DNA of 64,000 bases from Fidelibacterota bacterium (GTDB lineage Bacteria > Fidelibacterota > UBA2242). The stretch's first letter is position 1; every line of letters starts with the position of its first letter. This document shows positions 1 to 64,000 of the stretch, one piece after another. Location of the stretch: contig JBNGDF010000009.1 of NCBI GenBank assembly GCA_049975265.1, positions 1-64,000 of the forward strand, in the 5' to 3' direction. The position numbers and the translations under genes were made by a program. The notes under the pieces are model-generated. The model saw only the letters and a list, made by a program, of their open reading frames with translations, was not told the DNA's origin and made no database searches.

Positions 1-1037
1 ATAAAAAAGGGAACGTAGTTATTTCTGGTGGATTTGAGCCTATTGGTGGTGGCGGTGGCGCTGTCTATGAAGATGGTTTACCGTCTTTTGAAACGGAGTT
101 TACTGATTATATTGGTCTACCAGCAGCAGCACTTAATGTTGCACTTGCACCATATGGCAATATAACGGGATATTCGTTAGATGTTAATTTTGAAGGATCG
201 TCGGTTTATTACGGTGGACAAATAGGCCTAACATATGGTCTTAACGATATGTTATCAATTGCAGCTGGTATGAGATATGTCTATGCAAAAAACAATTATG
301 AGGGTTATTTAAAGAATATCGCGTTAAAAGCTGATGGTGGTATTGGAGATATCGTTGGAATCGCAAGCGATATGGAAGTTAATGCCGTACAAACAGGAAG
401 TGGTATAACTGGTATTTTTGGCCTTAATGTTACTCCAAGTGATATGTTAAATATTGGTGTCCGCTATGAAACGTTAACAAAACTAGAACTTAAAAACGAC
501 ACTGAGGTTGATGATACAGATATGTTTCCAGATGGCCAGAAGACAAATGCTGATATGCCAGCTATGTTGGCACTGGGTGTTTCGTTTAAACCAATAGAAA
601 AACTTCGTGCTGAATTTGATTTAAACTATTACGTGAATACCAGTGTCGATTGGGATTGGGCAACTAGAGATACTATGGTTGGTACTACAGCTGAAGATTT
701 CCTTGGAAATGGTTATGAAATTGGTCTTGCTGTGGAATATTGTCTCAGTGAAAAACTATTAGCCAGTGTCGGTTTTTCATATGGCGATGGTAGTGTTAAA
801 GATGATTATCAGACTGATCTTAGCTACAGTTTGCCATCAACAACTATTGGTTTAGGAATTGCATATAAAGTATCAGACAATTTGCTTTTTAACTTTGGAG
901 CACTGAACACATTTTATCAGGATGGTTCTCGCGATGGACAACGTAAAAATGCTCTTACAGGAGTACCTGTTGACTATACCGAGAAATATGCTAAAACAAA
1001 TTATGGTTTCGCTTTCGGGATTGATTATAAATTCTAA
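1..1037 (+). CDS. FadL/OmpP1-like outer-membrane beta-barrel transporter (5' end lies before the window)
   Basis: The frame of ORF 249..1037 is open back to position 3 (KKGNVVISGGFEPIGGGGGAVYEDGLPSFE). Amphipathic beta-strands, 'DMPAMLALGVSFKP', C-terminal beta-signal GIDYKF. Confidence 0.75.
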   Translation, partial: KKGNVVISGGFEPIGGGGGAVYEDGLPSFETEFTDYIGLPAAALNVALAPYGNITGYSLDVNFEGSSVYYGGQIGLTYGLNDMLSIAAGMRYVYAKNNYEGYLKNIALKADGGIGDIVGIASDMEVNAVQTGSGITGIFGLNVTPSDMLNIGVRYETLTKLELKNDTEVDDTDMFPDGQKTNADMPAMLALGVSFKPIEKLRAEFDLNYYVNTSVDWDWATRDTMVGTTAEDFLGNGYEIGLAVEYCLSEKLLASVGFSYGDGSVKDDYQTDLSYSLPSTTIGLGIAYKVSDNLLFNFGALNTFYQDGSRDGQRKNALTGVPVDYTEKYAKTNYGFAFGIDYKF

Positions 1038-1070
1038 TACGTTGAGATAATCAATTAAATGATAAACAAC

Positions 1071-1114
1071 CGGCAGGGGAGACTCGAATCGAGATTTCCC
1101 CTGCTGCACTTTTT
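1071..1114 (+). terminator. Intrinsic terminator-like hairpin after the FadL-like gene
   Basis: CGGCAGGGGAGACTCG-AAT-CGAGATTTCCCCTGCTG stem (one bulge, G:U pairs) followed by CACTTTTT. Confidence 0.6.
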
Positions 1115-1124
1115 GAGGGATTCG

Positions 1125-2354
1125 ATGAAACGATTATTCGTTCTAAACTTGGTACTATTAGTAATCACATCGTTTCTTTTTGCACAGGAAAAGGAACGAA
1201 AAGGCTGGGGGTGGGGCGGCGTTCCGGCAATCAACTATAACGCGGATGAGGGATTCGGTTATGGTGTGGTCGGAAACATATACAATTACGCGGATGGCGG
1301 CTACGCACCGTATTATTGGACGGTCCAGCCTCAGATCTTCTTTACGACCGGCGGCAAACAGGAACACTGGCTCTGGTTTGACAGCCCCTATCTGCTGGGC
1401 AATGGAATCCGCCTGACGGCAGAGTTAAAAATGTTCAAACAGTTGTATGATCCGTACTACGGAATCGGCAATGAATCGGAATACGATGAGTTATTGACAA
1501 AACTGGATAAAAATGACGTCCCCGAAGATTCGACGGTCTTTCTGGATCAGCATTACTATTCCTACTATCGGGAACGTTTTTCGCTCAAAGCGGATTTCAT
1601 GAAAGCCCTGTCCACGCATGAAAACGGCCGTCCGAAAATGTCTGTGCTGTTTGGTTTTGGTATCCAGAGCACCACGAATGATCTGAATGGAGATACGTCG
1701 AAACTAGCAGTGGATATTGCCAATGGTGATGTCTCCCAGGAAGAGATCGATGGTGGCTTGACCAATTATATCAAACTCGGCGTTGTCCATGATACCCGGG
1801 ATAACGAACCGGCACCGAACAGCGGACACTGGACTGATTTTGTGGTGGAGATTTACCCGAAGCTGCTGGGCAGCGATTATCAGTACAGTCGCCTGACGCT
1901 GACCGACCGACGCTATTTCTCCATCACCAAAAAACTGGTCTATGCGCAGCGGCTTCTCTTCGAGAAATGTTTCGGTGATATTCCCTTTTACGAAATGTCC
2001 TTTTACGGCAGTTCATTTAAAGTAAACGAAGGATTGGGTGGCTCGAAAAGTTTACGGGGCGTTTTGAAAAACCGCTATCTGGGACAGACCAAAATGTTTG
2101 CCAACCTGGAAATCCGGTTTAAATTCCTTGAGTTCAGTGCAGCGGGGCAGGATTTTTATCTGGCGACAAACGAATTTCTGGATTTTGGAAAAGTGTGGGG
2201 CGAAGATGACGAGACCGACCTGTCCGGTATCCACTACAGCTATGGTGCCGGCTTGCACATCGGCTGGAACGAAAATTTCATCATTGCCGTGGATGGCGGC
2301 ACGTCGGAAGAGACCGGATTGCAGCTCTATATCGGGCTTGGTTATCTTTTTTGA
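1125..2354 (+). CDS. Omp85 (BamA/TamA-family) barrel protein without POTRA domains
   Basis: Likely start ATG 1125 after GAGGGA; signal peptide MKRLFVLNLVLLVITSFLFA; motifs HDTRDN, SLRG, FLDFG; ends GLGYLF. Confidence 0.75.
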   Translation: MKRLFVLNLVLLVITSFLFAQEKERKGWGWGGVPAINYNADEGFGYGVVGNIYNYADGGYAPYYWTVQPQIFFTTGGKQEHWLWFDSPYLLGNGIRLTAELKMFKQLYDPYYGIGNESEYDELLTKLDKNDVPEDSTVFLDQHYYSYYRERFSLKADFMKALSTHENGRPKMSVLFGFGIQSTTNDLNGDTSKLAVDIANGDVSQEEIDGGLTNYIKLGVVHDTRDNEPAPNSGHWTDFVVEIYPKLLGSDYQYSRLTLTDRRYFSITKKLVYAQRLLFEKCFGDIPFYEMSFYGSSFKVNEGLGGSKSLRGVLKNRYLGQTKMFANLEIRFKFLEFSAAGQDFYLATNEFLDFGKVWGEDDETDLSGIHYSYGAGLHIGWNENFIIAVDGGTSEETGLQLYIGLGYLF

Positions 2355-2411
2355 TCGCCCATTGGGTGTCTCTGGAATTCGATCTATAAATCCCTTTGCA
2401 GGAGAGACATT

Positions 2412-4190
2412 ATGGCGCTTATAAAAAATAAAGCCGTTTTCGGCTGGACGATGTACGATTGGGCTAATTCGGCTTTTGCCACGACGGTTATGGCGGGTTT
2501 TTTTCCGGTGTTTTTTAAAAGCTATTGGAGTGCCGGCGCCGATGTCAACCAGAGTACGGCGTTGCTGGGCTTGGCGAATTCGGTTGCCTCGCTGGTGGTA
2601 GCCCTGCTGGCACCGGTACTGGGCGCAATTGCTGATCAGAGTACGGGGAAAAAACGGTTTTTAATTTTCTTTGCCTATCTGGGTGTTCTGATGACCGGCT
2701 GTCTCTTTATGGTTAAATTCGGACAATGGTTGTTGGCATTGATTCTGTACGTCCTGGGTACCGTCGGCTTTTCCGGTGCGAATATTTTCTATGATAGTCT
2801 GCTGCCCGATGTAGCCAACGAGAAACAAATCGATTATGTCAGCGCAAAGGGTTTCGCATTGGGTTACCTGGGCGGTGGTCTGCTCTTTTTGCTGAATGTC
2901 CTCTGGGTCTTGCAGCCGGGGCTCTTTGGCTTTCCCGAGGAAACTACGGTGGATGTTGCTGATAGACTGCAAAAGGACGCTCAGGTTATTCGTCTGGCAG
3001 ATGCCATTGAAACTCCGCAACCGGATTCACAAAAGCCGTTCAGGGCGGTGGTGATCAGTAATTTTTCTGTGCCGGTCATATCGCTGACACCCATCGAAGG
3101 CAGTATGTCGAATGATGTCTGGATTGAAGTTCAATTGCCCGCCGGTCTGAATACGAAATTGCTGGATGAGACCGTCTCATTTGGCGAGTATAAAAAAGGT
3201 GAAATCGCCCAGTTTTCCAGCGATCGACGGCAGGTGAAAATCGTCAACCTGACCCGCAAAATTCCGGAAGCCGCCGAGGTGGAATTTTCACTGACAAATC
3301 CGATTACCTTTCGTGCCCATGTGGATGGGGTGCTGACCGTTGTAGAGGGGCTGGAGAATCATTTCGGTCAAACCAGAATAAAGACCGACTTTTTGCCGCC
3401 GGCACTGGAGTTTTTGGCGATTCGGGTAAGTTTTTTATCGGTGGCACTGTGGTGGGCAATTTTCACGATTCCGCTGATCATGTACGTCCGGGAACGGAAA
3501 CGGCATGAATCCCAGCCGCAACCGGTCAACTATATCAGATCGGGCTTCAGTCAGCTCTATCATACCTTTAAAAAAATCAGACACCTGAAAGTCATTTTTC
3601 TCTTTTTAGCCGCCTATTGGCTGTACATTGACGGAGTTGATACGATTATACGGATGGCGGTGGATTACGGAATGTCCATCGGCCTTCCTTCGGATGCCCT
3701 GATTGTGGCGTTGCTGATAACGCAGTTCGTCGGTTTTCCGTGTGCACTTCTGTTCGGTAAACTGGGTGAGAAGTGGAATGTAAAGAAATCGATCTACATT
3801 GCCATCATTGTGTATCTTTTCGTAACAGCCTGGGGCGTGATGATGACGAAAGCCGTTGAATTTTACGTTTTGGCGGTTATCATCGGTTTTGTTCAGGGCG
3901 GGATTCAAGCCTTGAGTCGGTCATATTATTCGCGGTTAATTCCCAAAGATCAGGCGGCAGAATTTTACGGTTTTTATAATATGCTCGGCAAGTTTGCGGC
4001 AATATTCGGTCCGGTATTGATCGGAACCGTCGGGCTGATTGTGCGGAAAATCGGTTATTCGGCGAATTTTGCCTCCCGCATGGGGATTGCTTCGGTGGCA
4101 ATTCTCTTTATCGTCGGTGGCATCTTGCTCTATTTTGTGGATGAAGAGAAGGGGAAAGCGGAAATCCGCCATCTCAGATTGGAAGATTGA
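2412..4190 (+). CDS. MFS transporter, UMF1/Atg22-like family, with a large loop insertion
   Basis: GWTMYDWANSAFATT, IFYDSLL, YIDGVDTII, QALSRSYYSRLIP, FYGFYNMLGKF motifs; about 12 TM helices. Confidence 0.85.
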   Translation: MALIKNKAVFGWTMYDWANSAFATTVMAGFFPVFFKSYWSAGADVNQSTALLGLANSVASLVVALLAPVLGAIADQSTGKKRFLIFFAYLGVLMTGCLFMVKFGQWLLALILYVLGTVGFSGANIFYDSLLPDVANEKQIDYVSAKGFALGYLGGGLLFLLNVLWVLQPGLFGFPEETTVDVADRLQKDAQVIRLADAIETPQPDSQKPFRAVVISNFSVPVISLTPIEGSMSNDVWIEVQLPAGLNTKLLDETVSFGEYKKGEIAQFSSDRRQVKIVNLTRKIPEAAEVEFSLTNPITFRAHVDGVLTVVEGLENHFGQTRIKTDFLPPALEFLAIRVSFLSVALWWAIFTIPLIMYVRERKRHESQPQPVNYIRSGFSQLYHTFKKIRHLKVIFLFLAAYWLYIDGVDTIIRMAVDYGMSIGLPSDALIVALLITQFVGFPCALLFGKLGEKWNVKKSIYIAIIVYLFVTAWGVMMTKAVEFYVLAVIIGFVQGGIQALSRSYYSRLIPKDQAAEFYGFYNMLGKFAAIFGPVLIGTVGLIVRKIGYSANFASRMGIASVAILFIVGGILLYFVDEEKGKAEIRHLRLED

Positions 4191-4287
4191 TCCGCCGGCG
4201 CCGGGTGGGTTTCCGAATATAAATCAGAATCTGAAGAAAATTTCCTATCTTAAAGTGGTTCAGTGAGTTAAGCATTGAGTTGCTATC

Positions 4288-4318
4288 ATTTTTTACTGGC
4301 ATTTAGCCATAAAAAAAT
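4288..4318. terminator. Possible bidirectional terminator hairpin
   Basis: ATTTTTTAcTGGC-ATTTA-GCCATAAAAAAAT: short GC stem flanked by T and A tracts. Confidence 0.35.
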
Positions 4319-4356
4319 TTAAATTATGGCGTGTTCTATCTGCGTGGGGTTTTCGG

Positions 4357-4743
4357 GTGAACAGAAACAATCCAAAAACGAACATTATAGGCGTAATCCT
4401 GCTGGTAATTTTAGCCGTTGCCATCCTCCTCGACGGGAAATACAATCCCGCCATTTCGGAAATGATTACCATCCAGCTTGTTGGCATTAATAACGAGGAC
4501 ATCGCCCAAAAAGTGGCGGAGCTGGTCCGTAAAATCGAAGGTGTGCAGTCGGTTTTTGTTGATGAAAAATCGGCGTTGTGCACATTCCGGTACGATTCCG
4601 GTAAAATCGATCTGAAAACTGTCGAAAATCAACTCGCAAGCATGGGGATTCAATTCCGTCCGCTGGAGCCGGTCCGCATCCTTGACATTCCGGAAAAACA
4701 CAAAAAATTTCTATCCATCGAGATAGAAACCGTTGCGCCTTAA
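4357..4743 (+). CDS. Membrane-anchored heavy-metal-associated (HMA)-fold protein lacking CxxC
   Basis: GTG start; N-terminal TM helix; 'IQLVGINNEDIAQKVAELVRKIEGVQSVFVD...FRYDSGKID' follows the HMA pattern. Confidence 0.6.
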   Translation: MNRNNPKTNIIGVILLVILAVAILLDGKYNPAISEMITIQLVGINNEDIAQKVAELVRKIEGVQSVFVDEKSALCTFRYDSGKIDLKTVENQLASMGIQFRPLEPVRILDIPEKHKKFLSIEIETVAP

Positions 4744-4769
4744 ATTTATTCCACAAAGATAAAATTGGT

Positions 4770-4786
4770 TCAGACAGAGTGTCTGA
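4770..4786. terminator. Hairpin between the convergent HMA gene and tRNA-Leu
   Basis: Perfect 7-bp inverted repeat TCAGACA-GAG-TGTCTGA. Confidence 0.35.
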
Positions 4787-4797
4787 CATTCAGATAG

Positions 4798-4881
4798 TGC
4801 CCGAGGCGAGACTCGAACTCGCACCTCCTTAAGGAGACTAGACCCTGAACCTAGCGTGTCTACCAATTCCACCACCCGGGC
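4798..4881 (-). tRNA. tRNA-Leu (anticodon CAG)
   Basis: Minus strand GCCCGGGTGGTGGAATTGGTAGACACGCTAGGTTCAGGGTCTAGTCTCCTTAAGGAGGTGCGAGTTCGAGTCTCGCCTCGGGCA: cloverleaf with long variable arm; CCA not encoded. Confidence 0.97.
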
Positions 4882-4896
4882 GTCAAATAACCGCTA

Positions 4897-4925
4897 AATA
4901 TAAAATGGTTTTCCGATTTCTCCAA
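4897..4925 (-). promoter_or_regulatory. Putative sigma70-type promoter of tRNA-Leu
   Basis: Minus strand TTGGAG-17 nt-TATATT just upstream of the tRNA. Confidence 0.4.
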
Positions 4926-4971
4926 GATTTACTATTGGAAGTTCCTGTAAAAGGGATTAATTTCACCCGTC

Positions 4972-5442
4972 ATGAAAAAACCTGAATTAAAAATAATCAC
5001 AAGGAATAAAAAGGCGTATCACGATTATCATATCATCGACACATTCGAAGCCGGAATCGAATTAATCGGTAGTGAAGTAAAATCCCTGCGCGCCGGGCAT
5101 GCCCATCTGAAAGACAGCTACGCCCGTATTCAAAACGGCGAGCTGTTTCTGGTAAAAACGCACATTCCGCCCTACAAATTCAGCGGCAGTCATGATAACC
5201 ATGAACCCGAACGGGAGCGTCGGTTGCTGATGCATAAGCAGGAGATTATCCGATTGAAAAAAAATATCGATACCAAGGGGGTAACCCTTTTGCCGCTGCA
5301 ACTCTATTTCAACGATCGCGGCAAGGTTAAAGTTGAGCTGGGAATTGCCAAGGGCAAGCGGCAATATGACAAACGTGCCGCTATTGCCGAAAAAGATCGA
5401 CGCCGGGAAATGGAACGGACAAGAAAGGATCGCTATCGATGA
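4972..5442 (+). CDS. smpB: SsrA-binding protein SmpB
   Basis: NKKAYHDY, EAGIELIGSEVKSLR, RRLLMHKQEI, GKRQYDKR. Confidence 0.98.
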   Translation: MKKPELKIITRNKKAYHDYHIIDTFEAGIELIGSEVKSLRAGHAHLKDSYARIQNGELFLVKTHIPPYKFSGSHDNHEPERERRLLMHKQEIIRLKKNIDTKGVTLLPLQLYFNDRGKVKVELGIAKGKRQYDKRAAIAEKDRRREMERTRKDRYR

Positions 5443-6653
5443 AATTTCCTCCGATTAACGAACAGATTGGCATTATTAAAAAGGGCGTGGAAGAGCTCAT
5501 TTCGGAAGAGGAACTGCTTCAGAAACTGGAACACAGCGAAAAAACCGGTCAGCCACTGCGGGTCAAGCAGGGCTTCGATCCCACGGCGCCGGATATTCAT
5601 CTGGGGCACACGGTCGGTATTCGGAAATTACGGGAATTTCAGGAACTCGGGCATACGATCGTACTAATTATCGGCGACTATACCGGCATGGTGGGTGATC
5701 CCAGCGGAAAGAGTGAAACCAGACCGCGGCTGACCTATGAACAGGTCCGGGAAAATGCCAAAACCTATGAAAACCAGTTTTTCAAAATTCTGGATCGTAG
5801 CAGAACCGAGGTCCATTATAACGGCGAGTGGTTTGGCAAGATGCAATTCGATGAAATCATGACCCTCGCCGCCAAATTTACCGTAGCCCGAATTCTGGAA
5901 CGCGACGATTTCACCAAACGCTACAAGGAGGGCAATCCCATCAGTCTGCATGAGTTTTTCTACCCGCTGATGCAGGGCTATGATTCGGTGGCAATCCGGA
6001 GCGACGTGGAGTTGGGTGCGACGGAACAGAAATTCAATCTGCTGGCGGCACGGCATGTTCAGCGGGAATACAACCAGGAGCCACAGGTGGTCCTGACATT
6101 GCCGGTTCTGGAGGGGATCGATGGTTCTCAGCGGATGAGCAAAAGCCTTGGGAATTACGTTGGTATCGACGAAACACCGGCGGAGATGTTCGGTAAAATC
6201 ATGTCAATTCCGGATAATCTGATCGAAAAATATTTCATTCTGGTGACCGATTACCATCTGGATCAGTTGGAGGATGTCCGCCAGAGACTGCAAAATCCGC
6301 AAATCAATCCGATGACGATTAAAAAAGAGCTGGCGCGGGCAATCGTTACCATTTATCACAACGCCGCGGATGCCATCGCCGCCCAAGAGGCATTTGAGAT
6401 GGTTTTTAGCAAAAAAGAGCTCCCCGATGATATGGATGAACTGATCATCGACGGGAATGACGACCGGATGCTGGTGAAAATTTTAGCCGACCATGCAGTC
6501 GTCAGCTCAAACGGTGAAGGTCGCCGGTTAATCAAACAGGGCGCCGTAAAGGTGAATGACGAAAAAATAACCGATGTAAACTATTGCCTGACGAATGGGG
6601 AATACATTGTCAAAGTGGGGAAACGGCGATTCGTAAAAATTATAGTCCGGTAA
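5439..6653 (+). CDS. tyrS: Tyrosine--tRNA ligase
   Basis: GFDPTAPDIHLGH, YPLMQGYD, RMSKS, C-terminal S4 domain (VKVGKRRF). Confidence 0.98.
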   Translation: MKFPPINEQIGIIKKGVEELISEEELLQKLEHSEKTGQPLRVKQGFDPTAPDIHLGHTVGIRKLREFQELGHTIVLIIGDYTGMVGDPSGKSETRPRLTYEQVRENAKTYENQFFKILDRSRTEVHYNGEWFGKMQFDEIMTLAAKFTVARILERDDFTKRYKEGNPISLHEFFYPLMQGYDSVAIRSDVELGATEQKFNLLAARHVQREYNQEPQVVLTLPVLEGIDGSQRMSKSLGNYVGIDETPAEMFGKIMSIPDNLIEKYFILVTDYHLDQLEDVRQRLQNPQINPMTIKKELARAIVTIYHNAADAIAAQEAFEMVFSKKELPDDMDELIIDGNDDRMLVKILADHAVVSSNGEGRRLIKQGAVKVNDEKITDVNYCLTNGEYIVKVGKRRFVKIIVR

Positions 6654-7711
6654 AAGTTGCGGTTGCTGCATGGGCTCTCATTGCTTTCGCTTTTTCAGGC
6701 TGTGAAAGAGCCAAACCGGAGTCAGTGATCCTGTTTATCGGCAGCGGAATGGGAGTGGGACATCTCTCGGCGGATTACTACCTGAGCAGCGATTCAACCT
6801 TTGCAGATTTTTCAAATGTCGCTCTGTTGGATACCCGACCTTTGGGGGAACGCTGGATCACCGATGCCGCCGCCGCCGCAACCGCTCTGGCAACCGGTGA
6901 AATGGTGACGCCCGGAACCGTCAGCCTGAAAAACGATATACCTCTGACCACACTGCTGGAAGCGGCGCGGAGTCATCAGAAAGCCACGGGCGTTGTTACC
7001 ACGACGAGTCTGACCCAAGCCGTTTCGGCGGCGTTTTTGACACATGCGCAATACTGGGGCAAAGAGTATGAGCTGGCACGCCAGATCGCCTATTCCAATA
7101 CCGATGTCCTGCTGGGCGGCGGACGCCGGTTTTTTGAACACCGTGATTCCGACAGCCACAATCTGATTCTGACGATGCAGGACCGCGGCTATACCCTTAT
7201 CTCACAGCAACAGCAGCTGGAGACGCTGGATCTTGAGAAAACCGAAAAGCTGCTCGGTCTTTTTGCAACGGAAGCCCTGCGGCAAGCCGATCATCGCAAC
7301 CTTTCCCTCCAGATGATGACGGAAAAAGCCGTCAGACTGCTTGAAAAAAACCGGAACGGCTATGTTCTGATCGTCGAAGGTGCCCAGATTGACTGGCGCT
7401 CCCACGAGCGCGACAGTGCGGGACTGCTTGCCGAAATGCAGGATTTTGCCAATGCCATTCGCTGGACACTGGATTATCAGAAAAAGCACCCTAACCTATT
7501 GATCGTTGTCACCGGGTTAAATGATACCGGCGGTGTCTTTCTGATTCGGGACAATCAACAGCGCGGACAAATTGGTATCGAATTCGCCAGCAGCGATCAT
7601 ACGGCAAATTTATCTCCGGTCTTTGCCAAGGGACCCCAATCCGAAAGAATCCGGGGAATCGTATCAATAGGTGAACTGGGGCGGATACTGATGAACCTGA
7701 TAAAAAACTAA
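6584..7711 (+). CDS. Alkaline-phosphatase-fold lipoprotein, predicted catalytically inactive
   Basis: PhoA-family scaffold (VILFIGxGMG, TDxAAAATA, DVLLGGG, VEGAQIDW, PVFAKGP); lipobox-like FAFSGC. Start uncertain: TTG 6584 overlaps tyrS by 70 nt, so a later non-ATG start near 6629 is possible. Confidence 0.8.
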   Translation: MPDEWGIHCQSGETAIRKNYSPVKVAVAAWALIAFAFSGCERAKPESVILFIGSGMGVGHLSADYYLSSDSTFADFSNVALLDTRPLGERWITDAAAAATALATGEMVTPGTVSLKNDIPLTTLLEAARSHQKATGVVTTTSLTQAVSAAFLTHAQYWGKEYELARQIAYSNTDVLLGGGRRFFEHRDSDSHNLILTMQDRGYTLISQQQQLETLDLEKTEKLLGLFATEALRQADHRNLSLQMMTEKAVRLLEKNRNGYVLIVEGAQIDWRSHERDSAGLLAEMQDFANAIRWTLDYQKKHPNLLIVVTGLNDTGGVFLIRDNQQRGQIGIEFASSDHTANLSPVFAKGPQSERIRGIVSIGELGRILMNLIKN

Positions 7712-7714
7712 ACT

Positions 7715-8614
7715 ATGCAACTCCGACTGCACAATGTTCGCAAAGAGTTCAATAGCACCGTCGCTGTCGATGATTTGAGTATCAATGTGCCGAAAGGTTC
7801 GGTGTTCGGGCTGGTCGGTCCCAACGGCGCCGGAAAAACCACCACGCTCCGAATGATTATGAACATTGTTCAACCGGATCGGGGGGAAATCTATTATGAT
7901 GGGAATCCCATCGGCTCTGACACTCTGCTGCGTGTCGGCTACCTGCCGGAGGAGCGTGGACTCTACCTGAAAGCCAATCTGCTGGAGACCGTTATTTATC
8001 TGGGCATGCTGAAGGGCTTGTCCCAAAACCGGGCGAAAGACCAGGCTTATACCTATCTGGAGCGGTTTGGACTCAAGGAATATGCAACCCGGAAAATTGA
8101 AGAGCTGTCGAAGGGCAATCAGCAGAAAGTGCAGTTTATTATCGCTATTTTGCATGATCCCGATCTGTTGATTCTGGATGAACCATTCTCCGGTTTGGAC
8201 CCGGTCAATCAGCTGGAATTGAAGCAGATCATCAGCGATTTTCATAAACAGGGTAAAACCATTGTCTTCTCCGCTCATCAAATGGAACAGGTGGAAAGAC
8301 TCTGCCAGGACATCTGCATGATTCACCGCGGGCGGCAGGTTCTTTATGGAAATTTGGCGCAGATCAAACAGAACTACGGTGTGCGCAGATTTCGGATTCA
8401 TTACTCCGGTAGTCAGAATTTTATAAAAAGGATAGCTGCGCCCGAATGGACGGTGGCGGAGGATCAACTTTCCGGTGAACTAAATCCTGCTATGACCATA
8501 AATGATATTCTGATGAAAATAATTTCCCGCGTTACCATTACCAATGTGCAGGTCAGTGAAGCGTCGCTGGAGCAGATTTTTATTGATCGGGTGAAGGAAT
8601 CGACCAATGCCTAA
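7715..8614 (+). CDS. ABC-2 type exporter ATP-binding subunit (NatA/YhaQ-like)
   Basis: Walker A GPNGAGKT, GYLPEERGLY, LSKGNQQK, ILDEPFSGLDP. Confidence 0.92.
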   Translation: MQLRLHNVRKEFNSTVAVDDLSINVPKGSVFGLVGPNGAGKTTTLRMIMNIVQPDRGEIYYDGNPIGSDTLLRVGYLPEERGLYLKANLLETVIYLGMLKGLSQNRAKDQAYTYLERFGLKEYATRKIEELSKGNQQKVQFIIAILHDPDLLILDEPFSGLDPVNQLELKQIISDFHKQGKTIVFSAHQMEQVERLCQDICMIHRGRQVLYGNLAQIKQNYGVRRFRIHYSGSQNFIKRIAAPEWTVAEDQLSGELNPAMTINDILMKIISRVTITNVQVSEASLEQIFIDRVKESTNA

Positions 8615-9848
8615 AATCCTGATTATCGCCAAATGGGAATATTTGACGCGGATTCGCTCAAAATGGTTTGTCATCTCTACCCTGATTATTCCGTTGGTGC
8701 TGGTGGCGTTTATGTTCATTCCGGCATTGATGGTAGAAGAGAGTGGCATGTCGCTCAAAATCCTCGGCTTGATTGATGACTCCGGGCGGATAGGTCCGCA
8801 TTTTGATGCGGTGATCTCGGCTGAATACCAATTAAAAGATGGGCAGCCGAAATATCAGATTGTGGACCTGACCGGGTATCCCGGCGAAGATGCCCGCACG
8901 GTCGCCAGCAGTCTGCTGGATTCAGCTCTGATCGACGCCTACCTCTATATACCGGAAAATGTTCTCGAGAGCGGACAGGTCCGGTATTATGCCCGGTTTC
9001 TGGGGGATTATCGCGATCAGGAGGAGATCCGGCAGGCTCTGAATCGGGTCATGCTGAATCTCCGCGCCCGCGATGTCGGTTTGGAACCCGAACTGATCCG
9101 GGAATTGACCAGTCCTGTCACGTTGACGACCATTGAAGTAAAAAAGGGTGGAAAACAAAGCGAAGGCAGTGAATTTGTCGCTTATGTCGCACCCATCGTA
9201 TTTGTCCTGATGCTCTACTTTGCAATTGTCATGTCAGCGCAGGTCCTGATGCGCAGTGTTCTCGAGGAGCGGAGCAACCGGCTGGTGGAAATCCTGCTGT
9301 CCTCGGTCAGTTCAACCCAGCTGATGTCGGGGAAAATCATCGGATTGGGACTGCTGGGGCTCTCGCAACTGGGGTTTTATCTGGTCTGTGGTCTGCTGGT
9401 CTCTCAGCACCGCGGCATGAATCTCATGAATGCCGGTCAGCTGCCCTATTTTTTACTCTACTTTGTGCTGGGCTATCTGTTTTTTTCCGGAATATACGCC
9501 GCCATCGGGGCGCTCTTTTCCAGCGAACACGACGCCCAACAGGTCGTATCGGTCATATCAATTATTTCGGTGGTGCCGATTCTGCTCGCATCCTATGTCA
9601 TCGCGAATCCCGAATCGCTGCTGACCATCCTGTTGTCGCATATTCCCTTTCTGACGCCCTTTTTTATGATTCTGCTGATGGGCATAGAGACGCCTCCGGT
9701 CTGGCATTTGATCAGTACAATCATTGTGCTGGTGGTCTGTTCCGGATTAACCATGATCGCGGCGGGAAAAATATTCCGGACGGCGGTGTTGATGTACGGC
9801 AAGCGCCCGACATTCCCGGAAATTTGGCAGTGGCTGAAATCGGCGTAA
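8607..9848 (+). CDS. ABC-2 type exporter permease (NatB/YhaP-like)
   Basis: SVLEERSNRLVEILLSS, GKIIG, IPFLTPF; one TM, large extracytoplasmic loop, then multiple TMs. Confidence 0.9.
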   Translation: MPKILIIAKWEYLTRIRSKWFVISTLIIPLVLVAFMFIPALMVEESGMSLKILGLIDDSGRIGPHFDAVISAEYQLKDGQPKYQIVDLTGYPGEDARTVASSLLDSALIDAYLYIPENVLESGQVRYYARFLGDYRDQEEIRQALNRVMLNLRARDVGLEPELIRELTSPVTLTTIEVKKGGKQSEGSEFVAYVAPIVFVLMLYFAIVMSAQVLMRSVLEERSNRLVEILLSSVSSTQLMSGKIIGLGLLGLSQLGFYLVCGLLVSQHRGMNLMNAGQLPYFLLYFVLGYLFFSGIYAAIGALFSSEHDAQQVVSVISIISVVPILLASYVIANPESLLTILLSHIPFLTPFFMILLMGIETPPVWHLISTIIVLVVCSGLTMIAAGKIFRTAVLMYGKRPTFPEIWQWLKSA

Positions 9849-9936
9849 ATATCGGTTGTGATTAAAATTCCTATCGCCTATATTTTTCAAAGATCTGATA
9901 ATTGGAGTTTGGGAGAAAAATGGAAAAGGAGTATTT

Positions 9937-10251
9937 ATGCTGGAATTCACCGATAGTAATTTTGAACAGGAAGTGCTTCAGGCGGATTTGCCTGTTCTGG
10001 TTGATTTCTGGGCAGCCTGGTGCATGCCCTGTCTGAAAATAGCGCCGATCGTGGAGGAGCTGGAGGAAAAATACAAGGGCAGGATGAAGTTCGGGAAAGT
10101 GAATGTTGAAGATAATCCCATGTTTCCGCAGAATTACGGAATCCGCAGCATCCCGACACTGCTGATCTTTAAAGACGGTAAGGTTTATAGCCAGATTGTC
10201 GGTGCAGTGCCTCGTCATAAATTGGAGGAGAATATTCAGGCGGCGTTATAA
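9937..10251 (+). CDS. trxA: Thioredoxin
   Basis: VLVDFWAAWCMPC, YGIRSIPTL; RBS AAGGAG. Confidence 0.95.
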   Translation: MLEFTDSNFEQEVLQADLPVLVDFWAAWCMPCLKIAPIVEELEEKYKGRMKFGKVNVEDNPMFPQNYGIRSIPTLLIFKDGKVYSQIVGAVPRHKLEENIQAAL

Positions 10252-10440
10252 AATATCAAAATTCAGCAGTCCTGTAAAAAATCCCCGATACTTCGGAAAT
10301 TTTCTATAAAATTAAAAAATAGTTGATTTTAATCAAATGAATCATGCGTTAGGGGAATTCATTAATCATCAGCCTGACGCTCTTGAAAATAACTGCATAA
10401 ATACCTTTCTTGTAACGGCAAATCATTGTAAATTTCCCCC

Positions 10441-10548
10441 GGTTTTTTACCTGAGATGAAGGATTAATCTAACATCAAGGGGTGTGAAAAAGACAACGAT
10501 CAGAATCGGCGTAATTTCCATCCCTTGTCACAACGGATGGATTTTTTT
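10441..10548 (+). promoter_or_regulatory. Putative attenuator leader of the hydrogenase maturase operon
   Basis: Terminator TCCATCC(10517-23)/GGATGGA(10535-41) plus T7 directly before ATG 10549; competing helix CAAGGGGTG(10476-84)/CATCCCTTG(10519-27); upstream hairpin 10443-10491. Confidence 0.6.
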
Positions 10549-10797
10549 ATGGAAAAACGGGTTCACACCACAACCATCACGGTTTATGACCGGGATGCGT
10601 CCTATCAGCAGGTGGGCGAACTGCTGCACAGCCACGCAAAGAGTATCCTTTTGCGCGTCGGCTATCCTCTGGAAAAGCACAATGCGGCGATCATTTTTCT
10701 GATCCTGGAGATGACCACCGATGAACTGGGTGCGCTGACCGGAAAACTGGGTCAGATTCCAACAGTCAGAGTGAAATCCACAACCCTGAAAGTATAG
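10549..10797 (+). CDS. TM1266-family putative iron-only hydrogenase system regulator (ACT-like fold)
   Basis: MEKRV...VGELLHSHAKSILLRVGYP...ELGALTGKLGQIPTVRVKS; first gene before hydE/hydG/hydF; start taken as ATG 10549. Confidence 0.88.
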   Translation: MEKRVHTTTITVYDRDASYQQVGELLHSHAKSILLRVGYPLEKHNAAIIFLILEMTTDELGALTGKLGQIPTVRVKSTTLKV

Positions 10798-10802
10798 CGC
10801 TG

Positions 10803-11867
10803 ATGAGGTTATCCGAACGGAAAATCCGCAATTATCTGGATGGCAAGGATGATGCCGCTCTATTCGCTGAAGCCGACAGGGTTCGGCGGGAGGTATTTGG
10901 TGAGGGCGTCTATCTGCGCGGTATTCTGGAATTTTCCAATTACTGTCGCCGGAATTGTCTCTATTGCGGCTTGCGGCGGGATAACCGGCAAATCGTACGC
11001 TATCGTCTCAGCACTGCGGAGATTTTGGATGGTGTGGCTGAGATCGCCGCCGCTGGAGTAAAGACGGTGGTTCTACAGACCGGTGAAGACCCTTTCTATT
11101 CTGCTCGCGAAATTGCCCGGATCATCACCGCGATCAAGTCACGCTATGAGATCGCCGTTACTCTGTCACTGGGCGAACGCAGCCGGGAGACCTATCGGCT
11201 CTGGCGGGAAGCCGGAGCAGACCGTTATCTGCTGCGCATGGAGACATTCAACAGGGATAATTATGCCCGGGTACGCCCGCAACGTGTCTGGGAAAAGCGT
11301 CTGGAGTGCCTTGAGAGCTTGCGGGAGATGGATTATGAGGTCGGTTCGGGTATCATGGTTGGGCTGCCCGGTGATGAATTTGAAGATATTGTCACAGCTG
11401 TCCGGGGGTTGACGAGATTGCAGCTGGATATGATCGGCACAGGACCCTTTATCGCCCATCCCCGGACACCGTTTGCCGATCAGCCCGACGGCAATATTGA
11501 TTTGACACTGCGGGTTTATGCGCTGCTGAGAATCCTGAATCCGCTGGCAAATATCCCGTCAACAAGCGCCATGGAAAGCGCCAGACCGGGAGGGAGAATG
11601 CGGGGTTTACAGGTGGGTGCCAATGTGATTATGCCGTCGTTTACACCGCCGCGGGTGCGGGAATTATACAATATTTATCCGGGCAAGAACGTCCAGCGGG
11701 ACATTGATGATAACTATTCATCTGCATTGGCAATGATCGTAAAAGCCGGGTACCGGGCGGATTTTGCAAGGGGGGATTCGCCGGTGAAAAGTAATAAGGA
11801 TAAAGTTCAAAGTGTAAAGGTGAAAGTGGAGGGTAGGGTTATTAGTGAGAATGAGCCGGCACGATGA
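10803..11867 (+). CDS. hydE: [FeFe]-hydrogenase H-cluster radical SAM maturase HydE
   Basis: LRGILEFSNYCRRNCLYCGLR, GADRYLLRMET, GPFIAHPRTP, GANVIMP, YNIYPGK; operon context. Confidence 0.93.
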   Translation: MRLSERKIRNYLDGKDDAALFAEADRVRREVFGEGVYLRGILEFSNYCRRNCLYCGLRRDNRQIVRYRLSTAEILDGVAEIAAAGVKTVVLQTGEDPFYSAREIARIITAIKSRYEIAVTLSLGERSRETYRLWREAGADRYLLRMETFNRDNYARVRPQRVWEKRLECLESLREMDYEVGSGIMVGLPGDEFEDIVTAVRGLTRLQLDMIGTGPFIAHPRTPFADQPDGNIDLTLRVYALLRILNPLANIPSTSAMESARPGGRMRGLQVGANVIMPSFTPPRVRELYNIYPGKNVQRDIDDNYSSALAMIVKAGYRADFARGDSPVKSNKDKVQSVKVKVEGRVISENEPAR

Positions 11868-11918
11868 GAGACGGAATAATATCACTATTTACCTTTTTGA
11901 TTAAAATACGAGGTAACA

Positions 11919-13442
11919 ATGTCTGAATTAACGGTACAGGAATGGGTAAAACAGGTCATCAAGCAGGATGAGATCGATAAGTACCTGATTGGCGGTAAGG
12001 ATTTTATCGATGGGGAGGTCATTAAAAATGAATTGTCGGCGCATCGAAAGCCGGACAGGCAGCAGGTCTGCGACATTATCGCGAAATCGCTACGGATCGA
12101 ACGTCTGGAGCCGTGGGAAACGGCAGCACTGCTGAATGTAGAGGACCCGGATATCTGGGAAGAGATGTATGCGGCGGGTCTGGCGGTCAAGCGCAAGGTT
12201 TATGACAACCGGATTGTCTTTTTTGCACCGCTCTACTGCAGCAATCTCTGCGTGAATAATTGTGCCTACTGCGGTTTCCGCTATGATAATAAAGACGAAA
12301 AGCGCCGGATACTCTCGATGGATGAAGTGCGGCAGGAGACTGAGGCTGTGATTTCCGAAGGGCATAAACGCATGATCGTCGTCTATGGTGAACATCCCCG
12401 TTCCGATGCCGAATATATCGCCCGCACGATTGAGACCATTTATGGTGTGAAAAAGAGAGCCGGCCGCGGTTTTGGTGAAATTCGTCGTGTGAATATCAAC
12501 GCCGCACCAATGTCTATTGCCGACCTGAAAAGACTCTGGAATGTGGGCATCGGCACCTATCAGGTCTTCCAGGAAACCTATCATAAACCTACGTATGCGG
12601 CGCTTCATCCGGCGAACACGATCAAGGGCAATTATCGCTGGCGCCTGTATGCCCTGCACCGAGCGATGGAGGCAGGCATTGATGATCTGGCGATCGGTGC
12701 GCTGTTCGGGCTTTATGACTGGCGTTTTGAGGTGATGGGATTGTTGTATCACGCCATTGATCTGGAACGGCAATTCGGAATCGGTCCCCATACGATCTCC
12801 TTTCCCCGCATGACGCCGGCATCGGGCTCTTTTGTGAGTACTCATTCAAAATATCTTGTAAACGATGAGGATTTCAAAAAGTTGGTCACCGTCCTGCGGC
12901 TCTCGGTACCCTATACGGGATTGATTATCACCGCTCGAGAGCGAGCGAATTTACGCCGGGAAGTGATCAGAGTCGGCTGTACCCAGACCGACGCCTCCAC
13001 GAAAATCGGTATTGGTGGCTACACCGAAGCGCTGAAAAAACTCAGTCAGCTGGAAAAGTCGGACCAGGAAATCGATAAACAGCAGTTTACCCTCGGTGAT
13101 ACCCGCCGTCTGGATGATGTGGTACGGGAACTGGCGAAGATGGGCATGATTACATCGTTCTGCACCGCCGGATACCGCTGCGGACGAACCGGGGATAAAA
13201 TCATGGGCTTGCTGAAGAGCTGCACCGAGGGCAAATTCTGCAAACTGAACGCCGTACTAACATTTCGGGAATATCTGGACGATTATGCCTCTCCGGAGAC
13301 AAAAGCCGTCGGCGAGCAGCTGATCGAAAAGGAGCTGGCGGAGATTCGTCAAATTCCCTTTTTCCGGAAAGGAACTCTTCTGCAGACTTTTGAAAAGATG
13401 TATCGGGACACGCTGAATGGAAAACGGGATGTATATATTTAG
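11919..13442 (+). CDS. hydG: [FeFe]-hydrogenase H-cluster radical SAM maturase HydG
   Basis: FAPLYCSNLCVNNCAYC, GTYQVFQETYH, GPHTISFPR, C-terminal auxiliary-cluster Cys motif CX5CX19C. Confidence 0.95.
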   Translation: MSELTVQEWVKQVIKQDEIDKYLIGGKDFIDGEVIKNELSAHRKPDRQQVCDIIAKSLRIERLEPWETAALLNVEDPDIWEEMYAAGLAVKRKVYDNRIVFFAPLYCSNLCVNNCAYCGFRYDNKDEKRRILSMDEVRQETEAVISEGHKRMIVVYGEHPRSDAEYIARTIETIYGVKKRAGRGFGEIRRVNINAAPMSIADLKRLWNVGIGTYQVFQETYHKPTYAALHPANTIKGNYRWRLYALHRAMEAGIDDLAIGALFGLYDWRFEVMGLLYHAIDLERQFGIGPHTISFPRMTPASGSFVSTHSKYLVNDEDFKKLVTVLRLSVPYTGLIITARERANLRREVIRVGCTQTDASTKIGIGGYTEALKKLSQLEKSDQEIDKQQFTLGDTRRLDDVVRELAKMGMITSFCTAGYRCGRTGDKIMGLLKSCTEGKFCKLNAVLTFREYLDDYASPETKAVGEQLIEKELAEIRQIPFFRKGTLLQTFEKMYRDTLNGKRDVYI

Positions 13443-13468
13443 GTTTATTGGAATGTAAGAGTTCGTGT

Positions 13469-13780
13469 ATGGGCACTATCGAGAAAAGCAGGACAACGGT
13501 CGCGCGGATCCGAGATATCTGTTTTCAGAAGAAAGGGACATTGCAGTATAAATTGCTGAGCATCGCAAGGGAACTGGCAGATTACCTTGAGACGGAGGTC
13601 TATTTTTGCAAGATCAGGGGCAGACGCTGGTCTTTTGTGGCAGGGAGTGGTGACGTGCTTTGTGGTTCATACCGACTGCGATTGTCCGATAAATGGGGAT
13701 TGATTTCTGAACGGAAGATCACACCAAGCCACTCTGTTCAGCTCATTATCAGCATGATACAAGAGATGCTAACAGGCTGA
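13469..13780 (+). CDS. Hypothetical protein inside the hyd maturase operon
   Basis: Fills the hydG-hydF gap on the same strand; globular composition (VYFCKIRGRRWSFVAG); start ATG 13469 or TTG 13448. Confidence 0.65.
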   Translation: MGTIEKSRTTVARIRDICFQKKGTLQYKLLSIARELADYLETEVYFCKIRGRRWSFVAGSGDVLCGSYRLRLSDKWGLISERKITPSHSVQLIISMIQEMLTG

Positions 13781-13886
13781 TAGCCTGCAGGTTAGGACAA
13801 TTACTTATAGCAAAAAAAATGATAGTGAAAGCGTCCGTGATAATAATAACAATACAAGTAAAGCCGGGATAAGAAAGCTAGCAGGT

Positions 13887-15155
13887 ATGATTAAAACACC
13901 CAAAGGACTGCGGCTGCATATCGGCATTTTCGGACGCCGGAATGTCGGCAAATCGTCATTGATTAATGCCCTGACACGGCAGAACGTATCGATCGTATCG
14001 GATGTGGCGGGAACCACCACAGATCCGGTGGAAAAACCGATGGAGCTGTTGCCGATTGGACCGGTAATTTTCATCGATACGGCAGGTATTGATGATGACA
14101 GTATTTTAGGAGTCATGCGAACGACACAGACAAAAAAGATATTTGACCGTACCGACCTGGCGATTATCGTTACTACCGGCAGAGGCTGGGGGGCTTTTGA
14201 AGAGGAGCTGCAGAAAGAGTTTGATCATCGCGCTATTCCATTTATTGTTGTTTTTAATAAAAGCGATCTGGAAACTCCGGACCCTGCCATTGCAAAAAAA
14301 TTAACGGGAAATAATATTCTCGCTGTCAGCACAATCGCAACGGATTCAACGGGGCTGTTTGACTTGCGCGAGGCGATTATCCGGAAAACACCGCCTGATA
14401 TCATCAATGCGCCGAAAATTATCGGTGACCTGATCAAGCCGGGTGAACTGGTAGTTCTGGTGGTACCGATTGATAAAGAGGCGCCGAAAGGGCGGTTGAT
14501 TTTGCCACAGGTCCAGACGATTCGGGAGATTTTGGACAGTAATGCCTATTGCATTGTGGTCAAAGAGAATGAATTGCGCACGGCGCTGCAGAAATTGAAG
14601 ACCAAGCCGGCGATGGTTGTTACCGACTCCCAGGCATTTATAAAGGTTGCCGCTGACACGCCGGGAGATGTGCCGATGACCTCCTTTTCGATTCTTTTTG
14701 CCCGGATTAAAGGCAATCTCGCAGAGTTGGTGCGCGGCGCGATGATGATTGACACGCTCCTGCCCGGCGACCGGGTTTTAGTAGCCGAAGCCTGTACCCA
14801 TCACCCGATTACCGACGATATCGGTACGGTGAAAATTCCCCGCTGGCTGAATCAGTATGTGGGCGGCGAGCTGCGTTTCGGTCATGCGCAGGGCCATGAT
14901 TATCCCGACGATCTGGAGAAGTACCGGCTGGTTATTCATTGCGGCTCCTGTATGTTCAACCGGCGGGAGATGCTTTCACGAATGATGCATGCCAAGCGGG
15001 CGGGTGTACCGATCACGAATTATGGTCTCACGATAGCCTATACACTGGGTATTTTTGAGAGGGCTCTGGAACCCTTTCCGGAGATTTTGGAGATGTACCG
15101 TCGCGAAAAAAACAGGGACTTCCCTGCGAAAGTCCCTGAGATGAATACTGAGTAA
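13887..15155 (+). CDS. hydF: [FeFe]-hydrogenase H-cluster maturation GTPase HydF
   Basis: GRRNVGKSS, GTTTDPV, DTAG, NKSD, APKGRLILPQ, EACTHH...HCGSC cluster motif. Confidence 0.97.
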   Translation: MIKTPKGLRLHIGIFGRRNVGKSSLINALTRQNVSIVSDVAGTTTDPVEKPMELLPIGPVIFIDTAGIDDDSILGVMRTTQTKKIFDRTDLAIIVTTGRGWGAFEEELQKEFDHRAIPFIVVFNKSDLETPDPAIAKKLTGNNILAVSTIATDSTGLFDLREAIIRKTPPDIINAPKIIGDLIKPGELVVLVVPIDKEAPKGRLILPQVQTIREILDSNAYCIVVKENELRTALQKLKTKPAMVVTDSQAFIKVAADTPGDVPMTSFSILFARIKGNLAELVRGAMMIDTLLPGDRVLVAEACTHHPITDDIGTVKIPRWLNQYVGGELRFGHAQGHDYPDDLEKYRLVIHCGSCMFNRREMLSRMMHAKRAGVPITNYGLTIAYTLGIFERALEPFPEILEMYRREKNRDFPAKVPEMNTE

Positions 15156-15169
15156 CCGGTCAGCCGGTA

Positions 15170-15352
15170 CTATTCCTGCGATTCTTCCACTACCGCATCC
15201 CTGGCATATTTGATGACCTGCTCTACCTGGCGGATGCAATCTTCCTTTGAATCAAAGCCCATTCCCGATACACCGACGATTTCCTGATCATCGGTTTTCA
15301 GGCGCCAGCGCCACTGATCGGCTTTATCGATATACAACTGCAAAATGGACAT
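15170..15352 (-). CDS. DUF1508/YegP (UPF0339)-family small protein
   Basis: LYIDKADQWRWRLK...IVGVSGMGFDSKEDC; RBS GGAG upstream. Confidence 0.8.
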   Translation of the reverse strand: MSILQLYIDKADQWRWRLKTDDQEIVGVSGMGFDSKEDCIRQVEQVIKYARDAVVEESQE

Positions 15353-15364
15353 GATTAATTGCTC

Positions 15365-16396
15365 CTAACGTTTCTTAAAACTTTTGATGGCTTGCATATC
15401 TTCAAGGTCGATTTTGTTCTGGGATTTCGCCAGAATGGAGGGATCATACAGCTGGGCGACCCAGAGATAATATTTGGCGTCCTCTTTCCCCAGTTTTTTA
15501 TAGATTAAATAGGCTTGCAGGTAACCTTCGGCAACCTTGAGTCGGTCGTTTTTACTGAGTTTTTGATAGCTGCCTTCCAGTGCGGGAATCAGCAATTCGA
15601 TACCCAACCACAAAATGTCCGGATTTCGGATCTTTGGGGTATTGGCGTTGTAGATATTGGGCCAGAGAAAGGCGTCGGAATAGTAGTCGTCCGCCAGATC
15701 CCAGAGCCGGTCACCTTTGACGACGGTGTGATAGATATCCATGGGAGTTGGTTTCGGAGTTCTCTCAAGTTCGGGGGATGTAACTTCGGTTTCCAGCTCT
15801 GTTGCTTCGGGTTCTTCTGCAATGTCTGGTGCCGGTTCGACGGGAGGCGAGGGTAGAATCGGTTCTGGCTGGACCTCTTCCGGTACGTCGGAAATGATCT
15901 CCAGCGCTTCCGGCTCGGGTTTGGATTTATCCCGCAGTGACAGCAGAATTATCAGGATGATGATAATTGCCACGGAACCGATGGATGTGATCAGAGCCCA
16001 GTTTGGTCGTTTCCACTTTTCGGGCTCGGATGTAAATGACGATTCGCGCATCAGCGGCTGAACATCATCAGGATGCTCGGGCAGATTCTCCTCGATGATT
16101 TCTTCGATTTCCTTCGTCTCTTCGGGCTTCTCTTCAGGCTCCGGTTCCGGTTCCGATGCTTCTATCGGTTCTTTGACAGATTCCGGGGCTTCCCGGTGAA
16201 CTGTGAACTCCTCTTCGGTTTCATAAATGCGCACCTCAGAGATATCGGGGAGTTCCCTGGCGGTGTTGAGGTCGTCCAGACACTCTTCTTTTGTGTCGAA
16301 GCCTTCGCCGGAAACAGCGATAATATCGCCTTCGTCATTCCGGAGACGCCAGCGCCACTGACCGCCCTTGTCAATATAATATTGAAATACTGCCAT
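15365..16396 (-). CDS. DUF1508 domain + acidic linker + TM helix + LysM domain protein
   Basis: N-terminal YYIDKGGQWRWRLR...SGEGFDTKEEC; TM WALITSIGSVAIIIILIILLSL; LysM HTVVKGDRLWDLADDYYSDAFLWPNIYNAN...NPDILWLGIELLIP. Confidence 0.85.
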   Translation of the reverse strand: MAVFQYYIDKGGQWRWRLRNDEGDIIAVSGEGFDTKEECLDDLNTARELPDISEVRIYETEEEFTVHREAPESVKEPIEASEPEPEPEEKPEETKEIEEIIEENLPEHPDDVQPLMRESSFTSEPEKWKRPNWALITSIGSVAIIIILIILLSLRDKSKPEPEALEIISDVPEEVQPEPILPSPPVEPAPDIAEEPEATELETEVTSPELERTPKPTPMDIYHTVVKGDRLWDLADDYYSDAFLWPNIYNANTPKIRNPDILWLGIELLIPALEGSYQKLSKNDRLKVAEGYLQAYLIYKKLGKEDAKYYLWVAQLYDPSILAKSQNKIDLEDMQAIKSFKKR

Positions 16397-16611
16397 TGTC
16401 TCTCCTCTCTGATCATGTATACATTATGCAATAAAATAAATGAAATTTTAGTAAAACCAAAAGAAAAATTATGAATCTTCAAGCAGATGTATCAATAAGA
16501 TAGGCGAGTTGCTTTAGAATTTAATTGAACTAACAAAAAAATATGATTGCAGCTGCTTTTCCTGAAACCTTTTCTGCTTCAAATACTCTAATTACAAAAA
16601 AAGGAAGGAAT

Positions 16612-17115
16612 ATGAAGAAAAATATTTGGGGATTTCTGGTCATTCTGGTGGTTTTGTTCCAGGTTCAGAGCGTTGCCGGTCAGTCATGGTATGAATACAC
16701 AGAGGGTATGCAGCAGGCTGAAACCGCCGGCAAGCATCTGGTAATTGATTTTTATGCCGACTGGTGCCACTGGTGCAAGGTAATGGAGAAAGAGACCTTT
16801 TCCGATCCGGAAGTAGAGGAGTACCTCTTTGAAAATTTTATTCCCATCAAATTGGACTCCGACAACAATACCCGGATCATCACCTTTCACGGGCAGCAGA
16901 TGACACCGCGGCAACTAACCTCGGCGTTTCGGGTCACCGGTCTTCCATCCCTGGCATTTTTGACGCCCGACCTGGAGGTAATCACCGTAATTCCTGGTTA
17001 TATAAAGAAAGATATGTTTTTGAATATTCTGAAATATATGGAGCAGGAATGCTATAAATCCCAGATGCCTTTTGAGGAATTCCTGGAAAAGGGGTGCGAC
17101 GATAACAATAAGTAA
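16612..17115 (+). CDS. Exported thioredoxin-fold protein (SoxW/DUF255-like)
   Basis: Start ATG 16612 after AAGGAAGG; signal peptide; IDFYADWCHWCKVMEKETF, FRVTGLPS, IPGY. Confidence 0.85.
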   Translation: MKKNIWGFLVILVVLFQVQSVAGQSWYEYTEGMQQAETAGKHLVIDFYADWCHWCKVMEKETFSDPEVEEYLFENFIPIKLDSDNNTRIITFHGQQMTPRQLTSAFRVTGLPSLAFLTPDLEVITVIPGYIKKDMFLNILKYMEQECYKSQMPFEEFLEKGCDDNNK

Positions 17116-17326
17116 TGGCTTTTACCGTATCTGAAAATCTTTTATTGTATGTAATGGATTTGTAATGATACTTTGTTCTATGTTTCATTGAGATAGTGTC
17201 AATCAGGCAGGGCTGCTTCACATCTGAGTTTGTTTTGTTGTTCTGACACTGGTAAATGGTCGTCCAATATTCTGCCGCGATTTAATATTATCGGTTTGGT
17301 GACAAACTCGGCAGTCGATTACCAGT

Positions 17327-17354
17327 TTGATATTTTACGGCAATAGGGTATATT
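17327..17354 (+). promoter_or_regulatory. Putative sigma70-type promoter of the nrnA-dcd-ispH operon
   Basis: TTGATA-16 nt-TATATT, about 30 nt before ATG 17383. Confidence 0.45.
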
Positions 17355-17382
17355 AACGTCTTATTTTAATCGTGATTTGTTT

Positions 17383-18387
17383 ATGCGCCACCACTGGAAT
17401 CCAATAATACGACAACTAAAGTCAGCGGCAAAAGTTTTGCTGACGACTCATATTAATCCAGACGGGGATGCGATCGGTTCGGAGATGGCACTTTATCACT
17501 GCCTGCAAAGCATGCAAAAACCTACGGAAATTTTGAACAGTTCCGCACTTCCTGAGGAATATGCCTTTCTGGACACCGCTAAAGTGATCCGCCAGTATGT
17601 TCCAGAAAGGGATGCCGGTCGCCTGCGGGAATTCGATCTGGCTTTTATTCTGGATGTGGGTGGCATTACCCGCATCGGCAGTCTGGGCGATGATCTGGCT
17701 CGGGCAAAGATTCCCTGTGTCTGCATCGATCACCATCCCGAAAACCATATTGTATGCGATTTTAAAATTGTGGACGAGTCGGAAGCGGCGACCTGTTGTC
17801 TGATTTACGAACTGATCAGGCGTATCAATCCGGAATGTATCCGTCGTGAAGTCGCCGAAGCGATATATGTCGGTCTGATGACCGATACAGGTTCCTTTCG
17901 GTTTGAGAATGCGACTCAGAAGGCGTTCCGGCTTGCGGCGGAATTGCTGGAATATGATGTTCGACCTAACGAGATATACAATCGCATATACGAGAGTCAT
18001 TCACCCCGACGGATGACGCTGTTGGGCAAGATTCTGCAGCAGATACATTATGAAGAAGACGGCAGACTGGCGTGGTTTACCATCCGGCAAAGCGATCTGC
18101 AGGAAGCCAACGTCGCCTCTGATGAAATCGGCGGTTTCACCGACTTCATTCGTTCCATCAGAGGTGTGGAAGTGGCGGTCATGTTTCTGGAACTCGGTTC
18201 CCAGCAGGTACGTGTAAATCTGCGCTCCAAGGGAGATGTGATTGTGAACGAGATTGCCCGTCAGTTCAATGGTGGCGGTCACTACTATGCTGCCGGACTG
18301 ACCTATGAGGGCACCGTTGAAGCGGCTGTGGGTGCGTTGATTCCGGCGATTCGGCGTGTCCTGAAAAAAAGAGGAGCTAGAGATTGA
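17383..18387 (+). CDS. nrnA: DHH-family phosphoesterase (NrnA-like oligoribonuclease/pAp phosphatase)
   Basis: [31 protein letters not shown]. Confidence 0.9.
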
Positions 18388-18941
18388 GTATTCGACCCGA
18401 CTGGTGGATTGAAGCAATGTGTGAAAAGCACAAAATGATCGAACCTTTTGAGAAGGGACAGATCAGCAAGGGGGTCGTCTCTTACGGAATTTCCGCGTAC
18501 GGTTACGACCTGCGTATTGCCGATGAATTCAGGATTCCGATATTTTCGGACAAAGCGGTGATTGATCCAAAGAGTGTTGGTGATTCCCTTTTTGAGAGCA
18601 TCATTGCCAAGGAATGTATCATACCGGCGAATAGTTATGTATTGGCGCGCAGTCTGGAATATTTTCGCATTCCCCGCAATGTCGTCACATTGACAACAGG
18701 GAAATCAACCTATGCCCGTTGCGGAATTCTGGTCAATGTTACCCCCTTTGAGCCGGAATGGGAGGGATTTGTCACCATTTCAATATCCAATACGGCGCCG
18801 GTTCCGGTAAAAATCTATGCCAATGAGGGGTTGGCGCAGGTCCTCTTTTTTGAAAGCGATGATGAATGCCGGGTTTCCTATGCTGATAAAAAGGGTAAAT
18901 ACCAGGCGCAGAAAACCATTACTCCGGCAAGAGTAAAATGA
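18384..18941 (+). CDS. dcd: dCTP deaminase
   Basis: [42 protein letters not shown]. Confidence 0.96.
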
Positions 18942-19783
18942 GCAAGCTGACCATCAACATCGCCAAAGACGCCGGGTTTTGTATGGGGGTCCGGCGTGCC
19001 ATTGAAATCGCGAAAAAAGCCGCACAACAGTACGGTAGAGTTGCTATGCTGGGCGATATTGTCCATAATGAGGGAGTTGTCAGGGAGTTGGAACAGGCAG
19101 GGATTGTCGTTTATGATGATTTGGATCAGATTCCGCCGGAAATGCCGGTCATTTTTCGTTCACACGGAACCCGGGCAGACATCCGGCAGCGGGCACAAGC
19201 GCGGGGGATGACGATCATCGATGCAACCTGTCCGTTAGTGAAGGAGATTCACCGGGCTGCGCGGGAACTGGCGGTGGAAGGTCGCCGGGTCATTATTATC
19301 GGTGACCATGGACATGACGAGGTCGAGGCGATTGCCGGTGAAATCGCAGACCCGCTGATAATTGCCGATGAGTCGGAAACTGTCGCCATACCGAAAATCG
19401 GTCAGGCTGGTGTCGTCATTCAGTCCACTCAGTTTCGGGAAAATGTGGACGCCATTTTGGCGAAATTGATCTGGAAAATCAGCGATGTGCGAATTATCAA
19501 CACGATCTGCAAACCCACCCGCAACCGGCAGGTGCAAATCCGGGAACTTGCCAGAGAAAACGACGTTATGTTGATTGTGGGCTCTTTTACCAGTGCAAAT
19601 ACAAAACGGTTGACGGGCATTGCAAAAAAAATCAATCCGAAAAGTTATCAAATCCGCGGTCCGGAGGATATTCAGACGGAATGGCTGCGCGGTGCTGCAT
19701 CAGTGGGGATATCCGCCGGTGCTTCAACTCCTGATAAAATCGTACGGGATGTTGCAGATAAGATTGGCGCTTTAGGATTATGA
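18938..19783 (+). CDS. ispH: 4-hydroxy-3-methylbut-2-enyl diphosphate reductase
   Basis: [35 protein letters not shown]. Confidence 0.96.
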
Positions 19784-19830
19784 GTAATAAATTACAGGTT
19801 AGGTTTATTTCAGATGAGGAGTAATGTTCG

Positions 19831-20712
19831 ATGAATAAAGGTTCCTTTGAAGTAAAAGTCGGTCTGGCGGAGATGCTGAAGGGTGGCGTCATCATGGATG
19901 TGACCACCCCGGAGCAGGCGAAAATCGCCGAAGATGCGGGTGCGGTGGCGGTCATGGCGCTGGAGCGTATTCCCGCCGATATCCGCGCCCACGGTGGAAT
20001 CGCCCGAATGTCCCGCCCGGCTGTTATCAAGGCTATCCAGGAGACGGTTTCGATTCCGGTCATGGCAAAATGCCGTATCGGTCATTTTGCCGAGGCGCAG
20101 ATACTCGAAGCGCTGGAGGTGGACTTTATCGATGAGAGCGAAGTGCTGACTCCGGCGGACGAAGAGAATCATATTTGGAAGCACGATTTCAAAGTTCCCT
20201 TCGTCTGCGGTTGCCGCGATCTGGGAGAAGCCCTGCGGCGGATCGGAGAGGGAGCGGCAATGATTCGCACCAAAGGCGAGGCGGGCAGTGGAAATATCGT
20301 CGAAGCCGTGCGGCACATGCGTCTGGTCCAGAAAGAGCTGAAAGCACTGACCGTCTTGAGGGATGATGAGCTCATGGCGGCGGCGAAACGGCTGGGTGCG
20401 CCTTTTGAAATTGTCCGGCAGGTGGCAAAGACCGGGAAGTTACCGGTACCGAATTTTGCGGCAGGGGGTGTCGCGACGCCGGCGGACGCTGCGCTGATGA
20501 TGCAACTGGGAGCGGAATCGGTGTTTGTTGGGTCGGGAATTTTCAAATCGGAAGACCCGCCGGCTCGGGCAAAAGCGATCGTCCTGGCGACGACCTACTA
20601 TAACGATCCGCAGAAACTCGCAGAGATTTCCATGGATCTTAAGGATGCCATGGAGGGGCTCGATATAGCATCGATTCCGGAAGAGGAACGCCTCGCCAAA
20701 CGCGGCTGGTAA
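19831..20712 (+). CDS. pdxS: PLP synthase subunit PdxS
   Basis: [40 protein letters not shown], ends LAKRGW. Confidence 0.98.
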
Positions 20713-20730
20713 TCGGCTCCGTGTTTATAT

Positions 20731-21300
20731 ATGAATCATGATGTGACCATCGGCGTTCTTGGTTTGCAGGGTGCATTTGCAAAACATATGACCATGCTCA
20801 ATGCATTGAATGTTCATGCCATGCTAATTCGCTATCCCGAAGAACTGGATCGGTGCGACGGACTGATTATTCCGGGTGGTGAGTCGACTACCATGTCCAA
20901 ACTGATTCGTGAGATGGATATCCGGAACAAACTATTGAAATATGATCACCCGATTTTCGGAACCTGCGCGGGTGCGATTCTGATGTCTGAAGATTCCAAT
21001 GATCCACGCGTTGCGACTCTGAACCGGGTTCCGGTCCGGGCAAACCGGAATGCCTGGGGACGCCAGGTGGAATCTTTTATCGCTCCCGTGGAACTCAGTT
21101 TCGATGAGGAGCCCTTTAATGCGGTTTTTATCCGGGCACCCAAACTCACGCATCCCGATCAGGATGTCCAAATATTGGGGAAGCTGAAGGATGAGATTGT
21201 ACTTATTCAATATGACAATACCCTGCTGGCGACATTTCATCCGGAATTGACCGAAGATATCCGGATTCATGCGTATTTTCTTAAATTAATCAGGAATTGA
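20731..21300 (+). CDS. pdxT: PLP synthase glutaminase subunit PdxT
   Basis: GVLGLQG, IPGGESTT, GTCAG, FIRAP, FHPEL. Confidence 0.97.
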   Translation: MNHDVTIGVLGLQGAFAKHMTMLNALNVHAMLIRYPEELDRCDGLIIPGGESTTMSKLIREMDIRNKLLKYDHPIFGTCAGAILMSEDSNDPRVATLNRVPVRANRNAWGRQVESFIAPVELSFDEEPFNAVFIRAPKLTHPDQDVQILGKLKDEIVLIQYDNTLLATFHPELTEDIRIHAYFLKLIRN

Positions 21301-21306
21301 GCCATT

Positions 21307-23199
21307 ATGACTGACGAGACAGAGGAGAAACAAGAGTATACAATTTTACCACGAATTGATTCACCGGCTGATCTGAAACAGCTGTCGGAAAGCGAATTGC
21401 TTGCGCTGGCATCGGAATTACGCCGTTACATCATTGAGGTGGTTCAAAAAACCGGCGGTCATCTGGCACCCAGTTTGGGAGTTGTGGAACTAACAATTGC
21501 CCTGCACTACGTTTTTAATACGCCGGAAGACAGACTGGTCTGGGACGTTGGTCACCAGGCGTACGGACACAAAATTCTGACCGGTCGGCGCGAAGCCATC
21601 AAAACGATCCGGCAGTACGGTGGTCTCAGCGGATTCTGCAAGCGATACGAAAGCGAGTACGATACTTTCGGCGCCGGGCATGCCAGTACATCTATATCCG
21701 CAGCAGTGGGTATGGCAATGGCACGCGACATGCGCAATTCTACCGAGCGAATCGTCACAATCATCGGCGATGGTTCGCTGACCGGCGGTATGGCGCTGGA
21801 GGGATTTAACAATGTATGTAATATCAAGGGGCAGTTTTTAGTTATTTTGAACGACAATAAAATGTCCATTTCCCGCAACGTCGGCGCCATGAGCCAGTAC
21901 CTGACCCGCATCATCACCAGTCCCCGTTATCTGAATTTTAAAAACCAGGTCTGGAATTCACTCACAATTTTACCAAAGGGAACCAGCACGCTCCGCAAAA
22001 TCGGTCGCAAGACTATGGAGTCATTGAAAAATTTCGTAGCCCCGGGGATTCTCTTCGAAGAGTTCGGTTTCCGCTACTTCGGACCGGTCAATGGTCACGA
22101 CCTGCCGGAGGTCATTGCGACATTGAACAATATTAAAAATTTGAAGTATCCCGTTCTGTTGCATGTCATCACGCAGAAGGGCAGAGGTTTACCGCAGGCG
22201 GAAAACGATCCAACCCGCTACCATGGAATCGGACCACAGACCAGTTCCCAGACCAAATCACCCGATGCACCGCCGCAATTTTTGGAGGCATTTGGGAAAA
22301 TTGCCTGTGAAATGGGAGCAAAAAAACCGGATACAGTTTTTATCACCGCCGCGATGTGCGACGGCACCGGGCTCGTGAACTACCGCGCCCGTTTTCCGGA
22401 ACGGTATTTTGATGTGGGTATCGCCGAGGAACATGCGGTCACCTTTGCCGGTGGTTTGTCTGTCAGCGGTTTTCGCCCGGTCGTGGCAATCTACTCAACT
22501 TTTATGCAGCGGGCTTTCGATCAGCTGATTCACGACATTGCGCTGCAAAACTTACCCGTCATATTCGTAATGGACCGCGCTGGTCTGGTTGGCGAGGATG
22601 GTCCGACCCATCATGGCAGCTTTGACCTGAGCTATGTTGGTTTGATTCCCGGTGTTATTATTTCCGCACCGCGCAACGGCAATGAACTGCGCGACCTGCT
22701 GTTTACAGCTTATGAGCAGAAAGAGCACCCTTTTGTCATTCGCTATCCGAAAGACAGCTGTGTCATTTTTGATGAGAGCCGGGAAGCGGACATTCTGAAA
22801 ATCGGCACCTGGGAAACCATCCGGCAGGGTAGCGGTATTGCCGTCATCACCGTCGGTGTGATGACCAATGTCGCCGAAGCAGCACTGCAGATACTGGAAA
22901 ACGATAATATCAAGCCGAGTCTCTATCATGCACGCTTTATTAAGCCAATTGATGAAGATCGGCTGAAAACCATTGCAGAGCGGCATTCCGTGATTATCAC
23001 CATTGAAGAAAACAGTCTCCGCGGCGGTTTCGGCAGTTTCCTGCAATCCTATGTGGCGGAGAAGAATTGGGATGTCCGGGTCTGGTCGCTGGGACTACCC
23101 GATCAGTTTATCGAACACGGTCCCCGGGACCTCTTGCTGAAAGAGGTCGGTCTTGATCCGGTGAGCACCGCAAATACGATAAAAAATATAGCCAGATAG
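21307..23199 (+). CDS. dxs: 1-deoxy-D-xylulose-5-phosphate synthase
   Basis: GGHLAPSLG, WDVGHQAY, GDGSLTGG...NDN, DVGIAEEHAV, YSTFMQR, DRAG, DGPTH. Confidence 0.98.
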   Translation: MTDETEEKQEYTILPRIDSPADLKQLSESELLALASELRRYIIEVVQKTGGHLAPSLGVVELTIALHYVFNTPEDRLVWDVGHQAYGHKILTGRREAIKTIRQYGGLSGFCKRYESEYDTFGAGHASTSISAAVGMAMARDMRNSTERIVTIIGDGSLTGGMALEGFNNVCNIKGQFLVILNDNKMSISRNVGAMSQYLTRIITSPRYLNFKNQVWNSLTILPKGTSTLRKIGRKTMESLKNFVAPGILFEEFGFRYFGPVNGHDLPEVIATLNNIKNLKYPVLLHVITQKGRGLPQAENDPTRYHGIGPQTSSQTKSPDAPPQFLEAFGKIACEMGAKKPDTVFITAAMCDGTGLVNYRARFPERYFDVGIAEEHAVTFAGGLSVSGFRPVVAIYSTFMQRAFDQLIHDIALQNLPVIFVMDRAGLVGEDGPTHHGSFDLSYVGLIPGVIISAPRNGNELRDLLFTAYEQKEHPFVIRYPKDSCVIFDESREADILKIGTWETIRQGSGIAVITVGVMTNVAEAALQILENDNIKPSLYHARFIKPIDEDRLKTIAERHSVIITIEENSLRGGFGSFLQSYVAEKNWDVRVWSLGLPDQFIEHGPRDLLLKEVGLDPVSTANTIKNIAR

Positions 23200-23254
23200 A
23201 TCGAACCGGACCGCTTTTTGCCAATATCAGATGCTTTTGACCGGTCGACAAATA

Positions 23255-23323
23255 CCGGTGTTGAATATCCAATATAACGATTATTCTATTACGATAATAC
23301 ACATATATTGATATTTCAACCGG
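23255..23323. repeat. Imperfect long inverted repeat in the dxs-lipoprotein intergenic region
   Basis: CCGGTGTTGAATATCCAATATA (23255-76) vs TATATTGATATTTCAACCGG (23304-23). Confidence 0.5.
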
Positions 23324-23429
23324 GATTAACCTGCCGATAAATGAGATATAAGTCACATCGGCGTAACGAAGCTGAACGTAACTTATCCAAGTGTTTATTC
23401 AGTTAATAATTATGAGAAGGATATACATT

Positions 23430-26393
23430 ATGAAAAAAGTTGGATTATTGGTTATCAGTGTTGCTATAATATTGTCCAGCTCCTGTATGATGAAATTACC
23501 GGAAGAATCTGACATGCCCAGCTGGAATGTCAATCTTGAGATTCCTCTGGTTAAAACGACTGTGACTCTCGCCGATCTGCTTGAGGATTCGCTGTTCGTG
23601 GGCGTCCCTTACGGGTTGAGCGGCGATTCGATTTTTGCCTATGAAGATCAGGTGGATATCGAAAAAGTTGAGGTAGGCGATCAATTGAATATTGACGACA
23701 TTCAGCAGGTCTTTTCTCAGTCCATTGATGATGTCCGGGTTAAGCCGACGACCAAACAGTATATATCGGAGCTGGACCCGGTAGGCGTGGATCCGGTTAG
23801 TGAGTCGGTGTTGTCAGAGCTGGGGAATATTTCACTTGACGACACCGATCCCAAAACGACCGACCCGGTTCTGATGAGTGAAATTGTGGACTTTTCCGGC
23901 GTAAACGAGGATCAGCAGGTAACCATTCAACAGGGCACCGACTTTCCGACAGTCTACCGAAATATTACGTTCGAAGATTTCGACAACGCCGATTTTGCCA
24001 GCGGTGTTCTGGAAATCACGGTTGATAATGATTTAATGAATCTGGAACTGGGTGCTCCGCTGGTGATCCGGATTTTGAATTCCGACAGCCTTACGATTGT
24101 GGGATCAGACGGCGACAGTGCCAAGGCGGTCTGGAGCAGCGGTATCATGTTGGGAACCTCCGGCACACAAACCATCGATCTGGCTCACAAAATCCTGCCG
24201 GAGACGGTCATTATCAAGATCAGCGGGGTACTGAATGGATCGGACGCCAGTACGGTGACGAATAATTCTGCTCACCAAAATTCCGGATTTGTGGTCGGAG
24301 TGCAGGCGAAAAATCTTGAAGTCGTTTCTGCGGAAGCCATGGTGCCATCCCAAACAATCGACACCACCGACGTAATCCTGCTGGAAGAATCGGAAGATAA
24401 GGTCAAGACCGCTCGTATATTGAACGGAACCCTGGCAATTGATGTGACCAATGACATTCCCATTAATTCCACTCTGGAATTAACCATATCTTCAATTGAT
24501 ATATCTGAAGCCGCTGGCATTCAGGCATATACGCAGAGTATTAATCTGACCGCCGACCAGGATTTCAACAATGCCGACAATCTGACCGGTTACTATCTGG
24601 TGATGGATGTGAACAGTCAGCAGGTGGATTACAGCTATCAGGTGATCACCGAAGATACCGGCACGGAAAGGGTGACAATATCCAAAAATGACGGTGTTTT
24701 GGTGGATATTCAGATGTATGGTCAGACAGCCGGAGAGCAGCTGACTTTTGATGAATTCGAAGGCATCGTGACCCAGGACCCTATTAACGACAATGGCGAG
24801 ATAGATGTGACCACCGATTCGGAAATTTCCTCAGCGCTCATTTCCAGCGGTACAATGACAATCAACATTTACAATACCGCGAATACCAGCGATCAGAATG
24901 TACCCGAGCTGACACTCGATATACCGGAAATCCTGGACCCCGCAGCGAATCCAATTCACATCGAACGAAATCTGTATCCCGAACCCAATACAACCACTAT
25001 CCAGATCGATTTGAGCGGATATACTCTGCATCCGAATACAATTCCCGTGACGGCGGACAGCATCAGTCAGAATATTACCTATGCATCGACAGTGGAGATT
25101 CCAAGCGGTGTGATTACGGCTTATGATCTGCGTGGTGCCTATGATGTCAATATTGCCGTTTCGGAACTGCTGTTTTCCGAAGTCACCGGCTACTTTTCCC
25201 AGGATGCCATTGTGGAGCGTGATTCCATTGCACTGGCAGAGGCTACGAAAATTCAGGAAGCATATTTCAACACCGGCGAGCTGGCTCTCTCGATTGTCAA
25301 TAATATCGGTGCCATTGCCGAGGTGAAATTTCGGGTGAAAGAGCTGATCCACAAAGATACAAATGCACCGCTGCAGCAGACTATTCAACTCACCGAAGAT
25401 TCTCAGCCGGTTGACCGGATTATTCCGCTTGAGGATTATAAAATCGTTATACCGACGGTGGATTTCTCGGCGGACCAGCAGATTCACTATCGCTCAACTG
25501 TCAGTTTGCCCTCTGATCAGGAGATGACCCTTTACGTGGAAAATGAAATTGATGTGAATCTGGACTTGCGAAACATATCATTTAGTTCCGTAGAGGGATA
25601 TATTGACACGGTGACGATTGACATTGATTCCGTCGAACAGGAAATCACCGCTCTGCCGGAGGAACTGGATGGGATTGATCTGAATGAAGTAGAGATACAG
25701 ATCAACTTCGATTCGGATATCGGTGTCCCGGTAATTCTTGACCTGAATCTGGTCAGCTCGAATAAAAAGGGTGAGCGCGCAGAGTCGCATGTCCATCAGA
25801 ATATTACCGATAATCCTGTTGTGGTGATTCCCAATGCCGCCGATTTGATCAATCTCAAGCCGGATAAAATTGTATCGTACGGCAGTGCATCGATCGGAGG
25901 TACGGGATATGTCGCCACTGATCAATCGATTCAGGGAGTCATGGAGATTCTGGTACCCATGTCCTTTGAGGTGGAGGAAGGTGCCTCTATCGATATCGAG
26001 CCCGAATTGGTCGAGGATGATATTCCCGAAGAACTCGATGAAGTCGCCTTGTTTGCCAACCTCGATAATCAGCTGGAACTAAACGGAATCCTGAAAGTGC
26101 TGGGCGCCAGAGACACGCTCTATTTTGCCTCCGGTTCACCGGTCAACCCGGATACGCTGGCGATATTTCACCTGATTCCGGACAGCGCTTACCAGGAGAT
26201 GATTCTTCTGGACGAGACAAAATTTGCCCTGTTCCAGGATTCATTGTACATAAAAACCAAGATCGATCTACTTAGCAATACCGATGATCTCGGAAATCCT
26301 GTTCCCACGCGCCTGTTTAAAAATGATTCCCTGACGATCCAATTGTACAGCCGGATCAAGGGGTTGATCGATTTAGCCGATAAGGATAATTAG
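23430..26393 (+). CDS. Large acidic lipoprotein with tandem ~141-aa beta-rich repeats, function unknown
   Basis: Start ATG 23430; signal MKKVGLLVISVAIILSSSC; repeated motif A-x-[FI]-x-x-G-x-[LM]-x-[IL]-x-[VI]-x-N. Confidence 0.85.
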   Translation: MKKVGLLVISVAIILSSSCMMKLPEESDMPSWNVNLEIPLVKTTVTLADLLEDSLFVGVPYGLSGDSIFAYEDQVDIEKVEVGDQLNIDDIQQVFSQSIDDVRVKPTTKQYISELDPVGVDPVSESVLSELGNISLDDTDPKTTDPVLMSEIVDFSGVNEDQQVTIQQGTDFPTVYRNITFEDFDNADFASGVLEITVDNDLMNLELGAPLVIRILNSDSLTIVGSDGDSAKAVWSSGIMLGTSGTQTIDLAHKILPETVIIKISGVLNGSDASTVTNNSAHQNSGFVVGVQAKNLEVVSAEAMVPSQTIDTTDVILLEESEDKVKTARILNGTLAIDVTNDIPINSTLELTISSIDISEAAGIQAYTQSINLTADQDFNNADNLTGYYLVMDVNSQQVDYSYQVITEDTGTERVTISKNDGVLVDIQMYGQTAGEQLTFDEFEGIVTQDPINDNGEIDVTTDSEISSALISSGTMTINIYNTANTSDQNVPELTLDIPEILDPAANPIHIERNLYPEPNTTTIQIDLSGYTLHPNTIPVTADSISQNITYASTVEIPSGVITAYDLRGAYDVNIAVSELLFSEVTGYFSQDAIVERDSIALAEATKIQEAYFNTGELALSIVNNIGAIAEVKFRVKELIHKDTNAPLQQTIQLTEDSQPVDRIIPLEDYKIVIPTVDFSADQQIHYRSTVSLPSDQEMTLYVENEIDVNLDLRNISFSSVEGYIDTVTIDIDSVEQEITALPEELDGIDLNEVEIQINFDSDIGVPVILDLNLVSSNKKGERAESHVHQNITDNPVVVIPNAADLINLKPDKIVSYGSASIGGTGYVATDQSIQGVMEILVPMSFEVEEGASIDIEPELVEDDIPEELDEVALFANLDNQLELNGILKVLGARDTLYFASGSPVNPDTLAIFHLIPDSAYQEMILLDETKFALFQDSLYIKTKIDLLSNTDDLGNPVPTRLFKNDSLTIQLYSRIKGLIDLADKDN

Positions 26394-26403
26394 GAGTCTG
26401 ACC

Positions 26404-27693
26404 ATGAAAACGATAAAATATTTTCTCATTCTAATGCTTATCTCAACGACGGTATTTGCACAGTATTATCTCAATCCCGTCGGTACGTCGCTGGCAGGCG
26501 CTTATGCCACCAAAGCACGCGGTGCCTACATCAATGGTTGGAATCCGGCGAATCTGGGGCTAGATAATAATCCCCGTTTTTCCATGCACTTTGGGGTTTT
26601 TCCCTTTGTGCCGTTTCCCACGGTTCAGATCAGTAATTCCGCCGTATCGCCATTTTTCCTGAATGAACACTTTTTTACTGGCGGATATTTAACGGATCGG
26701 GATAAAGAAGATTTACTTGCCTTTTTTCCCGATGACGGATTGAGTGTGAATCCGCTGATACAGCTGCCCATTTTAAATTTATCCTTTGGTCGCTGGGCGG
26801 TGTCGATCGGGACGGAAGTCACCGGCGTCGTGACCCTGCCGAAATCGCTGTTCCGATTGGCATTTTTCGGGAATGAATTCGGAAAACCTATGCTCGATCT
26901 CGACGATACCAATGTGGAGATGCAGGCGGTTACATCGGTTGCCCTGGCGCATGGGCGGGAAGTACCAATTCCGCTGCTGAGTGATGTGGTTGAAAAGACG
27001 ACGGTCGGTGCGGCTGTCAAGATGCTGATTGGTGGCGGATATACCGGATTTGAAAAGATTTCCGGTGCGGTGACCAGCTACCCGGATAAAGTCGTCCTGG
27101 ACGGTGATTTGAAAGGTCTGATGGGCATCGGTGGATACGGCGTTGCCTTTGATCTCGGACTGGCGGCGGTCATCAATGAAAAAATGTCAGCCAATGTCTC
27201 GTTGCATAATCTGTTTGGTTTTATCAACTGGGGCATGATCGAAGCAGAGAAAGTCGAGTATTCGGTCTATTCCGAAATTTATTCGGAGGATTTTGAGGAT
27301 TTCGATGCTGCCCTGGAAGAGGGAATTCAGACGGACACCAGCTATTCCGTTAACAATTTTAAATCAAACTACCCTGGCTATCTGCTACTGGGATTCGAGT
27401 ACCGGGTGTTTGACAATCTGAAGACCTATGCCACGGTCAAGCAGCATTTCAGCAACGATCTGGCTGCCAGCTACCTACCGAAAATTTCCATCGCCGCCGA
27501 GTACGGGATTACCTCTTGGTTTCCGGCGCGACTCGGTATTTCCTTTGGCGGTCTTGAAAATTTTCAATTGGGTATCGGAACCGGGCTGAACTTTCGTCAT
27601 TATGCAATGGATATTGGTTTTTCGCAAATTGGCGGAATGTTTAATCATGCCAAAGGATTTGCGATTTCCTTCGGACAGTCTGTATTATTCTAA
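26404..27693 (+). CDS. Outer-membrane beta-barrel, DUF5723-like (FadL/PorV superfamily)
   Basis: Signal peptide; N-terminal 'SLAGAY...GWNPANLG'; GYGVAFDLG; ends in F. Confidence 0.7.
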   Translation: MKTIKYFLILMLISTTVFAQYYLNPVGTSLAGAYATKARGAYINGWNPANLGLDNNPRFSMHFGVFPFVPFPTVQISNSAVSPFFLNEHFFTGGYLTDRDKEDLLAFFPDDGLSVNPLIQLPILNLSFGRWAVSIGTEVTGVVTLPKSLFRLAFFGNEFGKPMLDLDDTNVEMQAVTSVALAHGREVPIPLLSDVVEKTTVGAAVKMLIGGGYTGFEKISGAVTSYPDKVVLDGDLKGLMGIGGYGVAFDLGLAAVINEKMSANVSLHNLFGFINWGMIEAEKVEYSVYSEIYSEDFEDFDAALEEGIQTDTSYSVNNFKSNYPGYLLLGFEYRVFDNLKTYATVKQHFSNDLAASYLPKISIAAEYGITSWFPARLGISFGGLENFQLGIGTGLNFRHYAMDIGFSQIGGMFNHAKGFAISFGQSVLF

Positions 27694-28470
27694 ATGAAAA
27701 AGAGTATGCAATTAATCTCATGGAATGTCAATGGAATTCGTTCAGCCTACCGAAAAGGGTTTTTAGATTGGTTTCGGCAGCAGAATCCCGATATTTTCTG
27801 TGTTCAGGAAACCAAAGCACAGATGGATGTGCTGCCTCATGATCTTCTGAATGTTCAGGGCTATCATTCGGTTTTTTCTTCGGCAGAGAGAAAAGGCTAC
27901 AGCGGGGTTGCCCTCTATTCCAAGCTAAAACCGCTGACGATCAAAACCGGACTGGGAATCCAGAAATTCGACCACGAGGGGCGTACTATCATCGCCGACT
28001 ACAGCGATTTTGTGCTGTTCAATATCTATTTTCCCAATGGTCAGATGAGCGCGGAGCGGCTCAATTACAAGATGGAGTTCTACGACGCATTCCTCGGTGT
28101 TGTAGAGACGTATAACAGGGAGGGGCGCAATATTATCGTTTGCGGCGATGTCAATACGGCACATCAGGAGATCGACTTGGCACGACCGCAGGAGAACGAA
28201 AATATTTCCGGCTTTTTACCGATTGAACGCGCCTGGATTGACAAATTTATCAGTCACGGCTGGATTGATACGCTGCGCATGTTTCACCCGGAGCCGGAGC
28301 TCTATACCTGGTGGTCCATGCGGACTAGAGCAAGAGACCGCAATATCGGCTGGCGGATCGATTATTTCTTTATCAATGAGCGGTTTCGCAAGCATGTCAA
28401 AGATGCCTTCATTCTACCGGAAGTGCAAGGGTCCGATCACTGCCCCATCGGACTCAAGATAGCACTATAA
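27694..28470 (+). CDS. xth: Exodeoxyribonuclease III
   Basis: [40 protein letters not shown]. Confidence 0.96.
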
Positions 28471-28558
28471 AGAATCTTCTGTTACACAGCAATCGGAATT
28501 TGGTTGATTTAGAGCGTAATTATGTTCAACTTTATGGCATTAAAAATGGGATGATGAA

Positions 28559-28927
28559 ATGGAATATGAAATTAAGAGTATAAGTCCCTCATCGGTTTTG
28601 AAAATTTCCTTTGTTGTGATTTTGACAGTCTCATGTATTTTCATTTTTCTGCTGTCGCTAATGGCAATGTCGCTGCTCTCTTCGATGGGCGATGCGCTCA
28701 GTAGTATACCACTGCTGGAAAGTATGGGACCGGTGGACTTCAATTTCGGCACGATTCTGTTCTCTTCGATCTTCAACGGAATATTACTGGCTCTGTTCAT
28801 TGTGTTTTTTCTTATATTAGCGGTCATCTTTTATAATATTTATGTCAGCCACTTTGGTGGCATTGTGATCCAGCTACAGCCGGAAAATGAACTGACAATT
28901 CAAAACGGGGAAACCAGCGATGAGTGA
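28559..28927 (+). CDS. Small membrane protein, DUF3566-like
   Basis: EIKSISPSSVLKISF, two TM helices, FYN...GGI. Confidence 0.6.
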   Translation: MEYEIKSISPSSVLKISFVVILTVSCIFIFLLSLMAMSLLSSMGDALSSIPLLESMGPVDFNFGTILFSSIFNGILLALFIVFFLILAVIFYNIYVSHFGGIVIQLQPENELTIQNGETSDE

Positions 28928-30350
28928 TATCCGTGTCCGATTTGCCCCGAGTCCCACCGGTGCGTTGCACCTGGGCGGTGCCCGGACGGCTATTTATAAC
29001 TGGCTGTTTGCCCGAGCCAATGATGGTCGGTTTTTACTACGGATCGAAGACACCGACACGAAACGTTCAAAAACAGAATATATAGAACAGATTTATGAAT
29101 CACTGCGCTGGCTGGGAATGAGCTGGGACGAAGAGCCGGTATTCCAGTCCCAACGAATGGCGGCATATCGGCAGGCAGCGGAAGAATTACTGAATAACGG
29201 CAGTGCCTATTACTGTTTCTGTACTCCTGAAGAGCTCGAGGCGCGCCGTAAAGCCAGCGGGGTATATCAGTATGACCGCAAGTGCCGGTCGCTTTCCCAA
29301 TCGGAAATTGACGCCAATTTCGGCGCCGGTAAAAAAGCGGCAATCCGCTATAAAGTGCCTGTCGGTACGACAGAGTGGAACGATTGTGTGTATGGCAAGA
29401 TCAGCGTTAACAATGCTGAAATCGACGATTTTGTTCTGCTGCGTTCCAACGGCTTTCCCACCTACCAGTTTGCCGTGGTGGTGGATGATATCTTTATGCG
29501 GATCAGTCATGTGATTCGGGGCGAAGATCACATTTCCAATACACCCAAACAGATTTTACTTTATAAAGCTTTCGATGCCGGGATTCCGGAATTTGCCCAT
29601 CTGCCCCTGTTGAATGGCACCGACGGTAAGCGGCTCAGTAAGCGCCATGGCGCCACCGGTGTTGACGAGTATCGCGATCAGGGTTACCCCGCGGAAGCCG
29701 TGTTCAACTATCTGGCGATTCTGGGCTGGGTGCCGAAAGATGGCAATGAGATTTTAAAGCCGGCTGAACTGATTCAGCGCTTTCGACTCGAGGATATTGC
29801 CCGCAAGTCGGCGGTCTTTGATCTGAAAAAATTCGACTGGGTCAGCAACGAGCACATCAAGCGGATGGATAATGCGGAAATCTATCGTCACATCCTGCCA
29901 ATTCTTACTGATTATCCCCTGGTCGGCGCCGAATTGGACGAATCCGGGCGGCAATATATCCTGACATTCATCGATCTGATGAAAAACCGTTTTCGCAATT
30001 TCCGGCAGTTTGCCGAACTGGGCAGTTACTTCTTCAAAGACCCGGAAGCCTATGAAGAAAAAGCCGTCCGCAAGAACTGGAAAGATTCTGAAGTAAACGG
30101 TCGCATGACAATCCTGCTGGAAAAATTGCAGAATCAGGCGGAATTCAGCGCGACATCCATCGAATCCGCCGTTCGGGAATTGGCTGATGAACTGGATATT
30201 TCTGCTGGCAAACTGATCCACCCCTTACGGCTGGCAGTCAGCGGCTACAGCGTCGGTCCGGGGATTTTTGAACTGCTGGAATTTCTGGGAAAAGAGACGG
30301 TCCTGCGCCGGATTCAGGCAGCATTGCATAGATTGCCAGAAAGGGAATAA
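28920..30350 (+). CDS. gltX: Glutamate--tRNA ligase
   Basis: RFAPSPTGALHLGG, RIEDTD, HVIRGEDH, RLSKR. Confidence 0.98.
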   Translation: MSDIRVRFAPSPTGALHLGGARTAIYNWLFARANDGRFLLRIEDTDTKRSKTEYIEQIYESLRWLGMSWDEEPVFQSQRMAAYRQAAEELLNNGSAYYCFCTPEELEARRKASGVYQYDRKCRSLSQSEIDANFGAGKKAAIRYKVPVGTTEWNDCVYGKISVNNAEIDDFVLLRSNGFPTYQFAVVVDDIFMRISHVIRGEDHISNTPKQILLYKAFDAGIPEFAHLPLLNGTDGKRLSKRHGATGVDEYRDQGYPAEAVFNYLAILGWVPKDGNEILKPAELIQRFRLEDIARKSAVFDLKKFDWVSNEHIKRMDNAEIYRHILPILTDYPLVGAELDESGRQYILTFIDLMKNRFRNFRQFAELGSYFFKDPEAYEEKAVRKNWKDSEVNGRMTILLEKLQNQAEFSATSIESAVRELADELDISAGKLIHPLRLAVSGYSVGPGIFELLEFLGKETVLRRIQAALHRLPERE

Positions 30351-30360
30351 GAACCTAACC

Positions 30361-30577
30361 TGGATTATTCACCAGCCTAATTGAAAAGAATTAATAAGTG
30401 CAAAGAAAATATCTACTTAATGAAATTATTAACAATCAAATGGTGAATAATCCATCTAGCCCAGCAGGATGCTGGGCTAGACCGCCGTTTGGCGGGGTGT
30501 ACCCCGCAGTCCGCCGAAGAGCGGACGTGCGGCCCTATCGGGTGATTAATTCACGATCTCGTGAATTAATCAGGCTA
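30361..30577. repeat. Cluster of palindromes/inverted repeats (REP- or MITE-like)
   Basis: 14-bp IR 30361-74/30441-54; 12-bp IR 30455-66/30470-81; GC hairpins 30482-95 and 30504-32; 14-bp IR 30543-56/30559-72. Confidence 0.75.
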
Positions 30578-30623
30578 AGTCCCCTGACATGCTAAAATAC
30601 GGAATTATTGCCCTTTTGAGAGG

Positions 30624-32777
30624 TTGATGATTCGAAAGTATTTTATATCAATTCTTTTATTGCCGTGTGTCTGTCTGGCACAATGGGAGTGGCAGCATCC
30701 GCAACCCCAGGGCAACACCCTCTGGTCACTGGAATTTACTGAATCCGGCATCGGCTTTGCTGTTGGTGATCACGGTACCCTTATCAGTACAATAGACAGC
30801 GGCGCAACCTGGTTAGTCCGGGAAAGCGGTACCGAAAATGATCTGCTTTCTGTTTATTTTTTGAATACGAATAAAGGCTGGATATTCGGAGCAGATGGTA
30901 CGATCCTGAGAACATTGGATGGAGGAAAGAGTTGGATTTTTCAGCCTGGACCCGATATCCATATCTTTGACGGACTTTTTGTTAATCCCGAGACCGGCTG
31001 GATTTGCGGCGGGAAGGATTACCACGCCGCCATATACCGGACAAATGACGGGGGACAAACCTGGGAGGAACAAATCCGATATCAATCACCCAGTCCGCTG
31101 CGATCTATCTGCTCTGCTGAGAACGGGAAAATTTTTTCATCGGGTCTGCGGCAAATTCTGAAGACAAGTGACGGTGGTGACAACTGGCTTCAGTATCCCA
31201 CGGAATCTGATTGGGATTGTCGCTCAATCTGCTTTACCGATTCGCTGACCGGCTGGATTGCCGGCTTTGAGACGTGGGGCACCTTAATTCTCAATACCAG
31301 TGACGGCGGAGAAACCTGGACTGAGCGGATCACGGGACAGACCGGCATTCTCAACCGTAGTTTAAATGATATCTGTTTCGTGAATAAACAATTCGGCTGG
31401 GCTTGCGGAACCTATGGTCATATTTTATACACCCGGGATGGTGGCGACAATTGGAATACCTACTCACAGGAATTCGAGCCGGAGCTGATCGCTGTCCATT
31501 TCAACAATCCCGAGACCGGCTGGGCGATCGGCTCTGCCGGAGTCATTCTAAAAACGGAAAATGGCGGGAGTGATTGGGAATGTGGCGGCAGTCCACCCTG
31601 CGGAGACCTCTTTGATGTTTTTTTCCTCAATTCTGAGATCGGATTCGCAACCGGTGCCCGCTATAACTCGTCCACTGCCGTCATATTGAAAACTGAAAAT
31701 GCCGGAAAAAACTGGAGCATCTGCCATCTTCCCGTAATCGATTTTATGCATGCGATTCATTTCTCTGATGATAGTACCGGCTGGGTGGTCGGCGCCGGCA
31801 ACTCCGTTTTAAAATCTGTCAATTACGGAAAAGACTGGTTCCGCCACGATATCGGTCTGACGTTGAGTGACTGCGGGGCATTTTACGATGTCTTTTTTAT
31901 CAATCCGGACACGGGCATAATTGTCGGTGAAAACGGGGCTATTATCCGGACCGGCGATGGTGGTGCCAGTTGGCAACGCAGAAGCAGCGGAACAGGCGAG
32001 CGGTTAGCGGCAATCTGCTTTACGGATTCAGAGACAGGCTGGATCGGCGGTAACAGGGGTGTTATCCTGAAAACCACCGATGCCGGATTGAGCTGGCAGA
32101 GGATCAGCTGTCAAGTCGATGTTTATCTGAATTCCATCTGCTTCATTCATCCTGATACCGGTTGGATTGCCGGAAGCAATTGTGTTCTGCGAACAACTGA
32201 CGGTGGAATAGGGTGGGAGGTAGCCACGATTCCCCTGAATTGTTCGCTTATGAGTGTCTGCTTCACCAATTCTCAGTTCGGCAGGGTGGTGGGCTTTGAG
32301 AGCCGGGATTTCTGGCTTTTTGGCTATGCCGCTTATTCCGATGATGGGGGAATCAGCTGGAGCCGGGAGCGGCTTCCGACATCGAACATTTTGAATGAAA
32401 TTGTGTTTACCGACGACCATAACGGGTGGGTTTGCGGTATGACCGGTACTATCTTGTCCACCCGGAATAACGGCGGAATCTCATCTTTTGGGGCGGAGCC
32501 GGTGGCGACACCGTTTTATTTTTCAATTGATGCCGTCTACCCGAATCCCTGCAACTCATCAGCCACGATTCGTTATGAAATTCCAGCTTGTCAATGGCTA
32601 AAAATGTCCCTGTTTGATATTCGGGGTCATAAAATCATCGATTTGGTCAATGAGGTCAAATCGGCTGGGGTTTATGAGACTGTCTGGAATGCCGAGAACT
32701 GTTCCAGTGGAATCTATTTTATCAATCTGATTGTCGGTCATTCTGCAGCAAGGAAGAAAATCCTACTGATTAAGTAA
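30624..32777 (+). CDS. Secreted YCF48/BNR-repeat beta-propeller protein with a T9SS type A-like C-terminal sorting domain
   Basis: Signal peptide; about 14 repeats 'F-x4-GW-x-x-G...IL-x-T-x-DGG-x-x-W'; tail VYPNPCNSSATIRYEI...SSGIYFINL...KKILLIK. Confidence 0.88.
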   Translation: MMIRKYFISILLLPCVCLAQWEWQHPQPQGNTLWSLEFTESGIGFAVGDHGTLISTIDSGATWLVRESGTENDLLSVYFLNTNKGWIFGADGTILRTLDGGKSWIFQPGPDIHIFDGLFVNPETGWICGGKDYHAAIYRTNDGGQTWEEQIRYQSPSPLRSICSAENGKIFSSGLRQILKTSDGGDNWLQYPTESDWDCRSICFTDSLTGWIAGFETWGTLILNTSDGGETWTERITGQTGILNRSLNDICFVNKQFGWACGTYGHILYTRDGGDNWNTYSQEFEPELIAVHFNNPETGWAIGSAGVILKTENGGSDWECGGSPPCGDLFDVFFLNSEIGFATGARYNSSTAVILKTENAGKNWSICHLPVIDFMHAIHFSDDSTGWVVGAGNSVLKSVNYGKDWFRHDIGLTLSDCGAFYDVFFINPDTGIIVGENGAIIRTGDGGASWQRRSSGTGERLAAICFTDSETGWIGGNRGVILKTTDAGLSWQRISCQVDVYLNSICFIHPDTGWIAGSNCVLRTTDGGIGWEVATIPLNCSLMSVCFTNSQFGRVVGFESRDFWLFGYAAYSDDGGISWSRERLPTSNILNEIVFTDDHNGWVCGMTGTILSTRNNGGISSFGAEPVATPFYFSIDAVYPNPCNSSATIRYEIPACQWLKMSLFDIRGHKIIDLVNEVKSAGVYETVWNAENCSSGIYFINLIVGHSAARKKILLIK

Positions 32778-33623
32778 TCCGTTGTGATTTGAACGTTTCA
32801 GATTTTGATAATAACGCCGGTACAGTAGATTTTTATCAGGGATATCGTTTTCCCGGAAACGCTGATATTTGTCATCGAACAGATTTTGGGCGTGTAAAAC
32901 CTGCAGTTGCGGGTAGTAAGCTGTAAGTAATTTGCCCCGTGCCCGGGTGAAAAAATCGGCGTGATCCAGGCGTTTCAGCTGCTCGTCCCAACCGATTTGA
33001 CAAATACTTACTGTCCGCCCAATATAGAAATTGGCGACCTTTTCCATAACTTCCGCAGCGCCGATCCGGCTTCCGGGTGTCCTGAGCGGTTCGGCATGGG
33101 TGGGAAAGAGTTCTGCCTCGCGATAGTCGGTACTGGTGTAAAAGGGCAGGTTGATTACTTTTCCGCCGAGAATGTCAACCTCCGGGTAGCGCTCCATTAG
33201 CTCCAGTGCCGGCGCCAGAACAGTATTCCGGAAAAAGACAAAATCGTCATCCAGCATGAGAACATATTTCGTTCTAACGACTTTGAGAGCGGCATTTCGT
33301 CCGGCGGACACCCCCGAATCGAAGGTCAGAATGACAGTTTCTATACCGGGGATCGTGGCAGGTTTGCGGCTGTCATCAGCCACAACGATTTTCAACTGCG
33401 GGTAGAAACGGCGAATACTGCGGATTAACCGCTTTAGAATCAGCGGACGTTCAAAGGTTTTGATGACTGCCGTGACATCATCCAGTGAATCCGTTGAACT
33501 GGACTTTCCAAAGTCGGTCAGGCGGTGCCAGGCAAGTTCTGCGGCGATTGTCAGATTGTATGCGATGCGTCCCAGAAAGCGAAGTCTGCCGTAATAGAAC
33601 CAGCGAGAAAGAGGTTTCGCCAT
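32763..33623 (-). CDS. GT-A fold glycosyltransferase resembling B4GALNT/GT12 enzymes
   Basis: VIKTFERP...SIRRFYP...VADDS, AGRN, MLDDDFVF; likely start ATG 33623 just after the glnS stop. Confidence 0.8.
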   Translation of the reverse strand: MAKPLSRWFYYGRLRFLGRIAYNLTIAAELAWHRLTDFGKSSSTDSLDDVTAVIKTFERPLILKRLIRSIRRFYPQLKIVVADDSRKPATIPGIETVILTFDSGVSAGRNAALKVVRTKYVLMLDDDFVFFRNTVLAPALELMERYPEVDILGGKVINLPFYTSTDYREAELFPTHAEPLRTPGSRIGAAEVMEKVANFYIGRTVSICQIGWDEQLKRLDHADFFTRARGKLLTAYYPQLQVLHAQNLFDDKYQRFRENDIPDKNLLYRRYYQNLKRSNHNGLLNQ

Positions 33624-33636
33624 TACACCCGGATTA

Positions 33637-35343
33637 TCATTTCTGCTGTTTCTGAGCAATTTTTGCCCAGGTATCCCGCAATGTGACCGTGCGATTCAGC
33701 ACCGGTTTTGTGGGAGTCGTATCGGGATCAACACAAAAATAGCCCAGCCGTTCAAACTGAAAGCGAAAACCGGGGAGAGCATGCTCGGTGAGAGTCGGTT
33801 CGGTGTAGCATCTCTTCAGGATTTTCAATGATTCCCGATTCAGCTGTTCCAGAAAATGTTCACCGCCGGGATTTTCCACATTAAAAAGGCGATCGTACAG
33901 GCGTACTTCGGCGGTACGGGCATGCCGGGCGGAGACCCAGTGCAGCGTACCTTTGACTTTTCTGCCGTCGGGAGAATCGCCACCGCGGGTTGCCGGATCA
34001 TAGGTGCAATGGACCTCTGTGATGTTGCCGGCGCTATTTTTAACAACCCCTGTGCAGGTGATGAAATAGGCATAACGCAGGCGTACCTCGCGACCGGGCG
34101 CCAGCCGGAAATATTTTTTCGGCGGGTTCTCCGTAAAATCGTCCGCTTCAATGTATAATTCTTTCGAAAACGGCACCTGGCGGGTACCGGCGTCCGCATC
34201 CTCGGGATTGTTGATGGCGTTCAGATACTCTTCCTTGTCATCCGGGTAATTGTCAATGACTATTTTCAGCGGTTTGAGTACCCCCATGAAGCGGGGTGCG
34301 ATTTTGTTCAGATGCTCCCGGACGCTGAATTCCAGCAGGGCGACGTCCACCGTGCTATCACGCTTGGCAACACCGATCCGTTCGGCGAAATTCTGGATGG
34401 CTTTAGGTGTATAGCCGCGTCGGCGCATGCCGGAAATGGTAGGCATGCGGGGATCGTCCCAGCCGTTGACATATCCCTTTTTGACCAGCTCCAGTAAGCG
34501 CCGTTTGCTCATAACGGTATAGGTCAGATTGAGGCGGGCAAATTCAATTTGCTGGGGACGGTAGGCGTCTAATTCGATCAAAAACCAGTCGTATAAGGGA
34601 CGATGGTCTTCGAATTCCAGAGTACAGAGCGAATGGGTTATTCCTTCGATGGAATCTTCCAGACCGTGAGCCCAGTCGTACATGGGATAGATGCACCATT
34701 TGTTGCCGGTGCGGTGGTGAGGCGCATGCAGGATGCGGTACATGACGGGATCGCGCATGTTCAGATTGGGCGACGCCATGTCAATCTTCGCCCGCAGGGT
34801 TCGGGAACCGTCGGGAAATTCGCCGGCTTTCATCCGTTCAAGCAGGTCAAGATTTTCCGCAATACTGCGATTGCGATAGGGACTTTCCTGCCCCGGCTCC
34901 GTCAATGTTCCGCGGTTGGCTTTGATTTCCTCGGCGGTTAAATCACAGACATAGGCTTTGCCCTTTTTGGTCAGTTGAACGGCATATTCGTACATTTGGT
35001 CAAAATAGTCCGATCCGTAGAAGAGACGATCCTCGAAATCGGCACCGAGCCATTTGACATCTTCGATGATGGATTGAACATATTCCTCTTCTTCCTTGAT
35101 CGGATTGGTGTCGTCGAAGCGTAGATTGAATTTTCCGTTGTATTTCACTGCGGTGCCGTAATTAAGCAGAATCGCTTTGGCGTGACCAATATGCAGATAA
35201 CCGTTGGGTTCCGGGGGAAAACGGGTGTGAACCCGACCTCCGAATTTGCCGGTCCGGTTATCCTCTTCGATGATCTGATGGATAAAATTCAGCGGTGGTT
35301 TTTCCGGGCTGTTTTCCCTGGCTGCGTCTGATTCAGAATGCAT
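33637..35343 (-). CDS. glnS: Glutamine--tRNA ligase
   Basis: [54 protein letters not shown]; start ATG 35343. Confidence 0.97.
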
Positions 35344-35596
35344 GCAGTTCCCTTTCATCAATATCGAAGTCGAATTTAACAAATTTCATGAAAATATAAA
35401 TCAGAAACCGGCGGTTTGGTTTCAATATTTTTAAATTATCCGCTACCAGCAACCGCTTTTTGACTCTGATAAAGTGGAAAATGCTTGATTTCGAGGGAAA
35501 ATATTATGAACTTAAACAGTTATGAATTAATATCGGATTATGGCAAGGGATAAATAGTATATCAGACAATTCTTGAAACAACAGGCAGGCTCCGAA

Positions 35597-36841
35597 ATGC
35601 ATCGGTTGAAGCAACACTGGCGATATTGGTTCCTCCTTTTAATAATCGGGCAAGGCATCATTCGCGCCGATGTAAACCTCTGGGTCTTGTCATTTGATAA
35701 CCTCTATTCAGATTCTGAAATCCAATGGTTGAAAGAGGGCTTCGTCGATTTTATTCTGGATCACTACGTTGACAATCCCTACGTTGCGGCGTACCGCTCC
35801 GCTGAATTGGATGAAACCCTTGCAACGATAAAAACCGAAAAATACCGGCAATCCCGGAATCTGCTGCTCACCGGCACCTACCAACGCAGCAGGGCAGAGT
35901 TTATCGTTGATCTGCAATTGACCGATCTGGAGACATGGAAAACTGTGTCAGAGACGCAGGTCCGTGAAACGTCACCGGATCTGGAAAAACTTATCCTGGC
36001 GGTGAACAAAACACTTGATCAGCTGATCGATCCGCAAATTGAAAAAAAACTCAGTGAAAGTACCACCACGCCTGTTCCCCAGACTCAGACACCCGATATC
36101 CGGCAGGAACGCGAACTGCAGAGCAGCCGCGAAATGACCGTCGCTACCCGTAATATCGGTGAGGCTCTGGAGCGGCTGTTGACCGAGTACAGGGATCATA
36201 CGTCAATGCAAATTGAGTCACCCGAACCCTTTCAGCAGAGCCGGTTTCAGGAGGATGCTTTTACCGGTCGGGTCAAAGAGTATATTCGCGAAAGTCACAG
36301 TTTTGAAGAGGTCATCAATTATGTCCTGAGCGATCCCTACCTGATCAATATCGGCGAGCCTTCCATTCAGCGTCTGCCCGGTAACAGCAGCAGTGTATCG
36401 CTCTCGTTTCGCATTGATTATCAGATTAAACTGAAAATACTAAGAGACATGCTTGAGACTCTGGTCATTCGTTCAAAAAAGGAGGGGGATTCGTTCCTTG
36501 AATACTCTTTTTCGGGCAATGACTACGTTTTCACAGCAGATTTAATCAGAAAAGTAGCGCATGGTGAGTATCGCTATTTTCCGGTGATTGCCCTGGTGGA
36601 TGAGAATGGTATGACGCTGGCGCGAATCATTGACGCTCCGTCAAACTCCGGTCGCCTCAAACACTTCAATCCCATGTTCAATATCATCACAGGTCCCTGG
36701 ACGATGACCATTTATCTGAATAAAGAGATTCAGGAGATCGACTACCAACTGGTTTTGCCGATCAGTACCGTCGCGAAAATTGCCCAGGTGACCATCGATA
36801 TGGTGACCGAAGACGAAATCGCATATTTGAAATCCCAATAA
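35597..36841 (+). CDS. Exported protein with an N-terminal TolB_N/CsgG-like domain, function unknown
   Basis: Signal-like N terminus; 'VLSFDNL...QWLKEGFVDFI...LLTGTYQR...VDLQLTDLETWK' fits the TolB_N/CsgG pattern; start 35597 or 35573. Confidence 0.6.
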   Translation: MHRLKQHWRYWFLLLIIGQGIIRADVNLWVLSFDNLYSDSEIQWLKEGFVDFILDHYVDNPYVAAYRSAELDETLATIKTEKYRQSRNLLLTGTYQRSRAEFIVDLQLTDLETWKTVSETQVRETSPDLEKLILAVNKTLDQLIDPQIEKKLSESTTTPVPQTQTPDIRQERELQSSREMTVATRNIGEALERLLTEYRDHTSMQIESPEPFQQSRFQEDAFTGRVKEYIRESHSFEEVINYVLSDPYLINIGEPSIQRLPGNSSSVSLSFRIDYQIKLKILRDMLETLVIRSKKEGDSFLEYSFSGNDYVFTADLIRKVAHGEYRYFPVIALVDENGMTLARIIDAPSNSGRLKHFNPMFNIITGPWTMTIYLNKEIQEIDYQLVLPISTVAKIAQVTIDMVTEDEIAYLKSQ

Positions 36842-36861
36842 ATCTGAAAGAATTATTTACG

Positions 36862-37233
36862 TTGGAAAAGAACAAAATTCTGATAGTGGATGACGAACCC
36901 AATGTCTGTCAATTTTTATCCGAGTACTTGGAATACCGCGGTTTCGGGACCCGAATCAGCAACTCCGGCAACGAAGCGCTGCAGTGTCTGCAAAAGGAGA
37001 ATTTTGATGCGATGCTGCTGGACCTGATCATGCCGGGCATGAATGGCTTGGAAGTTCTCGAAAAGATCCGCCAGATGAACATCACAATTCCGGTTATCAT
37101 TGTAACCGGTGTAAAGGATAAAGATGTCGCTGATGAGGCGATTAAACTTGGGGCGGTGGATTTTATTCCGAAACCGATCGACCTTGATCGCCTTGAGCAG
37201 AGCCTGATCGTGAACATAAAAAACCTGCACTAA
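36862..37233 (+). CDS. Single-domain response regulator (receiver)
   Basis: ILIVDDE, LLDLIMPGMNG, IVTG, FIPKP. Confidence 0.95.
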   Translation: MEKNKILIVDDEPNVCQFLSEYLEYRGFGTRISNSGNEALQCLQKENFDAMLLDLIMPGMNGLEVLEKIRQMNITIPVIIVTGVKDKDVADEAIKLGAVDFIPKPIDLDRLEQSLIVNIKNLH

Positions 37234-37236
37234 TAT

Positions 37237-38499
37237 TTGAGGAACGCTATTTTGGAAAACGTAAAGTGGTTGATTCCCGGGCAGAAAATATCAAAAGAGA
37301 CGGTGAAATTCATCGAAGAGATCGGTAGTATCATCGGTCAATCCCAAGGAGTAAATGTCGTTTATAAACGGTTGAACAATGACCGACCGGCGGTGGAGCA
37401 GATTTCGAAACGCAGCAACGTTATTTCTCTTGTCAGTAATTACGAAGCGATGTACCTGGAAACATTTTATGAGTTTCTGCCGCTTTTCAAACTGGCTCCC
37501 GGCGATATCAAAGGGTATGTGGTCGTTCATAAAAATTCCCGCGCTAAAAAATTGATCGATCTGCAGCGGCAAGCGCTGATAATGCTTAACAGTACCGATA
37601 CTATTTTTATCAATCCCGTAACTCTTTACCTGTTAAACAATACCAATGTAACCCATCTGGATCAGTCTCAGACGTTTGCTGCCAAACTGGAGCCGCTGCA
37701 TCTCTATCAGATTATTGATAAAAAGGTGGATGTTGCCGTAGCGACCAGTTTTGAATACAATCTTATTCCCGAAAAAGAGCGGAAGAATCTGCGGATTCTG
37801 GGCGAATTTCCGATTATGCCGGAATATGTGGTAGTCCTGGGCGCCGATTTAAAAGGGAAAAATATCGCGAAAATCAAACCGATGCTGGAGCGCTGGCGTT
37901 CCAAATATGGCGAGCGGTATAAGTCGCTGGGAATGGAGATCTTCGCCTATGAGGGTGCCGATCACTCGCTTCTGCTCGAAGCCATTGAAGGTTTGGGCTA
38001 TACGCTGAACAAGTTTGTGGAAGAGTATAACGACCTCCTTATCCACAGCGTCTCCGTCAGCCCGAAGAAAGAGCTGCAGGAGATGGAAGAAAAGTATACC
38101 CGGTTGAAAACATTTAACGAGAAACTGGTGAAAATGTACCAGGATGTGCGCGACAGCCGTGACCGCCTGACGAAAGAGATTGAATCGGCGACCGACAATA
38201 CGATCCTGTTCCTGAAGGATGGTACAATTCTGGGGGCTTCACGGGCTTTTTGCACGCTGCTTAAATACGGGCGCCAGGATATTGTCGGACAGGAGATTAC
38301 CCGCTTTGTTCAGCCGGATTTAAATACACCCTTTAGTAAACTGATTCAGCAAATCGATGTCGGACTGGTCCGTTCCTTTGCAATTAAATTGAAAAAATCC
38401 GACGGAAATGAATCTTCGGGCAAGATGGAGTTCAGCATTATCGAATTGATGGACTCAAAAGTGATATTGGGAATTTTATCCGACTCCGGGAAAAATTAA
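37237..38499 (+). CDS. PhnD/SsuA-like binding-protein domain + coiled coil + PAS domain, no signal peptide
   Basis: GYVVVHKNS...KKLIDL, KKVDVAV, LRILGEFPIMP; coiled coil around aa 275-315; PAS 'DGTILGASRAFCTLLKYGRQDIVG...KKSDG'. Confidence 0.65.
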   Translation: MRNAILENVKWLIPGQKISKETVKFIEEIGSIIGQSQGVNVVYKRLNNDRPAVEQISKRSNVISLVSNYEAMYLETFYEFLPLFKLAPGDIKGYVVVHKNSRAKKLIDLQRQALIMLNSTDTIFINPVTLYLLNNTNVTHLDQSQTFAAKLEPLHLYQIIDKKVDVAVATSFEYNLIPEKERKNLRILGEFPIMPEYVVVLGADLKGKNIAKIKPMLERWRSKYGERYKSLGMEIFAYEGADHSLLLEAIEGLGYTLNKFVEEYNDLLIHSVSVSPKKELQEMEEKYTRLKTFNEKLVKMYQDVRDSRDRLTKEIESATDNTILFLKDGTILGASRAFCTLLKYGRQDIVGQEITRFVQPDLNTPFSKLIQQIDVGLVRSFAIKLKKSDGNESSGKMEFSIIELMDSKVILGILSDSGKN

Positions 38500-38515
38500 C
38501 TACGCGAGGTGAAAT

Positions 38516-40699
38516 ATGATAAGGTTAACCAAGTTGGTTTTCATTATGTCTCTGGCAAGTATTGCTGCCTGGGGACAGAACTATTTTGCAACGGTTTTGA
38601 AATCGAGCGGCGCCGTATTTGTTCGTCCCAGCGGCGAAGCAGAGTATAACGTCACTGCCGAAACCGGCATGGGGTTGCATGCCGGCGATGCCATCATGAC
38701 CGGTGAAGACGGGTTTGTTGCGGTCATTTTCACGAAAGACAGGAGTCTGGTAAAAATCCGCAAAGATTCTGAAGTCACGATCCGGGAGGAATTCTCGGTC
38801 AGAACGGTAAAAATCAGTCAGGGACGGCTGCTTGCCAGCGTGACTCCCGGTGTGAAAGGCGCTTTCCGGGTGGAAACACCCACCTCTGTAGCCTCGGTTA
38901 AAGGTACCCAATTCTGGACGGTTACGAACAGCCAGTATGGCGATCGCTTCTACGGCGTCGAGGGAAATGTGAATGTGATGAATCTGATCACCGGTGTCGA
39001 GACCAATCTGGCGCCCGGTCAGATGATCATCTCAACACCGCAGGGGCAGCTGGTCAATATGCCTGTAGATGAATCGGAAATTCCTCAGGACATTGATCCG
39101 GATGAAGTTCAGCCGGCACCCGAACCGGAGCCGGAACTTCCGCCGGAAGAGGAGCAGGTGTATCAGCCGCAACCGCAAACCACCCAGCCGGGCGCTGCAG
39201 AAACGGCGGCTGCTCCTTCAGAAATGCTGGCTGAAGAGGCTGCCGAACCGCTGGAGAAGAGCGGCGGGGGTAAGCCTTTCGGGATGGGACTCGGTCTTGG
39301 CTCTGTGACCATTGACAATAAAATCTACAATCAGATTGCCCTGCGCCCGGAATTCAGATTCGGTAAACTGGCAATTGCCCTGGATGTCGCCATTTACATG
39401 GATGAACAGGGCAAAATCCGGGAAGAAGAATGGAACGAATTATCGGATTATATCGACAAATTTTACTACATCCGGTGGGCTCAGCCGGGCGATCCGTTCT
39501 TCGCAAAATTGGGTGCCATGGATAATGTCACCATGGGATACGGAATTCTCATGAACGGCTATTCCAACACCACCGAATATCCGCAGGTTCGAAAAGTCGG
39601 GATCCATACCGGAATGCAGATGGAGAAACTGGGCTGGGAAGCCTTTATCGCCAACGCCAAAGAGATTACCGGACCGGGTCTGCTGGCGACGCGTGTCAAC
39701 TACAAACCGTTAAAAAAATTGCCTCTGAGGGTTGGAGGTACCGTCGTAGCCGACCTCTATCCTTACAAGGGTTTGCCGGATTCTGATGAAGACGAAGTCG
39801 CCGATGCTCTGGACCTCTATCCCGACAAAGACGATAACGATGTGATTGATGATTTAAGAAGTAATTTCAGTGCCGCGCAGCGGGAATTCCTCAGGTCTAT
39901 CGGGTACGATATGCCCAGTGAATCGATTATTGACAAAGGCATCACCAAACTGTCCGATTATGATCGCATCATGAACGGAGCCCTGGCGGTAGATGTCGGT
40001 ATGCCGGTACTGAATATGAAGTTCCTGAAGCTGGACGTATACGGACAGGCTGCCTCCTTTATACCAAAAGAGGATTCCGCCTATGTTTGGAATCCTCTCA
40101 GCAAAGAATACGAAGGCGAGGCATTCACGCCCGGTTTTGGGTTTGCTGTTCCGGGTGTCCGCGCTAATCTGTTCCGAATCGCCAATCTGACGTTGGAATA
40201 CCGCTATGCCGGGAAGAATTTCCTCTTCGGATTCTGGGACCGGGCGTACGATTATGAGCGCGTTCAGATTCGCAATAATGAAATTTATACCAAACAGCAA
40301 ATGAAGCTGAGGCAGGATCCCATGCAGGGTATCTTCGGTGCTTTTGATGTGAATATCCTGAACTATATCGTTCTCGGCAGCTACTACCAGCATATGTTTA
40401 CTTCCGGCAATGAAATCAAGAGCTTCATGGCGACGGCATCGATTCCCAAAGGTAAAATTCCAAAGCTGGCGGACGCCACCGCATTTTACCAACGCAATAA
40501 TGACATGGATCCGTTTGATTTTAATAATCCGTCGGAAAATACCATCCTCGGTTACAAGGTCGGTTTCGAACTGGGTGGCGGTGCGGTGATCTACTATGTT
40601 TTTCAGAAAACCTATCGCGACTTCGACGGCAGTGGTGTCATTGATCCCAAGACCGAATCGGTGTCGATCACGACCATCGAAACCGGATTCAGTTTCTAG
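38516..40699 (+). CDS. FecR-domain protein fused to a C-terminal outer-membrane beta-barrel
   Basis: Signal peptide; FecR motifs GDAIMTGEDG and FRVETPTSVASVKGTQF; Pro/Glu linker; beta-rich C-terminal half ending IETGFSF. Confidence 0.8.
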   Translation: MIRLTKLVFIMSLASIAAWGQNYFATVLKSSGAVFVRPSGEAEYNVTAETGMGLHAGDAIMTGEDGFVAVIFTKDRSLVKIRKDSEVTIREEFSVRTVKISQGRLLASVTPGVKGAFRVETPTSVASVKGTQFWTVTNSQYGDRFYGVEGNVNVMNLITGVETNLAPGQMIISTPQGQLVNMPVDESEIPQDIDPDEVQPAPEPEPELPPEEEQVYQPQPQTTQPGAAETAAAPSEMLAEEAAEPLEKSGGGKPFGMGLGLGSVTIDNKIYNQIALRPEFRFGKLAIALDVAIYMDEQGKIREEEWNELSDYIDKFYYIRWAQPGDPFFAKLGAMDNVTMGYGILMNGYSNTTEYPQVRKVGIHTGMQMEKLGWEAFIANAKEITGPGLLATRVNYKPLKKLPLRVGGTVVADLYPYKGLPDSDEDEVADALDLYPDKDDNDVIDDLRSNFSAAQREFLRSIGYDMPSESIIDKGITKLSDYDRIMNGALAVDVGMPVLNMKFLKLDVYGQAASFIPKEDSAYVWNPLSKEYEGEAFTPGFGFAVPGVRANLFRIANLTLEYRYAGKNFLFGFWDRAYDYERVQIRNNEIYTKQQMKLRQDPMQGIFGAFDVNILNYIVLGSYYQHMFTSGNEIKSFMATASIPKGKIPKLADATAFYQRNNDMDPFDFNNPSENTILGYKVGFELGGGAVIYYVFQKTYRDFDGSGVIDPKTESVSITTIETGFSF

Positions 40700-40702
40700 A
40701 AT

Positions 40703-41629
40703 ATGAGCGAACGGATCGTCAAAATATCCCCTTGGAAAGAAAAATCCCGCCCGCCAGCGGGATTTTTTCTGAAGAGATTAAGCAGATCGTGGTTGCTCAT
40801 TTCCGGATTATTACTGATTTTGACGAATCTGAAAGCGGATGTGGTTCTGGCCCTGCACGAGGCGGTGGGTGCTGAAGTGGACATTATCGAAAAGACTCAT
40901 TACCGGTTGTTTCCCGATATTCACAACTTTATCAGCGCTCAGTTTTATCTGCTCCCGAACGATAGCGTCGTTGCAAGGATTCAATCCTGGAATGCCGCCG
41001 AGCCGGTGACCTATTACCACAAATTTTACAGCCTTTATGAATTCCACCGGCTGGGACAGGAGATCGGCAGTCAGGCACCGCCCGAGCGGGAGAAAATTGA
41101 GTTTCTCCAGCGCAAATACAAACCGCTCTTCGCAGAAGAGCATCTGCGCCGGTTACCCTCCGATTCCTACTGCCTGATCAGGACAAAGGATCGTAAAGAG
41201 TACCAGGGACTTTTTGTGAAACTGAGTGGTCAAAATATCCGCATTCTGGATGATAACCAACTCCTGGATATTCCGGTTGCTTCTATCGCCACATTGAAAT
41301 ATTGGGAAGTAGATCAACCGGTGAAAATTCTCCAATGGGCAACACTGGCGGGATTTGCCGCCATCGGATTGACTGGCGGACAGCTGGTTGCCGTCGTTCT
41401 AAGGATTTCCGCCCACCAGACCGGTCTGTATCTCTTTTCCGGTGCTGTTGTCGGAATTGCAGTCGGGTATCAGGCGATTCCCGTTATAGTGGAAAAACTT
41501 AGACCGAAAACCGTGATTGAGTTTCGTAAAAGCAAGATAAAAAGGCTTGACTCTATCGGACGTATCACCTATACTTTTAAAAAATTGAAAGGGAAAATAT
41601 GCCGGACCCGCGAATCAGATCGAGACTAA
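40703..41629 (+). CDS. Hypothetical exported/membrane protein
   Basis: 308-aa ORF; the signal-like LKRLSRSWLLISGLLLILTNLKA suggests a real start near 40769, after the terminator; two C-terminal TM helices. Confidence 0.65.
   Translation: MSERIVKISPWKEKSRPPAGFFLKRLSRSWLLISGLLLILTNLKADVVLALHEAVGAEVDIIEKTHYRLFPDIHNFISAQFYLLPNDSVVARIQSWNAAEPVTYYHKFYSLYEFHRLGQEIGSQAPPEREKIEFLQRKYKPLFAEEHLRRLPSDSYCLIRTKDRKEYQGLFVKLSGQNIRILDDNQLLDIPVASIATLKYWEVDQPVKILQWATLAGFAAIGLTGGQLVAVVLRISAHQTGLYLFSGAVVGIAVGYQAIPVIVEKLRPKTVIEFRKSKIKRLDSIGRITYTFKKLKGKICRTRESDRD
40738..40770 (+). terminator. Intrinsic terminator after the FecR-barrel gene
   Basis: AAAAATCCCGC-CCGCCA-GCGGGATTTTTT. Confidence 0.75.
41547..41575 (+). 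promoter_or_regulatory. Near-consensus sigma70 promoter for the 41599 gene
   Basis: TTGACT-17 nt-TATACT inside the 3' end of the upstream ORF. Confidence 0.6.
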
Positions 41630-42120
41630 ACCGCCGAACAGACAGAGACGCTGAGGCGCAGGAACAGGATCGCCGCAACGATATCGATTTCAGTGAGCCT
41701 GACAAGCGTCGCGACTACCTGAAACAGCGGCTGGATGATATTCTGGACAATATCGGGCAGAGCTATGGAAAGCGGATGGCGGAGGAGCTGATGAAGCGAC
41801 TGCAGAAGACGGTTCTGGATTTTAATGCAGAAGTCAATCAGATGCTGGACAAACTGGAAGTAATCGAAGAGGAACGGCGCAAAGAGGCGGAGGCAGAAAA
41901 GGTTTCGGCTGAGCAGCCTGTGGATACGAAAGCGGGCGAAGGGGGTGAGGGAGAGACGGAGCCCTCGGAAGACGAATTTGCCAATATGAGTGATTTTGAA
42001 AAGCGGATCGAGATGCTGGAGCGGAAGAAAAAACAGAACAACGATGAGATAAAAAAAGCCGCCGAAGAAGCCGAAAAAAAGCCGCAGAAAAAAGGGCTGT
42101 TTCGCCGTAAAAATAAATAA
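41599..42120 (+). CDS. Highly charged coiled-coil hypothetical protein
   Basis: 173 aa, D/E/K/R-rich; RBS GAAAGGGA; own promoter. Confidence 0.7.
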   Translation: MPDPRIRSRLNRRTDRDAEAQEQDRRNDIDFSEPDKRRDYLKQRLDDILDNIGQSYGKRMAEELMKRLQKTVLDFNAEVNQMLDKLEVIEEERRKEAEAEKVSAEQPVDTKAGEGGEGETEPSEDEFANMSDFEKRIEMLERKKKQNNDEIKKAAEEAEKKPQKKGLFRRKNK

Positions 42121-42175
42121 ATTAGTTTTTTGAAACCAGAGCGGATTTTAATAAGTTTAACCCTGCTTTTTGAAT

Positions 42176-42248
42176 GGGGCTGTAGCTCAGCTGGGAGAGC
42201 GCAGCGTTCGCAATGCTGAGGTCGTGGGTTCGATCCCCATCAGCTCCA
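42176..42248 (+). tRNA. tRNA-Ala (anticodon CGC)
   Basis: GGGGCTGTAGCTCAGCTGGGAGAGCGCAGCGTTCGCAATGCTGAGGTCGTGGGTTCGATCCCCATCAGCTCCA; G3:U70 pair; CCA not encoded. Confidence 0.97.
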
Positions 42249-42271
42249 CTGATCTTTGATGAGACACCCTA

Positions 42272-42544
42272 TGGCTATGCTACACGGGGAGCCAGCGGTG
42301 CCCTGTAACCTGCAAACCGCTATAGCAGGGTGGAAGCCAGGCAGCGGGTCATGTTTTTGGTTATTTCGTTGTGATGTGCAGCGATGACACTTTCCATTTT
42401 GCGCAATAAAAGGTTGGCAAACCCCGTCAGGCCCGGAAGGGAGCAGCGGTAGCCGGTTCTTTTATGTGCCGCAAAATACCCGAAAGCGAGCCCGCAGTCA
42501 TAACGGAGTAGTGAAAAACGGATTCAATGCCTGGTGCATAGCCA
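42272..42544 (+). ncRNA. ffs: Large bacterial SRP RNA (with Alu domain)
   Basis: Closing stem TGGCTATGC/GCATAGCCA; Alu-like GGGGAGCCAGCGGTGCCCTGTAACCTGCAAACCGCTATAGCAGGG; helix 8 TCAGGCCCGGAAGGGAGCAG; directly upstream of dnaX. Confidence 0.93.
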
Positions 42545-42553
42545 GTTTTTATT

Positions 42554-44209
42554 ATGAGTTATCAAGCAATATCCCGCAAATATCGCCCACAAACATTCGA
42601 TGAGGTCATTGGTCAGTCCCATATCTGTGCCACGCTGAAGAATGCCATCAAAGCCAACCGGATTTCCCACGCCTATCTATTCACCGGTTCCCGGGGTATC
42701 GGCAAGACCTCCACTGCCCGGATTCTTGCCAAGAGTCTGAACTGCCTGCAGCCAAAGGGCGTCGATCCCTGTAATGAATGCCAAAACTGCAAAGAAATTA
42801 CCGCCGGAAACAGCATGGATGTTCTGGAAATCGACGGCGCTTCGAACCGCGGGATCGATCAGATTCGGGACCTCCGGGAAAATGTCAAGTATCCGCCTTC
42901 CAACTCCAAATACCGGATTTTTATTATTGATGAAGTGCACATGCTGACCAAGGAGGCTTTCAACGCCCTGCTGAAGACCCTGGAAGAGCCGCCCAGTCAT
43001 GTGATTTTTATCTTTGCCACCACCGAACCGCTGAAGATTCCGGCGACGATTATTTCCCGCTGCCAGCGCTATGATTTCCACCGAATTCCAATTCGCGAAA
43101 TCGCTGATCATTTAAAAAAGATCGCTGGCAAGGAGCAGGTGGAGATAGCGCCGGAGATTCTGATGCTCCTGGCAAAAAAAGCCGGAGGCGGAATGCGGGA
43201 TGCCGAGAGTCTTCTCGACCAGTTGATTGCCTTTTCCGGGCAGTCGGTTTCCAGTGACGACGCCAAACAGGTACTCAGCCTGATCGATTATGATTATTAT
43301 TTCGACATTGGGAATAAAATTCTTGCCAACGATACCGCCGCGCTTTTACAGATTGCCGGAAATGTTATCGATGAAGGAATCAATCTGAGTGAATTCTTTT
43401 CGGGCTTTTCGGAGCATTTTCGAAATCTGCTGATCGCCAAGTCGACCGGTTCGGTGGCGATGCTGGATATGCTGGACGATATGAAAGAGCGTTATGTCGA
43501 AGAGAGCCAAAAATGGGAAGTCGGCGACCTTTTACGCCTGATTAAATTGATCAATGAAGCCGAAATCGGTCTGAAAAATGCACTGAATCAGCGCCTGTAC
43601 ATCGAATTCAACCTGTTCCGTTTGGGAGTGATGACAAAAACGGTAACCGTTGAGGAGATTTTAGGAGCACTGAACAACCCCTCCTATTTTTCTAAAACCA
43701 CGCAGGTCCGTGAAACCACCGATCTGTTCCAGTCTCCCGACTCTAAAACCGCACCGGTAAAGAATGAACCGGTAAAATCGGTACAAGAACGAGATAAACG
43801 AATCCCACCCGAACAGTCTGAGGAAAGCCGGCAGACAAAGTCACCAATTGAATCAGAAAAATCTGAAATTACTATTGATACGGTAAAGGAAAAATGGGAG
43901 ACACTTATCGCCAATGTCGCCAGTACCAATCCTTCGGTGGCATCGTTTTTAAGCATGGGGCAACCGGAAGCGATCGAAGGCAAGCGCCTCACGATTGTAT
44001 TCCGGAATGGAGCAACCTTTCATCTGAAGAGTATTCAGTCGAAAGCCGCGCTGATCGAAGCATGCCTCGAAAAAATCCTCGGTCAATCGCTGAAAATCAA
44101 ATGTATTGAATCGGCGGTAAAGGATTCCGCCGGTAGTGACACGGAAACGATCAACACCATTACCCGGAAGGTTATCGATATCTTCGGCGGTGAAATCATT
44201 CCAACATAA
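42554..44209 (+). CDS. dnaX: DNA polymerase III subunit gamma/tau
   Basis: RKYRPQTF, GSRGIGKTS, EIDGASN, IIDEVHML, SRCQ. Confidence 0.97.
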   Translation: MSYQAISRKYRPQTFDEVIGQSHICATLKNAIKANRISHAYLFTGSRGIGKTSTARILAKSLNCLQPKGVDPCNECQNCKEITAGNSMDVLEIDGASNRGIDQIRDLRENVKYPPSNSKYRIFIIDEVHMLTKEAFNALLKTLEEPPSHVIFIFATTEPLKIPATIISRCQRYDFHRIPIREIADHLKKIAGKEQVEIAPEILMLLAKKAGGGMRDAESLLDQLIAFSGQSVSSDDAKQVLSLIDYDYYFDIGNKILANDTAALLQIAGNVIDEGINLSEFFSGFSEHFRNLLIAKSTGSVAMLDMLDDMKERYVEESQKWEVGDLLRLIKLINEAEIGLKNALNQRLYIEFNLFRLGVMTKTVTVEEILGALNNPSYFSKTTQVRETTDLFQSPDSKTAPVKNEPVKSVQERDKRIPPEQSEESRQTKSPIESEKSEITIDTVKEKWETLIANVASTNPSVASFLSMGQPEAIEGKRLTIVFRNGATFHLKSIQSKAALIEACLEKILGQSLKIKCIESAVKDSAGSDTETINTITRKVIDIFGGEIIPT

Positions 44210-44214
44210 GGAGC

Positions 44215-44559
44215 ATGACAATGATACCCAAAGGCGGTTTGAATAATATGATGAAACAGTTTTCAAAAATGCAGCAACAGATGGAGAAAATCCAGGATGA
44301 ACTGGCGGACCTGACCGTGGAAGGAAGTGCCGGCGGGGGAATGGTGAAAGTCATCGCCAACGGCAAACAGGAGATCATATCGGTTAAAATCGATCCCGAA
44401 GTGATAACCGATGATATTGAGATGATTGAAGATTTGGTGGTCGCCGCCACAAATCAGGCGCTGACAAAAGCCCAGGAACTCTCACAGGAGAAAATGGCGG
44501 GTCTGACCAGCGGACTGCTTCCCAATCTGCCCGGGGGCTTTAAAATACCGGGACTATGA
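44215..44559 (+). CDS. ybaB: YbaB/EbfC nucleoid-associated protein
   Basis: GSAGGGMVKV, EDLVVAA; between dnaX and recR. Confidence 0.95.
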   Translation: MTMIPKGGLNNMMKQFSKMQQQMEKIQDELADLTVEGSAGGGMVKVIANGKQEIISVKIDPEVITDDIEMIEDLVVAATNQALTKAQELSQEKMAGLTSGLLPNLPGGFKIPGL

Positions 44560-45149
44560 ATATGTTACCCGCATCTCTGCAGACTTTGATCGATCGCCTT
44601 TCCCGTTTTCCGGGGGTTGGCAACAAGTCGGCTCAACGGCTCGCTTTTTTTATTCTGAAACATTCAAGGGAGGATGCCGTCGCTCTGGCAAAGGCGATCA
44701 TTGACGTGAAAGACCGTATTTCCGAGTGCAGCCAGTGCCACAATATCGCCGAAACAGACCCCTGCCATATCTGCAGTGACCCGAAGCGTGATCGTAGCAC
44801 TCTGTGTGTCGTTCAGGATGTCATGGATGTGCTGGCGATTGAAAAGATCAGTCGGTACCGAGGTCTTTATCACGTTCTCGGTGGCGTTCTCTCGCCGCTG
44901 AACGGAATCGGTCCCGAAGATTTGCACATTGACGATCTGATGACCCGCCTGGATAACGTCAAGGAGGTGATATTGGCTATCAATCCAAGCCGTGACGGTG
45001 AAACCACGTCCCTTTATTTGCAAAAATTGTTGAAGGATAAGGGTGTCCGGATCAGCCGGATTGCACAGGGCTTGCCGATGGGAATCGACCTGGAATTTGC
45101 CGACGAGCTGACGTTGACAAAGGCGTTGGAGGGCAGAACGTTATTATAA
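44556..45149 (+). CDS. recR: Recombination mediator RecR
   Basis: PGVGNKSAQR, C4 zinc finger, YHVLGGVLSP, Toprim domain. Confidence 0.97.
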   Translation: MNMLPASLQTLIDRLSRFPGVGNKSAQRLAFFILKHSREDAVALAKAIIDVKDRISECSQCHNIAETDPCHICSDPKRDRSTLCVVQDVMDVLAIEKISRYRGLYHVLGGVLSPLNGIGPEDLHIDDLMTRLDNVKEVILAINPSRDGETTSLYLQKLLKDKGVRISRIAQGLPMGIDLEFADELTLTKALEGRTLL

Positions 45150-45754
45150 TGAGCAAAAGGGTTTTAACTCGCGCCAATTTTGTGACAACTTCCAGAATTC
45201 TGTTAACACCGCTGTTTCTCTATTTTCTCTTCGGTGGACGGGAATATTTCGAAATCTTTGCGCTGATCATCTTTATTATTGCTTCGGTGACCGATGCATA
45301 CGATGGGTATGTAGCCCGGAAATACCGGGAAGAGACACCACTGGGTAAATTTCTGGATCCCCTGGCGGATAAGGTTCTCATGTCGGCGGCTTTTATCTCC
45401 TTTGTGATTATGGATTTAATTCCGCTCTGGATGGTCATTCTGGTTATTCTGCGTGATTTTATGGTGACCGGCATTCGGATTATGATGTCCACGCGGGATA
45501 AAATCATGGTTACCCGTAAATCGGCAAAAGCCAAAACCGGTGCTCAGATCGGGGCCGTCTGCTTCATTCTCGTTTATATCATAACCCAGCGCTGGAAAAT
45601 ATTTTTCGGAATATCGGATTATGTTAAAATATTAGAAGATTATCATGTCATTTATATCCTCATGCTGCTGGTTACGATATTTACCGTATGGACAGGCATT
45701 GAGTATATCATCGTCAATCGACAAGTGTTCAAAGAATATCTGCGAAAGTCTTGA
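45149..45754 (+). CDS. pgsA: CDP-diacylglycerol--glycerol-3-phosphate 3-phosphatidyltransferase
   Basis: TDAYDGYVAR...GKFLDPLADK CDP-alcohol phosphotransferase motif. Confidence 0.9.
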   Translation: MSKRVLTRANFVTTSRILLTPLFLYFLFGGREYFEIFALIIFIIASVTDAYDGYVARKYREETPLGKFLDPLADKVLMSAAFISFVIMDLIPLWMVILVILRDFMVTGIRIMMSTRDKIMVTRKSAKAKTGAQIGAVCFILVYIITQRWKIFFGISDYVKILEDYHVIYILMLLVTIFTVWTGIEYIIVNRQVFKEYLRKS

Positions 45755-46218
45755 AGAAAATTTCATTAATTAGAACGGCAGCCTCGTTTTTTTATGTCGG
45801 CTTTTTTCCGGTTGCGCCCGGCACATGGGCAAGTCTGATCGCCATGCTGATCTGGCTGTTGCTGCCGGTTCAGTCCGTTATCATCCGGACCATTATCGTC
45901 GGTCTGGCATTTGTCACTGGACTCTATGTAGCCAATGCCGCCGAGATACAGGCTGGTGTCGACGATCCGGCGTATGTGGTGATTGACGAGGTAGCGGGAA
46001 TGTGGCTGGCGCTGCTGCTGCTGCCGAAATTCGAATATCCGCAATCTTTTTTATGGGCGCTGATCGCTTTTCTGATCTTTCGAATTTTCGATATCACCAA
46101 AATTTTTCCCATTAACAGGCTGGAAAAGATGAGTGGCGGTTTCGGGATTATGCTGGATGATATTGCCGCCGGTCTCTTTACCGCCGTGCTGCTCAATCTG
46201 ATCATCTGGATCGTATAA
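45751..46218 (+). CDS. pgpA: Phosphatidylglycerophosphatase A
   Basis: APGTWAS, DPAYVVIDEVAG, FRIFDITK, GIMLDD. Confidence 0.93.
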   Translation: MKKISLIRTAASFFYVGFFPVAPGTWASLIAMLIWLLLPVQSVIIRTIIVGLAFVTGLYVANAAEIQAGVDDPAYVVIDEVAGMWLALLLLPKFEYPQSFLWALIAFLIFRIFDITKIFPINRLEKMSGGFGIMLDDIAAGLFTAVLLNLIIWIV

Positions 46219-46219
46219 C

Positions 46220-47458
46220 ATGATTGCCAAAATCATCGCCATCGGCAGTGAACTACTGAACGGTTCTGTCGCGGAATCCAATTCGCGTTTCCTAATCAGC
46301 GCACTGAAGTCGATCGGGCTGTCCGTGGCTGCCGTCAAATTGATCAGGGATGACGTTGCTTCCATCGTAAGAGCGCTGGAATGCGAAAGTGATGCCGATA
46401 TCCTGCTGATCACCGGAGGGCTCGGTCCCACTCACGACGATGTAACGGTGAAAGCGGCGGCGAACTATTTTCGGTGCGAACTGGTTTTCAGCGATATCGC
46501 CATGCAGCGCATGCAGATGCTCTTCAAAAACCGGGGCGCTGCTGCTGTTCTGAATAATACAAATCGGCGACAGGCAATGGTGCCCGCAAAAGCAGAACTG
46601 ATTCCAAATCCTATCGGAACCGCTCAGGGATTAAAATTCAAAAAGGGCAAAACAGTCTTCTATTTTATGCCAGGTGTGCCTGTCGAAATGGAACAGATGA
46701 TGACGGGCTGTATCCTACAGGAGCTCAGGCAGTTTTCCCATAAAGCGAATATCTCGACGACTATACATACCACCAGTGTCCCGGAATCCATCCTATTTCG
46801 CAGGATAGAGCACTGGATTGAAAAAAATCAGGATATTGAGGTGTCGATATTGCCGCATTTCCCGGAAGTGGATATCGTGATTTCCGCTGATCTGTCAAAA
46901 GGGGGAAAACCGGGGTTTGAAAAAGCGTTGTCGGAGCTGACGGAGATTTTGGGTGATGATCGATACGGTGACAATCAAGATTCCTTGGAACTGGTCGTCG
47001 CTCGACAATTGCTGAGCAACCATTTGACCATCGCCACGGCGGAGTCCTGCACCGGAGGATTAATTGCCAACCGCCTGACCAATATTTCCGGCAGTTCCGC
47101 CTATTTTCGGCAGGGGATGATCTGCTATAGCAACCAATCGAAAACAGAGCAGCTGGGTGTGCCGGACAGGATATTGGCGGATTTTGGTGCCGTCAGCCGG
47201 CAGACTGCTCTGGAAATGGCGGTAAGCATCCGCCGGATCGCCCAGACCGACGTTGGTCTGAGCACAACCGGAATCGCCGGACCCACCGGAGGTTCAGCGG
47301 GAAAGCCAGTGGGGACGGTTTATATCGGACTGAACATCGGCGATCACCAGGTGGTCTTCCATTTTCGATACAACCGCGACCGGCTGTCCAATAAAATATA
47401 CTTTTCGCAAATGGCTTTAAATCAATTACGACTACAATTAAAAAGGGTTTATGGATAA
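46220..47458 (+). CDS. cinA: CinA-family protein (molybdopterin-binding domain + NMN deamidase)
   Basis: IGSELLNG, TGGLGPTHDD, AESCTGG, TGIAGP. Confidence 0.94.
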   Translation: MIAKIIAIGSELLNGSVAESNSRFLISALKSIGLSVAAVKLIRDDVASIVRALECESDADILLITGGLGPTHDDVTVKAAANYFRCELVFSDIAMQRMQMLFKNRGAAAVLNNTNRRQAMVPAKAELIPNPIGTAQGLKFKKGKTVFYFMPGVPVEMEQMMTGCILQELRQFSHKANISTTIHTTSVPESILFRRIEHWIEKNQDIEVSILPHFPEVDIVISADLSKGGKPGFEKALSELTEILGDDRYGDNQDSLELVVARQLLSNHLTIATAESCTGGLIANRLTNISGSSAYFRQGMICYSNQSKTEQLGVPDRILADFGAVSRQTALEMAVSIRRIAQTDVGLSTTGIAGPTGGSAGKPVGTVYIGLNIGDHQVVFHFRYNRDRLSNKIYFSQMALNQLRLQLKRVYG

Positions 47459-48020
47459 GCGTCTTTTTCTTGCGGTAAACGTTTCAGAGCAGACCCGCTC
47501 GCTGATCCGGGCTGTTCAATCAGAACTGCATTTTGACAAGTCCAGGATTCGATTTGTCAGTCCGCAGAACGTGCATGTGACCCTGAAATTTCTGGGCGAT
47601 GTACCTGCTGATCGGATTCCTCAGATCATTCGCCAGGTTGAAAGTTCTCTTAGCAGTTTTCAAAATTTTAATTATATTTGTGAAGGGACCGGTGTGTTTC
47701 CCAATATTAAAAAACCGCGTGTGCTCTGGCTGGGAATCACGGAGGGCTCGGAAATTTTGAGTGAGTTGAGTCTAATTCTAAATGATGCGCTAAAAGAAGA
47801 AATGCCTGTAAATCAGGAAGATAGGGAATTTCACTCGCATATTACCTTAGGTCGTGTGAAGTATTTCAATTTTCAGAAAGATGCTGTTGATTTGCGCCGG
47901 TTTTTAGAGATGAAATTTGAGAAGATCGTCAATAGAGTGGGAGAAGTTGTGCTCTATGAGAGTTTTTTGAGACCCAAAGGGGCAGTCTACAATGCCGTGC
48001 ATAAATTTAAATTAACATAG
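47451..48020 (+). CDS. thpR: RNA 2',3'-cyclic phosphodiesterase (2H family)
   Basis: RLFLA, HVTLKFLG, PRVLW, HITLGR. Confidence 0.92.
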   Translation: MDKRLFLAVNVSEQTRSLIRAVQSELHFDKSRIRFVSPQNVHVTLKFLGDVPADRIPQIIRQVESSLSSFQNFNYICEGTGVFPNIKKPRVLWLGITEGSEILSELSLILNDALKEEMPVNQEDREFHSHITLGRVKYFNFQKDAVDLRRFLEMKFEKIVNRVGEVVLYESFLRPKGAVYNAVHKFKLT

Positions 48021-48038
48021 AAAACAGGAGTATCCATT

Positions 48039-49070
48039 ATGGCCACTTCAGCTGACAATAAGGAACGGGCTCTCGAATTGGCGGTATCCCAGATTGATCG
48101 CCAGTTCGGAAAGGGTTCAATTATGCGTCTCGGGGATGACAACATCAAAATTCCAGCGGAGGTGATTTCCACCGGCTGTCTGACACTGGATGCTGCGATC
48201 GGAATAGGAGGCATTCCCAGAGGTCGGATTACCGAGATTTACGGACCGGAATCCTCCGGTAAAACAACCCTGGCGTTGCATGTGGTGGCAGAAGCTCAGA
48301 AAAAGGGCGGATATGCCGCTTTTATCGATGCCGAACATGCACTGGACCCAAATTACGCCGCTAAACTGGGTGTCAAAACAAAGGACCTGCTGATTTCGCA
48401 GCCGGATAACGGCGAGCAGGCATTGGAGATTACGGAAACGCTGGTCCGCAGCAATGCTATTGACGTGATTGTGATTGATTCTGTGGCGGCGCTGGTTCCG
48501 CGTGCGGAGTTGGAAGGCGAGATGGGTGATTCTCATGTTGGCTTGCAGGCGCGTCTGATGTCGCAGGCACTTCGCAAACTCACAGGCGCCGTTAATAAGT
48601 CGCGCACCTCGGTTATTTTCATTAATCAGATTCGGGAAAAAATCGGGGTAATGTTCGGTAATCCGGAGACCACCACCGGAGGACGCGCCCTGAAGTTTTA
48701 TACCTCCGTGCGTCTGGAAATCAGGCGGATCGGTTCGCTCAAGGAGGGGAACAGTAATATCGGTAACCGGGTGCGGGTCAAAGTCGTGAAAAATAAGATG
48801 GCGCCGCCCTTTCGTGAAACGGAATTTGATATTATGTACGGTGCCGGTATTTCCTACGAAGGCGACGTGCTCGATGCCGCTGTAGAGGGTGATATCATCC
48901 AGAAAAGCGGCTCCTGGTTTTCGTTCGGCGATGAGCGGATCGGGCAGGGGCGCGAAAATGCCAAGCAGTATCTGCTTGAAAACCGGGAGACTTTCGACAA
49001 GGTCGAAGCCCAGGTGCGGGAATTTTTAGGGCTCTCCGTAAAACCGGCGTCGGATAAAAAAACCGAATAG
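48039..49070 (+). CDS. recA: Recombinase RecA
   Basis: [37 protein letters not shown]. Confidence 0.99.
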
Positions 49071-49075
49071 AAACC

Positions 49076-49738
49076 TTGATCAGCCGGGAATATAGTGCGA
49101 AAAACGAGGATTCAGGCGGCAGAATAACCAAAATTGCATTCCAGAAAAAGCGAGTAGATCGCCGGTCGGTTTTTATCGACGGCGATTATGCTTTTAGTGT
49201 GTCCGAAGCGACCTTCCGGCTGTTTCCTCTTCAGCAGGATCAATGGCTGACAGCAAAACAGATCGAGATCATTAAAAATCATGAGGATTTCGAGAAAACC
49301 AGGGAAGCGGCTCTCAAATATCTGGCACTCCGGATGCGCAGTGAATTTGAACTGAAATCCTATTTAAAGCGAAAAGGATTTTCACCGCAAAATATACGGA
49401 GAGTGTTGAATTACTTTCGGGAGCACCGGTATCTTGATGATCGAAAATTCGCCGAACTGCTGGTTCGGGATATGACGACTATCAATCGTTACGGACGCTA
49501 TAAAATGATTGCCCAATTGCACAAACGCGGAATCTCGTCTACCACCATTAAAGAGGTCCTGGCTGAGCATATCGATACATCCGATCAGCTGCAAAACGCT
49601 CTGACGCTTGCCGAGAAAAAATTGGCATCGCTGAAGAATACTGGATCTGTCAGAGAAAAATTATACCGCTACCTGAAACAGAGAGGTTTTGATTACGCAG
49701 TCATTACGGAAGTGATCAACCGTTTGTTAAAAACCTGA
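49076..49738 (+). CDS. recX: Regulatory protein RecX
   Basis: ALKYLALRMRSEFEL, YLDDRKFA, LKQRGF; follows recA. Confidence 0.9.
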   Translation: MISREYSAKNEDSGGRITKIAFQKKRVDRRSVFIDGDYAFSVSEATFRLFPLQQDQWLTAKQIEIIKNHEDFEKTREAALKYLALRMRSEFELKSYLKRKGFSPQNIRRVLNYFREHRYLDDRKFAELLVRDMTTINRYGRYKMIAQLHKRGISSTTIKEVLAEHIDTSDQLQNALTLAEKKLASLKNTGSVREKLYRYLKQRGFDYAVITEVINRLLKT

Positions 49739-49796
49739 AATAAACCCGAAAAATTTTGTATATTTGGTCGGTTTAAGAAATATCGGGAAACGGAAT

Positions 49797-52583
49797 ATGA
49801 AGTGGCGTTTTAGAAAAATCATATTGCTCTTATTCCTTTTTAGTCAGATTTATGGAAAATTCATAACCAGCGATGCACCAGTAACTTATCGGTTTTTAGC
49901 CGATGAGAATTCACCTCCCTATATGTATACGGAAAATGGGCAGGTCGTCGGCTTCTGTGTGGACCTGATCCATCGTATTACCGAAGTGATGAATTTTCAG
50001 GTTGAAATCGAGGCGGGGCCCTGGGACGAGGTGCGGTCCGCCGTGGAGAATGGTGAAGTGGACGGTATACTGGCAATGTATTATTCCACCGAGCGTGATA
50101 AAATTCTGGATTTCTCAATTCCCCATTCTTCCATTACGCACGCTGTTTTTGTCCATGCCAAATCACCGGTACAATCGTATACCGATCTGAATCATCGGAA
50201 AATAATCGTGCAGAAGGGCAGCATCATGCACGATTATCTGATCCAAAATGAAATCACCAGGTCCATCATCACCGTTGATAATGTAAAGGATGCCATTCTG
50301 CTGCTGTCGCACGAAATTTATGACTGTGCGCTCCTCAGCAAAGTGCAGGGCGATTTTTACATTAAAAAGTATAAATTAAAAAACATTAAATCCCTGGAGG
50401 ATTATTTTTCACCACGGGACTACTGTTTTGCCGTCTATAACAATCCGAAGCTGCTCCACCAGCTCAATGAAGGTTTAATCATTCTCCAGACCAGTGGAGA
50501 ATATAACGCTCTTTTTCAGAAATGGATGACCATACCCGACAGGCCCAACCTGTTTGCGGGTCCGCTATTTCGCTACATTATCATCGGCGTCGTCATTTTG
50601 GTCATCGGCATTTTTCTGACCCTTTTCTGGATTTGGTTTTTACGTAAGAGCGTTATCCATAAGACGGAGGAACTGCGGCGGGAAAATCAACAGCGCCGTC
50701 AGATCGAAAAGGCGCTCAGAGCCAGTGAAGAGAATTTTCGCTCCCTGGCGGAAAATGCCTTCGACGGGATTTTGATCAATGATGAGAATGGAAATTATAT
50801 TTATGCGAACAACAATGCGGCGGAAATCACCGGATATCCGGTATCGGTACTCTTAAAATTAAATATCAGAGATTTGACGCCCGAAGAAAATGTAAATGAC
50901 GTGCTGGAGGCGTCAAAGAAACGTATTCGGGGTGAATCTGTCCACTCTTTTTATGAATCGCTCCTGCAGAGGAAAGACGGAACCATCATCCCCATCGAAG
51001 TAGTGGCTTCCAGGACCGACTGGCACAATCAACCGGCGGACCTGGTGTTCATTCGGGACATTTCGTTGCGTAAGCAGATGGAGCGGGCGTTACAGAACAG
51101 CGAGATGAATTTCCGCCAGATCGTCGAGCGTTCGAATGACGCCATCTACGTGCAGCAAGATGACCGGTTTGTGCTGGTCAATCCGGCGCTGGTGAAGTTG
51201 ATGGAATACAGTCGCGAGGAGCTATTACATCCGGATTTCGATTTTATTCATTTTGTGGATGATTCCGACCGGGCAAAAATCCGGGAGCGCTATGAAAACC
51301 GGGACCACAAAATCCGGATCAGCAAGCGTTGTGAATTCAAAGCGAAAACCAAAAGCGGCAGGAATCTGGATATGGAGGTCAGTGCCTCCAAGATCATCTG
51401 GAACAATCGATCAGCCAGTCTCGGGATCATCCGGGATCTGACCCGTTTTAAACGCCTGCAGGAAGAGGCTTTCAAGATTGAAAAGCTGGATTCCATCGGT
51501 GTATTGGCTGGCGGAATAGCCCACGATTTCAATAATATTCTGTCGGTCCTTTTGGGCAATGTCCAGCTGATCAAACTTAAGATCGGTAAGGAAGAGGACC
51601 TCAGCAAATATCTGGATCGTCTGGAAGAAACCATCTCCCGTGCAACCGGTCTGACACAACAGCTGTTGACCTTTTCCAAAGGGGGTGAACCGGTGGTTGA
51701 AGTAGCGTCAATAGCGGAGCTGATCCGTGACGTGGTGCCCTTTACTCTTACCGGCAGCAATGTCAAATCGGAATTTGTGATAGAGGACGATCTCTATCCC
51801 GTTGAGATGGACGTAAACCAGATATCTCAGGTTTTGACCAATATCGTTATCAACGCCAAACAGGCGATGCCCGGTGGCGGCAAACTGACCGTTGAGGCGA
51901 GTAATGTGATTATTGAGTCAGGCGATTTAGCGGGTAGTCTGGAACCCGGCGAATATGTGAAAATATCTATCACCGATCAGGGGATTGGGATTCCCGAAAA
52001 GATCATCGACAAAATATTTGACCCCTTCTTTAGTACAAAAAGTTCCGGCAGCGGCTTGGGTCTGGCGACCTGTTATTCTATTATTCAAAAGCACGGCGGA
52101 CATATCACCGTATCGTCCAGATCCGGCGAAGGGTCGACATTCACCATCTATCTGCCGGGGACGAAGAAACGGCTAAAGAAGGAAAAGAAGGTCAGGCGGA
52201 AACAGAAATTTCAGGGCAAAGTACTGCTGATGGACGATGAAGAGTCGGTGCGTGATTTTATGAGCAGTATGCTGCAGAGTCTGGGACTCAGTGTCGATGC
52301 TGTCGCTGATGGCAGTCGGGCGGTAAGTCATTACCAAAAGGCGCTAGAAAGCGGGTCGGCTCATGACCTGGTCATTCTTGACCTGACCATCCCCGGCAGC
52401 AAGGGGGGCAAAGATGTACTGAAAGACCTGCAAGCCATGAAACCCGATGTCGTGGCTATGGCATACAGCGGATATGCCGATAATCCGGTGATCAGTCGCC
52501 CTGAAGATTATGGTTTTAAAGCATCTTTCAGTAAGCCTTTTTCTATAGATACGCTGGTTAAGGTTATTTCGAAAGTAATGTAA
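49797..52583 (+). CDS. Hybrid sensor histidine kinase (periplasmic PBP domain, TM, 2 PAS, HisKA, HATPase, receiver)
   Basis: PPYMY...GFCVDL binding-protein domain; LAGGIAHDFNN H-box; DPFFSTK...GSGLGL; receiver LLMDDE...ILDLTIP. Confidence 0.93.
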   Translation: MKWRFRKIILLLFLFSQIYGKFITSDAPVTYRFLADENSPPYMYTENGQVVGFCVDLIHRITEVMNFQVEIEAGPWDEVRSAVENGEVDGILAMYYSTERDKILDFSIPHSSITHAVFVHAKSPVQSYTDLNHRKIIVQKGSIMHDYLIQNEITRSIITVDNVKDAILLLSHEIYDCALLSKVQGDFYIKKYKLKNIKSLEDYFSPRDYCFAVYNNPKLLHQLNEGLIILQTSGEYNALFQKWMTIPDRPNLFAGPLFRYIIIGVVILVIGIFLTLFWIWFLRKSVIHKTEELRRENQQRRQIEKALRASEENFRSLAENAFDGILINDENGNYIYANNNAAEITGYPVSVLLKLNIRDLTPEENVNDVLEASKKRIRGESVHSFYESLLQRKDGTIIPIEVVASRTDWHNQPADLVFIRDISLRKQMERALQNSEMNFRQIVERSNDAIYVQQDDRFVLVNPALVKLMEYSREELLHPDFDFIHFVDDSDRAKIRERYENRDHKIRISKRCEFKAKTKSGRNLDMEVSASKIIWNNRSASLGIIRDLTRFKRLQEEAFKIEKLDSIGVLAGGIAHDFNNILSVLLGNVQLIKLKIGKEEDLSKYLDRLEETISRATGLTQQLLTFSKGGEPVVEVASIAELIRDVVPFTLTGSNVKSEFVIEDDLYPVEMDVNQISQVLTNIVINAKQAMPGGGKLTVEASNVIIESGDLAGSLEPGEYVKISITDQGIGIPEKIIDKIFDPFFSTKSSGSGLGLATCYSIIQKHGGHITVSSRSGEGSTFTIYLPGTKKRLKKEKKVRRKQKFQGKVLLMDDEESVRDFMSSMLQSLGLSVDAVADGSRAVSHYQKALESGSAHDLVILDLTIPGSKGGKDVLKDLQAMKPDVVAMAYSGYADNPVISRPEDYGFKASFSKPFSIDTLVKVISKVM

Positions 52584-52700
52584 AAAACTGTGTCGTAAGT
52601 ATGGTTTAGCGCTTGATTATTGAGCGTGGAGCAAATAACTTACCGCTTTATAAATGATGGGGTTGATAATTAAAAAAGAAGCTTTAAATATCGGAGATGA

Positions 52701-55319
52701 ATGAAAACGGCGGCGGAGATTCGCAAAGATTTTATCGACTTTTTTAGCAGTTTGGATCATGCAATTGTAAAAAGTGCTCCGGTTATTCCCATCAGTGATC
52801 CTACACTGCTTTTCACCAATGCCGGAATGAATCAGTTCAAACCGATCTTTCTCGATCAGGAGAAGCCGGTCTATAAACGGGTAGCCAATTCTCAAAAATG
52901 CATCCGGGTGAGCGGTAAGCACAACGATCTTGAGGAGGTTGGTAAAGACACATATCATCACACTTTCTTTGAAATGCTGGGTAACTGGTCGTTTGGGGAT
53001 TATTATAAGCGTGAAGCGATCCGCTACGCCTGGACCCTATTTACCGAAATCTGGAAATTTCCCAAAACGCAACTCTGGGCGACAATTTACCAAAAAGACG
53101 ACGAAGCTTATAAGTGTTGGCGGCAGGCAACCGACATTGATCCCAAGCGGATTTTACGCTTTGGGGAGAAGGATAATTTTTGGGAAATGGGTGAAACCGG
53201 TCCCTGCGGACCCTGCTCGGAAATTCACTATTATACCGGAGACGAACCAGACCGGCAATCCGCTGAATGTATCAATGCCGACAATCCGGAGTATATCGAG
53301 CTGTGGAATCTGGTCTTTATTCAGTACAATCGCGATGAACAGGGAGAGCTGCATCCGCTTTCAAAAAAACATGTAGATACAGGTGCCGGACTGGAGCGAA
53401 TTGTTGCTGCTCTTCAGGGAAAGAAATCCAATTACGATACCGATCTTTTTACACCCTTAATCCGCAGAATCGAGGATCTGACGAAAATCGGGTACCGTAC
53501 CGAAACCGGAATGCCCCATCGCGTGATATCCGATCATGTCCGGATGCTGACCTTTGCTATTGCCGATGGCGGAATGCCTGCCAATGACGGTCGGGGGTAT
53601 GTGATTCGGCGGATTCTGCGCCGGGCGGCGCGCTTTGGACGTATGCTGAATATGCACCAACCCTTTATTTATCAACTGGTGGATACGGTGGGTGAGATTC
53701 TGGGCGATGTTTATCCGGAAATCATCGAACGTAAGGAGCATATCAGGAAAGTAATCCGCTACGAAGAGCAATCCTTCGGTGAAACGCTTGATAAGGGACT
53801 GGAGGTCTACCAGCGAATAAAGGCTGAGCTCATATCGCAAAAGAAAACGGAAATACCCGGTACAGAAGTGTTCAAACTGTACGATACTTTTGGATTTCCG
53901 CTGGACTTAACCCAGCTCATGGCTCGGGAGGATGGATTGACGGTTGACCTTGTGGGATTTCACCGGGAGATGGATAAACAGAAGGAGCGCGCACGTGCCG
54001 CACAGCATTTCAAAAGAGGCGATACTGAATCTGCCCAACACTGGATTGTTGTCACCGAAGGTGAAGATTCGGAATTTGTAGGGTATGTGCAGACAGCCAC
54101 CCAGTCGATTGTAAGAAGATATTATGTTCAGGATGATACCTATTACCTGGTTCTGGACAAAACGCCGTTCTATGCGGAATCCGGTGGCGAAATCGGGGAT
54201 ACCGGGATCATTTCAAACAGCGAATTCAGCATAGAGGTCAGCGACACGCAAAAAACGGGCAATACGATTGTCCATATTGGTCGCCTGACAGATGGGAAAA
54301 TCGGTCGGCAGGCAGAAGTCCGGGCTGAAATCGATGTCCGGCGCAGTGATGCAATACGTGCCAATCATACCGCCACCCATCTGTTGCACGCCGCTTTGCG
54401 GGAGGTACTGGGCGAGCATGTACATCAGGCTGGTTCTCTGGTGGAAGCCGGGCGCCTGCGTTTCGATTTTACCCATTATACGAAAGTCACGTCGGAAGAA
54501 CTGGAACAAGTCGAGGATATCGTCAACCGGAAAATCCGTGAGAATATCGAGGTTGATATTCAATTCAAGTCGTTTGACGAGGCGAAAAAATCCGGTGCCA
54601 TGGCGCTTTTCGGTGAAAAATATGACGACATCGTACGGGTGATCGATTTGGGTGATTTTTCCCGGGAGCTGTGTGGTGGCAAACATGTAGAACGCACGGG
54701 CGATATCGGCGGTTTTAAAATTATTTCGGAATCAGCAGTAGCCGCCGGAACCCGGCGCATTGAGGCGGTTACGGGTAAAATGGTATTTGAACTGCTGCGA
54801 CAATATGAGCATTTAATCAGGGAAGTGACCCAGCTGCTGAATACCACATCCGATCAATTGTTGGCTAAGGTTCAGGAAATGCGTGAGCAACTCAACCAGC
54901 TGGAAAAAAAGTTGCAATCTCAAACGGTCAGGGATGTGCAGACGGAACTGAACGAACTACTTGAGCAGGCAAAACGAATCAATGACCTAACACTTTTTTA
55001 TCATCAGTATACCTCAATGTCGATGGACGAGTTGAAGCAGGTCGCCGACCTGTTTCGGGAAAGGGTGCAAACCGGCGTCGCATTGCTGATCTCAAAGACA
55101 GCTGAAAAATTGCTCCTGGTCGTATGCGTCAGCGACACCGGGATTCAGAAGTATAACCTCAATGCCGGTCAGATTGTCCAACAGCTCGGAATGATACTCG
55201 GTGGCGGAGGTGGCGGCAGACCGCACCTGGCAACCGCCGGTGGGAAAGATTTCACTAAAATTCCCGAAGCCGTTGCAGCATTTGAGAACATGGTCAAGGA
55301 GCATTTAAACGGTCAATAA
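52701..55319 (+). CDS. alaS: Alanine--tRNA ligase
   Basis: LLFTNAGMNQFK, HHTFFEMLGNWSFGDY, HTATHLLH, ELCGGKH, GGGGG. Confidence 0.98.
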   Translation: MKTAAEIRKDFIDFFSSLDHAIVKSAPVIPISDPTLLFTNAGMNQFKPIFLDQEKPVYKRVANSQKCIRVSGKHNDLEEVGKDTYHHTFFEMLGNWSFGDYYKREAIRYAWTLFTEIWKFPKTQLWATIYQKDDEAYKCWRQATDIDPKRILRFGEKDNFWEMGETGPCGPCSEIHYYTGDEPDRQSAECINADNPEYIELWNLVFIQYNRDEQGELHPLSKKHVDTGAGLERIVAALQGKKSNYDTDLFTPLIRRIEDLTKIGYRTETGMPHRVISDHVRMLTFAIADGGMPANDGRGYVIRRILRRAARFGRMLNMHQPFIYQLVDTVGEILGDVYPEIIERKEHIRKVIRYEEQSFGETLDKGLEVYQRIKAELISQKKTEIPGTEVFKLYDTFGFPLDLTQLMAREDGLTVDLVGFHREMDKQKERARAAQHFKRGDTESAQHWIVVTEGEDSEFVGYVQTATQSIVRRYYVQDDTYYLVLDKTPFYAESGGEIGDTGIISNSEFSIEVSDTQKTGNTIVHIGRLTDGKIGRQAEVRAEIDVRRSDAIRANHTATHLLHAALREVLGEHVHQAGSLVEAGRLRFDFTHYTKVTSEELEQVEDIVNRKIRENIEVDIQFKSFDEAKKSGAMALFGEKYDDIVRVIDLGDFSRELCGGKHVERTGDIGGFKIISESAVAAGTRRIEAVTGKMVFELLRQYEHLIREVTQLLNTTSDQLLAKVQEMREQLNQLEKKLQSQTVRDVQTELNELLEQAKRINDLTLFYHQYTSMSMDELKQVADLFRERVQTGVALLISKTAEKLLLVVCVSDTGIQKYNLNAGQIVQQLGMILGGGGGGRPHLATAGGKDFTKIPEAVAAFENMVKEHLNGQ

Positions 55320-55330
55320 TCGAGGAGAAT

Positions 55331-56773
55331 ATGGAGCCAGTCATCTATGAATACTCAGCCAAGGGGAAACAGGGGGTGTCGCTGCCGGGAAATCCGGTCG
55401 ATGATAGCCTTGTGCGTCGGTTCATTCCGAATGAATTCCTGCGCAGAACAGAGCTGAATCTGCCGGAGGTCAGTGAACCCGAAGTTGTACGCCATTTTAC
55501 GAATCTTTCCGTCATGAATCATCATGTGGATAAAGGGTTTTACCCGCTGGGTTCGTGTACCATGAAATACAATCCCAAAATCAATGACAGACTCGCCGGT
55601 CTGGCGGGCTTTGCCGAAATCCACCCGCTGCAACCGGAAGAATCCGCCCAGGGAGCCCTGGAATTGATGCACGAACTGGAAAGACTTCTCTGCGCGTTAA
55701 CCGGCATGTATGCGGCGACGCTGCAGCCGGCAGCCGGTTCACACGGGGAGTTGACCGGCGTGATGATCATGCAGAAATACCATGAATCCAAAGGAGAAAA
55801 ACGGAAATATATTCTCATTCCCGATTCGGCGCACGGTACAAATCCCTCCAGTGCCTATTCCGCCAATTATGAAACGATTTCCCTGAATTCCAATGACCGG
55901 GGTTGTATCGATATTGCCGACCTCCGTGAAAAAATGACTGCCGAAGTCGCCGGCTTGATGATCACCAATCCCAATACCTTGGGACTTTTTGAGGAAGAAG
56001 TGGTACAGATTGTAGAGCTTGTGCACCAGCACGACGGCATCGTTTATATGGATGGCGCCAATCTGAACGCTCTGCTGGGGATCACCTGTCCCGGTGATCT
56101 GGGTTTTGATATCACCCATATCAATCTACACAAAACCTTTTCCACACCCCATGGCGGTGGCGGACCGGGTAGCGGACCGATTGCGGTGGTGGAAAAATTG
56201 GCAAAATATCTGCCGGAACCGAGAGTCATAAAAACGAAAAACGGCTTTGCCTTGAGAACCGGTTCGCCGGATTCGATTGGTCGGGTTCTCGGCTCTTACG
56301 GCAATTTTGGGGTTATGGTTCGCGCCTATGTGTACATCACTATGTTGGGGCTCAGGGGTCTTACCGAGGTCTCTCGGAATGCGATTCTGAACGCCAACTA
56401 TGTTCGGGTCAGGCTGGCTGACAAATTCAGCGTGCCCTACAATCGTGTCTGTATGCATGAATTTGTTGCCTCCGGTGAAAATCACCGGGAGTTGGGCATC
56501 AAGACTCTGGACATTGCCAAACGACTGCTGGATTTTGGTCTGCATGCACCGACGGTCTATTTCCCCCTGATCGTGCGCGAGGCTATTATGATTGAGCCGA
56601 CAGAGACCGAGAGTAAACAGACGCTGGATAAATTTATCGCCGCCATGGAGCAGATCGACCGGGAAGCCCATGAAAATCCCGAGATTTTGCATCAGGCACC
56701 GCACATCACGCCAGTCCGCAGGTTGGAGGAGCTCAGGGCGAACAAGGAATTAAATGTCTGTTATGGAAAGTGA
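55331..56773 (+). CDS. gcvPB: Glycine dehydrogenase (decarboxylating) subunit 2
   Basis: PLGSCTMKYNP, SAHGTNP, HINLHKTFSTPHGGGGPG, EPTETE. Confidence 0.95.
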   Translation: MEPVIYEYSAKGKQGVSLPGNPVDDSLVRRFIPNEFLRRTELNLPEVSEPEVVRHFTNLSVMNHHVDKGFYPLGSCTMKYNPKINDRLAGLAGFAEIHPLQPEESAQGALELMHELERLLCALTGMYAATLQPAAGSHGELTGVMIMQKYHESKGEKRKYILIPDSAHGTNPSSAYSANYETISLNSNDRGCIDIADLREKMTAEVAGLMITNPNTLGLFEEEVVQIVELVHQHDGIVYMDGANLNALLGITCPGDLGFDITHINLHKTFSTPHGGGGPGSGPIAVVEKLAKYLPEPRVIKTKNGFALRTGSPDSIGRVLGSYGNFGVMVRAYVYITMLGLRGLTEVSRNAILNANYVRVRLADKFSVPYNRVCMHEFVASGENHRELGIKTLDIAKRLLDFGLHAPTVYFPLIVREAIMIEPTETESKQTLDKFIAAMEQIDREAHENPEILHQAPHITPVRRLEELRANKELNVCYGK

Positions 56774-57162
56774 CTATTATGACTCGAAAAATTATTGAAA
56801 CGGACAGGGCACCGCAGGCGATTGGTCCCTACAGTCAGGCGATTGTTTCCAACGGCTTTGTCTTTACTTCCGGTCAGGTGCCGATCAATCCGGCGAGCGG
56901 AAACATCGAAGCCACGACTTTCGGTGAGCAGGTACACCAAAGCCTTAAAAATGTTGCGGCACTTCTGGAAGCTGCCGGAAGCGATTTACACCGGATCGTC
57001 AAAATAACGGTTTTTCTGACCGATTTGTCGCAATTTGCCGTACTGAATGAGGTATTTCAGGAATATTTTCCCGCGAATCAAGCCGCCCGCTCCGCCGTAC
57101 AGGTCAGCCGGTTACCACTGGATGCTATGGTAGAGATCGAAGCGGTTGCAACTTTGGAGTAA
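56770..57162 (+). CDS. ridA: RidA/YjgF-family imine deaminase
   Basis: APQAIGPYSQA, SGQ, ARSAVQV, VEIE. Confidence 0.92.
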   Translation: MTIMTRKIIETDRAPQAIGPYSQAIVSNGFVFTSGQVPINPASGNIEATTFGEQVHQSLKNVAALLEAAGSDLHRIVKITVFLTDLSQFAVLNEVFQEYFPANQAARSAVQVSRLPLDAMVEIEAVATLE

Positions 57163-57168
57163 CAAATA

Positions 57169-58062
57169 TTGGGGGAAAAGCGATTTGCGATTATTGTCAA
57201 TCCGGTAGCCGGTCGGGGGCGAACGGCAAAGCTGTTACCCAGGCTGAAAGAGGTTGTTGCCCGGACGGATCAACGCTTTGACTTTTACTATACCGAGGCA
57301 CCCTATCACGCCGCCCGGATTACCGATCAGATTCATCGCGAATACGATGCGGTGGTGGCTTTTGGTGGAGATGGCACCGCCAACGAGGTGGTCAACGGTT
57401 TGGCGGGAACTCCGACCCCATTTGGTGTAATTCCGGAAGGTTCGGGAAACGATTTCGCCCGGACGATTCATGTTTCCCGCGATATTCGCAAAGCCGTAGA
57501 TCTGCTGGTGAAATACGATTATCGTCTGATGGACCTGGGAACGATCGGCGATCGCGTTTTTCTGAACGGCGTCGGTATCGGCTTTGACGGATTCGTCAAT
57601 TACCGTCGTAAAAATGTAAAATTCCTGAAAGGCTCGCTTTCCTATCTGTATACGGTTTTCAGCAGCCTGGCGATGTGGAAATCGATCCCGGTCAATCTCG
57701 AAATCGACGGCAGAAGTATCGGTCGGAGTCTGGTCTATCTCCTGGCAATCGGCAACGGCTGGTCGGTGGGCGGTGGCTTGAAACTGACTCCCAATGCTTC
57801 CATTCACGACAGCCTTTTTGATATCTGTCATGTGAGTGATATTCCTGTCTGGAAGGTACTGCTACATTTTGCAAAGTTGAAAAACGGCACACTGGAACGG
57901 GTGCGGGAGGTTACGATTACCCGGGGTTCACGGATAAAAGTGAGCAGTGATAGTCATCTGCCGATCCATTTTGATGGCGAGGTCTACGATCCTAAAGCCC
58001 GGGAAGTGGATATCGGCATCGTACCTCAATCGGCATTTGTCATTGGAGACTGGCGGAATTGA
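57169..58062 (+). CDS. Diacylglycerol/lipid kinase family protein (YegS/DgkB-like)
   Basis: IVNPVAG, GGDGT, GSGNDFAR, GIGFDG, DGE. Confidence 0.9.
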   Translation: MGEKRFAIIVNPVAGRGRTAKLLPRLKEVVARTDQRFDFYYTEAPYHAARITDQIHREYDAVVAFGGDGTANEVVNGLAGTPTPFGVIPEGSGNDFARTIHVSRDIRKAVDLLVKYDYRLMDLGTIGDRVFLNGVGIGFDGFVNYRRKNVKFLKGSLSYLYTVFSSLAMWKSIPVNLEIDGRSIGRSLVYLLAIGNGWSVGGGLKLTPNASIHDSLFDICHVSDIPVWKVLLHFAKLKNGTLERVREVTITRGSRIKVSSDSHLPIHFDGEVYDPKAREVDIGIVPQSAFVIGDWRN

Positions 58063-58072
58063 ACCACCATCG

Positions 58073-58636
58073 ATGGGATCTGTGATTACACATACCAGAT
58101 TTCGGATACCCCTTATTTTAATTCTCTTCATTGTCACGGCAAGAGGGGAAGTCTTTGAAAAAATGCCGCCCGATTCGGCGCGACGAATCAGACCCAAAGC
58201 GGCGCTTATCCGTTCGGCGATTCTGCCCGGCTGGGGACATTTTTATGTTCATAAACCGCTCAAAGGCGTCCTCTATTTTTCACTGGAAGCCTACCATCTA
58301 TACCAATTTATCGAATACAATGCGATTTATCGGCATGTGAAAATGACGAAGGAGAAGGTCGGTATCGAAGACTGGAGTAAACTATCAGAAGCAGAGAAAA
58401 AGGAGGAAATTAAAACCATAACCGGATATGAATTGAACGATGCTACCTGGCGTCCGCGGGAGATTCGCAACAAATACGGCTGGTGGTGTGTCGGATTCTA
58501 TCTGATCGGCATGCTGGATGCCTTTGTTGATGCGCATCTCTACTATTTTCCGACTGATAAAATTGAACTCACAGGTCATCCTGTTACCGGCAGTGTCGGC
58601 ATTCGATTATCATGGAATTTGAGGGGCACAGAATGA
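58073..58636 (+). CDS. DUF5683-like membrane protein
   Basis: PKAALIRSAILPGWGHFY, MLDAFVDAHL; likely start ATG 58073. Confidence 0.7.
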   Translation: MGSVITHTRFRIPLILILFIVTARGEVFEKMPPDSARRIRPKAALIRSAILPGWGHFYVHKPLKGVLYFSLEAYHLYQFIEYNAIYRHVKMTKEKVGIEDWSKLSEAEKKEEIKTITGYELNDATWRPREIRNKYGWWCVGFYLIGMLDAFVDAHLYYFPTDKIELTGHPVTGSVGIRLSWNLRGTE

Positions 58637-59988
58637 TAAATCAGCGTGAGCAGTGGGGCTCGAAACTGGGTTTTGTACTTGCGGCTGCCGGGTCGGCGGT
58701 GGGTTTGGGCAATATCTGGAAATTTCCCTATCTGGTCGGCGAAAACGGAGGTGCGGCGTTTATTCTGTTATATCTGATTTGTGTATTACTGGTGGGGCTG
58801 CCGGTCGTCATCGCAGAAATTCTGATCGGTCGCACCGCGCAACGCAATCCGGTCGGCAGTTTCAGGGAGCTCAGCCACGGGAATCCCTTCTGGATGGCAG
58901 TTGGCGGACTGGGGGTTCTGACCGGCTTTCTGATTTTGTCCTATTACAATGTGATCGCCGGCTGGAGTCTGGGATATGTGGTGGAATCCTGCAAAGGCAG
59001 CTTCCGGCAGATCGGGGATCCGGCGCTTGCCGGGGAACTGTTCAGCAGCCTGTCATCAAAACCGCATTGGACACTGCTGTTTCACGCTGTTTTTATGATG
59101 ATCACCATTGCGATTATTTATTCGGGTGTGACGAAAGGGATTGAACGAGCCAGTAAGATTATGATGCCGGTGCTGGTGATCCTGATCCTGATTCTGGTGA
59201 TCAGAGGAATTACCCTGGAGGGTGCCGGTGCCGGAATACATTATCTTTTGAGAGTGGATTTTTCGGTGATTACCGGAAGGACTTTTTTCCTGGCGCTCGG
59301 TCAGGCATTTTTCTCGCTTAGTCTGGGAATGGGTGCGTTACTGACGTATGGCAGCTATATGTCGAAAAAAGAGAGCATCCCCGGCAGTGCAATCAATATT
59401 GTCGTTCTGGACACGGTAATTGCTTTGCTGGCGGGTTTCATGATTTTTCCGGCGGTGTTTGCCATGGGTATGCATCCGGCGCAGGGTCCATCGTTGATTT
59501 TTAACATTTTGCCGGTTGTATTCAATTCGATTCCCGCGGGCTATTTTTTCCGCATTGTGTTTTTCCTGCTATTGACAGTGGCGGCACTGACGTCAACCAT
59601 TTCGCTGCTGGAGGTGATCACCACCTTTGTCGTAGATGAATTTCATCTCCCGCGCAAGAAGGCGGCTATCGTTCTTGGAATCGTGGTATTTATCATCGGT
59701 GTACCGAGTGCAATGTCCTTTTGCGGCTGGCAGAATGTGCGTCTGTTTGGATTGACCTGTTTCGATTTTGTTGATTTTATTTCTGCGAATATATTCTTAC
59801 CTTTAGGCGGAATTTTTATTGCGTTATTTGTCGGTTGGTTCTGGAATACGGAGAAAGCGGTCGGGCATTTACTCGAAGGTACCGCTAAACGGTCTTCCTT
59901 TCTGATATCGACCTGGATATTTTTGATTCGTTTCGTAACACCGGTGTTGATTTTGTTGATTTTCCTGAGCAGTATCGGAATTTTATGA
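58633..59988 (+). CDS. Sodium-dependent transporter, NSS (LeuT-like) family
   Basis: REQWGSKLG, AGSAVGLGNIWKFPY, GQAFFSLSLG, AALTS. Confidence 0.95.
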   Translation: MINQREQWGSKLGFVLAAAGSAVGLGNIWKFPYLVGENGGAAFILLYLICVLLVGLPVVIAEILIGRTAQRNPVGSFRELSHGNPFWMAVGGLGVLTGFLILSYYNVIAGWSLGYVVESCKGSFRQIGDPALAGELFSSLSSKPHWTLLFHAVFMMITIAIIYSGVTKGIERASKIMMPVLVILILILVIRGITLEGAGAGIHYLLRVDFSVITGRTFFLALGQAFFSLSLGMGALLTYGSYMSKKESIPGSAINIVVLDTVIALLAGFMIFPAVFAMGMHPAQGPSLIFNILPVVFNSIPAGYFFRIVFFLLLTVAALTSTISLLEVITTFVVDEFHLPRKKAAIVLGIVVFIIGVPSAMSFCGWQNVRLFGLTCFDFVDFISANIFLPLGGIFIALFVGWFWNTEKAVGHLLEGTAKRSSFLISTWIFLIRFVTPVLILLIFLSSIGIL

Positions 59989-60335
59989 TAAGAAGAGTGT
60001 TGATAATTCTCATTATCCTGACAATTGGCAGCGCACCGATGTACAGTCAGAGAGGCGAATACGACCTGTGCGATTCCTGGTTTGGCAGGGATAAATTAAA
60101 GCATTTAAGTAGTTCGTTTGTCCTGACCACAACCGGATACTACATTCAGACGCGGATGGTTGATTTTTCAGAAACGCAGTCACTCGGTCGCGCCGGTCTG
60201 GTTACGGTTTCTCTGGGACTGGGCAAGGAGCTCCGGGATCGGAGAAAACCCAAAGGGCTGTTCAGCTACCGGGACCTTTTGGCAGATGTAGCGGGTGCCG
60301 GTTTGGCAATTCTTTTTATCAAGGTGATTCAATGA
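59985..60335 (+). CDS. YfiM/DUF2279-like small exported/membrane protein
   Basis: DKLKH, GKELRD, FSYRDLLAD. Confidence 0.65.
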   Translation: MIRRVLIILIILTIGSAPMYSQRGEYDLCDSWFGRDKLKHLSSSFVLTTTGYYIQTRMVDFSETQSLGRAGLVTVSLGLGKELRDRRKPKGLFSYRDLLADVAGAGLAILFIKVIQ

Positions 60336-61390
60336 GCCGGGAATTTCATGAATACCGCGGTTGCATTCATGTCCACTCGATCTATTCGGACGGGGGTGGG
60401 ACCATTCCGGAGATTATCAATGCCGCCCAAGGCGCAAAACTGGATTATTTGATGATCTCGGATCACATGACTCTGCGGGCGCGGGATGAGAATTATTTCG
60501 GCTGGTACGACAACCTGTTTGTGACGGTAGGATATGAGATTAACGATCAGGATGATCAGCATCACTATTTAGCCTTTGGGCTGGATAAAATGCTGCCGCC
60601 GGAATACACTCACGAGCAATATATCCAGGCGGTCAAAGCAAAAGGTGCCCTCGGCATCGCCGCCCATCCTTTCGAGGAACGTGATATGAGTAAGTCGGTG
60701 GTGGGATTTCCGCCGATTCCCTGGGGTAATCTGGATTACCCGGAAATCGAAGTCATTGAAATTTGGAATATGATGTCACACTGGCTGGAACTGACCACCG
60801 GCTGGAATAAATACTGGAATGTTCTTCATCCGCGCAGTTTTTCCACCTTTCCTTCACGCCGCCTGCTCAGTTGGTGGGATAAGGCGAATCTGGAGCGCAA
60901 AGTCGTTGGCGTCGGGTCTGTTGACGTGCATGCCATTAAGGTGAAACTGTTGAAAATTTATACGAAAGCCATCTTTGATTACAAAATCATGTTCAAATCG
61001 CTGCGTACGCACCTGCTCTGCGATACTGAATTAAGCAAAGAGGATACTCCTTCCATAACGGAGAAGTCCATTTTTGATGTTATTCAATCCGGGCGTACGT
61101 TCGTATCTAATTTCCGCTGGGGCGACGCCACCGGTTTTCGCTTTTGGGCGGAGGATGGGCGTCAGCATCTGCAGATGGGAGAATCGGGCGTATTGACCAA
61201 GCCGGTTATCCGGGCGGTATTGCCAAAGAAGGGTCACTGTCGTCTGATTCGAAATGGCGAAGTCATCCAGAAAGGTAAAGCAAGGGAAATCGAAATCCCG
61301 GTGAAACCCGGTATCTACCGCCTGGAGGTATTGAGCGGGAAACGGGGTTGGATTTATTCGAATCATGTCAAAATAATGGAACCAGAGTAA
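60332..61390 (+). CDS. PHP-domain metallohydrolase
   Basis: IHVHSIYSDG, SDH, AHP, DVH. Confidence 0.8.
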   Translation: MSREFHEYRGCIHVHSIYSDGGGTIPEIINAAQGAKLDYLMISDHMTLRARDENYFGWYDNLFVTVGYEINDQDDQHHYLAFGLDKMLPPEYTHEQYIQAVKAKGALGIAAHPFEERDMSKSVVGFPPIPWGNLDYPEIEVIEIWNMMSHWLELTTGWNKYWNVLHPRSFSTFPSRRLLSWWDKANLERKVVGVGSVDVHAIKVKLLKIYTKAIFDYKIMFKSLRTHLLCDTELSKEDTPSITEKSIFDVIQSGRTFVSNFRWGDATGFRFWAEDGRQHLQMGESGVLTKPVIRAVLPKKGHCRLIRNGEVIQKGKAREIEIPVKPGIYRLEVLSGKRGWIYSNHVKIMEPE

Positions 61391-61391
61391 A

Positions 61392-62741
61392 ATGTGTGGA
61401 GTAGTCGGAGTATACGAAAACCGGGAAGCATCGACGCTGGCGTACCTGTGTCTCTATGCCCTGCAGCATAGGGGGCAGGAGGGAGTCGGCATCGCAACTT
61501 ATCAGGATTCAAAAGTGTTCATGGCGAAGGGGCGGGGACTGGTCTCGGAAGTATTTTCCAGCCGCAGCAAGCTGGAGAGCCTGTCCGGTAATTTCGCCGT
61601 GGGGCATAATCGCTATTCCACCTGCGGTGAAAAATCCCCGATTAATATCCAGCCGTTGACATTTAATTATAAAGGCAATCAGATCATTATCGCCCATAAC
61701 GGCAATCTGGTGAACCTAAATCCGATTCGCAAAGCACTGGAGGGAAAGGGGGCGCTTTTTCAAACCAGTTCCGATACGGAATATATCATACAGCTTTTTT
61801 CCCATTCCAAAGCCCCAACCATCGAGGAAAAGATGCTGGATGCACTCCGGCAGGTGGAAGGGGCATTTTCACTCGTTATCATGTACAATGATAAAATGAT
61901 TGTCGCCCGTGACTGGCACGGTTTCCGCCCCATGTGTATCGGTCGGTTAAAAGAAACCGTGATTGCCACTTCCGAAAGTTGTGCCCTCGATCTGGTGGGT
62001 GCCAAATATGAACGCGACGTTATTCCCGGAGAGATGATCGTATTTGACGGAAAAAGTGAGAAAAGCTATACCATTCACGAACCAAAACCGCGTCACTGTA
62101 TTTTTGAATATGTCTATTTTTCCCGTCCGGACAGCCAGATATTCGGCGAATATGTGGATAAAACCCGCCGTAAGATTGGTAAAATACTGGCGATGGAAAA
62201 ACCGGTCGAGAATGCCGATATCGTCATTTCGGTGCCCGATTCCAGTAATACCACGGCGCTTGGCTATGCCCAGCGTTCGTCGGCGCGTTTTGAGCTGGGA
62301 CTCATCCGCAATCATTACGTCGGGCGGACCTTTATACATCCGACTCAGGAGATGCGTGATTTCAGTGTAAAAATTAAATTTAATCCCATCGGTGGTGTTC
62401 TGAAGGATAAAAAAGTGGTAATTGTTGACGATTCCATTGTACGCGGAACCACCCTGAAAAAGCTGGTGCGGATGATCAAGGAGACGGAACCGGCGGAAAT
62501 TCATATCCGGATCGGGTCTCCGCCAGTCAAATTTCCCTGCTTTTATGGCATGGATTTTCCTTCCAAGGAGGAGCTGATCGCCAATCATAAAAGCGTGGCG
62601 GAAATCCGGGATTATCTTGAAGTGGACAGCCTCGAATACATATCCGTAAAGGGGCTGCTGGAAGCCACTTCGTTGCCCGATGATCACTTCTGCACCGCCT
62701 GCTTCACGGGAAAATACCTGGACGCCGACCGTAACTATTAA
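61392..62741 (+). CDS. purF: Amidophosphoribosyltransferase
   Basis: N-terminal MCG, QHRGQE, GHNRYST, VDDSIVRGTT, [4Fe-4S] Cys (CIFE, PCFYG, CTAC). Confidence 0.97.
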   Translation: MCGVVGVYENREASTLAYLCLYALQHRGQEGVGIATYQDSKVFMAKGRGLVSEVFSSRSKLESLSGNFAVGHNRYSTCGEKSPINIQPLTFNYKGNQIIIAHNGNLVNLNPIRKALEGKGALFQTSSDTEYIIQLFSHSKAPTIEEKMLDALRQVEGAFSLVIMYNDKMIVARDWHGFRPMCIGRLKETVIATSESCALDLVGAKYERDVIPGEMIVFDGKSEKSYTIHEPKPRHCIFEYVYFSRPDSQIFGEYVDKTRRKIGKILAMEKPVENADIVISVPDSSNTTALGYAQRSSARFELGLIRNHYVGRTFIHPTQEMRDFSVKIKFNPIGGVLKDKKVVIVDDSIVRGTTLKKLVRMIKETEPAEIHIRIGSPPVKFPCFYGMDFPSKEELIANHKSVAEIRDYLEVDSLEYISVKGLLEATSLPDDHFCTACFTGKYLDADRNY

Positions 62742-62750
62742 CCGGGAGAC

Positions 62751-63710
62751 ATGATGCTAACAATACCCGAAAAATATCTGAAACCACTGGACTATCTCTT
62801 TATATTGAGACCGACACTCTTTTTCCCGGTCTGGATCATCACCCTGGCAGGCTATTCAACTCATTTTACCTCCGGAGAGACCATCATCTGGTGGAACACG
62901 GCAATCAACTGGCGACTCTTCTTTAATTTTTGTATACTGACGCTGGTTGCCGGAGCGACGTTTATTTTTAATCAACTGCAGGACACCGAAAGCGACAGGG
63001 ACAATCGGAAGCTGTTTCTTATTTCAGAAGAACATATCCATCCCAGGACCGCCCGTATAATCGGGATTACTCTGGCGGCGATCGGATTGATTGTATTTTT
63101 AGTACAAAGTTTTCAACTCTTTATAGTGCTGGGTCTGTTTATATTGGTCTGGGGCTATCTGTACAACTATCCGCCCTTTACCTGGAAAGACCGGGCACTA
63201 CCGGGGATAGTCGCGAATCTGTTAGGTGGCATGTTGCTGTTTCTGATCGGCTGGCTGATGGCGGGCGATTTTTCGGTAGAGGTTTTTCTATGGATGATTC
63301 CATATACGTTGGCATGGGGTGCTGTAGCGCTTTTGACGACCATTCCGGATCAGGAGGGTGATGCCAAACACGATAAGAAAACCTTTGCAGTGAAATACGG
63401 TGAAAAGATAACAATCTGGCTGGCAACCATATGGGTTTTTCTGGCATTTGTCTTGGGAATGATCATTAACGATCCGATTATCACACATCCGACTCTGCTG
63501 GCACTGCCGCTGTTCATCATTACCTGTTTTAATTTAAAAAAGGAGTGGGTGCTGCGGACAATCCGCTTTCCGCTGCTGTTTATCGGTTTGATTCTCTGCG
63601 TCCAGTTCCCCTACTTTTTCATTGCAATTTTAATAAACTATTATCTGGCAAAGATTTACTATGTCAACCGTTTCGAACTGGATTATCCTACATTCAAAGT
63701 GGAGGAGTAG
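62751..63710 (+). CDS. UbiA-superfamily prenyltransferase
   Basis: Multi-TM; Asp-rich motifs NQLQDTESDRDN and DQEGD...KKTFAVKYG; YNYPP. Confidence 0.88.
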   Translation: MMLTIPEKYLKPLDYLFILRPTLFFPVWIITLAGYSTHFTSGETIIWWNTAINWRLFFNFCILTLVAGATFIFNQLQDTESDRDNRKLFLISEEHIHPRTARIIGITLAAIGLIVFLVQSFQLFIVLGLFILVWGYLYNYPPFTWKDRALPGIVANLLGGMLLFLIGWLMAGDFSVEVFLWMIPYTLAWGAVALLTTIPDQEGDAKHDKKTFAVKYGEKITIWLATIWVFLAFVLGMIINDPIITHPTLLALPLFIITCFNLKKEWVLRTIRFPLLFIGLILCVQFPYFFIAILINYYLAKIYYVNRFELDYPTFKVEE

Positions 63711-63713
63711 GGT

Positions 63714-63917
63714 GTGATTCTTGTCGATGTCAATGTGTGTGATCTATGCGGAACCTGTGTAGCGGTTTGTCCGGTGGACTGTATTGAATTGACGGAGTTT
63801 GATCTGCTGATCGACCATGAAAAATGCATCAATTGTAATGCCTGTGTCAAAATATGTCCATTTGCGGCGTTGCGAAATGCCGATGCAGAGGTAGTGCCGG
63901 ATGAAACAACATTATGA
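63714..63917 (+). CDS. 2x[4Fe-4S] ferredoxin
   Basis: CDLCGTCVAVCP and CINCNACVKICP. Confidence 0.92.
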   Translation: MILVDVNVCDLCGTCVAVCPVDCIELTEFDLLIDHEKCINCNACVKICPFAALRNADAEVVPDETTL

Positions 63918-64000
63918 CATTGCCATTGTCGGAGGGGGACCAGCCGGAAGCACCGCTGCCCGGTTTGCCGCCGGTCAGGGTGCGGCGGTGGTTCTTCTGG
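63901..64000 (+). CDS. FAD-dependent oxidoreductase, probably geranylgeranyl reductase family (runs off the window)
   Basis: Not in the ORF track; translates MKQHYDIAIVGGGPAGSTAARFAAGQGAAVVLL (Rossmann GxGxxG). Confidence 0.7.
   Translation, partial: MKQHYDIAIVGGGPAGSTAARFAAGQGAAVVLL

Follow-up and report, generated by a model that had tools for sequence, protein, structure and literature searches.

A multi-phylum leader RNA predicted to act with TM1266 in shutting off H-cluster maturation genes

The window analysed here, i.e., the whole 64,000-nucleotide stretch of DNA from a Fidelibacterota bacterium, contains a leader (positions 10441-10548) flanked by a thioredoxin gene on one side and an operon for [FeFe]-hydrogenase maturation on the other, which is almost certainly a genuine, uncatalogued cis-regulatory RNA of several bacterial phyla. 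The overall explanation, which is favoured with moderate confidence, is that the leader constitutes an RNA switch that, when bound by the TM1266 protein, shuts off this H-cluster maturation operon. A search of Rfam 15 at the gathering cut-off returned no match at the leader, the best scores over 10200-10700 (E 0.66-9.7) all being far below cut-off, and the statement in the initial annotation that no T-box, TPP, SAM-I or cobalamin aptamer is present is thus upheld. No description of the RNA, of a function for TM1266 or of H-cluster import was found in the literature, in which motif catalogues available only as supplements or by subscription could hold the element.

The operon is encoded on the forward strand and starts with a gene for an 82-residue TM1266-family protein, a predicted RNA-binding repressor (10549-10797; TIGR03959, PF21699; PDB 2nzc), followed by those for the H-cluster radical SAM maturases HydE (10803-11867; TIGR03956) and HydG (11919-13442; TIGR03955), a 110-residue open reading frame (ORF) between hydG and hydF without a Pfam or NCBIfam match (13448-13780), and the H-cluster maturation GTPase HydF (13887-15155; TIGR03918). 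Each of the four named products passes its curated cut-off, which bears out the earlier assignment of hydrogenase maturation genes downstream of the leader, and a group A [FeFe] hydrogenase is encoded elsewhere in the same genome. An ORF similar to the 110-residue one is found at the equivalent place in genome G005. As a side observation, this ORF is related to unnamed Atlas clusters from Thermotogota and Bacillota at 0.92-0.94, with weak GAF-like leads below 0.9, and in the G005 operon (L061) the small ORF is separated from hydF by a short remnant, presumably resembling the start of aspartate ammonia-lyase, of which the window's operon is free. Further features of the window are two adjacent genes on the minus strand (15170-16396), each with an HVO_2922-like domain at its start and one of them fused to a LysM-like region, as well as a tRNA adjoining the large SRP RNA (42176-42541) and a second tRNA (4798-4881), as identified with Rfam.

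Architecture and conservation of the leader RNA

The 111-nucleotide leader has a minimum free energy of -28.1 kcal/mol (z = -2.33), which was equalled by 3 of 200 shuffles; its fold is mildly unusual by itself and, taken together with its conservation, far beyond chance. A predicted -10 promoter hexamer of the TAnAnT type (10429-10434, forward strand), which is present 15-25 nucleotides 5' of the core hairpin described below in 18 of 29 relatives, predicts a transcription start near 10441, upstream of helix B, as the initial annotation required; a consensus promoter scan called no site near the leader, this hexamer included. An FNR/CRP-type perfect palindrome upstream of the leader (10323-10336) was rejected as a regulator site, as the genome contains eight such palindromes versus approximately ten expected and it was not seen in relatives.

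The three helices proposed in the initial annotation were all located as written: helix A (8 bp including one U.G, 10443-50 with 10484-91), helix B (9 bp including one G.U, 10476-84 with 10519-27) and helix C (a 7-bp stem, 10517-23 with 10535-41). Their pairing, and that of the core hairpin, was counted in 26 Marinisomatota leaders selected by position (alignment A4); these alignment-based counts replaced a per-sequence helix-length shuffle control, which was dropped as helices of at least 7 bp occurred in 45% of shuffles. Helices B and C had been expected to be conserved in relatives, and indeed B, the predicted antiterminator of the ON state (10476-10527), is paired in 89.7% of cells with two two-sided changes, while C, the predicted intrinsic terminator (10517-10548), is paired in 95.6% with nine two-sided changes (0 of 500 shuffles). 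Helix A as drawn is not the conserved, presumably sensing, part of the leader: its outer pairs, which represent a variable extension (10443-10491) of the core hairpin, are formed in just 64.9% of cells, whereas the hairpin inside it (10450-81) is paired in 99.6%. B had been thought to exclude both A and C, and while B does have five nucleotides in common with C (10519-23), its overlap with the outer arm of A amounts to a single base (10484); instead, B disrupts P1 (GGG at 10479-81) and one P2 pair of the conserved core.

Terminator C has a G+C-rich stem (-11.3 kcal/mol) immediately followed by a run of seven U residues (10542-48), as is characteristic of intrinsic terminators, and the ATG of the TM1266 gene follows at 10549. 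A U-run is present after the stem in 24 of the 26 relatives, and the 3' arm of the stem (10535-41) likely contains the ribosome-binding site. The loop of C spans 11 nucleotides, with three more pairs possible within it, and a simple terminator scan did not call C because this loop is too long for that scan.

The core hairpin (10450-10481, forward strand), a predicted binding site of 32 nucleotides, is composed of stems P1 (10450-52/10479-81), P2 (10455-58/10473-76) and P3 (10461-63/10468-70), with two 2x2 purine-rich internal loops that each possess a U.G closure. It consists of two copies of one motif, YCU-RM-N4-RR-GGR, which pair with each other and thereby render the hairpin two-fold symmetric. 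Of 61 related genomes, 33 were found to have TM1266; the leaders of 30 of these loci were compared, and 29 contain the core, the remaining one being interrupted by a contig end. Within the position-selected set no covariation of the core was observed, its variation occurring solely via G.U with the exception of one change; since all changes but this one keep the pair through G.U, they mark an RNA on this strand. A comparison of 49 distinct cores spanning four phyla (Marinisomatota, Cloacimonadota, Ignavibacteria and Bacillota) gave pairing in 98.2% of cells and 41 two-sided changes versus 6.7 in shuffles, a count that is inflated because the rows were selected partly for pairing. The apical spacer ranges from 3 to 20 nucleotides and self-pairs when long, while the central four base pairs vary freely in Bacillota, in complementary pairs.

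Distribution of the motif and its predicted switching

The exact core pattern is present in 29 of the 401 genomes of the phylum, as opposed to none for a reversed control. Across GTDB it was found at 47 loci, 35 of which precede TM1266 (in Marinisomatota, Cloacimonadota and Ignavibacteria), the remainder being four orphan or contig-end copies and eight chance matches in unrelated DNA. A covariance model (R1), for which the leader represents the single match in its own genome (E 2.2e-9, this sequence being part of the model), returned matches in 16 of 101 Bacillota genomes. Nine of these matches were new, one of them a chance match inside a gene and the other eight located in leaders of hydG, hydE, TM1266-hydE or an ECF S-component gene, in genomes where TM1266 is mostly part of an unrelated operon; targeted Bacillota scans added further hyd- and importer-type leaders, some of them tandem.

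A number of side observations were made on placement. In several Bacillota (L135, L136, L145, L147, L153, L157, L158) the TM1266 gene is not linked to hyd genes and forms part of a cluster running from a divIVA-like to an ileS-like gene (names assigned from sequence), and some of these bacteria carry the motif in front of hyd genes at another locus. The promoter and core also occur together as orphan copies, with neither an antiterminator partner nor TM1266, in G005 (L061, L062) and in a KSB1 record (L107); one of them stands 2 kb 5' of the genuine operon, from which it is separated by two unrelated genes, as if the leader had been duplicated by insertion.

The predicted binding helix, antiterminator and terminator are mutually exclusive and conserved in relatives, as expected of protein-dependent attenuators of the PyrR, TRAP, HutP and CAT/RAT kind. 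The G-run that ends the core would either close P1 or pair downstream as antiterminator B, which would occupy five nucleotides of the terminator 5' arm. In the window's leader, the fold with B has a calculated energy of -28.1 kcal/mol versus -25.1 for core plus terminator, and the ON state is accordingly predicted to be the default by approximately 3 kcal/mol; since B is the lowest-energy state, a gain of a few kcal/mol in core stability would switch the operon off. As formation of the core frees the terminator, the bound state is predicted to be OFF, and because the terminator 3' arm carries the likely ribosome site, the block could affect transcription as well as translation. It is very probable that the leader does act by termination or by preventing translation. 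In the proposed mechanism a TM1266 oligomer would bind the 32-nucleotide core, hold it shut and block the antiterminator, upon which the terminator with its ribosome-site hairpin would form and TM1266-hydE-hydG-hydF would be turned off. This would probably happen when the supply of the H-cluster diiron cofactor, or of a late precursor, is ample.

Output designs differ among leaders while the core stays constant, and all of them would yield OFF on core formation. In the window's leader a predicted terminator overlaps the ribosome site, certain Bacillota leaders (L144, L148, L161) have a terminator well upstream of it, others (L025, L026, L070) possess a ribosome-site hairpin without a U-run, and in a fourth design (L028-L030, L041) P1 itself covers the ribosome site. 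Of the leaders that were folded, roughly half are calculated to be OFF already in their free state, although these energies are indicative only, since start-codon choice took upstream in-frame codons for several rows.

Regulated genes, signal and binding partner

Six Ignavibacteria records have the switch in front of TM1266 and a gene for a TonB-dependent receptor in place of hyd genes, and the five of these genomes that were tested all encode an [FeFe] hydrogenase and none of them hydG or hydF. Among 151 Ignavibacteria genomes (46 with a group A hydrogenase, 14 with hydG and 34 with the receptor family), the receptor is present in 31 of 32 that have the hydrogenase without hydG, in 3 of 14 with both and in none of 105 without hydrogenase, and at 18 of 30 loci it is followed by an EamA permease gene. 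An RpoB tree was built for 66 genomes, comprising the 46 that encode the hydrogenase and 20 of the 105 that do not; on this tree, the receptor tracks the hydrogenase in 6.7 of 7 independent pairs with none opposite (p ~0.016), while for receptor against loss of hydG the kinship-corrected comparison gave 3.3 of 5 pairs in the same direction and none opposite, which is not significant, the pairs being too few. Most of the receptor loci in the Ignavibacteria class of G401 (L254-L283) have neither TM1266 nor the RNA switch. The window's own genome, that of a cofactor producer, contains no full-length orthologue of the TonB receptor.

An SsuA-like ABC binding protein, seen behind the switch and TM1266, is encoded by 24 of 101 Bacillota genomes, all of them hydrogenase-positive: 14 of 28 with hydrogenase without hydG, 10 of 51 with hydG and none of 22 with neither. 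SsuA/NMT1-like ABC transporters behind the switch or TM1266 were noted at L168:7068-9611 (G633), L234 (G635), L170:8267-10980 (G576) and L301-L325, and a third candidate importer, an ECF S-component gene, immediately follows a motif copy in which P1 masks the ribosome site (G598, L180:1544-2035). The genomes of this import survey are drafts, at least 85-90% complete, so that single absences may be assembly gaps.

The distribution of the receptor and the ABC protein is the pattern expected of product salvage transporters and suggests salvage of the H-cluster cofactor. The cargo suggested for these importers is the diiron subcluster or one of its late precursors, but it could also be something else that hydrogenase users need, and the switch likely controls the supply of [FeFe]-hydrogenase cofactor by synthesis or, probably, by import. 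Given that the regulon consists of maturases in some genomes and of importers in others, the signal would be the diiron cofactor or a late precursor, rather than SAM, tyrosine, cysteine or free iron as put forward in the initial annotation; the chances that the cofactor is indeed sensed, through the NikR/ACT-like fold of TM1266, are judged to be even. The most far-reaching proposal is more tentative, falling slightly short of that: TM1266 would be an RNA-binding cofactor sensor with the hairpin as its operator, and the cofactor a shared, vitamin-like metabolite made by HydEFG producers and imported by hydrogenase-bearing bacteria without maturases through the TonB receptor and EamA permease, or through an SsuA-like ABC or ECF system. 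In the available text of one report, most hydrogenase-bearing archaea and some eukaryotes are described as being without maturases, an alternative pathway is proposed, and the enzymes of such hosts are stated to accept synthetic cofactor (PMC11216029). How organisms with [FeFe] hydrogenase but no maturases obtain active enzyme becomes testable here, and the regulon names concrete candidates for the importers. Furthermore, a widespread family annotated as a 'putative regulator' gains a proposed function and a testable target, an uncatalogued RNA family is added, and there would be a first explanation of how cells adjust H-cluster maturation to demand; if true, this would be relevant to the cycling of hydrogen in anoxic communities as well as to engineered whole-cell hydrogen production.

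That TM1266 binds the RNA in response to something other than the cofactor, i.e., by autoregulation through its own level only or by sensing iron, sulfur or apo-hydrogenase, is considered unlikely, even though 35 of the 47 GTDB-wide matches have TM1266 as the next gene downstream and the protein is without obvious ligand residues. Joint induction would also suit such a signal, TM1266, hydE and hydG of Thermotoga neapolitana being co-induced ~6- to 7.5-fold by CO2 according to the available text of one study (PMC7039931). However, level-only feedback leaves unexplained the motifs that precede hydG, hydE and the ECF gene when TM1266 is in an unrelated operon, while an iron signal would be expected to drive maturases and importer in opposite directions, whereas the sign of the switch is the same for both. 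A Rex site at hydG and a TM1266-like gene is described for Clostridium thermocellum in the available text of a further study (PMC8457756).

TM1266 consists of a lone ferredoxin-like domain, the nearest folds to which are the metal-binding domain of NikR and ACT domains, and this fold comparison agrees with the ACT/ferredoxin-like fold without a DNA-binding domain that had been suggested initially. Across 37 sequences no conserved His or Cys was found, the invariant residues being R36, G38, P40, G65, L67 and G68, and the crystal structure (PDB 2nzc) contains four chains. The core is probably the binding site of this protein, the suggestion in the initial annotation that TM1266 binds the leader being the reading favoured by the distribution of the motif; the simplest account is that a two-fold symmetric RNA is read by a protein oligomer that is symmetric too.

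Binding by TM1266 is likelier than the alternative in which the core is a riboswitch aptamer for the diiron cofactor, an iron-carbonyl intermediate or SAM, and TM1266 merely a co-regulated accessory or carrier protein, which we regard as improbable. The loop nucleotides of the core are highly conserved while its expression platforms are interchangeable, as would be typical of a riboswitch, and certain Bacillota leaders (L149, L230, L239) contain tandem copies. Control of both synthesis and import genes by one element is the usual pattern of riboswitch regulons, and the motif precedes genes of both kinds. Against this, the core has only 10 bp, its two-fold symmetry would suit a symmetric protein oligomer, and its central base pairs vary freely in Bacillota. 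Moreover, the RNA was not found independently of the protein: where TM1266 is missing, the motif was found at none of 26 receptor loci, 13 Ignavibacteria hydG loci and 6 Bacillota hydG loci.

All 16 Bacillota genomes with a model match carry TM1266, often far from the motif, as compared to 48 of the 101 overall, and the motif was not found at the hyd loci of the six hydG-positive, TM1266-negative Bacillota, one of whose leaders ends at a contig end; five of these six genomes were also searched in full, with no motif found. Weak model matches in TM1266-negative genomes were discarded as lying within genes or being half motifs. In Ignavibacteria, where 1.5 kb upstream of each receptor locus was scanned, the motif precedes the TonB receptor at all 4 loci that have TM1266 and at none of the 26 that do not, and it was found at none of the 14 hydG loci, 13 of which are TM1266-negative. 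Every motif-bearing genome of known status thus has TM1266, a correlation limited by the sensitivity and training of the model: as it was trained on TM1266 leaders, the link is partly built in, and since genome-wide, at E 0.05, it matched just 15 of the 45 Bacillota genomes that have both TM1266 and hydG, absence of the motif from TM1266-negative genomes is weak evidence alone. Some TM1266-positive genomes (G561, G647) and the hydG locus of G526 are without a detected motif, and for these three reasons the correlation amounts to support, not proof, of TM1266 as the binder.

A last reading, that the motif is a 14-bp direct-repeat DNA operator for a transcription factor with the downstream hairpins being incidental, is highly improbable, for although the halves of the core do form a direct repeat, usually 18 bp apart and just 3' of the predicted start, the spacer varies in length and self-pairs when long, the central bases change in complementary pairs with one-sided changes of the G.U type, B and C are kept with compensatory changes, and TM1266 is without the DNA-binding domain of NikR.

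Comparison with known regulatory systems

The regulon is reminiscent of vitamin salvage systems, i.e., the B12 riboswitch with BtuB and the TPP riboswitch with ECF and ABC importers, in that one OFF element precedes either synthesis genes or TonB, ABC or ECF importers, and the importers are concentrated in non-producers. It differs from these in that the leader matches no B12, TPP, SAM or other riboswitch, and in that the pathway is H-cluster maturation, for which no published salvage route was found.

NikR controls metal supply for hydrogenases, and its metal-binding domains are the closest fold neighbours of TM1266 after TM1266 itself (TM-score ~0.83). TM1266 differs in having neither a ribbon-helix-helix domain nor conserved His or Cys residues, and in that its presumed target is an RNA leader.

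In PyrR attenuation, three mutually exclusive helices are involved, the protein encoded by the first gene is thought to stabilize an anti-antiterminator and so cause termination, and both synthesis and transport genes are regulated. The leader described here resembles this system (RF00515) in its exclusive helices, in an operon whose first gene encodes the candidate binder, and in the control of synthesis and transport. It is nevertheless not a member, scoring 16.7 bits versus a cut-off of 54 with only the terminator part aligned and the binding loop unaligned, and the RNA core, protein fold and pathway are all different.

The RAT element, a hairpin of ~30 nucleotides with two similar internal loops, overlaps a terminator and is read by the symmetric CAT-domain dimer of BglG, LicT and SacY, binding of which leads to read-through. 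The leader shares with RAT a symmetric two-loop hairpin that overlaps a terminator system, without being a member of that family; unlike RAT, binding is predicted here to result in termination, and the TM1266 domain is ferredoxin-like rather than of the CAT type.
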